Source: the human T2T-CHM13v2.0 reference genome, Homo sapiens. From it: 64,000 nucleotides of DNA. Location of the stretch: the NCBI RefSeq assembly GCF_009914755.1, contig NC_060925.1; one strand, 5' to 3'. This document shows positions 1-64,000 of this stretch, piece after piece. Position 1 is the first letter of the stretch, and each line of letters opens with the position of its first letter. The notes beneath the pieces were generated by a model. It did no database searches and was not told the DNA's origin. It worked only from the letters and a program-made list of their open reading frames with translations. The position numbers and the translations under genes were made by a program.

Positions 1-433
1 TGGCAATGATCGTAGAGGGGAAACCTCTCCCTTAGAATTTGTAGCTACAAGCCAATCCCAATAAGAGGATTTACAGCCTGAATTCACTCTACTTGGGTGG
101 TCCAAAAATACCAAACCAAGAATTAATTTAAAGTGGTCTCAAATTGGTAACGACCACAGGCTTCTGGCAGAAGTCAATGCAAATCCCCTGTAGGAATCCA
201 CCTTCAACACAGTCTCAAAGATTGCCCAGAGATAACATTCCGATAGATGAACCCACTGTCACAATTCCATAACACACAAGGTAACCAGGAATCAGCAGAA
301 ACAACAGGTAGTAGATTTAGACCCATGAAGACCTCAAACACTGGAATCATTAGACATAGGATTTTAAAAGATTTCAACATGTTTAATGATGTTTTCAAAG
401 GGTATTCGCAATTATGAGTAAAGAGTGGGCATT

Positions 434-732
<299 letters not shown>

Positions 733-1149
733 CAGTGAGCATCTAGAAAAGTGACTTCATAGATTTTTTAAAAAGAACTTCTAGAAATGAAAAAACAGAA
801 TGACTGAAATTTATAACTCGGTAGATTAGTTTAACAGTAAATTAGACACAGTTGAAGAAGAATGAAACACAGAAATCACAGAAGTAGAAAATAAAGAAGA
901 GAGAGTAAGATACATGGAGAATAGTGTGAAAAGTTGTTACATATACCTAATCATGATTACAAAAGGAAAGGAGAAAAAGAATGGGGCGGAGGCAATATTT
1001 GAAGAGACAATGGTCACAAAATCACCCAGCATCTCTAGAAATGTTCATGAATTTCATAAATATTGCATAAATAATGAAAGTAAATAGCCACACATTTAAG
1101 AATCCAAAAAAAAGCCCAAGCAGATAAATAATCAGAAATCAATACCTAA

Positions 1150-1344
1150 TAGGGTTATGATATTTAGCAAATAAAAATACAAAACTCCCAGTTAAATCTG
1201 AATTTCAGATATGCAATGAAGAATGTTTCTTAGTATAAATATGCCTTATGCAATAACTAGAACATACTGATACTAAAAATGTATTTGTTGTTTGTCTGAA
1301 ATTCAAAGTTAGCTGAGCATTCTGTATTTTTTCTGGTAACTCTA
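1150..1344. mobile_element. MER53 palindromic hAT-type MITE
   Basis: Ends tagggtt...aactcta; internally palindromic; 8-bp degenerate TSD atacctaa/acacctag. Confidence 0.85.
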
Positions 1345-1812
1345 ACACCTAGACATAGCACAGTGAAGCTGCAAAACACCAAAGAAAAAAGAGAAATTTA
1401 TAAAAGCAGCCAAGGAGATGAGACAGATGGCCTCTAAGTCAATGACAATTAGATTAACAGCTGACTTCTCAACAGCAATAAGAGTTGCCAAAACACAGTG
1501 GAATAATGTCTTCAATGTGTTGGAAAAAACATAACTAGTATTCTATAGCTAGAGAAAATAGATTTTTAAATGGGACTGAAACAAAGACATTTTCAAACAA
1601 ATAAAAACTGAGCCAAGTCTGCCATAAACAGATCTCCCCCGCCATTTTTTTTTAATGCTGAAGTACTCCTTCAGCAGGAGAAAAGTGATCCCAGATGGAA
1701 GTCAAAGATGCAAAAAGAACAGACAGCAAGGAAGATGGTGACTATGTAAGTAGATCCAAGCAATAGATTGACCAAACCATTAATATTATGAGGATTAAAA
1801 ACCCAAGGTGGT

Positions 1813-2110
<298 letters not shown>

Positions 2111-3015
2111 TTTTTAAAAAGTGGAATTTAAATACATGACAACAATAGAATGGAAGAGGGATGATGGAGTTTTAGAAGATGCTTGTATTTGTGGGGAGAG
2201 GATAATGGTGATTAATTTTAGAATCTGATTAAGTAAGTGAGTATAGAATAATGACTAAAAGAACTACAGTAAAGTATATAACTTTTAAGGCAATAATTAT
2301 GATGGAATTAGAAAAATAATCACTCTCCCCAAAATGGCTAGAAAAGGCAGTAGGAAAAAAACAGAAGCAGCAAAATACAAAGAAAAAAATACAAATAAAT
2401 TGTAGATTACCTAAAATCTCAGTTATCAGGGTAGGTTTTTTAAAAACGAGGTAAGTACCATTTATGAGAGTGACAATGAAAACATAAATACCCGGAAAGG
2501 CTAAAAGGGAAAGAATAGAAAAATATACTCTAGGCAAATACTAACAAGATGAGAAAAGATTGGGTAGTTATATTAACATCAATTAATTTAACACAAAAGG
2601 TGTCTTTAAGGATAGAGAAGGTCACTAACTAATAATAAAAGGTTCATTTTACCAGGAAGATATAATAATTCTAAACCTATATGCAAGTGATAATATAACC
2701 TAAAAACATTTAGGGGAAATTTGACAGAAATTGACAAATCCACCATCATAGTAGAGATTTTAACACATTTTTTTCAGTAATTGAAAAACTAAAAACACAA
2801 ACCAAAAGTAATCAGTTAAGCATGTAAAAAATTTGACTGAAATAATTAAGAAGCTTGATGTGATGAATATGTATATAGACTATTGCACTCAGCATACTTT
2901 CAAGCATAAATGAAACAATTTTCATAAATATTTCAAAGATTTGGTGTCATGCAGATCAGATTCTCTAAGCACAGTACAAATGAATTAGAAAATCAATGAC
3001 AAAAACCTAACTGAA

Positions 3016-3337
<322 letters not shown>

Positions 3338-3447
3338 CTAATTTATAATAAAAAAAATTTCTAATTGACTCCTGGACCAAAAACAAAATCAGAGTAGAAA
3401 TTAAAAGATATTTAGAATGAAAATATATAAAAAACTTGTAAGATGCA

Positions 3448-3600
3448 GGCCAGGCACAGTGGCTCACACCAGTAATCCCAGCTCTTAGGGAGATAGAGGC
3501 GAGGGCATAGCTTGAGCCCAGAAGTTCGAGTCCTGCCTGGGCAATATAGCGAGACCTGGTTCTCCACAAAAAGGGAAAAAAAGAAAAAAACAAAAACAAA
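3448..3600 (+). pseudogene. BC200 (BCYRN1) RNA retropseudogene, ending in the A-rich domain
   Basis: BC200-diagnostic residues 'cccagctct.agggag', 'atagcttgagccc', 'cctgcctgggcaatatagcgagacc', 'gttctcca.aaaaagg'; TSD aaaacttgta(a/g)gatg. Confidence 0.88.
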
Positions 3601-3873
3601 AAAACTTGTAGGATGAGCTATAGCAACACTTAGAAGAAAATGTATAGCCTTACATGGTTATATCACAAAGAATGAAGGATGAAAACTGAGTTAAATATCT
3701 ACTTAAATAACTCCAAAGAAAGTGGAATGAAGGAAATGATAGAGTAGAAATTAATGAAATCGAGAACATACATTTTAGATGATTAATATAACTAAAAACG
3801 AATTAGTTGAAAAAAACCAATAAACCTGAATCTAAATCATGAAGAAGCAATCAGACAAATTCGAATTTAAGGA

Positions 3874-4467
3874 TGCATTAATTTTCTATTGCTGCTTTAA
3901 CAAATTACCGCAAATTTAGTGGATGAAAACAACATGAATGTATTATTTTACAGTTCTGTAGGTCAGTAGTCTGAGATGGATCTCACCAGGCTAAAGTCAA
4001 GGTGTCAGCAGGGCTGTATGCCTTTCTGTGGGCCCTAGGGGAGCATCCGTTTTCTTCCTCATTCTGGTTATTGGCGGAAATCAGCTCCTTGTGGTTGCAA
4101 GACTGAAATCCCCATTTCCTTACTGGCTGTCAGCTTAGGGCCATTTCCAGCTTCAAGGGGCCACCTCCATTTCTTGGCTCACATCCCCTCTTCCATCTTC
4201 AAAGCCAGCAACAGCAGGTTGAGTCCCTCTCACGCTTTGAATCTCTCCTCCTTCCACCTCATCTCTCTGACCCAGCCCATAAAGGTTCTCTACTTTGAAG
4301 GACCCATGTGATTAGATGGAGCCCACCTTGATAATCTAGAATTCTCTTACCATCTCAAGGGCCCTTAATCACATCTCCAAAGTCTCTTTTGCCATATAAG
4401 GTAACATAACCACAGGTTCCTGAGATTAGGGCATGGATATCTTTGCAAGTCCATTTTTCTGTCTATA
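3874..4467 (-). mobile_element. MLT1 (MLT1E-like) MaLR solo LTR
   Basis: 'ctattgctgctttaacaaattaccgcaaatttagtgg', 'aaagtcaaggtgtcagcagggctg', 'ttttgccatataaggtaacata'. Confidence 0.85.
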
Positions 4468-4847
4468 GAGGGACATTCTGTTAACTGTTCTGAACCTTTC
4501 AAAAATGCCAATGTTATAAAAGACTTAAAAAAAAAAAGGCTGGTAACCTGTTGTAGATTAAAGGAGAGCAAAGAAGCATGACAGTTGAATGCAATATGCA
4601 ATACCTGATTAAATCCTGGATTAAAAGAGATAAAACAGCTATAAAGTTCATTATTTTGACACTGGAGAAATTTGATTTTGGACTATATATTAGATCATAG
4701 TATTTTACCAATGTTAAAGTTCCCACGTGTGATCATCGTATTGTGTTATGTAGGAGAATGTCTTTTCTTTTAGGAAATATATGATTAATTGTTTCTGGGT
4801 AGAATGTCATGAGATCTCTAACTTACCCTAAAATAACTCTGAAATCA

Positions 4848-4925
4848 ATGAGAGAAAGAGAGAGGGCAGAGGGAGAGAGAAGAGAGAAAGAGGAGAGAGA
4901 GAAAAAAAAGAGAAGAGAGAGAAAG
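4848..4925. repeat. GA-rich low-complexity tract
   Basis: Nearly pure purine run. Confidence 0.85.
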
Positions 4926-5496
4926 TGGGCATAGATGTAGCAAAATGTTAACATTTGGTGAATCTACGTAAATAATGAATAAGTCTTGCAACTTTTGATA
5001 GGTTTCAAACTTTTCAAAATATGTTGTGTCAGAATTTATGCTGAAAGAGACAAGATTAACAAAACTGAAAGATGTTCTGACAAAACTGATTTTTAAAACT
5101 GAAAATTCAAATAATAATAGAAATGAGAAAGAGGTCATAACTGCAGATGCTATGGAGAATGAAAAGATAAGGAGCAGATATTACAAACAATTTGAATGCT
5201 TAGACAAATTAGACGAATTCCAAGGAAGAAGTATAAATTACCAAAACTGACTCAGGAAGAAATAGAAACTCTGAATAACCCTAAAACTATTTAAAATTTT
5301 TGCTTCCATATAAACCTCACAAAGAAAAGATCAACAAAGATGATTTTATCCAAAAAAACTGGGAGTAAATATTTCCAAATTCACACAAACTATTTCAGAA
5401 TCATAGAAAAGACAGAACACTCCCCAGCTCATTTCATTATGCTTAACCTTGATTCTAAAACCTATTAAGGGCAGTATGATGAAGAAAAATTACATG

Positions 5497-5613
5497 CCAA
5501 GCTCACTCATGAACATAGATGTAAAAATCCTAAGTAAAATACTAGAAAACCAACCCCAATCTCACTCATGAACATAGATGCAAAAATTCTAAGTAAAATA
5601 CTAGAAAACCAAC
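5497..5613. repeat. 59-bp tandem duplication inside the L1 ORF2 remnant
   Basis: 'ctcactcatgaacatagatg..aagtaaaatactagaaaaccaac' at 5502 and 5561. Confidence 0.9.
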
Positions 5614-5749
5614 TAGCAATAGGTAACAAAAAGGGTAATAAATACACCATAACCAAGTTGTGGTTATTATTTCAGAACCCAAGATTGGCTTATCATTACA
5701 AAACCACTTAATATACTTCACCACATTAACAAATTAAAGAAGAAAAATA

Positions 5750-6047
5750 GTCTGGGCGAAGTGGCTCACGCCTGTAATCCCAACACTTTGAGAGGTCGAG
5801 GTAGGCGGATCACGAAGTCAGGAGTTCGAGGCCAGCCTGGTCAACACAGTGAAACCCCATCTCTACTAAAAATACAAAAAAATTAGCCAGGCATGGTGAT
5901 GGGTGCCTATAATCCCAGCTACTCAGGAAGCCGAGGCAGGAGAATCACTTCAACCCGGGAGGCGGAGGTTGCAGTGAGCCAAGATTGTGCCATTGCACTC
6001 CAGCCTGGGCAACAAGAGCAAAATTCCATCTCAAAAAAAAGAAAAAT
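5750..6047 (+). mobile_element. Alu (AluSq/Sg-like)
   Basis: Dimeric Alu, 'caacaagagc' right end. Confidence 0.93.
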
Positions 6048-6048
6048 A

Positions 6049-6345
6049 GGCCAGGAATTGTGGCTCATGCCTATAATCTCAGCACTTTGGGAGGCTGAGG
6101 CGGGCGGATCCCTTGAGTCCAGGAGTTCCTGGGCAACATGGTGAAACACAGTCTCTACAAAAAATACAAAACTTAGCCAGGCCATGGTGGTGCGTGCTTG
6201 TGATCCCATTTACTTGGGAGTCTGAGGTAGGAGGATTTCTTGAGCCCAGGAGGAGGAAGTCAAGGCTCCAGTGAGCTGAGATTGCACCACTGCACTCCAG
6301 CCTGGGCGACAGAGTAAGACCCTGTTTCAAAAAAAAAACAAAAGA
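6049..6345 (+). mobile_element. AluJ
   Basis: Dimeric Alu directly after the previous Alu; shared aagaaaaat flanks. Confidence 0.93.
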
Positions 6346-6876
6346 CGAAGAAGAAGAAAAATGATGTGATCATTTCAGTTACACAGAAAAATCATTTGGT
6401 ATAATTCAATACCCATTCATGATAACAAAAATAAAAGTTTGCAAAGTAGAAGTAAAAGGGTGATTCTGCTGAAAGCATTTGAGAAAAAAAAGTAAAAAGG
6501 AAATCTCTTAACTTGTTGAAGGGTACCTGAGAGAAAGAGAAGAAATAAATCTACCTTAATCAAACATCATACTCAATTATGAACACTGAAAGCATTCTCT
6601 TTAAGATCATGAGCTGGTTAGGGGTCTCATTATGGAGACCCTATCAATGGCTCTACTTCTCACTATACTGAAGTTCCTAGCTAATGTAGCTACAGAATAC
6701 TTACAAACAAGAGGTATATACATGAAAAACGAAGAAAAATAATGCCATTATTATGTATAGAAACAAAATTTACATACAAATTATTAGAATTAATAAAAAT
6801 ATGAAGAATGATTACAGAATACAGAATAAGTCTATAGGAATCCATTGCATTTCTTTTTTAAAATTTCTTGTTTTAA

Positions 6877-7196
<320 letters not shown>

Positions 7197-7266
7197 TGTT
7201 TTAACTTTTGTATTTTAATCTTTAAAAAAAAAAATTGTAAATATTTTCTTGTCATTATTTTAATCT

Positions 7267-7379
7267 ACAAACCCTTGTGTCGAAAGCTGACTTTCAATAG
7301 ATTGCAGCGAGGGAGCTGCTCTGCTAAGTACAAAACCCCGACCCAGAAGCAGGTCGTCTCCAAGTAGTTTAGCTCCAGG
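7267..7379 (-). pseudogene. 28S rRNA 3'-terminal retrocopy (LSU-rRNA fragment); whole insert ~6855-7376
   Basis: Reverse complement matches the 3'-terminal ~113 nt of 28S ('gacgacctgcttctgggtcggggttt..agcagagcagctccctcgctgc.atctattgaaagtcagc..tcgacacaagggtttgt'); 19-bp direct repeat aggaatccattgcatttct at 6836-6854 and 7377-7395. Confidence 0.93.
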
Positions 7380-7897
7380 AATCCATTGCATTTCTAAACA
7401 CCAGCAATAAAATTTGAAAATGACAGTTTAAAAATACAATGTAGTATAAACAAAATTTGCAGTAACATCAAAAAAATATAAAGTACCCAGGATCAAATCA
7501 AACAAAAATTGTGCAAGGCCTTTGTAGCGAAAATAAACATCTCTCTTTAAATAAATGCAGAAAGATACCATCAATCAAAAGACACAACAAAATAAACACA
7601 ACAGTTTTCCCTCCACTGCTCTATAAATTCAGTTTAATTCCATTCAATTCCAATAAAACCCCAAGCAGTATTTATTTTGTAGAACATTCAGCCTAATTGT
7701 ACAATATATGCCACAGTACAAAACACAAAAATACTTCAAAAGAGAAACAAAATGGGATTTGTCTTTAAAAATATCAAAGATTATTTTAAAGCTGTTAATT
7801 ATTAAGACAATGAAATACTGTCATGGGATAGAAAAATTGATCAATAGAAAGAATAGAGGCTAGAAAGAGAAATATATCAACATAAGAGTTATGACCT

Positions 7898-8202
<305 letters not shown>

Positions 8203-8495
8203 TTATGACCAACTTGGCATTAAAGATAAATGAGAAAAGGATGGGTTCCTCAAAGATGGCTGCAAGACAATTGGTTATATGTAGGGGAAAGAGGTGACAT
8301 TAGATCCTTACCTCACACCATACACTGAAATGAGTCAAAGGTAGATTAAGGACTTAAAAAACTTTTTAGTAGACAAAAGAGAATAATTTTGTATGACTTT
8401 GGGGTAGGAGAAGGACTTCTTAAACAAGAGATAAAAGAACTTACCACAAATGAAAAGAATGATAAAATTGATTCATTAAAATGTGAACTCCTTTT

Positions 8496-8878
8496 TTAAA
8501 AAATTTTTATTTCCATAGGTTATTGGGGAACAGGTGGTGTTTGCTTACATGAGTAAGTTTTCAGTGGTGATTTGTGAGATTTTGGTGCACCTATCACGCA
8601 AGCAGTATACATTGCACCCAGTTTTTAGTCTTTTATCTCTCACCCCATTCCCACCCTTTCCCCCTAAGTCCCCAAAGTCCACTGTGTCATTCTTATGCCT
8701 TTGCATCCTCATAGCTTAGCTCTTACTTATGAGTGAGAACATGCAATGTTTGGTTTTCCATTCCTGAGTTACTTCACTTAAAATAATAGTCTCCAATCTC
8801 ATCCAGGTTGCTGCAAATGCCATTAATTCATTCCTTTTTATGGCTGAGTAGTATTCCATCGTATATATATATACCGCA
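8496..8878 (-). mobile_element. L1PB1-type 3' end, 5'-truncated
   Basis: 'ataggttattggggaacaggtggtgtttg', 'ccccaaagtccactgtgtcattcttatgcctttgcatcctcatagcttagctc'; TSD taaaatgtgaa..c.tttt. Confidence 0.85.
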
Positions 8879-10039
8879 TAAAATGTGAATTTCTTTTATC
8901 AAAATGCATTATAAACAAAATGAGCAAACAAGCCACAAACTGGGGAAAGACATTTACCACCCGTAATCAGATTAACATCTGATATAGAACTCTTATAAAC
9001 CAAGAAGTAAAAAATAAAACAATCTAATAGAAGACTTAAAGCAAGCAGTTCACAGAAGAGAAAACCCAAATAACTAATAGACATGTAAAGACATCCAACC
9101 TCATTAGTATTCAGAAAATGCAAATTAAAACTGTAATGTGTTACCACATTTGCAGAATCACAAAGTCTAATCATATTGAGTATAATCAAGGATCGTGGAA
9201 CAGTACATTGTTGAACAAAGTCGGTCATAGTGCTTGATTCTGATCTTACAGGGAATATATATACTGCTGGTGGGAGTGTAAATTGAATCAAGCCCCTTAG
9301 AAAACAATTTTATGTTATATGGAAAAGCTGACAATGTACCTTCTCTTCCCCTCCTAGGTACCTACTCTGGAGAAATTCTGTACACACGCACTAGAAAATG
9401 TAGACAAAATGCTCATAGTAGCACTGTTTGTAACAGCAAAAACTGGAAACAATCAGAAAGTCAACCAACTAGAGAATGCATAAAACAAATGGGGAGCATA
9501 AATAAATACATGTAGAATGTGAGATAATATGACAGAGAAAATAAATAATGAATTACAACTATGTACAGCAACATGGATGTATCTCAGAAACAAAATGCTG
9601 ACTATTAAAAGCAAGTCGTGGAAGAATATAAGATTATATGCTTATGAACTTCAAAAATGCAAAAACTAGACAATATTTATTCTCAGAAATATAGTCATAC
9701 AGTTAAAATACCTCTGAGGTGGGAAGGTTAGGGGATAAGATTGAAAAGGAGGCACACAAAGGACCTCAAATGTAATGGTAAAGTTGTTTTCTTACAAAAG
9801 GTGGTGAGTGATGGGGAGGAAGAGAGGAGTCAATGTTAATTCATTGAGGGAGGTTTTCCAAGTCAGTTTTCACTGAAAGGAGGGAAGATGGGCCCCGTGT
9901 ACCCTTTACTGAGTGTGTTGGAAAGCAGAGATGAGGAAAATTGGGAGAGACAAGCAAGTAAGAGAGATCGGACAGTCTGGTGGGGACAATGGAAAGGGCA
10001 GACCACAAGTTGGGGGAGGATGGAAAGGTCCCCATTAAG

Positions 10040-10125
10040 GCCTTTACTATGTGTCAGCTCATTAATCCTTACAATCCAATGAGAGAGGTATTATACTCAT
10101 TTTACAGATGAGGAAACTGACATAC
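10040..10125 (-). mobile_element. MIR fragment
   Basis: Core 'cattttacagatgaggaaactga'. Confidence 0.7.
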
Positions 10126-10149
10126 TCAGGACACTTGGCTGACTCCTCT

Positions 10150-10360
10150 TCTAACTCTCAAGTACCCCAAGGTTCATCTCTTAGGCTTCTAGGAACTCAC
10201 CCAATCCACAGCTTTAAATGTCACCTGTCCACCGAAGACCCTCACATTGATTATCTCTAACCGAACCTCCCCTGTTAGCTCTAGCAGCCTGCTCAACTTC
10301 CACACTTGGATGTCTAATCAGCATCCCAAATCTAACACATCGAATGGAAATGCTTGCTTT
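10150..10360 (+). mobile_element. L2 fragment
   Basis: 'cacacttggatgtctaatcagcatcccaaatctaacac'. Confidence 0.6.
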
Positions 10361-10449
10361 TTCTCAGGGGCAAAGCATCAGGACCCAAGCATAGTGAGGA
10401 AGACATGTGTACAGGAGGTCAGCCCTCAGTAGGGTGAAATAAATAGAAA

Positions 10450-10740
10450 AGTAATGAGATACCTGGGAGCAGCTGCCACCACCCCCACCCACAATAGCAA
10501 CCAGCACACCTAGTGCCCAGATCTTGGTTTCTAAATACATTCTTTCCTGAAAAGAACCACACATCCTTAGAGAATTGGTTTGTTCCAGGGCTAGGGCATG
10601 GAAAGTACAAGATGGGCCTGGAACATCTTGTTGTACCAGAAAGAAAGGAAGCACTGTCCTTTCAAAATGACAGAAAGCAGCCTAAAAGGGCTCCCACTGG
10701 CTAAATCAGGGACGATTTGAGTCTTAAAAATAATATAATA
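10450..10740 (+). mobile_element. L1MC/MD 3'UTR fragment (appears to continue at ~13724-14050)
   Basis: 'agcacacctagtgcccagatcttggtttctaaatac', 'ggaaagtacaagatgggcctggaacatcttgttgtaccagaaa'. Confidence 0.65.
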
Positions 10741-10950
10741 ATTTAAATGTAATCCATCACATCAACAGGCTAAAGAAGAAAAATCACATGATCATATCAG
10801 TAGATGCAGAAAAAGCATTAGACAAAATCCAATACCAATTCATGATTTAAAAAAATAAGTAAAAACTCTCAGCAAACTAGGAATAGAGAGGAACTGCCTC
10901 AACTTCACAAAAAGCATCTACCAAATAAACCCACAGATAACATCATACTT

Positions 10951-10983
10951 CACTTGATCTTAGCCAAAAGGCCGTGAGGCTAT
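10951..10983 (-). pseudogene. Tailless 3'-truncated U2 snRNA retropseudogene (U2 nt 1-33)
   Basis: cacttgatcttagccaaaaggccgtgaggctat matches the reverse complement of U2 1-33 at 30/33; perfect 16-bp TSD agataacatcatactt (10935-10950, 10984-10999). Confidence 0.93.
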
Positions 10984-11329
10984 AGATAACATCATACTTA
11001 ATGGTGAGAAACTAGAAGCTTTTCTAAGATCAGGAAAAAGGCAAGGATGTCCCTTCACACAACTCCTTTTCAACATACTGGAAGTCCTAGCTAATGCAAT
11101 AAGAAAAGAAAAGACATACAGGTTGGGATGGAAGAAATAAAACTGTCTTTGTTCACAGATGACAGGAATATCTATGTAGAAAATCTGAAAGAATCAAGAA
11201 AAAAGAAACTTCTGGAATGAATAGCAATTACAGCAATGCCACAGAATACAAGGTTAATATACAAAAGTCAATCACTTTCCTACGTACCAGCAATGAACAA
11301 GTGGAATGTGACATTAGAAACACAATACC

Positions 11330-11638
11330 GGCCAGGCACAGTGGCCCACTCCTGTAATCCCAGCACTTTGGGATGCCAAGGTGGGTGGATCATTTGAGGT
11401 CAGAAGTTCAAAACCAGCCTGGCCGACATAGTGAAACCCCATCTCTACTAAAAATACAAAAATTAGCTGGGCGTGGTGGTGGGCACCTGTAATCCAAGTT
11501 ACTTGAGAGTCTGAGGCAGGAGAATCACTTGAGCTCCGGAGGCAGAGGCTGCAGTGAGCCAAGATCATACCCCTGCACTCCAGCCTGGGAGACAGAGCAA
11601 GACTCCATCTCAAAAAACAAATCAATGAAACAAAAAAA
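11330..11638 (+). mobile_element. AluSz/Sx
   Basis: Dimeric Alu within L1. Confidence 0.93.
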
Positions 11639-12521
11639 TGCCATTAGCACCCCAAAAATGAAATACCTAATTATAAATCTAACAAAATATAAGTACAAGA
11701 TCTATATAAGGAAAACTACAAAACTCTGATGAATTAAATCAAAAACTAAATAAATGGAGAGATAGTCCATGTTCATGGAATATGAACTGGAGAGATGCCA
11801 GTTCTCAACTTGATCTATAGATTCAATACAATCTCAATCAAAATCCTGACAATTATTTTGTAGATAGTGACAAACTGATTTTATATGGAGTGGCATATAA
11901 CCCAGAATACCCAACACAACAATGAAAGAGAGCAAAGTTAGAGGACTAACACTATTCAACTTCAATACTCACTATAGAGCTACAGTAATCAAGACAGTGT
12001 TGCACTGGCAAAAGGGGAAGCAAATAGATCAATAGAGCATAATAGATAATCCAGAAATAGACCCACATAAATATAGTCAACTGATCTTTGACAAAGGACC
12101 ATGGGCAATACAGTGGACCAAAAATAGTTTTTTAATCAACAGAAACTATTTTGTTGATTAAAAATGGTGTTAGAATAGCTGGACACATACGAAAAAAATG
12201 AATCTAGACACAGACTTTACACCTTTCACAAAAATTAACTCAAAATGAATCAGAGACCTAAATGTAAACCACAACATTATAAGATTCCTGGAAGATAATA
12301 TAGGAGAAAAACTAGTTAGCCCTGTGTGAGGCAATGATATTTTAGATACAACATCAAAGGCAAAATCCATGAAAGAAATAATTCATAAGCTGGACTTCAC
12401 TAAAATTAAAACCATCTGCTCTGGGAAAAACGTTGCCAAGAGAATGAGAAAACAAGCCACAGAATGGGAGAAAGTATTTGCAAAAGTCATATCCGATAAA
12501 ATACTGTTATCCAAAATATAC

Positions 12522-12692
12522 AGCCAGGCACCATGGCACACACCAGTGGTCCCAACTACTCAGGAGCCTGGGGCAGGAGAATTACTTGAGGCTAGGAGTT
12601 TAAGGCTGTAGTATGCTGTGATCATTCCTGTGAATAGCCACTGCACTCCAGCCTGGGCAACATAGCAAGACTCCAACTCAGGAAGAAAAAAA
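12522..12692 (+). mobile_element. FAM (fossil Alu monomer)
   Basis: Monomer carrying the 7SL-derived 'cctgtgaatagccactgcactccagcctgggcaacatagc'. Confidence 0.8.
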
Positions 12693-13646
12693 TACAAATA
12701 ACTCATAAAATTCAACAATAAGAAAATGAACAACCTGATTAAAAAATGGGCAAAAGACCTGAACAGACCCTTCCTTCACTAAAGATGATATACAGATGGC
12801 AAATAAGTATATGAAAAGATGCTCAATATCATATATCATTATGGAATTGCAAATTAAAACAAAAATGAGATATCACTACATACCTGTTAGAATGTCCAAA
12901 ATCCAACAGGAACTCTCATTCATTGCTGATGGGAGTGCCAAATGGTACAGCCACTTTGGAAAACAGTTTAACAGTTTCTTACTAAACATAATATACTAAA
13001 AACTAAACATATGATCAAGCAATCGTGTTCCTTGGTATTTATCCAAATCAGTTGAAAACATGTCCACAAAAAACCCTACACACAATGTTTATAACATTTT
13101 TGTTGCCAAAACTTGGAAGCAACCAAGTTGTCTTTCGGTAGGTGAATGAATAACTAAACTGTGGCACATCCAGACAATGGAATATTATTCAGCACTATAA
13201 ACAAACTACCAAGCTATGAACATTTGAATGCACATTATTAAGTGAAAGAAGCCAATCTGAAAGGTCTACATACTTATAATTCCAATTCTATGACATTCCA
13301 GAAAAGGCAAAAATATGGATGGGGAGGGATGAATAGGAAGGGCGCAGAGGATTTTTAGGACAAGCGAAACTATCCTATATGATACTATAATGGTGGATAC
13401 ATGTCATCGTACATTTTTCAAAACCCATAGAACGTACAGCACCAAGAGTGAATCCTAATGTAAACTATAGACTTTGGGTGGTTCACTAATTATAAAAAAT
13501 GGACCACTCTTTCATGGAACATTGATAGTGGAGAGGCTCTGTATATGTAGGGTGAGGTGGTAGATGGCAAATCTGTGTAACTCCCACTCAATTTTTCTGT
13601 GAACCAAAAACTGTCCTGAAAAATAAAGCCTATTAAAAAAAAAACA

Positions 13647-13723
13647 GGCCAGGTGCGGTGGCTCACACCTGTAATCCCAGCACTTTGGGAGGCCAAGATA
13701 GGTGGATTGTTTGAGCTCAGGAG
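13647..13723 (+). mobile_element. Alu 5' fragment (3'-truncated)
   Basis: Alu start up to 'gagctcaggag', then an abrupt switch to L1 3'UTR. Confidence 0.9.
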
Positions 13724-14050
13724 GCAAACTGCAAAAACACTAGCCTGTAATCTTCAAAAGCATCAAGCTCATGGAAATCAAAGAAAGGCTGAGGAGCTGT
13801 TCCAGAGTGAAGGGAAGTAAAGAGACATGACAGCTGTCTGATTCTGAATCATGTCTTTTGCTATAAAGCACATTATAGGGACAACTGGAGGACCTTGAAT
13901 GGGGTCTGAAGATTAGACAGCAGTGACAAATCCATGCTCATGTCCTGATTTCAACGGTTCTGTAGACCTACCTTGATTGTGAGAAATGCACGTTCAAGTT
14001 TCAATGGTGCCTGATACTAAAGTATCAGATGGCTTCACTATTTTCATCCG
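13724..14050 (+). mobile_element. L1MC/MD 3'UTR fragment
   Basis: 'aaagaaaggctgaggagctgttccagagtgaagg..agagacatgaca', 'gggacaactggag..ttgaatggggtctga'. Confidence 0.65.
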
Positions 14051-15304
14051 AATGCCATCCTGGGTCAGAAACAGCCCAAGAGGGACAGACCAGAGCCCTG
14101 TCACAGCAAAGGTGTGGTAAGGACATCAATGGGCTTGGTGGCTGGAAAAAATTCATCCAGCCTACTGACCCAGCCATGATCCGCCCATTGCCCATTAAGT
14201 CCAAGGCCAAGGTTAAGCAGAGAGCAACCACATTCCTCTAACTTGTAGGCCAAGGGCTGGCTAGGCAGGGGGTTTTGAGGGGATAACCCCTCTTCTAGGA
14301 CCACCTTGAGGAGTAAGGGCAGACAAGCAGGTGAGGGTAAGTGTGACACACAGAGACTGTGCTCTTCCTGCCCTCACCCTGCCCCACTCCCACAACATTG
14401 GGCCTACCCTTGGGAGCTGGCATTCACCGATCCTCTGTCGGCAGGGCCTGCTACCTGTGCTAGACTCCTATTTACAGCCATGATCAGATATGACCAGGCT
14501 CCTTCTGCTCCTGGAGACCAGAGTCATTTGTTGACTGTCTCTATGGACCAAAGTGTTTGAGGCATCTCAGGCAGACTAAACCTGAGTTTCTACCTGCCTC
14601 TGACTTGCTGTTAGGCATGTCCTGGGCCAAGCAGGGTGGGGAATGAGGGATGGAGGTGTGGAGAGGATGAAATATTTTCATGTAAAACTTTTTTAAAAAG
14701 AACTTCTTTAAAAAAAAATGGTAGGTTGCACCATGTTGACAACCTGCTGTCAAATGATATGAGAAAAAAAGATTTTTTGTACTATTCTTGCAACTTTGAG
14801 ATTGCTTCAAATTTTTTTAATTTTTTAAAGTTTATTTTATGGGATATTCACATGCTAAAAAATGAATTTGGACCCCAACCTCACACCATATAAATAAATT
14901 AACTCAAAATGGATCAACAACTTAAATATAAGAGCTAAAACCATAAAACTCTTAAAAGAAAACATAAGGGTAAATCTCATGTCCTCGAATTTAGAAATGA
15001 AATCTTAAATATGACACCAAAAGTACAAGCAGCAAAAGAAAAAATGGATAAGTAGGACTTCATCAAATTAAAAACTTTTGTGCAGCAAAAAAGTGAAAAG
15101 ACAACCTACAGAATATGATAAAATATTTGCAAATCACATATCTTATAAAGGTCTAGTAGCCAGGATACATAAGGAACTCTTGCATCCAACAACAGAAAGA
15201 CAAATAGCTCAATTAAAAATGGGCAAAGGATTTGAATAAACATTTATCAAAAGAAGATACACAAATGGCCAACAAGCATAGGGAAATAAAAGTCAAATCC
15301 ACAG

Positions 15305-15595
15305 GGAGGGGTGGAGAGGTGGCAGGTGTTGGTTAAAATATATAAAATTTCAGTTAGACGGGAGGAATAAGTTCAAGAGATCTATTGTACAATATGGCAC
15401 TGTAATTAATAACAATGTATATATACTTGAAAATGGTGAAAAGACTAGATTTTAAGTGTTCTTGCCAGAAAAAATAAGTATGCGAGATAACATGCATGCT
15501 AGTTAGCCCAACTGAGCTACAATGTATACATATTTCAAAACATCATATTGTACACATAAATATGTACAATTTTTATTTGTCAATTAAAGAATATT
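15305..15595 (+). mobile_element. L1MA-type 3' end nested in L1MB
   Basis: 'ggaggaataagttcaagagatctattgtaca'; flanks aaatccaca/aaattcaca. Confidence 0.75.
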
Positions 15596-15744
15596 TTTTT
15601 AAATTCACAATGAGATACCACTTCACACCCCTGGCATGACTATAATTTAAAAAATAAATAAATAAGATAATAAGTGTTGACAAGGGTGAGGGAGATTGGA
15701 AACTTCATATGTTGCTGGTGGGGATGTAAAATGGTGCAGCCACT

Positions 15745-16048
15745 TTTTCTTCTTTTTTTGAGACAAAGTCTCGCTCTGTCACCCAGGCTCTCTCGGCTCA
15801 CTGCAGCCTCTGCCTCTTGGCTTCAATTCATTCTCCTGCCTCAGCTTCCCAAGTAGCTGGGATTATAGGCATGTGCCACCACACCCAGCTAATTTTCTTT
15901 TTTTTTTTTTTTTTTTGTATTTTTTTTTAGTAGAGATAGGGCTTCACCATATTGGCCAGGCTGATCTCAAACTCCTGTCCCCAAGTGATCCGCCCACCTC
16001 TGTCTCCCAAAGTGCTGGGATTACAGGCGTGAGCCACCGTACCCAGCC
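15745..16048 (-). mobile_element. AluS with a small internal deletion
   Basis: Reverse Alu; TSD gtgcagccacttt. Confidence 0.93.
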
Positions 16049-16684
16049 AGTGCAGCCACTTTGGAAAGCGGTATGGCAGTTCTTCAAAATGATACCATAT
16101 GGCCCAGCAATTCCACTCCTAGATATATACCCAAAAAAAATTGCAGCTACTCAAACAAATACATGTATGTTCATAGCAGCATTATACAAAACAGCCAAAA
16201 GACATTGGGAAACAATGGTCCAGCAATGGATGAATGGATAAACAAATTGTGATATATACCTACAATGGAACATTCTTCAACTATAAAAAGGAATAAAGTG
16301 CTTGAGACATGCTACAACATGGGTGAACCTCAAAAATATCATGCTAAGTGAAGAAAATAAGACACAAAATGTCACATATTGTATGGTTTCATTTACATGA
16401 AATATCTGGAATAGGCAAATTCACAGAGACAGAAAGCAGATTGTGGGGGAAAGGGGTGGTGGAGAGGAAGAATGAGTAGTAACTGCCTAATGGGATGATG
16501 AAAACGTCCTGGTACTAGGCGAAAGCAGTAGTTGCATAACACCATAAATGGACTAAATCCCACTGAATTGTCCACTTTAAATTGGTTAACTCTATATTCT
16601 GTGAATTTTACCTTAATTTTAAAAAAACAAACTACCAGTTCCTTCCCTGACTTAATCTACTCCCTATATTAAAAAGTCCCTATA

Positions 16685-17257
<573 letters not shown>

Positions 17258-18374
17258 TCAGAAAGCGCACTCTAGAACGATGGCATCAGAGGCCTCTGAG
17301 AGGGACTAGGTGCTTGCAGGTCCATGGAGGGAGGACGTGGCATATCCTTTTCTACACTGTGAATTTTGAACAAAAATAATTTAAAAAGCAGTATTCTGAA
17401 GCAAAAGTGACAAAAGGTTCATATCTGCCCAGATATAGGCACCCAGATGTATATGGATAATTATGTTCTGTAATTTTCTGCATATTTGAAAGATTAAAAT
17501 CTCAAGAAAAGGCCCTATAGGCACCAAGGCCCTGAGGCAGGATGAAGTGCCGCCACTGTGGGCTGGAGAGTGGGGCCAAGGGACAAGGTGGCACAGGATG
17601 AGAGAAGTAGGTGGGGACTCGATCCTGGAGCCACAGAAGACCACACCCTTCCCACACATTCCAGAGGCTCCCATCCCTGCCAGCCTAATGCCATGTCTTT
17701 CTGAAGTGCTAACAGGGCCCCAGAGTCTGCCTCCTAAATCACCCAGTACCAGCCCTGGCCCGGGCTCTGCTGGCTCCTCGACATGACAAGTTCATTGTTC
17801 CCCTTCTTCCGAAGGCTGCTTTTCCCCAAGAGGCAGCTCTGAGCGGGCAGGTTTCTGTGGGCAGATGCCCTGAGGCAGGGTTCACAAAGGCAGTATTGTG
17901 TGGCTCCACAGAGCAGGATCCTCGCCCCATCCTCCAGCCCCCACATCAAAGAGGAAAGAAATCAAAGCTGCAGCGGCAGGAGAACACAGCCCATCCCTGG
18001 TCCCAGAGGGAGCTCTCGTGTGGTACATTTCATCCCTGGCAGATGAGGAGGTAGATGGAGGCAGGATACTAGCAGTATGTGGCCAGCACCGGCTGAACAG
18101 AATGACCACCAGGACAAGAGCCAAGTCGAGGGACAGCATCATCTCCAGGGAGCACAGCACTTTACCATTTGCAGCACAGCACGTGAAGGCAGGGCTGGAA
18201 CTGAGAGGCTCACGGCAGATGAGAAAATCAAATCAGAGCGTACCAAGGTCACAGAGCTAGCTAGAGAGCCGAGGCTCTCAGGTCCCCTGCCCAGTGTGTT
18301 TCCCGGGAGTACAAGGTGGTTTCCACACCAGCAGCTGCAGACGGACTAATGAAGACACAAGGGCTAGACCTCCC

Positions 18375-18492
18375 ACCTGCACCACTTAGTAGCTGGGATC
18401 TCTGGGTAGTCAATGACCTCCCTGACCTTGACCCCTCAAGGGTGCCAAGTGCAGTGTGTGGTGCATGGTAAATATTCAACAAATGGTAGCTC
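18375..18492 (+). mobile_element. MIR fragment
   Basis: 'ccacttagtagctgggatctctggg', 'catggtaaatattcaacaaatggtagct'. Confidence 0.55.
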
Positions 18493-18609
18493 TTCTTACC
18501 CTGATGCCCTAGAAAAAACCCACTGGAGAGGTGTCACCTAACAGCAAACTCACCTACGCCAGGTGGCCTGGACTGAAACACTAGGAGGTGAGGGCAGCAG
18601 CGGGCAGGG

Positions 18610-19190
18610 TGTTGGGGTTCAATCAGGCTGGTGGGAAAAATATTAAAGATAGTTACAGTAATAGCCAAAAACTATCTTGGAAGACCTGAGAGTTTGCATA
18701 GCTTCAGATTGCTTGGCTGAAGGCAGCCAGGGTCTCTTTGCAGGAGCCAGAAAGATTAAGGTGCAAGTACAAAGGAATGTGGGAAGTCTATCTTACTAAC
18801 CTGTTTATTTATATGGGCTTTAGACTGACCTTTGTCCTACCGGGTACTTTACTGCCTCCTACTCAGGGAGGTCTGCAAAAGTGTATTACTCACAAACGGT
18901 GTTTGCTTTAGGCCTCAGAAACTGGCCTTTAATCTTTACCCTCTAGTGGTGTTTACTTGCAACTTTTGTTAATTAGTGTTGCTGAATAAATGCGAGCCTC
19001 ACTAGCTGATCAGGGCCGAGTCTCAACTGTTTACAGAACTCAGCTTGGAGCCTGTAAGTGGACCCTCAGCTGGACCGGCAGAGCAGAATATCTGTGTGCC
19101 AGTGTACTTTATTCATCTGTCACCGAATCAGGGGTCTGCAGGAACAGACTCCCTGCAGCTAACGCCCCCCGCAAAAGGAGCGCTGCCTCA
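18610..19190 (+). mobile_element. ERVK solo LTR, LTR22 family (HML-5)
   Basis: 581 bp, TG...CA ends, perfect 6-bp TSD gcaggg; starts 'tgttggggttcaatcaggctggtgggaaaaa'; AATAAA at ~18985. Confidence 0.85.
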
Positions 19191-19510
19191 GCAGGGCCCC
19201 TTAGGGGTAGCCCCAGATATGGCAGGCTGCCCCAGGCCTCAGAGAGGATCCTTGCAGGGAGACCTCCAGCCTCACCCCAAGGCTTGCCAGCTGTGTGGTG
19301 ACTGAATGCAATCAGAGCCGCAGGACGGGTGAGGGGATTCGGGAGACCTGGGGGCTAATCCCTACTCTGCCACAGGAGACATGTGTTACTCTGGGAAAGT
19401 CACTTTGCTCTCTGAGCAGTAAAATGAAGAGTCTGGATTCCATGAAATTGAAGGCCCCTTCAAAACGAAGTCCCCGTGAATGTATTTTATCCCCAAAATC
19501 CTCCTGAAAG

Positions 19511-19650
19511 GAATAGATAGGTAGATAGAGATGGTTGGATGGTTGGATGGATGGATGGATGGATGGATGGATGGATGGATGGATGGATGATGGTGATATA
19601 GATAGAAAGATGATAGAGGCAGATATACATACACACATACATATACATAA
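19511..19650. repeat. (GGAT)n / GATA / TACA compound microsatellite
   Basis: Direct inspection. Confidence 0.9.
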
Positions 19651-20465
19651 AAATTGGTTAGTTATTATCTTCTTTTAAGGCTAACAGAAAAGAAGAGAAG
19701 GAGGAGAAAAGGAAGGAAGGAAGGAGAGAGGGAGGGAAGGAAGATTGTCCTTTGGGCATCCAGGGACCAGCTGTTGGAAAAGTAAGTCCAGCTCCCTATG
19801 GAGCTGGTGCTCCAGGAATCACAACAAGGCTCAGAGACTCAGACCTCCAAAAAGCATAGAATAGAGGCCCCAGAAGGAAGGCCTGTCTCTTGCCTCTCCC
19901 AACAAGGACAAGCCCCGCCCTGTGACTCCCTAAGAAGAGCGTTACTCCTGCCAGACCATGGGCAGCCTGTCCTCGAATCCTGGCCTTGTACTGTGTTTGC
20001 ATTGGAATCTTCTAGAAGCCCCAGGCCTAAGGGAGAAAGCTAGGCCTAGAGAGTGAGGAGATTTCCTGCTAACTAAAGAGACTACTGTTTATGAGACCAA
20101 ATACACGACAGGTGAAACACAATACAACTTAGTGAACTAAGGATTCTGCAGGTTCAAGTGAGCAAAGTAACATCTCCCTGTTGGTGTTCAGCCTCCGCCG
20201 TGAGCCGCTAACTGGTACACCGAACTCCTGAGCACCTCCACCTATGTGACAATAGGCATCTCAAACTCATCTAAAATTCACCTCCATGATTCCTCCAGAT
20301 ATTAGATCTAAAACTTTGAAACCATCTTTGACCCTCTTTCTCTATCCCATTTAACTGCTAGCAAGACTCGCTGGTTCCACGTCTGCATATTAGCTAGCAC
20401 GTGTAAGACATGCTGCATGCCACGTGCTGTTCTAAACACTTTCTGTATTAAATTATTCATTCTTT

Positions 20466-20768
20466 GGCTGGGCGGGTGGCTCATACCTGTAATCCCAGCA
20501 CTTTGGAAGCCTGAGGCTGGAGGATCGCTTGAGGCCAGGAGTTCGAAACCAGCCTGCGCAACAGAGCAAGATCCTGCCTCTATAAAAAATAAATTTAAAA
20601 ATTAGCCAGGTGTAGTGGCATGCACCTATGGTCCCAGATACCTGGGAGGCTAAGATGGAGGATTGCTTGAGACTGAGAAGACTGCAGTGAGCCACAGTAG
20701 TCCCACTGCACTCCAGCCTGGGCAACAGAGAGAGACCCTGTCTCAGAAAAAAAAAAAAAAAAAAAAAG
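20466..20768 (+). mobile_element. AluJ (inside a - strand MIR, ~20390-20860)
   Basis: Dimeric Alu; MIR core 'ccccattttacagataaggaagc' downstream. Confidence 0.92.
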
Positions 20769-21084
20769 CCGTTCAGTCTTCATGGTGGCTCTATGGAGTA
20801 GGTACTCGCATCCCCATTTTACAGATAAGGAAGCTAAGTCACACAGAGGTTAAGTAGCTGTGAAGCGATGGGGCCGAGGTCGAAGGCAGGACAGGTGGCT
20901 CCAGTGCCTGTGTGCTTCACCACTCCACAAACTGCCCTCCAGGGATTTCCAATCACCCCCATCTCCATGGCTCCAGCCCCCGCACCTCCCTCTCTCACCA
21001 GCCTCCTCACTAGACACCCTGCTGCCCCCTCCCTGCACACCTTACAATATTTTCCTCAACAGAAAGCAGCAGAGAGAGCTTTAA

Positions 21085-21506
<422 letters not shown>

Positions 21507-22251
21507 TGGAAGGCAGTTCAGATAACACCTTTGTTCAAAGACTCCTGTAGTTCCCATGTCACTCAGAGCCTACACCAAAATACTCACCTTGGCCTACAAG
21601 ATCCTGCATGGTCCGACTTCATCTTCTCCCAGGGTCCCTTTGCTCACTCTGCATCAGACTCATTGTTCAATATTCCCAGAGGCCTCTGTGCTTGCCGTTC
21701 CGTCCCCACAGCCTGAAACACCCTTCCCCCCAGCTACCTACCAGGCTCATGCCACCGCTTATCATTGAAGTCTTCCTGAAAACCCTATTGAAAGTATTGA
21801 CTGCCCATCCCTCACTCTTCCTATTCCCCATACGGGTGTCTCTCCACAGCATGGCCATCATCAGATATGTGACCTATCTACTCTACCTCCCTACCTGACA
21901 AAAACCTCCATGAGGGCAGGACCTGGGCGCGTTTTATTCCCTGCTATATCCCCTATGCTTAGAATAGTTACTTGGACCAGGCACTTAACAAATACTTGTT
22001 GAATAGATGAATGAAGGCATGACTAAATAAAGTTCTTCCAGGTACAACTGCAGTCTGGTGGGAGTTCAGAGGTAACAGATTAGTCACAGCTGAAAATGGG
22101 GGCATTGTGGGGTTAGAGGGGACATCTGGGAAGGCTTCTTGGGGAAGTTAGGGTGTGAACGGGGCCGGTTGGCTTTGCTGAGAGAGATGAGCACAGCCAC
22201 GCAAAACGCCAGCACCACCATGAGTAAGGAGCAAAGTCACGATGGGCCCCA

Positions 22252-22572
22252 GGCCGGGCACAAGGGCTCACGCCTATAATCCCAGCACTTTGGGAGGCCC
22301 AGGCAGGAGGATCGTTTGAGCCCAGGGTTCAAGACCAGCCTGAGCAACAGAGCAAGACGCTGTCTCTACAAAATATTAAAAACTTAGCCAGGTATGGTAG
22401 CACGCACCTGTAGTCCCAGCTACTCAGGAAGCTGAGGCAGGAGGATCACTTGAGCTCAGGAGTTTGGGGCCGCAGTGAGCTAGAATGGCACCTCAGCAGT
22501 CCAGCCTGGGGGGCAGAGTAAGACCTTGTCTCTAAAAACTAAAAATAAACATATGAATAAATAAATAAAAAT
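22252..22572 (+). mobile_element. AluJ
   Basis: Dimeric Alu with J-type residues. Confidence 0.92.
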
Positions 22573-22574
22573 AA

Positions 22575-22980
22575 GAAACATGGATAAATAAATTGGGGTG
22601 TGTTTACAAAATGGAAAGCTCACAGCAATTTAAAAAAGAATGAAGCATTGCTACCATTAACAACATAAATGACTCTCACAGTCATAATGTTCAGCAAAAG
22701 AAGCACAAATGAAGACTATGAGTGATTTCATTTATATAAAGTTCAGGAGCAAACAAACTAATCTATGGTGATAAAAGGTTAGCGGCATTTAGAAGAATGA
22801 TTACCTCTGGTAGGAGCTATTGACCAGGATGGGGCAGGAGGGAGCCTTCTGGGGTGCTGGAAATGACTTACACCTTGATCTGGGTAGCATATATGCATGG
22901 CCATAATGGTTACTTGGGTATACATACATGCAAAAACTCATTGAGATGTGTGCATTTCATCCAAATTTTATTTTAAATCA
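22575..22980 (+). mobile_element. L1ME 3'UTR fragment
   Basis: 'aaactaatctatggtgataaaag', 'ccttgatctgggtag', 'caaaaactcattgagatgtg'. Confidence 0.7.
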
Positions 22981-23019
22981 AAGATCCAGAAGAGAGAAAC
23001 AGGAAGAACAGTGCATTTG

Positions 23020-23287
23020 CTACCTGAGCCTCTCCTATCAGGCCAAACATGTTCCCAAATGCCCCAGCAACTTTCCCCAAACATCTCTTGGGCCACAGCT
23101 GGATCACATACCCACCAGAGACCCATCACCAGCAAAGAGAGGTAGAAGTACTATGACTGGCCAAGACCAGTCATGACCCAGCCCCTGTAGCTGAGCACTC
23201 TATTGCTGGAACAAAACCAAGGTTCAACTTATTTATTTATAAGAAGAAAGGTGAAGGCTCAGTGGGGAGCCAACAGTGTCTACCACA
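23020..23287 (-). mobile_element. MLT1J/K-type LTR fragment
   Basis: 'ggatcacatacccacc..ccatcaccagcaaag'; ends 'aacagtgtctaccaca'. Confidence 0.55.
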
Positions 23288-23497
23288 ACTGCAGAGAGCT
23301 CGAAAGAAACTGAAAGGTCATCCCAGGTAGGGAGCAATAAGAGTAGAACTGGCTAATGCTCACTGGGCACTCACCATGTGCCAGGCTGTGTGCAAGGTGC
23401 TGACATGGGGCTCTCCCATTCAAGATGGTGGCCAGTGAAAAAGGACGCTGAGAAATTATGAGGGAAAGAGGTCCAAAAATTATTGCCAGGAGCCAGC

Positions 23498-24051
23498 TGT
23501 ATTAGTCAGCGTGCTCCGGAGAAACAGAACCAATAGGATGGATAGGTGGATGAATGAATGAATGGGTGGGTGGGTGGGTGGATGGATGGATGGATGGATG
23601 GATGGATGGATGGACAGGTAGATGCATGGATGAATAGATGGATGGATGAGTGGATAAATGGGTGGATGGGTGGGTGGATGGATGGTTGGATGGGCGGGCA
23701 AATGATTGGATGGGTGGATGGATTTTTAAGGAAGTGACTTAGGATTCTGGAGACCAGCAAGTCCAAAATCTGCAGAGCAGGCCAGCAGTCTGGAAATTCA
23801 GGCAGGGGTTGATGCTGAAGTCTTAAGCAGAATTTCTTCTACTCTAGGAAACTTGAGTTTCTGTTCTTAAGGCCTTCAACTGACTGGATGAAACCCACCC
23901 ATATTATCTAGGATAATCTCCTTAAAATTAACTGATTGCAGATGTAAGCCACGTCAACAAAATACCTTCACAGCAACATCTAGGTCAGTGTTTGGTTGAA
24001 TAACTGGGTCCTATGGCCTAGCCAAGTTGACACATAAAACAAACCATCAAA
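23498..24051 (-). mobile_element. MLT2 (MLT2C/D-like) ERVL solo LTR with an internal (GGAT)n expansion
   Basis: 'tgtattagtcag..ccggagaaacagaaccaatagga', 'agccaagttgacacataaaa..aaccatca'; 5-bp TSD ccagc. Confidence 0.88.
23537..23722. repeat. (GGAT)n/(GGGT)n degenerate microsatellite
   Basis: Direct inspection. Confidence 0.9.
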
Positions 24052-25804
24052 CCAGCTGACCCAACCTTAATGTACTTCCATTACTATCTCTCTCATTTCC
24101 CTAATTAACCCTACCCCAACCAATTCCCCATCCCCAGCTCCCCAGGATTAACCTCCAGACATGGTCATTTCCACCGTCAAGTCTTCTAGGGCCCTCACCG
24201 GGTAGGGCTCCACATTGAAGTGGGAGCAAAAGGAACCAGAAAGGTGTTTCTAGCAGGAACCTGGAACAAGAGTCCTGGACTGGGCCAAGTAAGCCACAAA
24301 AACCTGAGAAAGAAAAACAAAAGCCTACTCCCCAGACCAGCTGAGCTTTCCCTGAGTTCTTGGCTTGTTCTGCTCCATGGATTCCTTGGTATTTGCTGTC
24401 TCTCAGAAACATATTTCTGTGATATATACTGTAAATCTGCTTCATTTGAAATTCATAGTTAATGACCTATTCCCTTGTATTCAGGAAACAGAGTAAGGTT
24501 CCGGCTTTTAAAGGCCAGGAGTTTACTAGCCAGAATATGACAAGTATTACAAAGTATAGGCCTACTCTAAAAGCACTTAAGAAACAGTCTCCATCAGAAA
24601 TTTCAAGAATACCTTCAAATAACATCATTTATCTGCCAAGAGGCCAAGGGGATGGGGAGTGGTGGTGGGCAGAGAGTAAATGAGTATTTGATCAAATCCA
24701 TACTTTCGACTCCCAGTGGGAGGGGAGGTAAATATTTACTAACCCTTCTCACCCTGGAAAGGTTTGTTTGCATGCTTATATGGACAAGGGGACGTGTGCA
24801 TGGGTGCAAGCGTGTGCAAGCGTATGTGTGCACCAAAACCCCCTCTCCTCCATCCACCAGCCCCCAAGGCTAACATAAAAACAAACTCTGCCATACTCTG
24901 AACTCTGTAATCAAAGAGGTAATTTAATAAAACGAGTATCCCTGTTTTCGGGTGGACCCACTTAACTGAAACCCAAAGCCAGCCCTGGAGTAAATTGGGC
25001 TGTGGACGAATCGATTAGGCCCATCCACACTTTCTCATTTTCTATAGAGTCAGGGCTTAACCAGGTTAATTTTTGTTAAACACATTACCCAGGTACTCTC
25101 CTCTTACCAGCCCAGTGATTTTGTGTCGGGCCTGAAGGATTGTAATTGCAATCCAGCAAGACGCCAACTGAGTGCTGTGATTTACTGAGGGCCACAGAGC
25201 ACAGGCCGCCTCCTACCTGCCAGCTGCTGGATGGTAACTTTCTTCCTTGAATCTTGGCATGGCTAATGGATGAGGGTCCAGAGCAAGGCGCCATGCGAGA
25301 GTTCTTCCCCAGGGAGAACAGGCTGCTGCCTCTTTTGGGCACCCAACTCTGTGGTTCTCTCTAGGCTTATGAGGGAGAACAAAGGCCTCTTTGTTCCATG
25401 GAACAGAAACTCAGGAGGGCCTGGGCTCCCGGGCACTGGCCTTGGGAATTGCTGGTCATTCCCAGTCATGCCCGTTCACTGGGAAGTATGACCTTCCTAA
25501 CTGTTGTCCAGGGAACATTTCCTGGCCTCATTTTCCCATCTCCTCCAGGCCCCAGACCTCAGACTTCTCCGAGACAGGCCCAGTGCCTCTCTGCTCCACT
25601 TCAGATGCACCTTCTGCTGCACTCTGCTCTCGTTGGGCCTGATGCGCACACACTCAGCTTTTCATCCTGCTTTGCAGACACCTCACATCTCCACACCCCA
25701 GTCCCCTTGTCTGCTGAATGGGCGTATGAGGGCACCTTCTCATAGGACTGTGAGGACAAAGCCTGAGGAACAGCTACCTGTGCCTGACACACAGTAAGTC
25801 TTCA

Positions 25805-26001
<197 letters not shown>

Positions 26002-26049
26002 TCACCTGTAGTCATTTACCTTAAGAAGAGAAACTGGCAAGGACAGAGA

Positions 26050-26745
26050 AGAACCAATGCTAGCGAGGATGGGGAGAAACGGAGACCCTTATATGATGCT
26101 GGCATGCTGGCAGGGATGTAAGGATGGGGCAGACACTTTGGAAACAGTTTGGCAGTTTCCTAAAAAGTTAAATATGCATCTGCCATACGACCCAGCAATT
26201 TCACTCCTATGTATTTACCCAAGAGAAATGAAAGCATGTGCCCACACAAAGACTTGTACACGAATGTTCCTAGCTGTTTTATCTTAATACTTGAAAACTA
26301 GAAACAACCCAGATGGCTGTGGGCAGGTGAATGGATAAAGTATGGCATGTCCATGCAATGGAATATTAGGTAGCAATAAAAAAAGAATGAAACACTGAGA
26401 CCTGCTACAATGTGGATGAATCTCAAACCATTATGCTAAGTGAAAGAAGGCAGACACAAAAAGCCATGATTCCAAAACAAAAAATACATGATTCCATGTA
26501 TATGAAATGTCCAGAACAGGCAAATCTATAGAGTTAGAATGTAGATCTGTGGTTACCTTGGGCTGAGAATTGAATCAAGGATGATAAATAGGCATAAGGG
26601 ATCTTATTGGTGTGGTAAATATGTTCTAAACTGGATTGTGATGATGGTTGCACGATTCAGTAAATTTACTAAAAAGCATTGAAGTGTAATGAGTAAATTT
26701 TATGGAATATAAATTTTGCCTCAATAAAGTTGCTTAAAAAAAAGA
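26050..26745 (+). mobile_element. L1ME/MB 3' end
   Basis: 'gacccagcaatttcactcctatgtatttacccaagagaaatgaaagcatgtgcccacacaaagacttg'; ends ctcaataaagttgcttaaaa. Confidence 0.8.
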
Positions 26746-26788
26746 AAAGAGAGGCTGGAACCTACCACTTACAGAGACGGTGACTACC

Positions 26789-27153
26789 TGACATGGTTTG
26801 GCTCTGTGTCCCCACCCAAATCTCATCTTGTAGCCCCATAATTCCCACATGTTGTGGGAGGGACCCAGTGGGAAATAATTGAATCATGGGGGTGGGTCTT
26901 TCCCATGCTATTCTCATAATAGTGAATAAGTCTCGCAAGATCTGATGGTTTTAAGAATGGGAGTTTCCCTGCACACGCTCTCTCTTTGCCTGCTGCCATC
27001 CACATAAGATGTGACTTGCGCCTCCTTACCTTCCACCATGATTGTGAGGCCTCCCCAGCCATGGGGAACTGTAAGCCCAATAAACCTCTTCCTTTTGTAA
27101 ATTACCCAGTCTCAGGTATGTCTTTATCAGCAGCATGAAAATGGACTGATACA
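26789..27153 (+). mobile_element. THE1 (THE1A/B) MaLR solo LTR
   Basis: 'tgacatggtttggctctgtgtccccacccaaatctcatcttg'...'aatggactgataca'; 5-bp TSD ctacc. Confidence 0.93.
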
Positions 27154-27204
27154 CTACCTTAGTGGATTTGGGTTTGTTAGTTTTGCCAATGTAGGGTTAC
27201 AAGT

Positions 27205-27928
<724 letters not shown>

Positions 27929-28105
27929 CAAGTTTTTGTTGAGACTGAAAATTCATGTAATACACATGTCTGTGTCATTGTATGAGATACTGGTATAAAT
28001 TACCTAGTACAGGGCCCAGTATGAAGTTGGGAATGACAGCAGGCATAGTTTCATTCGTTTTCTTTCATTGGGAAAGTTCTCCTGGAAGAGGAAAGACATC
28101 AGAGG

Positions 28106-28849
28106 TGTGTTAGTCCATTTTGCATCACTATAAAGGAATACTCAGGGCTGGGTAATCTATGAAGAAAAGAGGTTCAATTGGCTCATGGTTCTGCAGGCTG
28201 TATAGAAAGCATGGTGATGGCTGGGCACGGTGGCTCATGTCTATAATCCCAGCACTTTGGGAGGCTGAGGCGGGCAGATCACCTTGAGGTCAGGAGTTCG
28301 AGACCAGCCTGGCCAACATGGTGAAACCTCGTCTCTACTAAAAATACAAAAATTAGCCGGGCATGGTGGTGTGCACCTGCAGTCCCAGCTACTCGGGATA
28401 CTGAGGCAGGAGAATCACTTGAATCCAGGAGGCCAGAGGTTGCAGTGAGCTGAGATTGCGCCACTGCACTCCAGCGTGGATGACAGCACGAGACTCCATC
28501 TCAAAAAAATAATAATAAAATAAAAAGAAAGCATGGTGCTGGCATCTGCTTGGCTCCTGGTGAGGCTTCAGGGAGCTTTTACTCATGGTAGAAGGTGAAG
28601 CAGGAGCAGGCATGTGACCAGCAAGAAAGGGAGCAAGAGAGAGAGGAGGTTCCAAGCCCTTTTAATTAACAACCAGCTCTTACGTGAACTACCAGAGGGA
28701 GAACTCGTTCATTACCATGGAGACAGCACCAAGGCATTCCTGAGGGATCCACCCTCATGACCCAGCTACCTCCCACCAGGCCCCACCTGCAACACTGGGA
28801 TCGTCTTTCAACATGAGATTTGGAGAGGACAAACATCCAAACTACATCA
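28106..28849 (-). mobile_element. MSTB solo LTR interrupted by an Alu
   Basis: 'tgtgttagtccattttgcat'...'ggacaaacatccaaactacatca'. Confidence 0.88.
28219..28525 (+). mobile_element. AluSx/Sz
   Basis: TSD agaaagcatggtg. Confidence 0.95.
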
Positions 28850-29254
28850 TGGGGGTTACAATGGACCTTTTACAATCACCACCTGCTCTCAGGATGTTCA
28901 GCACATGAAATACCTATAAAATCCTATTGTCAGTGGGAACTGATTGGAAATTCAACTACACATCGTTTTTTGAGTATCTTCCATGTGAATGACATTTGCT
29001 AGGTGAGGAGGGAGAGAGAAAGGCCTAGAAAACACTGCCTCTGCCTTCAAGGCGCTTACAGGCTCCAACCCAGGAAGGAGTGAGGGTTCCACTCCAGGCC
29101 TTCCTGGAATTATACAATGTGCTCAGTATTCTCTCTGGCTGACAGCCACCCTCCCACTTCTGCCTGCATAGCTACACTTTATAGCATCCTCACTCTGGAA
29201 TCTCACCTTTCTCCATCACCAACCCACCCCCAACTCTGGGTGTGAAATCTACAG

Positions 29255-29510
29255 GCAGGAGGCAGCCTACGTAGTAGTCACAAGCACTGACCCTGGCACT
29301 CTCATAAGTGTGTTTGCCTCTGAGCTCTGCTATTGGCTGGCTGTGAGAATAAGTTGCTGAATGTGGGCCTCAGTTTCTTCACCTGTAAAATGGGCATGAT
29401 AATCTCAAGAATCTCATAAGCTTGATATAAGGACTACATAAGTTAATATACAGAAACTGCTTAGTTAATATACAGAGCTGGGAACATGGCCAAGGGCCAG
29501 CTCTGATCAT
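29255..29510 (+). mobile_element. MIR
   Basis: 'gcctcagtttcttcacctgtaaaatgggcatgataat'. Confidence 0.7.
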
Positions 29511-29676
29511 TGCTCTGTAAGCCAGGCCTTCTCCCCAGCATAGCCTCCAGCATGGCCTGGCTGTTGCTGCCAGCTTCCAAGCTGTACGCCTCACCCCTTT
29601 GGTAAGCAGAGAACTGGCGGGGAGGGAACTCTCACCATCCCCCACGTGTGTCATTGACGGCAGCCCTGCATCTGTG

Positions 29677-30067
<391 letters not shown>

Positions 30068-30147
30068 TCACTGCTGCGTACCCAGCTCCTTACGCAGGGC
30101 CTAACAAGCACTCACTAAATTTTTATGGCAAGAAGAAAAAGAGGAAT

Positions 30148-30564
<417 letters not shown>

Positions 30565-30679
30565 TCAAGTCTGAAAGCGTTGGGATAAAAATAGGAATTT
30601 TAATTATGATAGGGCAAATGACCCGCAAACTGGCACCATATTTCTCTGTGTTTCAGCTTATGCAGAGAGTGTAATTATA

Positions 30680-31284
<605 letters not shown>

Positions 31285-31555
31285 TCAATAAGCAGCATTT
31301 CTTTTCTGACATTACGGAGCTTGGAAACTCATGCTAGGGAAAAGGGTCATCTCAAACAATTGCCACTAGTACTATAAGGCTAGCAGATCCCTCCGAGACT
31401 CTGTCATTCACTCAACAAACGTTTATTGAGCACCTAACCTCTCTGCACCTTAGTTTTCTCATCTGTACAGTGGGAATAATAATAACGGAACATGCCTTTT
31501 AGGATAAAGCACTTGGACTACAGCCTGGCACACAGCAGGGGCTCAGTAGGTGTTT

Positions 31556-31856
<301 letters not shown>

Positions 31857-32439
31857 AATAGGTGTTTTTCGTATTATCGTGGATTTGCGGTAGGCCCTAG
31901 CTAACTTGTGGGAATGAAAGGAGGCAGAAGACAGAAACTTTCCCTGAAGGAGCTGGCCGGCTAGTAGGAAAAATGGACAAATAAACCATCACAACCTAGT
32001 AATTCTTTAAAAAATTAAAAAGTGTCAACTTGACCAAAATGTAAGATTTAAGCACCATTATTTACAATACAAAATACTGTTGAAATTAAATACATTTGCT
32101 AAAAGGCAGCAATGTTCTGTGGACTAAAACACAGTCCTTCCCTCCACTTGCATGAGAGCAAGGTTCTCATTACTTGCTTTGTAAAAGCAACTTCCAGGGT
32201 AAAGCACTGGTACAATATACCAAACCTCCCAGCTGCTCACCACCTTCCATCCAAATCAAGATTCAGGGTGACACTTAAATGCTATCAAGGAGAGAATCGG
32301 TCCTTTTCCATCAAGGATATCCATACTGAGCCTGGAAAGGAAATCTGCATCTCTTAGAAATATTTAGGAATATTAGAAACAAATTTTTGAAATATCTGGA
32401 AACTACACTTTTCTAAATTATATTTGAATTAGAATTATA

Positions 32440-32735
32440 CCAGCCTTTTGGGAAGCAGAGGCAGGCAGATCATTTGACCCCAGGAGTTTGAGACCAGCCT
32501 GAGCAACATGGTGAAACCCCATCTCCACCAAAAAAATATATATATACACAAAAATTAGCCTGATGTGGTGGTGCATGCCTGTAGTCCCAGCTACCCCGGA
32601 GGCTGAGGTGGGAGGATCACTTGAGCCCAGGAGGTCAAGGCTGCAGTGAGCTGTGATTGTGCCACTGCCCACTGCACTCCAGCCTGTCCAGCCTGGGTGA
32701 CAGAGTAAGACTCTGTCTCAAAAATAATAATAATT
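32440..32735 (+). mobile_element. 5'-truncated AluJ
   Basis: Lacks the first ~30 nt; J-type right arm with small internal duplications. Confidence 0.9.
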
Positions 32736-33419
32736 ATTATTATATTAGAATGTATAATTCTAAATTATAATTTAGAATGTAATACTATTAGGGTATTCCA
32801 TTCATGGCCTAAAACATCATTTCAGAAAAGAGAGACTTCACTACATCACTGCTGTCCTTTGGTAACTGTGCAGGAGAAAGGCCGGTAACTCTCACTGATA
32901 TCTGCAGGAGAGGCTCCGAGGCGAGGTGCGAGTCATCTATAGGAACTCGAATCCTCCACCACTCAGGGCTGGACCCACTGCAGCATTCCAGCTAGGGCTG
33001 CTTCTTTACTGGTCTTGGGAATTCTAGGGAAGATTTTTTCCCCGCCTGTGGCATGAAAGCATGAGTCATTTTTGCGAACCACACTAGTGCGGTGTCTAGT
33101 GAAGGAATGTGCCATTGGTGGAAAGATCTGGATGGGAACGTTATAAATTTTTAAGCACAAGTGAGGTCAACCCACTATCACCTGGTGTAAAATACGGTCG
33201 TCTGCCAACCCTTCCCGCTGAGGGCCGAGCTCACTGGCAGAAGGAAACAGGACCTCAGGCCCTCACCGCATTTCCGAAGGCGGTAGAATACGCCATCTAA
33301 TGAGAATGTGACATGAGGAAAATATATGGACACCTACTGAAGCCAGAGAACAGATTCCAGCTGATCCTCCATCTCTCGCCTTTGCAAAAACAACAATAGT
33401 TTCATCCTTCAACCACTTA

Positions 33420-33820
33420 CCAGGGAGGCAGAGCAGCAGGGGACAATGGTCAGGAGCCCATCTCTGGCCTCACGTGACCCTGAGCCAGTAACCTGTGCCT
33501 CAGTTTCCTTATGTATAAAACATAGTCGGTGATAATTCCACGTTCCTCCCTGGGCGGCTGTGAGGATTTAATGCGACTACACAGGTTTCGGTTCTTAGCG
33601 GAGGACTTGGCACATGCAAAGTCTCCACATGCAGAGCTGATTTAGTATGGCGTTCCCTCCCTCCAGGCACCATGCTAAGTCTTGGCCTGCACCATTTCGT
33701 GAACCCTCACAACACCTCATGAGGTGGATATTTTATTTCTTGTTTTACAGAAGAGGAAACTGAGGCCCAGCAAGGTGAAGTGCCTTTGGCCATTGGCATG
33801 TAGTCTCAAAGCCTGGCAGG
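33420..33820. mobile_element. Two MIRs (+ at ~33420-33640, - at ~33660-33820)
   Basis: 'tgtgcctcagtttccttatgtataaaa' and 'tttacagaagaggaaactgaggcccag'. Confidence 0.7.
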
Positions 33821-34904
33821 ACCCTAAGGGCCACCCCAGCTGCCTGCACAATGCCCTCCCACGGTCCTCACCGTCCTCACCACCCTCACCGCCCTGCCTC
33901 ACATGCAAAGGCCTTCCCGAGCCTTGCTGCACCCGTCCTTCATCTCTCCACCCTTTCTTGCCGCAGAGTCAGCTTGCTCTCCTGAGACCGGGTTCCAGTT
34001 ATCTTAACACAAAAGCAGCCCTATTGGAGGCAGCTTCTGGGCCAGGGCTCTCCACGAGGGGTCTTCACGTGGTCAGGGCTGCCCTCACCCAAGGTGCAGC
34101 CTCCTCACAGGCAGTCCAGCCCCGCGGACCTGCCCATGGGCCTCCTGCTCCAGCCCAGGCCTGTCCTGCCTCTCTGCCCAGATCCAGGCTCTGCTGTGCC
34201 TTTTCTCATCCATAGCCCAGCTACTAATTACTGCCCAGCAAGCATGCTGCCCTCACTCCAGAACCAGCCAGCAGAGGAAAAGCTTTAGGCTCTCAAGCAG
34301 CCTCCTCAAGCCTCCTAGCCATGAGGGTGAGCCATGTCCCTTTCCCTGGCAGGTTCCCTTAGGGAGGCAGACCCAGGGATGGAGCCACACACCCTCGGCC
34401 GACCGTGCCATTAGAGATGTGTTTCATGGGAACCAGAAAGGGGGAAGTGTGTGCGTGCATGCGCGTGTGTTTCCCAAGGCCTCCTGGTGCTGTGCCCAGA
34501 GCAATTCAAGAAGAGGGATATGATAGGGGTAGGCTCCTGTACTGCTGCTTCTGGAAGGGTCCAGGGCCACCTGGAGGGCCCCTAAACATGAAAACATCTG
34601 CTTTCCCACCTGAGCAGGCAACAGTGTTTGCCCCAGGGTCAGGGGTGGTCATGGACCATTGTCTTCATGTGGTAAATGGAGAAACTGAAGAAAGGTGTGT
34701 GCGCTACATCCTGGCCTCTCCCACATCCACCCTCTCGAGCACATGGTGCACAGCCCCAGGCCTCCAGTGCCTGGGCGCCATGGACTGGCTGCCCTAGGCT
34801 CATGACGTAGCAGCTTTGCTGTGTGACCTGGAGCAAGGCCTCAGCCTCTCTGGGACTCAGTTTGTCCTTAGTCTTAGTATCAATGATGACTAAAAGGTGA
34901 CAGA

Positions 34905-35246
<342 letters not shown>

Positions 35247-35278
35247 TCAACCTTTTGCCAAAGGGAACTGAGAAATGA

Positions 35279-35583
<305 letters not shown>

Positions 35584-37041
35584 CTGGACTGAAATCCAAA
35601 TACATAGGTCAGTACTGATAGACACCAAACATCTTTGAGATCATAGAGGGGAGGGGAAGGGCCCCCTGAAGGATGGAATGGGTGGGGTTTTAATCAGGTA
35701 AGAGAAGGGGGGCAGAGGCTGCTAGTTCCTTCCAATTCAACTTTATAAAATAACTCATCCAATTGAAAGCTAGAGAGCCCCCACCTCTCGCTCCACAGAA
35801 GCAAGATGCTGTCCAGTTCCCATCTCAGCACCTCCCAGACAGCCTTTCCAGCTGGAGCAGCTCCGCGAAACATTTTCCAAACTCATTAAGCCCTGCAACA
35901 ATCTAATTTTGCTTGCAAAATTTCCCCTGGCCCTACCAACACTCTCTAAAATTGCTCCCCCTTTCATTCCATCCATCCCCCAGGTTTCACCAACCTCTTC
36001 CCACATCACCTGGCAAAGAGAAGGCTCAAGCATTTACTGCCTACAGCAAAGAACTTGAACTTGAGTTTGGATTTGGTGTGAGAGGGAACTACCCTAGTTT
36101 TAGCAAACAGCTTTGCCCTGCACCGCAACCCCCACCCCACCCACCCACCTCCGGCCTGATTTTCTTTAGCCAGTTTCTGTTTTCTTTCAAGGCTTGTACG
36201 TGGGACAGTTTTCACATCTACAGCTCAGTGCCAGGGCAGACCCTGCGTGGCTCTGAATCCCACCTAAGTCCCAGCCCCCCAGAGCAAACACAGAGCCGAC
36301 AGCAGCCTGGAACAGACACCTTGATTTACAGTCAAGCGTAAGCTCTGCGAATTCTATTTCCCCAGAAACACATGAAAAACTTGGCTCTGTCATTTTGCTG
36401 ACACAAATCTTTTTCTTTTTTTTTTTTCTGTTATTCCTCCCTCCATGGTCCCTTCCTTCCCCACCCCTCCTTCCACCCCAATCACCAGTACAAACTGAAA
36501 AGTTGCAGTTGTACAGGCAAAGAGATTGGACAAACTGACTCAACTTGAACATAATCTTCTTTCTGAAGCTGCAGCTCCGGTGGTGGGTACATTGCTTATC
36601 ATACGTCAAGGGCAGGAGGAGGCATTTCCTAGCTCCCCGGCTTGCCTTTGCCCGGCACACAGCAAGACCACTCACTCCAAGAGGCTCAGCAGAGTGGAAC
36701 AAAATCTGCAGGCTCTGTGCCCTTCTTAAGGAGTGAAAGCCTGCTATGAAATCCCCTACAACCCGCGGGGCCATGGAGCCTCCCCACTCCTTCCCTGACG
36801 CATTCTCCCCAAATCCCACTAAGGCCCGAGTCAGATGCATTTGCTGCACATCAAATGGGAAGGCTCCCCCTTCTCCTTCCGCCCACACAGACTCACTGAG
36901 GACAGTCCCACCATCATCCAGGGCACAGAAACGTCAGAAGCAGCAAAACCTCAGAGCAAAGCCATGGGGCCACAGAGTCCTCCCCAAGCAAGAAAGTCCC
37001 CATCCCATGTCTCAAGTCCTCTGCAAAATGCTCACTCTAGG

Positions 37042-37371
<330 letters not shown>

Positions 37372-38225
37372 TTAGATGTTGGAGGGTTTTGCTGTGTTGA
37401 AGGGGGGTGCTGGGTGGTTTTTGCCATTTCACATTGCCTGTTGCTTTTGGGTCAGGGACAGGGGTCACCAGCTGACTTGGGGGTATAGAAACCTGATTCG
37501 GACATTTCACACACCACAGGAGGAAAGCATCCACTTAGCAAGGGCTGCGCCAACTGGCAGGTGTTCACATCTGTCTTCAAAGGCCTTATGACCTATGACA
37601 GCATCAGCACCATTCAGAGGCCAGGGAGGGTTGGGCAGCACAAAATCTGGAGGGAATCTACAGTAGCCCCCGCCCCGCTCCCCGCCCAGCACCCTCAGGT
37701 CCACAGGGGAGATGAGCGATCTAATTAAAAGGGTGTGAGGGTGCGATGACGGCGGCAATAAGAACCTCCTGGCTCTCTGGAGGTCTCTGTCCTTCCTGAG
37801 AGCCCTAAGCGTCTTCTCAAAGACAAGGCTTATTTGTCCTGCAACAGTTCTGTGAAGGTAGAATCCCACAGAAGCTGTATCATTGAGTTCTAAGCAAAGT
37901 TGAGGCCCAGAGAGGTTAAAGGTCATGCTCGGTGGCTTTTGTCCAAGGTCATACTGTATGATAAAAAAATAAACTGAAATTGGCAGTTTCTTAAAAGTTA
38001 AACACACATCTAACATGCAACCCAGGCAGCCCACTCCTAGATACCAACCCAAGAAAAATGAAAGCATATGTGCACATGAAGACTTGTACCCAAATATTTA
38101 CAGTTTTATTCATAACAGCCAAAAACTAAAAACAGCTGAACTATCCATCAAAAGGTGAATGGATAAGCAAATTGGGATATACCCTTATGCTGGAATGCTA
38201 TTCAGCTATAAAAAGAAATAAATTA

Positions 38226-38502
<277 letters not shown>

Positions 38503-38507
38503 TGAAG

Positions 38508-39002
<495 letters not shown>

Positions 39003-39171
39003 TTAACAGGTACATACATATGTTAAAATTTATCAAATGGAGCACTTTAAATATGTGCAGTTTATTACCTGTCAATTATACCTCAACAAAGCTGTAATAA
39101 AAGTTGTTGTAATTTTTTTGTATCTTCCTATATAAAAGCAATTTTTTTTACTTTTTTAATATAAAAAGGGA

Positions 39172-39296
39172 AGCCAAGCATGGCAGCATGTGCCTGTAGT
39201 CCCAGCTACTTGGGAGACTAAGGTGGGAGGATTGCTTGAGCCCAGGAGTTTGAGAACAGCATAGGCAACATCCCAAGACCCCATCTCTTAAAATAA
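39172..39296 (+). mobile_element. FLAM_A-like monomer
   Basis: 'tgtagtcccagctacttgggag..gagtttgag..gcaacat..agaccccatctctt'. Confidence 0.8.
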
Positions 39297-39307
39297 TGTT
39301 AATAATA

Positions 39308-39950
<643 letters not shown>

Positions 39951-40685
39951 ATAAATAAATAAATAACATGTTTTAAATGTTCTCTTAGCCTTAGTGCCAC
40001 CTTCTTAGAAACCTACTTGCCATGAGAGCCAAACACAGGCTAAAACGCAAAAGAAGAAAGATGGGGCAGAGGTGGAAGCCTGTGTACCCATGGAGGCAGA
40101 GGGAGTGCCAGAGGCTGAGGACACTGGTACAACCGTTGGACTGCATGCTACTGTCTACAACTTGTCTTTCAATGGATCCAGAACATCCATCGCCATCTGA
40201 TCACCAAGAGCACCTCTAAGAGATCCCCCTTGGTCACCAAAGCAGTCCCTTTTGTCCTCTGCCCTGCACCTGGGACAGCCTGGACTAGTTCTGTTCTCAG
40301 TGGTGGCTGAGTGTAACACATATACACTAAATCATCTCTTCCGTTGTCGCAGCCAAAGAATCGAAAAAAATTTAAAAAGGGGAGGGGATGACAAGTAAAA
40401 GAAGAAACACAAGGAGGAAAATAAGGTACTAGAAATGGTGTCAGGATGCAGAATATAAGCCATGCTACCTGCTAGAGGTGGGACTCAAATTTGTTTCTAA
40501 GTTTTCTAGCAGTGAAGGCAAAGAAGAGGAGGGATATTAACATGATTCCAAGTCCAGGAGCTAGAAATGAAATCAGTTGTTTAGGAAGACCCACTCCTGA
40601 GCACATGAGGCTGTTGGTCTCATAATTTCTCTGAAATAGTACATACCCATTGTCAACGAGATTCTTAATAGTGCAGGCAGAAGCT

Positions 40686-41315
<630 letters not shown>

Positions 41316-42025
41316 TTAGACGCTGTGGCCAAATCCGAAGTTCCCACGTGTCCCAAGTCCCGTGGTTGGATGTGGCGATCCCAGCTGGGTGGCAAGGGAG
41401 GTGACAGAAGCCACCTGTCAGACACAGATGGAGATGGTGCTGTACGTGGTACTAAGGCTGTGCATAACAAGGAACTAGTTGGCTGCCCCGTGGGCCCTCA
41501 GGGAGCGACAGACCAGCAACCTCTGAGGATTAAGTCAGGGGCTCCCAGCTGAACACATGCTTCAGAAATGCCCTCAGCCACGGGAAGTTTCTCTGTGTGT
41601 CTGGATACAGACTCACAGGATCCAGGGCAGACAGGGCCTTCCGAGGGTAGCCCAGTGAGTCCCTAATGCATGTGTGCCGTCTATGGTAGCTCTTTGCTTG
41701 AAAACTTCCACTGCCAGGGACCTCACTGCTTCCCATCATTCATTCTCCGAGCGCATTTCTCGAGTGCCCTCTTGCGCCAAGCACTGTGTTGGCACTGACT
41801 GGACAGTGGTGATCCTCCATACAGGGAAACTTAAAGTCTCATCCAGCTGTTACAGAATGCCACTGGGGGCTGTAGAGTCCGACCCCCCACCAGGTTTTCT
41901 CTCAGCTCCACCTCCTCCCAGCTATGCAACCCTGGGAAATTGCTCACCTTCTGAGTCTGTTTCTTCCCTTGTGGAAGGAGGCTGATAGACCTTGCTGCAA
42001 AGTAATGTTTGAAATATCTGGTACA

Positions 42026-42313
<288 letters not shown>

Positions 42314-43724
42314 TGAAATGTCTGGTACAGGGCCTGGCTCACAGTGAATGTTTGCAGGGGCCTTGCTCTGCCCTTCAAAGCCACACAAAGTGTGATTCCT
42401 TCTGTACATGAGATCCCTCCAAAAAGTGGAAGCAGCCCTCTTAATAATAATAGTAAAAATAATAACACAGAGAGATCGAATTCTGTGTGCCAGGGGCTGT
42501 TCTTGAGGCTCTGTGTTAAAACACTGAATGATTTCATCGACCATGGAAGATGGCTACTATCATTACGCAAATGAAAAAATGAAGGGCCAGAGAGGTTGAG
42601 TAACTTCTCAAAGTCACACAGCAAGGAATTAAGTGGTGGCCTCAGGACTTATATGCAGGGGAAGCAGCAGACTCCAGCCAGACATCCCCTCCTCCTGAAG
42701 CAGGGTCAGGTACCGCACCCACCCAGTTTCTCTCCCCTTCCCACTGCCCCAGAACAGGACTCACTGCTCCACACAGGGTTCCACCACCCCAGTGTGGAAG
42801 GCGCAGGGCTGGTGGTCCCTGCCCATTGCTGGGCTCACCCCACCGTGGCTCCCAACCCCTAGGTCCTGGAAAGATGTCTCCCCTCTCTCCGCCTTGAGGA
42901 CATTTTCACTGGCTGAAGGCATAAAATGTTCTAGTAAAGTTATCGACTTTTCTTTGTTGGAAAATACTGCTTTTTAACCTGGCATATGTTGCTTGCTTTT
43001 TTTTTTTAAGGTCCTTTCTTTTATGACATGATGCCTCAACTGGCAAAATAAAAAAGCTGTCACCTCAAGTTGTCCTGAGATTGGAGAAAGGTGGATTTTT
43101 ACAAATCCGTGAAAGCCCAAAGCCAGGGACTCGGCTGTCCCCCTTGGGCTGGGACTCTCCTCGAAAGGCCACTAGGGTCCCGGCGCCACGCCAGTGGGAT
43201 GGTCTCGTGGAGGACCCCTGCCTCTTCAGTGTCTACTTCGGGGTGGCTCAGCCTCACCTCCCTCCCAAGAATTCCAGAGAAAATTACTCCCATCCACCAC
43301 TACTGGCCCATTTGCAAAAAGGCTCTGGTAGCTCCACTGACCCACTGAGGACAGAACCCTTGCTCCCCAGGTTGCGCCCTGAGGGTCCAGTTGACAGGTT
43401 GGCTCAGAGGAGCCCTACTGTCCCTGGCAGGGGGAGCAGAAGTAGGGCTTCACCCTGGAAGGAGGGTAGCGTGAGGGTGGTCCTGAGAGCTTGGCCTAAA
43501 AACCTGTATGCCCAGAGCTGGGGGCAAGGGAGGGAGGAGGAGACTGAAGGAGGTGCTGCTGCCAGGACCCAGGCAGCGGGGCCGGGGGATGGGCATGAGG
43601 ACAGCTCCGGGGCTCTCAGGAGTCGGGGATAAAGTCCACAGAGGAGCTTTCCTTCCGCCCCAACTGGGGGATCCAACAGAATTCCTCTCTCTCCCTCTCA
43701 TACCAGCCCCCCAGACACCCTCAG

Positions 43725-44680
<956 letters not shown>

Positions 44681-45374
44681 TCCAAAATCTTTCCACCAAG
44701 ACGTCCCGGGCACATCCCCACAGCTATGCCAGCCACGCCCCAAAGTCCCCCCACCCAGGTCTAATCTGGCTCAGGGAGCTGGCTTTCCTGTGGCTCAGAC
44801 TCAGCCCTGCTGGGGTAACACTGAACCCTGATTTGACATTTCAGTCACTGCCTGCGTCAGGTCTGGCGGGGGAACAAAGGGACGTCAACAGGGAATGGAG
44901 CTGCACCGTCAGCCAGGGCCCTGTCCCTGCATGTCCATAGATGCCTTCCCCCAGGGCTGCGGCAGCCGCGTGACAGCTCAAGCTGCTGCAGTCAGTGAGA
45001 AACGCAGGAGCGACAGGCCGGCTCCTTCTTGCACAGGGGGAAACGCCAAGGCCACTTGGCAAATGCCACGTCAGCTCTACACAAATGCCAGTGTCATGAG
45101 ATGGTGGAAGGTCATGCCTACTCAGGCCTCTAGAGAAACAGCACCAGCAAAACTTCCGTTCCACAGAAGGAGACACCGAGGCTGGGCTGTGACCTGGTAC
45201 CCTGCCAGCTACCTGTCCTCGCTCAGCTCCAGAGCAGGTGCTGCTGCAGCCTCTGCACCTGGCCGAGGAGCCGAGGGAAGAACCAAGTCTCAGAGCTCAG
45301 CTGCATCCTCCCATCCCATCCTGGCAACACCCCCTCCCATCCCATTCCGGCAGCACCCCCCAGAATAGGGATTG

Positions 45375-45920
45375 GGAACGCTCCCATTTTGCAGATAAGG
45401 AAACTGAGACTCAGCGAGGTGGGGTCAGTTGTCAGTAATCAGCCTGCAGGTGGTAGAGCCCGGAGCTGAGCGTGGGCCAGGCCAGCCCAGCCCAGTGCCT
45501 GAGCAGCTCAACACCATGCCTATGGATGAGAGAGTAGACACTCAATTAATATTTGGGGGATGAATTTTTTGAAGTTCCCTGGGTGATTCAGAAGAAATTT
45601 CCATCACAGATGGCGAATGGTCCCACCCAAGCTCCCAGTGGACACTGGACTTTCCCACAAAAATGGGGCCCATCCACCCCGCCCCTGTCCTGATTCCTAA
45701 TAAAACAACAAACATTCAGTACTGGCTTCCTCCACGCCAGGCACGGTCCTGGATGCTTTCTGTGACAGAACTCGCTGAATCCTCCATTACAGCCCTGTAG
45801 TGCAGGAATTGTTATTATCCCCATTTGACAGATGAGGAAACTGAGGCACGGCATGATTAGGTAGTACAGCCAATAGGAGGCAGGGCTGGGCTTTAGAGCC
45901 AGGCAGAGCAGCTCCGCCCT
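45375..45920 (-). mobile_element. Two MIR fragments (~45375-45520 and ~45700-45920)
   Basis: 'cccattttgcagataaggaaactgagactcag', 'ccccatttgacagatgaggaaactgaggcac'. Confidence 0.75.
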
Positions 45921-46690
45921 CCACCCTGGGTGGTGACCCTTGGCACTGCCCCCCGGCACATCCCTGAGGCTGTCAGCAGCCAGGGCAGCAGCATTGTTGA
46001 GCAGTGTGATTTTTATCTTGACAAGTGGCCCTCTCACAATTGCTATTTCCCCTCCACAGCCCAGGGCGGAAATGAGAAGGGGAGAAAAAGAAAGAGGGGG
46101 CAGCGGAGCCTGATGGATGTGCCGGGCAGGATCACACCTTGAAACCAAAAATCCATTCTCTTTTGTCTACATGAACAATGCGTGCAAGCAGTGGGCCGGA
46201 AGCAAAGGCACACCCCAGCCACCCCCAACCAGAGAGCTTGGCACACCTCTGGTGCCCACGCAGCCACCCTCCTTCCTAGGGACAGTGGGGGCAGGGGAGG
46301 GGCAGGTGCACACAGGTTCTAAGCAGATGGTAATGTCAGGGAGGAGTGGAGCAGGTAGCGTGACAGCCCAGAGGACAGGCCTCAGGGAAGATGCCCAAGT
46401 GCCCCAGAAGGACAAGCTGGAGAGACACCTTTCAAACCACCAGGCCACAGCCCTCCCACCTGCAAACAACCAGGAAAGAGTATCAGGAAAAACCTTTCCT
46501 ATGTGGCCTCAAGTCCCCAAGAAACCCAGCCTGCCCCTCCCAGGCTACAAGACTCAGGGAACCTGGGGACCTGGGAGTGTGGGGACCAACACCCGGGTCA
46601 ATTTGACACTGAAGCCTTGTCTGTGCTCCTTCTACATGCAATGCCTAAGGAACACAGAGGTCTTTAAGGGCTCCCAGAAATGAGCTAGAT

Positions 46691-46988
46691 GGCTGGGCAT
46701 GGTGGCTCACGCCTGCAATCCCAGCACTTTGGGAAGCTGAGGCGGGTGGATCACTTGAGGCCAGGAGTTCGAGACCAACCTGGCCAACCTGACAAAGCCC
46801 CATCTCTATAGATATTACAAAAATTAACTAGGCATAGTGGGGGGGGCGCTTATAATCCCAGCTTACTCAGGAGGCTGAGGCAGGAGAATTGCTTGAACCC
46901 GGAGGTGGAGGTTGCAGTGAGCCGAGATCACATCACTGCACTCAAGCCTGGGCAACAGAGCGAGACTCCATCTCAAAAAAAAAAAAAA
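46691..46988 (+). mobile_element. AluSz
   Basis: TSD gagctaga. Confidence 0.94.
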
Positions 46989-47074
46989 GAGCTAGACACA
47001 CACATTAAGTGTGACACCAGGCAGGCCGTCTCACCGAAAGGACTGGCAGGTAGTGTCTGACGAGCTGGCACAAT

Positions 47075-47310
47075 GATGATAATAACATAAATAAAAAGTT
47101 CACATTTATCAACCATTTGCTACGGGCCAGGCACTTACATGGGTTATCGCATGCAATCCTACAACAACCCTACAACCACGTAGGCACTTCTGTAAAAACC
47201 TGCCTCTTACAGATGAGAGAATGAGGCCCAGGGTGGTTAAGTGATGTGTCCAAGAGCACACAGCAGTGAGTGACAGAGCAGGAAGCTGAATGGGCAGCCT
47301 GGCTCCAGAG
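47075..47310 (-). mobile_element. MIR
   Basis: 'ttacagatgagagaatgaggcccagggtggttaagtgatgtgtccaag'. Confidence 0.7.
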
Positions 47311-50300
47311 GATGAATGAATACCAGCAGGGACGGGGATTTGGAGGGCTGGTGGTGGGGACGAGCCAGGGCATGGAGCAGGTGGAATCTGGGTGGAGAGG
47401 CAGTGTCCCTGCCCCGGCCCTGAGACCTGCCATTTAGGAACACTAAGGATCCATGTCTCTGCTAATACAACCAAGCCAGAGGTTGTTCTAAGTGTGCAAA
47501 GCCACCCCGGGCCAGGGTGGGTTGGAGGGGTGGGAGGTGGAGGCAGCCTGGGAATGGAATAGCTGGGAAGAGCTGTGGGGCAGTGAGGACTCGCTCCACC
47601 CCACTGGCCAGCCTGGGAGTCAGGATCCCGGCTCAGCCCCCTGCCTGAGTGTTGAGGGCAGGAAAACAGTGCATAGAGCGCTCCTAGCCCCACGGCTGGG
47701 TAAACAGCAGCGGCCACCAGTCCCATTAAGGGACCACACGCCCTCTCTCATGCTGACTAAGCCTTGCTGTCTTTGAGCCACCCGTGTGGCCATCATTTGC
47801 TGTGTTGGGCAACTCCGTATCTTTTAATGCCTGCGCTGGTAACCTGTGGCTCCCCCAAAACTATGGCTGGGCCCATAAATCCTCACCCGGCACCTCCAAG
47901 ATGTCAGCCAGCCCCTGGGACACCCCGCTGAATTTACGAGCTCTAAAGTCCAGATTTGCTCTGATGAGGGAAGCAAAGGATCATGTTGCCCATCTGGGAC
48001 CTGGTGCTCAGAAGCCATAAACCACGCTGGTGACAGCGCCATGACAGGTCGAGGGCCCTCGGCGGGTCATTTGCACGCTGGTTAATGGCCATGATGATGA
48101 GGCAGTAGCTGCTTGAGAACCCCTTGTGGGCCACTAATGAAGCTTTAAATCTGTCACGGGAGGTTAAGGGAGGAGGTGCCTATTTTATCTTCTTTTTGGG
48201 GTGTTTAATCCCAGCTTTTGTCTTTTTTCTCTCTTACTCCTTTTTGTTTGTTCTACCTTGGCAGGCGCAATCTCACCACGGCCCTCTGAACACACACGTC
48301 GAATTCTAACTTGAAGGCACTGGGGAGTGACAGCCACTACATTTCCCAATCTTTTTTTATTGTCTTTGGAACAATAGTCTGCTGTGTTCCAAAGCACACA
48401 GGCTCATCTCAGATGGGGCAAAACAGAAGGAATGAGGAAGTCTGCGGGGAGCAGCAGCTGAGCGGGCAGAGGAGAGAAAGCTGCCTGGGGGCAGTGCCCA
48501 CCTGGAAACAACGATGGGGAAGTCAGGGGCACTAACGTCCCCACCGGTCCAGCCAGCCTTAGCATGGCCTCAGCCACCACTCCCTTGACTCCTCTCTCCC
48601 TGGACCCAAACCTCAAGCCCACAGGACTAAATAGCCATTGGAGAAAAGAGCCGGGACTAACTCTCTTGCCTTGTCCTGGGGCAAAAACTATCAAGAGTCT
48701 TAACCAAGGAAATTACTAACAACTAGTACTCTTATTTGATCTAAGACTCTGTGGGCGTGGGTGTGGATGTGGGTCTGTGAGAGAGGAAGAGAGAAACAGA
48801 CAGAGACACAGATAGACAAAAAGAGAGAGGCAGAATTGAGGGCAAAAGAGGGGTATAAGAGGAACTATTTGTTGGCACAGGAAAGAAAGATCTAGCATCT
48901 CTTGGCAGGCTGTGAATACCCTTTAATTAAGTAATAAATTTGGAACCAGGGAAATAAGTATCAGTAGGGAAACACTCGGTTTAATTACCCATTCATCTGC
49001 TTGGCTCTGCCAGGGCGCTGCTGGGCCACTGTTGCCAAGACACACCAGCTCGTGGGCACTCGGGACTGAGGCTGCCCAAGCACACATTCCAGTTTGGTTC
49101 CAGCTCCTTCCGTGTTGACAGAGAGAAAGAGAAACAGAGGTTGAGCGAGACAGAGGCAGAGAGACAGCGACGGCACAGAGGAGCAGCTGTAATTCCATCA
49201 AAGGGCTCTGGGGACCCTGTAAGCCACCAGACACAACCAGAGTGGTTTGTCACCAGAGCCCCAGTGGAATTGACTCAGAAGGCATTGTTGCAGATTTTTC
49301 CAACGTGAAGCCAAAATACAGAGGCCGAGTGTGTTCTCGGAGCCGTGCGTCACTGCGAAGGAGCAAACCCGGCAGGGTTGATCCCGTGTTCACCTCCTAT
49401 AGCCATTGCAGTGAGCAGTGTAGCCAGCCACACACTGTGGGCGCCTCCACCAGGAACTCAGAGCCCCGCAGAGGGTGAGGCAGTGTCCGGGGAGACAGCC
49501 TAGAAACCAGAAGCAAAAAGCCTTCAGGATTCTATTTCCACGTCCAGGGTAGAGCTGAAAGACCTGAGGCTCTGGGCCTAATTACAGAGCTTGGGGTCCT
49601 GGGTCAGTGCCACAGAAGCCACTCACAAGGCCCTCCCAAGGTGTCATGCAGAAGGAGAAGGTGGGAGGAGCTGAGAGGAGGGGAAGACCCCCCTGAGCAA
49701 CGTGAGACCAAGGCTCGTGAGACCTACACTGCCTTGTAGGTCTCTGGGGTCTGTGGCTTTGAGTTCGGCAGCATTTCTAGAATCCAAGAGAAGAGAAAAG
49801 TGAGGAGGCTTTGGGAGACAACTCTAAGGTGCCCAGGGGTGACGGAGGAGGTACTTCCTGACCTCCACCAGGGATCCCAAGCCTCAGTCCCTTGTTTCCA
49901 GGGCTTTCTCCCCACGTGGAGGATGGGGGGAGGTGTGCTTAATGGGATGGACCAAACCTTTCTTGCTTTAGCCTCTGATTCCTAAAATCTGCTCCTATAA
50001 ACAGCTCTCGCCCAGCAGGCCCCTTGTGATGTGTCAAGAGTAAACGAATCTGAAACAGCAAAGGAGATCGCCTTCCAAATAGTCTTGACTTTAAGAATTA
50101 AGGCAAAGAAAGCATTTGCCGAAGGACGTTTCCAATTTGGCCAAATCCAGGGCTTTGGAAAAATATCTTAAGACATTTCACCAAACCCAGAGCAAAGCCG
50201 GCAGGGCCCCACTCTGGTCATTATGAGTTATTTGCAGCTTGTTTCTTGCTGAAATCATTTTCTTCTCTCTGCAGGCTGAGCTCTTCTGAGCCAGCTTGAT

Positions 50301-50825
50301 TTCTGCAGCTGTTATGCACAACTCTTCGCCTTTACAACCTGACAGGCATTTGGAGACAGTGCTGGCAGGCAGCAGGAATGTGAGGGCCCCCGCTCCAGCC
50401 CGAGCCCTCAAGGACCCTGGCCCAGTCTCTTTGTGCTACAGAGGCATCCACCATAGTGCCCTGGGATGGCGTGCTCACAGGACGACACGAGTCGACATTC
50501 GCCCAAGCCAGGCATGGCCAGGCTGGCAAAGGCCTGCCTATCTGGGCCAGGTCTGTAGGGGAGAAGCATCTACGGGAGAAGGCCAAGTACCACGTGGTAT
50601 CCAAGCTCTGACAGGCAGGGAGTCAGGACAGATGGCAGGGGCACTGGGAGAGGGTATGCGGGCACCTGGAGCTTCCGAGAAGAGCCTTAATGAACAGGCA
50701 GGGCTGAGAGGAAGTGTGGCTTGGTGGATGAGCAATGCGGCTTTGGCAGCCGATAGGGCTGGATTCGAAGCCCCACCTTGCCACTCACAGCAGTGTGGTC
50801 TGGAACCGGTAGCGTAAACCTCTGA

Positions 50826-51299
<474 letters not shown>

Positions 51300-51774
51300 T
51301 GATCCTCCCACCTCATCATATTTAGTCCCTCCTCTGTTACAGTTGTTTCTGGACTTGCCACTCCCCTGAGCCTCATTCCATCCCACACGGGCCTGCCCAT
51401 CCAGTAGACCCCACTGCAGCTCCTCTGACAGTCATGGCCATCAGCTTCCATGTTCACCCTTCACCCACAGCGCTGGAGGTCGCCTGTCGGGAACAGGCTC
51501 TCTGGAGCCCTCCACAAGATCCGGTCAACAGGTAAACAAATCCCCAGGAATGTGTCCTCTGAAACTGCCTCCTCTCCCTCAGTAATGTGATCCTAAAGGC
51601 CTGTCCCACACCTTTTTCTCCAACAGCGTGGCCAATTGAGAAATAGGGAGGACTTGAGGCCAAGGAAGGATCTAATTACCAACAGCTTATGCTCATAAGC
51701 CACCTACCTATTTCACCTTCCGCACCTCCTGCAAAAAATGAGAGTGGGGGCTGTTGAGAACCAGGGGATGTCTT

Positions 51775-52510
51775 TCTATATGGTTTGGATGTTTGTTTGT
51801 TCCCCCCAAATCTCACACTGAAATATGATTCCTAATGTCGGGGGTGGGGCCTGGTGGGAGATGACTGGACCACCAGGGCAGATCCTTCATGAATGGGTTA
51901 ACGACATCCCCTTGGTGATAAGTGAGTTCTTGCTCCGTGAGTTCACATGAGTTCCGGTTCTTTAAAAGTCTGGAACCGCCCCCCAACCCCACTCTTTTGC
52001 TCCCACTCTCGTGCCTGCTCCCCCTTTACCTTCCACCATGATTGTAAGCTTCCTGAGGTCCTCACCAGAAGCCGAGCAGATGTTGGCACCATGCTTCTCA
52101 TACAGCCTGCAGAACCGTGAGCCAATTAAACCTCTTTTTATAAATGACCCAGCCTCAGGTATTCATTTACAGCAATGCAAAAACAGCTGGCCGGATGCGG
52201 TGGATCACACCTGTAATCCTGGCACTTTGGAGGGCCAAGGCAGACAGATTGCCTGAGCCACAGGAGTTCGAGACCAGCTTGGGTAACATGGCAAAACCCC
52301 GTCTCTACTAAAAATACAAAAAAAAAAAATTAGCTGGGCATGGTGGCGGGCACCTGTAATCTCAGTTACTCAGGAGGCTGAGGCAGGAGAATCACTTGAA
52401 CCTGGGAGGCAGAGGTTGCAGTGAGCTAAGATCGCACCACGACACTCCAGCCCGAGCGACAGATCAAGAGTCTGTCTCAAAAAAAAAAAAAAAAAAAACA
52501 GCCTAGCACA
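51775..52510 (+). mobile_element. MSTB-type solo LTR with an Alu near its 3' end
   Basis: 'atatggtttggatgtttg', 'ccttccaccatgattgtaagcttcctgagg', 'gccaattaaacctc'. Confidence 0.88.
52189..52498 (+). mobile_element. AluS
   Basis: TSD aaaaacagc. Confidence 0.93.
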
Positions 52511-53190
52511 CCTTTTCTCAAGAGCACCCACAAACACTTTTGTTATTACTTCTGCCTTGTGCACCTGTCAACACTTCCCAAGACAACAAACATAGAACGC
52601 TGGGGAATAAAACACCAACATGCCCCAGCACATTTATTTCCAGATGCCCTAGTGTGACTCTGCTTACAAAAGGGACCTTTTTCCAGCAGTCAAAGTCAGT
52701 CTCTGGGTGGGATCATGAGCCCACTCCTAGGCAGGGTAATGTGTTTACAGGCCAACACTGAGAGTTAAAAACTAGCCCTGGATCTAACAAATTGTCCTGA
52801 CCGTGCATTTGTTTTTTGCCTCGTTTCCTTCCCATGGCCCGACGATGGCAAGCTGCAGGTACATCTGTTCTGAAGAGCAGCCTCCCGCCCTTGGTCACTC
52901 TGTCCCGTGTCTCTCAGATGTTTAGTCCCGCGGACTGGGACCTGCTACACTTGGGCCAAGGCTTCTGGCTCCTCTCACTAAAGGCCTCAATTTAACTTAA
53001 CGGACTAAATAAGGAACCATTTCTATATGATTAATTAATTAGGGTTCTGCTAGGAAGGATAATAATATAATAATGTAAGTAAGACTGCAAGGCCTAGCTA
53101 CCAGCCTATAAAAAGAACACCAAGCACAGCACAATTAGGAAGACATTCAAGACGGAGGAAGCTCGGAGCCGTGGACTCAGCTCTGACTAA

Positions 53191-53550
<360 letters not shown>

Positions 53551-53713
53551 TGAGAATTACGTGACTTCTCTGAGCTGTTGCCTTCTTCTGAAAGATAGAA
53601 GAATTGATGTGTATTTGTCAGAGTATTGTGGAAATTCAATAAATGCAATATATGAAAATTACCCAGCACAAAATAGGCTCAAAACACCTGGAAAATATTG
53701 CTTAAGAAATTCC

Positions 53714-54203
<490 letters not shown>

Positions 54204-54526
54204 TTAAAATCCCAACAGGAATCATCTTCATTGATTACAGATGGATAAATAGTTGTTATTTACAGATGAGTCAAGGTGATCCTAATTGGTAGGTTTTCTG
54301 GTTGGTATTTGTATTTGAGGGCATTAGCATAGCAATTGAAAGCCTCTCGATGTCCCCTCTCCACGCCTCACCCAAGCCTCTTATCTCCTCCATGCTGCTC
54401 CTACTCTCTCCCCACCCCCCAAAAACATTCTTGGCCACTTCAGTACTCAAGGTCTCCCACCTTGGGTCCCTCAACTCTCCTGGAGCTAATGACCCAATTC
54501 CTCAAGGCCTTGCTAAATAACCTCTG

Positions 54527-54666
54527 CATCTATCTAACCCTTTTTCTGTAAAGAGCCAGATAGTAAATATTTTAGGCCATCTGTCAACTCTGCCACTGTA
54601 AGCTGAAAGTAGCCACAGACAATATGCAAATAAGTGAGGCTGTATTCCAATAAAATGTTATTTACA
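54527..54666 (+). mobile_element. MER58A fragment (hAT-Charlie)
   Basis: 'tttttctgtaaagagccagatagtaaatattttaggc', 'gctgtattccaataaaatgttatttaca'. Confidence 0.8.
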
Positions 54667-55134
<468 letters not shown>

Positions 55135-55260
55135 GCAGATTGCTGGGCCCCACTGCCAGAGCTTCTGATTCAGTAGGTCTGGGTGGAGGCCAGAGAATTC
55201 ACATTTTTAACAAATTCCTGGGTGCTGCTGTTCCAGGGACGACACTATGGGAACCACTGG
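55135..55260 (+). mobile_element. MER5A fragment (hAT-Charlie)
   Basis: 'gcagattgctgggcccc..ttctgattcagtaggtctggg..gggaaccactgg'. Confidence 0.82.
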
Positions 55261-55287
55261 CTGCATGTTAAAAAAAAACCTGAAAGT

Positions 55288-55306
55288 ACACTGCCCCCTA
55301 GTGGGA
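55288..55306 (-). promoter_or_regulatory. Candidate CTCF site
   Basis: - strand reads CCACTAGGGGGCAG, a near-consensus CTCF core. Confidence 0.6.
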
Positions 55307-56839
55307 AGTTCCTAGAAGTACCCCATACCAAATATTGCTTTGATTTTAGAATATACAAAAAATTGCGTTATCTTTTGCCATGGAGAAGAATCAAATTCAC
55401 AAAGCCAATTTGTCATTCATATACTTGGGATTCCATAACCACATTCCAAGCTTCTCTCAAGAAATGAGGTGTCACATTATTTACAATAACATGGCAGTGA
55501 TTTAAAATCAAGTTAAACCAGAAACATATTATTTTCCACCAGGGGAAAAACACTTTAAATAATCTAAATAGAATAAAACTGCTGCTGGCTCTGTTCTCTG
55601 GCCACTCTCCCATTGCCAGACGCACAGACCTCTCCTGAGAAGCAAAATCTACACCCGATCCAAGCTGAGGCAGCTGATGAAATTCAGCAGGAGATGGGTC
55701 AAAATCAGCTCGTGTCAGACCCCAGAGTCTGTGATCTTTGGACACACAGAACTGTATCAGTGGTGAAGGACCCCATTAATAGGCAACTGTTAAATATTTG
55801 CTACACATGGTAGAAAACAATGAAAGCCTCTTGTTAAAGCTGAGAGCTCCTGCTCACCTCTGGTTTTCATTTCTCACATCATATTTACATTAACCCAAAT
55901 TTGTCACTGGTTTCCACCGTGCATTCAAAATTTCCACAAAAGCACTTCTGTTTTCCCCATGAAAACTGCATTCCGACATGCCGGAAGTGAAATTACCCAC
56001 TCCTACCTATCTGTCCCAGCAAAAGACCTGGGTCTCTAACTCTACCTCTCACAAAGTAAAAGGGTGTTACAGTCACCAATGGCAGATGACTTGGGAGTCC
56101 ATGCTTAGCAAGCTGCAGGGTTTTGGCAGCATAGAGAAACATATTAGAGCCATGCTACAAAAGATGGCCTGGTACCAGGAGAACGGAAATGACAGGGACC
56201 GGAATGGTTTTTGAGGCCAAAAATTTATATTTGATCTCCAGATGTGATGCAGCTGACAGCTAATTAGTTTGACTTAGATCTACACAAATCCAACCCCCCT
56301 TTCTTCCACACATGCTGTGGGGATGCTGGTGTGAAAATGTGTCTGCCTGGGGTCGCGCTTTGATTGAGAATTCTCTGGAATGAACACACTTGGAATCCCT
56401 GAGAACACTGAAGCCCCGGCACATGGGACATCTGGTGAGATGCTCTTTCTCCTTTCAGCTTGACCCAAGAGCAGGTAATGAAGTGGTGTTCTTTATTCAA
56501 GTGGCTGATTCCAACCTAACAAGGCTGGAGTAAACTGTTCAGCTTCATGTTTCAGTGTGCGAGGCCACCATTAACTGCAAACCTCAGTGGTCAAGAGCTA
56601 CCGGATGTGAATGCTGCGGCTACTAATGAAAAAGCAATTGTGGTACATTCGCTGCAGAGCTGTTTGTGAGCAATGAGAAAGACACACAGAGCAAGATGGG
56701 GGCCCTCCCTGGCAGGACACACTGAGGCAGACACAGGTCCTGCTTGTCCAGCTGCCATTCCTCCCTGCTTCCTTGCTGGTTAGGATGTTATAGCTATCGA
56801 GGACAGCAGAAGTACCAAGACCTTAGCTACCCCAGAGGA

Positions 56840-57390
<551 letters not shown>

Positions 57391-57499
57391 AACTTCATAA
57401 GTTGTGCTTGGACTAAGCTGTTCATGGCAATCCCAAATCCTGTTGACTGGTCTCGGGAAAGGCAGGATGTTTGGCCTTGAGTCCCCAGTAGGGGAATTA

Positions 57500-58465
<966 letters not shown>

Positions 58466-58589
58466 ATTGACTTTCCCAGGTATGGCAAAATCTTTTACAG
58501 ATGCTAGATCTTTATATATCCTGCTTTTTTCTTTGGATTGGCTTGTTCCCCCACACCTTAGAATAGCAGGAAGGAAGTCACAAATTCTT

Positions 58590-58822
58590 TTTTTTTTTTT
58601 TCAGACTATTAGACTTTATAGGAGTTACCTGCTTTTGTTCTTTGAGAGGGTAATAATGTAGAAAAGATAATAAAACACCAGCCTGAATTATTACAAGTAC
58701 ATTAAATGGACTCTGAACTTAAAGGTACAGTTGGGAGCCAGGAAAACTGTAAAAACTGTTATAATTTTCTTTTTTTTTTTTTTTTTTTAGTATTTATTGA
58801 TCATTCTTGGGTGTTTCTCAGA
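58590..58822 (-). mobile_element. Severely 5'-truncated SVA carrying a 3' transduction
   Basis: 58789-58822 is the reverse complement of the SVA SINE-R end (GAGAAACACCCAAGAATGATCAATAAATACT); two poly(T) runs flank ~168 bp of unique DNA; 16-bp TSD gaagtcacaaattctt. Confidence 0.88.
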
Positions 58823-58999
58823 GAAGTCACAAATTCTTGCTAATATCATTCAATCAATACCTGCTACTACTTGCCCCGGAGGGAGCAATTTACAGTTGAC
58901 CATGTGAGAAGCTGCATCTCCACCAACCTAAAAACATCACCCCTTGAATTCAGAGCTGCTGCATTTCTACTTGAAGCTCAAGCTCAAGTTCTGTTTTCT

Positions 59000-59280
59000 C
59001 TGTTCATCTGGATCCACTCCAGCCACACTGGCCTCCTTGCTGCTTCTCAAAACACACCAGCCTCATTCCTGTATCTAGTTCTATGTTTTTGTTTTGCCAT
59101 AGCACTTAAAACCTTTGGACATAGTATATCATTTACTTATTCATTATGTTTCTTTTTAATTTGTTTGTCTTCCCCTGCTAGAAAGTAAGCCAAAGACAGG
59201 AATCTTTGTTCTGTTCATTGATATAGCCAAGGTTCTAAAGTACTTCCTAGCATATAATGGGTGCTCAAAATGAATGATTT
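59000..59280 (+). mobile_element. L2 3' fragment
   Basis: 'actccagccacactggcctccttgctg', 'ctttgttctgttcattgatatagcc'. Confidence 0.65.
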
Positions 59281-59536
59281 AATTGATTTATTGATCTTTC
59301 TCTGCATGGGCAATCACATGTGTCTCTTGGGAATCTGTTTTGGCTGCTTTGTCTTTGTCTTCTCAAGGCGCCCCCTAGAAATCATAGCCAAGTGAATTCT
59401 GCAGAGACCACACAGCCTACATATCAAGCAGACCTTCCAAACTCAGTGGAAGTCTTTTCACAGTATGGTTACAAACAGAAACCATAGCAGCTTTATTGAG
59501 ATATAATTCACTTACCTTAAAACTTACCCTTCTAGG

Positions 59537-59838
<302 letters not shown>

Positions 59839-59917
59839 TTACCCTTCTAGAATGCACAGTTCCGTGATTTTTACATATTCACAGGGTTACACAACCATCA
59901 CCACAATATAATTCTAG

Positions 59918-60465
<548 letters not shown>

Positions 60466-60500
60466 AGTACCTCATTCTTTTTTATGGCTAAATAATATTC

Positions 60501-61826
<1,326 letters not shown>

Positions 61827-61827
61827 T

Positions 61828-62277
<450 letters not shown>

Positions 62278-62280
62278 TGA

Positions 62281-62950
<670 letters not shown>

Positions 62951-63109
62951 CTTTCAAAGTAATCATTATTCTCCTGAAGAGCTTGAAGCCATCTACTCTA
63001 AAACGACATCAAGGACCTCTCTCCAATTTTATTCTTCCCTCATTTCCTCCCTTCTTACAGAATCAGACAGTCTCAAAGTTGGAAAGCAATTTAAAGTTGA
63101 AGCTAGTCC

Positions 63110-63860
<751 letters not shown>

Positions 63861-64000
63861 AAAGAGGTATAAGTAGTCCTGTGGTTCCCATACTTCAGTA
63901 TTTCATAAACCAATAAGACTTCACGCTTCCCTCAATCCCTCTCTTCAAAATCAGAGGAAGTAACTGTATACAATGACTATGGATTAATATTATAACTCAA

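What the first reader, a model, noticed from the sequence alone, without database searches (positions are those of the whole stretch)
58574..58838. Near-orphan SVA 3' transduction: ~168 bp of foreign DNA carried by ~34 bp of SVA
Seen: read on the - strand, the order is TSD, last ~34 nt of SVA SINE-R with AATAAA, poly(A) #1 (T-run 58770-58788), unique DNA (58602-58769), poly(A) #2 (58588-58601), TSD. The 16-bp TSD gaagtcacaaattctt is perfect (58574-58589, 58823-58838). A TATAAA variant poly(A) signal (tttata, 58615-58620) lies 13 nt before tail #2. Known: SVA transcripts read through their own poly(A) signal and transduce 3' flanks by L1 TPRT. Inference: the unique segment identifies the source SVA elsewhere in the genome. 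The 'AATAAATACT' terminus suggests an older subfamily (A-C, from memory). The insertion should be hominoid-specific and is easy for repeat annotation to miss.
Basis: partly seen in the sequence, partly recalled or inferred. Interest (0 to 1): 0.8.

Follow-up and report, generated by a model that had tools for sequence, protein, structure and literature searches.

The report
Tiny SVA stub carrying chr14 DNA
A 233-base retrotransposed insert made of the last 34 bases of an SVA element plus 168 bases copied from chromosome 14 near LRR1, an ordinary though unusually truncated example of a known process.

Summary
A perfect 16-bp target-site duplication (58574-58589, 58823-58838) encloses, on the minus strand, 34-36 nt of SVA 3' end with AATAAA, then A19, 168 nt of unique DNA, and a 12-14 nt A-tail preceded by TATAAA.

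The 168 nt has exactly one other copy in this genome, at C14:43795625-43795792 (99%, 2 mismatches). It lies 1,647 bp upstream of the LRR1 start codon, on LRR1's strand. Homology stops exactly at the two A-tracts, so chr14 is the parent.

No SVA lies at or near the chr14 site in this assembly, so it looks like an empty site. The 5' edge of the copied segment sits on an L1-endonuclease-like site (TTTC|AT). Only about 1-2% of positions in that locus are as good.

Best reading (0.85): one L1-mediated insertion of a read-through SVA transcript, 5'-truncated to about 34 nt. Its source SVA is absent from CHM13, either lost or unfixed.

SVA 3' transduction, extreme truncation and source-less transductions are all in print. 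This is a new member of a known kind, of low interest. Presence in apes and polymorphism in humans could not be tested.

The parts
58574..58589 (-). Target-site duplication, 3' copy in element orientation
   Evidence: Perfect 16-nt direct repeat with 58823-58838. The window's + strand reads ATTCTT|GCTA at the other copy, which is the L1-endonuclease-like nick site.
58590..58601 (-). Terminal poly(A) tail of the insert. It is 12 A outside the TSD. The 4 A next to the transduced segment may be templated by chr14.
   Evidence: chr14 reads TCTGAAAA|TTG at the end of homology.
58602..58769 (-). Transduced unique DNA, 168 nt, copied from C14:43795625-43795792. It carries a TATAAA poly(A) signal at 58615-58620.
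   Evidence: It has one other genome hit, at 99%, E 8.2e-78, with 2 mismatches in 168 nt. TATAAA is the only one of 13 tested poly(A)-signal hexamers present.
58770..58788 (-). Internal poly(A), A19. This is the genomic tail of the source SVA as read through by transcription.
   Evidence: Of 51 other copies with the same 34-mer, 49 carry an A-rich tail at this position.
58789..58822 (-). Last 34 nt of the SVA SINE-R, including AATAAA (58793-58798). It could extend to 58824 through 2 nt of microhomology (TC) with the TSD.
   Evidence: The 34-mer has 757 genome hits at up to 2 mismatches, control 0. All 51 other exact copies examined have SINE-R upstream. L010 shows the hexamer repeat and VNTR.
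58823..58838 (-). Target-site duplication, 5' copy in element orientation

Best explanation
This is a single L1-mediated (target-primed reverse transcription) insertion of a read-through SVA transcript.

- An SVA once sat on chromosome 14, in the + orientation, with its A-tail directly against C14:43795625. That is 1,647 bp upstream of the LRR1 start codon.
- Transcription ran past the SVA's own AATAAA, through its genomic A19 tail and 168 nt of flank. The RNA was cleaved and polyadenylated about 13 nt after a TATAAA.
- L1 ORF2p nicked chr1 at ATTCTT|GC and primed on the tail. It copied the flank, the A19 and only 34-36 nt of SVA.
- The cDNA was then joined to the target at a 2-nt microhomology, which left a 16-bp TSD.
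- The source SVA is not in this assembly. It was either never fixed and lost, or it still segregates.

Shown: the anatomy, the chr14 origin, the direction of copying, the SVA identity of the stub, and the absence of an SVA at chr14 in CHM13. Inferred: that a source SVA ever existed at chr14, the read-through, and the age.
For: - The layout TSD / SVA end / A19 / unique / A-tail / TSD is read directly from the sequence.
- The unique 168 nt has exactly one other copy, C14:43795625-43795792, at 99%. Homology ends at the A-tracts (172/175 including 7 flanking A-rich positions), so chr14 is the parent.
- The stub is the true SVA terminus. All 51 other exact copies have SINE-R upstream, and 49 of 51 have an A-rich tail right after ...TACT. 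L010 has the hexamer repeat and a 40-bp VNTR.
- The 5' edge of the copied segment falls on TTTC|AT on the strand that a + oriented SVA insertion would nick. Only 8 of 1,000, 24 of 2,000 and 163 of 9,492 positions in the locus are as endonuclease-like. This criterion was set after seeing the site.
- The chr1 target is ATTCTT|GC.
- TATAAA is the only poly(A)-signal hexamer of 13 tested in the segment. chr14 has a GT/T-rich stretch right after the cleavage point.
Against: - No SVA sequence lies at the chr14 site, within 5.6 kb upstream or within 3.7 kb downstream in this assembly. The SVA 27-mer has 0 hits at up to 3 mismatches. BLAST of a whole SVA copy gave 17 hits, all in its Alu-like part against local Alus. 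The source is therefore hypothetical.
- The transduced segment starts with a G. A primer ending ...TTTTC would have a terminal mismatch against poly(A).
- No sibling insertions share this segment.
- The one supplementary table I could search (PMC12593883 file 1) lists no source near this chr14 position. My hg38 coordinates were estimated from recalled gene positions.
- Absence from outgroup primates was not tested.
Confidence: 0.85

Rival explanations
1. This is a chimeric retrocopy and not a transduction. L1 reverse transcriptase was copying a polyadenylated chr14 transcript that had nothing to do with SVA. After 168 nt it switched template onto the poly(A) tail of an SVA RNA, or the two RNAs had been ligated beforehand. 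It then stopped 34 nt into the SVA.
For: - It explains why chr14 has no SVA.
- Chimeric L1-mediated insertions with a different RNA at the 5' side, flanked by one TSD, are documented, including 113 Alu/LINE-1 chimeras (PMC11838501, passages).
- Template switching and RNA ligation are both proposed mechanisms (same passages; PMC4476161 and PMC6789731 seen as search listings only).
Against: - The switch point would be arbitrary, yet it falls on an endonuclease-like site that only about 1-2% of positions in the locus match.
- The 3' partner is unique intergenic DNA, not a LINE-1 or a known mRNA, and nothing I have shows an independent + strand transcript ending there.
- In the reported chimeras the 5' partner is mostly full length. 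Here it is 34 nt.
- The cDNA end ...TTTTC gives no terminal microhomology to poly(A).
Confidence: 0.08
2. There were two separate insertions. First a 34-nt SVA stub with a long A-tail inserted and created the 16-bp TSD. Later a 5'-truncated retrocopy of a chr14 transcript landed inside that A-tail in the same orientation. Its own TSD consists only of A and is therefore invisible.
For: The layout allows it, because both A-tracts would hide a second TSD. From general knowledge, not from any call, A-tails are favoured L1-endonuclease targets.
Against: - It needs two rare events at one 30-bp spot, plus an unannotated chr14 transcript.
- It does not explain why the chr14 segment starts at an endonuclease-like site.
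- Both A-tracts are pure, and the unique part is only 1.2% diverged, so there is no sign of two ages.
Confidence: 0.03
3. This is not a retrotransposition event. The similarity to chr14 and the direct repeat come from segmental duplication, gene conversion or chance.
For: None found.
Against: - Homology to chr14 is 168 nt and ends exactly at A-tracts.
- The left flank is unique in the genome (1 match, itself). The right flank has only weak hits to an old repeat that starts about 170 nt away.
- A perfect 16-mer repeat is expected 0.02 times per window in simulations.
Confidence: 0.01

Closest known systems
SVA 3' transduction (partnered), as catalogued in human genomes
   Same: It has the SVA end with AATAAA, an internal A-tract, unique flank from another chromosome, a second poly(A) signal and tail, and one TSD around everything. 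Frequencies in print:
- 412 of 3,470 SVA insertions carry a transduction (PMC12350158, passages).
[quoted passage not shown]
- 55 highest-confidence SVA 3' events are listed in CHM13 (bioRxiv 10.1101/2021.07.12.451456, passages).
   Different: The SVA part is only 34-36 nt. Among the 52 exact-34-mer loci I looked at, the next shortest stub is about 58 nt (L058). No source SVA is present at the origin in this assembly.
Orphan transduction (transduced sequence alone, no retroelement)
   Same: The mechanism is the same: reverse transcription stops early, so the insert is mostly or wholly flank. In print there are 48 orphan events in 1,019 genomes (PMC12350158) and one SVA orphan, said there to have been described for L1 'but not for SVA' before (PMC12593883).
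   Different: Here reverse transcription crossed the internal A-tract and kept 34-36 nt of SVA. That names the carrier family directly, so this is not a strict orphan.
L1-mediated chimeric retrocopies (U6/L1, Alu/L1)
   Same: Two unrelated RNAs' sequences sit head to tail inside one TSD with one terminal A-tail (PMC11838501).
   Different: In those chimeras the 3' part is a LINE-1 and the 5' part is usually full length. Here the 3' part is unique intergenic DNA, and its start fits an insertion site.

Membership tests
SVA 3' transduction | Authentic SVA 3' terminus (SINE-R end with AATAAA) at the 5' side of the insert | tested here: met
   The 34-mer has 757 hits at up to 2 mismatches, control 0. 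All 51 other exact copies have SINE-R upstream. L010 has the hexamer repeat and VNTR. Caveat: 2 of 51 exact copies (L029, L051) lie in an LTR-like context without a tail.
SVA 3' transduction | Internal A-tract exactly where SVA copies carry their tail | tested here: met
   A19 follows directly after ...TACT. Of the other copies, 49 of 51 have an A-rich tail at that point.
SVA 3' transduction | Non-SVA sequence followed by its own poly(A) signal and a second tail | tested here: met
   There are 168 nt of unique DNA, with TATAAA 13 nt before the A-run.
SVA 3' transduction | One target-site duplication around the whole composite, at an L1-endonuclease-like site | tested here: met
   The TSD is a perfect 16 bp and the nick site is ATTCTT|GC. 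The TT/AAAA consensus is quoted from the PMC11838501 legend.
SVA 3' transduction | Transduced sequence maps to a unique locus elsewhere, immediately 3' of a source SVA | tested here: inconclusive
   It maps uniquely to C14:43795625-43795792, and its start is an endonuclease-like site. No SVA is present there in this assembly. Other haplotypes could not be searched.
SVA 3' transduction | Insert absent from the orthologous site of species that lack SVA | not testable with these tools
   No primate genomes are held. No paralogous empty site exists in this genome.
Orphan transduction | No retroelement sequence at all in the insert | tested here: not met
   The insert retains 34-36 nt of SVA plus its A19.
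Template-switch or ligation chimeric retrocopy | The 3' partner is a LINE-1 or a known polyadenylated RNA, and the junction is at an arbitrary point of that RNA | tested here: not met
   The 3' partner is unique intergenic DNA. The junction lies on an endonuclease-like site matched by 0.8-1.7% of positions. Whether an independent transcript exists there was not testable.

The most novel reading that the evidence does not exclude
No SVA ever sat on chromosome 14. The insert would then be a chimeric retrocopy in which L1 reverse transcriptase jumped from an unannotated transcript upstream of LRR1 onto the poly(A) tail of a free SVA RNA. It would be an example of SVA RNA serving as the 5' partner in a template-switch or ligation chimera. 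In that case some 'source-less' SVA transductions in catalogues could be chimeras of the same kind.
Probability: 0.08. Interest if true: 0.4.

Novelty: new member of a known kind. Interest (0 to 1): 0.2.

Why it matters
The practical value is small. The insert records that an SVA of the ...AATAAATACT lineage probably once lay 1.65 kb upstream of the LRR1 start codon and was active. It shows how a 34-nt stub can name the carrier of what would otherwise look like an orphan retrocopy.

Such stubs are useful test cases for repeat annotation and for pipelines that trace transductions to their sources. The insert lies in intergenic DNA about 14 kb from SYF2 and overlaps none of the RefSeq functional elements listed for the window. 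I saw nothing that suggests a function.

Tried and rejected
- **Paralogous empty chr1 site in this genome.** None found. The left flank is unique. The right flank gives only weak hits to an old repeat.
- **Sibling transductions.** None found (2 matches including the window itself).
- **SVA remnants around the chr14 site.** None found.
- **A published source SVA at chr14.**
  - PMC12593883 supplementary file 1 has no hit for my estimated hg38 or CHM13 coordinate prefixes, LRR1 or RPS29. The single '49598' hit is a chr22 position.
  - The held supplements of PMC12350158 have no hit, but the spreadsheet is cut after its first sheets, so its transduction tables were not seen.
  - The PMC9311842 supplement is unreadable.
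  - bioRxiv supplements are closed.
  - A full-text search for SVA + LRR1 + retrotransposon found 0 papers.
- **Papers not held.** Xing et al. 2006 (PMC1693794) and the journal version of Hoyt et al. (the PMC id I tried was from recall) are not held.
- **Subfamily consensus in print.** A search by sequence strings gave nothing useful.
- **HERV-K LTR origin of the stub.** Rejected, because the tail starts right after ...TACT as in 49 of 51 SVA-type copies. The 2 LTR-like copies continue with non-A sequence instead.

Full report
**Observation**

On the minus strand the order is:

| Part | + strand coordinates |
|---|---|
| AAGAATTTGTGACTTC (TSD) | 58838-58823 |
| TCTGAGAAACACCCAAGAATGATCAATAAATACT (SVA end) | 58822-58789 |
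| A19 | 58788-58770 |
| 168 nt of complex sequence | 58769-58602 |
| A-run of 14, the last two A shared with the TSD | 58601-58588 |
| the same 16-mer (TSD) | 58589-58574 |

TATAAA sits 13 nt before the final A-run. It is the only one of 13 poly(A)-signal hexamers I tested that occurs in the 168 nt.

A perfect 16-mer repeated 50-400 bp apart is expected 0.02 times per window in 100 Markov simulations. The real window has 361 such 16-mer pairs. The 40 I printed were in Alu-like or tandem-repeat sequence, and I did not classify the rest.

**Is the stub SVA?**

The 34-mer has 757 matches at up to 2 mismatches in the window's genome, against 0 for the reversed control. I looked at 51 other loci with an exact match: 11, and 40 more taken in list order.

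- All 51 share the same sequence directly upstream for at least 20 nt. The window's copy does not; its identity there is 0.30, which is chance level.
- 49 of 51 carry an A-rich tail directly after ...TACT.
- The other two (L029, L051) continue with non-A sequence. From recall only, I recognise that as the HERV-K LTR from which the SINE-R derives.
- One full copy (L010) shows a CCCTCT-type hexamer repeat, and a 40-bp VNTR of 7.8 units upstream of this end. That is the SVA architecture.

SVA copies read ...CCCTC|TCTGAG and the TSD ends in TC. The 5' junction therefore has 2 nt of microhomology, and the SVA part is 34-36 nt. Among the 52 loci, the next shortest stub is about 58 nt (L058).

**Where the 168 nt came from**

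A whole-genome search finds exactly two places: the window itself, and C14:43795625-43795792 on the + strand at 99% identity.

- A pairwise BLAST gives 172/175, with two mismatches inside the 168 nt. The third mismatch lies in the A-rich edge.
- On chr14 the segment is continuous with unique flanks. On chr1 the homology stops at the two A-tracts. chr14 is therefore the parent and chr1 the copy.
- The chr14 segment lies 1,647 bp upstream of an ORF starting MKLHCEV. Its first 61 residues match human Leucine-rich repeat protein 1 in PDB entry 7PLO at E 1.9e-35. It is on the same strand as that gene.

**The source site is empty**

Directly upstream of the chr14 segment are 19 nt of unique sequence and then antisense Alus.

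- The SVA 27-mer has no match at up to 3 mismatches in a 9.5-kb locus around the site.
- Tandem Repeats Finder sees no VNTR there.
- BLAST of a whole SVA copy against the locus gives 17 hits. All lie in the SVA's Alu-like part and match local Alus.

In CHM13 the site therefore looks like a pre-integration allele.

The boundary is informative. For a + oriented insertion whose tail is followed by GAAAATT..., the nicked strand reads TTTC|AT. That is four pyrimidines with three T, followed by a purine. Only 8 of 1,000, 24 of 2,000 and 163 of 9,492 positions in the locus meet that criterion. I set the criterion after seeing the site, so the figure is indicative and not a formal test. The chr1 target reads ATTCTT|GC, which is of the same kind.

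**Mechanism**

An SVA at the chr14 site was transcribed through its own AATAAA, its genomic A19 and 168 nt of flank. The RNA was cleaved after TATAAA; chr14 has a GT/T-rich stretch just beyond that point.

L1 ORF2p then nicked chr1, primed on the tail, and copied the flank, the A19 and 34-36 nt of SVA. The cDNA was joined at a 2-nt microhomology.

The source SVA is missing from this assembly. That pattern is in print. [quoted passage not shown]

**Age (inference)**

Two differences in 168 nt is 1.2%. At about 1e-9 substitutions per site per year on both copies, that centres near 6 million years. The Poisson range runs from under 1 to about 20 million years. I cannot say whether the insert is human-specific or shared with other apes.

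**Subfamily**

- The terminus ...AATAAATACT+A occurs 453 times exactly. The terminus ...AATAAA followed directly by at least five more A occurs 526 times.
- The two termini go with different upstream states. All 11 of the first type read CTCTCT before GAGAAAC. All 6 of the second type read CTCTGC or CTCTGT there.
- Over the last 377 nt, copies of the first type differ pairwise by 8.2% on average (55 pairs, range 2.2-28%). Copies of the second type differ by 4.6% (10 pairs). That comparison used 11 and 5 copies. I left out L018 as truncated, and L001, L004 and L002 as the window's own copy and the chr14 locus.
- This fits an older lineage, but the sample is small.

**Rivals**

- *Template-switch or ligation chimera.* This would explain the empty chr14 site. 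L1-mediated chimeras inside one TSD are known (PMC11838501, passages). It does not predict the endonuclease-like boundary, and it needs an independent transcript for which I have no evidence. I give it 0.08.
- *Two-step nested insertion into the stub's A-tail.* The structure allows it, but it needs two rare events at one spot. I give it 0.03.
- *Duplication or chance.* This is contradicted.

**Comparison with what is known**

SVA 3' transductions are common: 412 of 3,470 SVA insertions in 1,019 genomes carry a transduction (PMC12350158, passages), and 40% of non-reference SVAs do (PMC12593883, abstract).

Fully orphan events are reported: 48 in PMC12350158, and one SVA orphan in PMC12593883. 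That paper states such events had been described for L1 but not for SVA.

The T2T repeat paper's preprint lists 55 highest-confidence SVA 3' events in CHM13. I could not see its tables, so I cannot say whether this locus is among them. Because the source is absent here, I would guess not, but that is inference only.

**Verdict**

The insert is a partnered transduction truncated almost to an orphan, from a source SVA not present in the assembly. It is a new member of a known kind and of low general interest.

**Left open by unavailable data**

- the ape orthologs
- human polymorphism at both loci
- the supplementary tables of PMC12350158, PMC9311842 and the Hoyt preprint

Noticed in passing
L029 (C4:16059010-16059360) and L051 (C6:126964520-126964870): The exact 34-mer 'SVA end' is followed here by AAGGGAACTCAGAGG... 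and not by a tail. The same 34 nt therefore also survives in an LTR-like context (2 of 51 loci). The 34-mer alone is not exclusive to SVA.
   Followed up: partly
L061 (C8:101476760-101477110) and L036 (C4:154278500-154278850): These SVA ends are followed by an A-tract, about 20-23 nt of other sequence (L061's includes AATAAA) and a second A-tract. They look like very short 3' transductions.
   Followed up: no
L003, L009, L012, L014, L028, L049: Six of 51 SVA copies share the tail start A7-TT-A(n), and all have the same upstream sequence type. Part of the tail seems to be inherited from a common source and not added anew.
   Followed up: no
L058 (C7:156206220-156206570) and L018 (C1:21981792-21984823): These are other extreme 5' truncations of SVA, about 58 nt and about 85 nt of SINE-R end with a tail.
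   Followed up: no
window 58990-59270: The right flank of the insert contains an old dispersed repeat. It gives 27 weak hits (68-100% identity over 35-197 nt) across the genome. The left flank 58100-58589 is unique.
   Followed up: partly
L021 7273-7455 (C14:43797272-43797454): The first coding exon of LRR1 (match to PDB 7PLO chain O residues 1-61) lies 1,647 bp downstream of the start of the transduced segment, on the same strand. A source SVA would have sat just upstream of this gene's GC-rich promoter region.
   Followed up: partly
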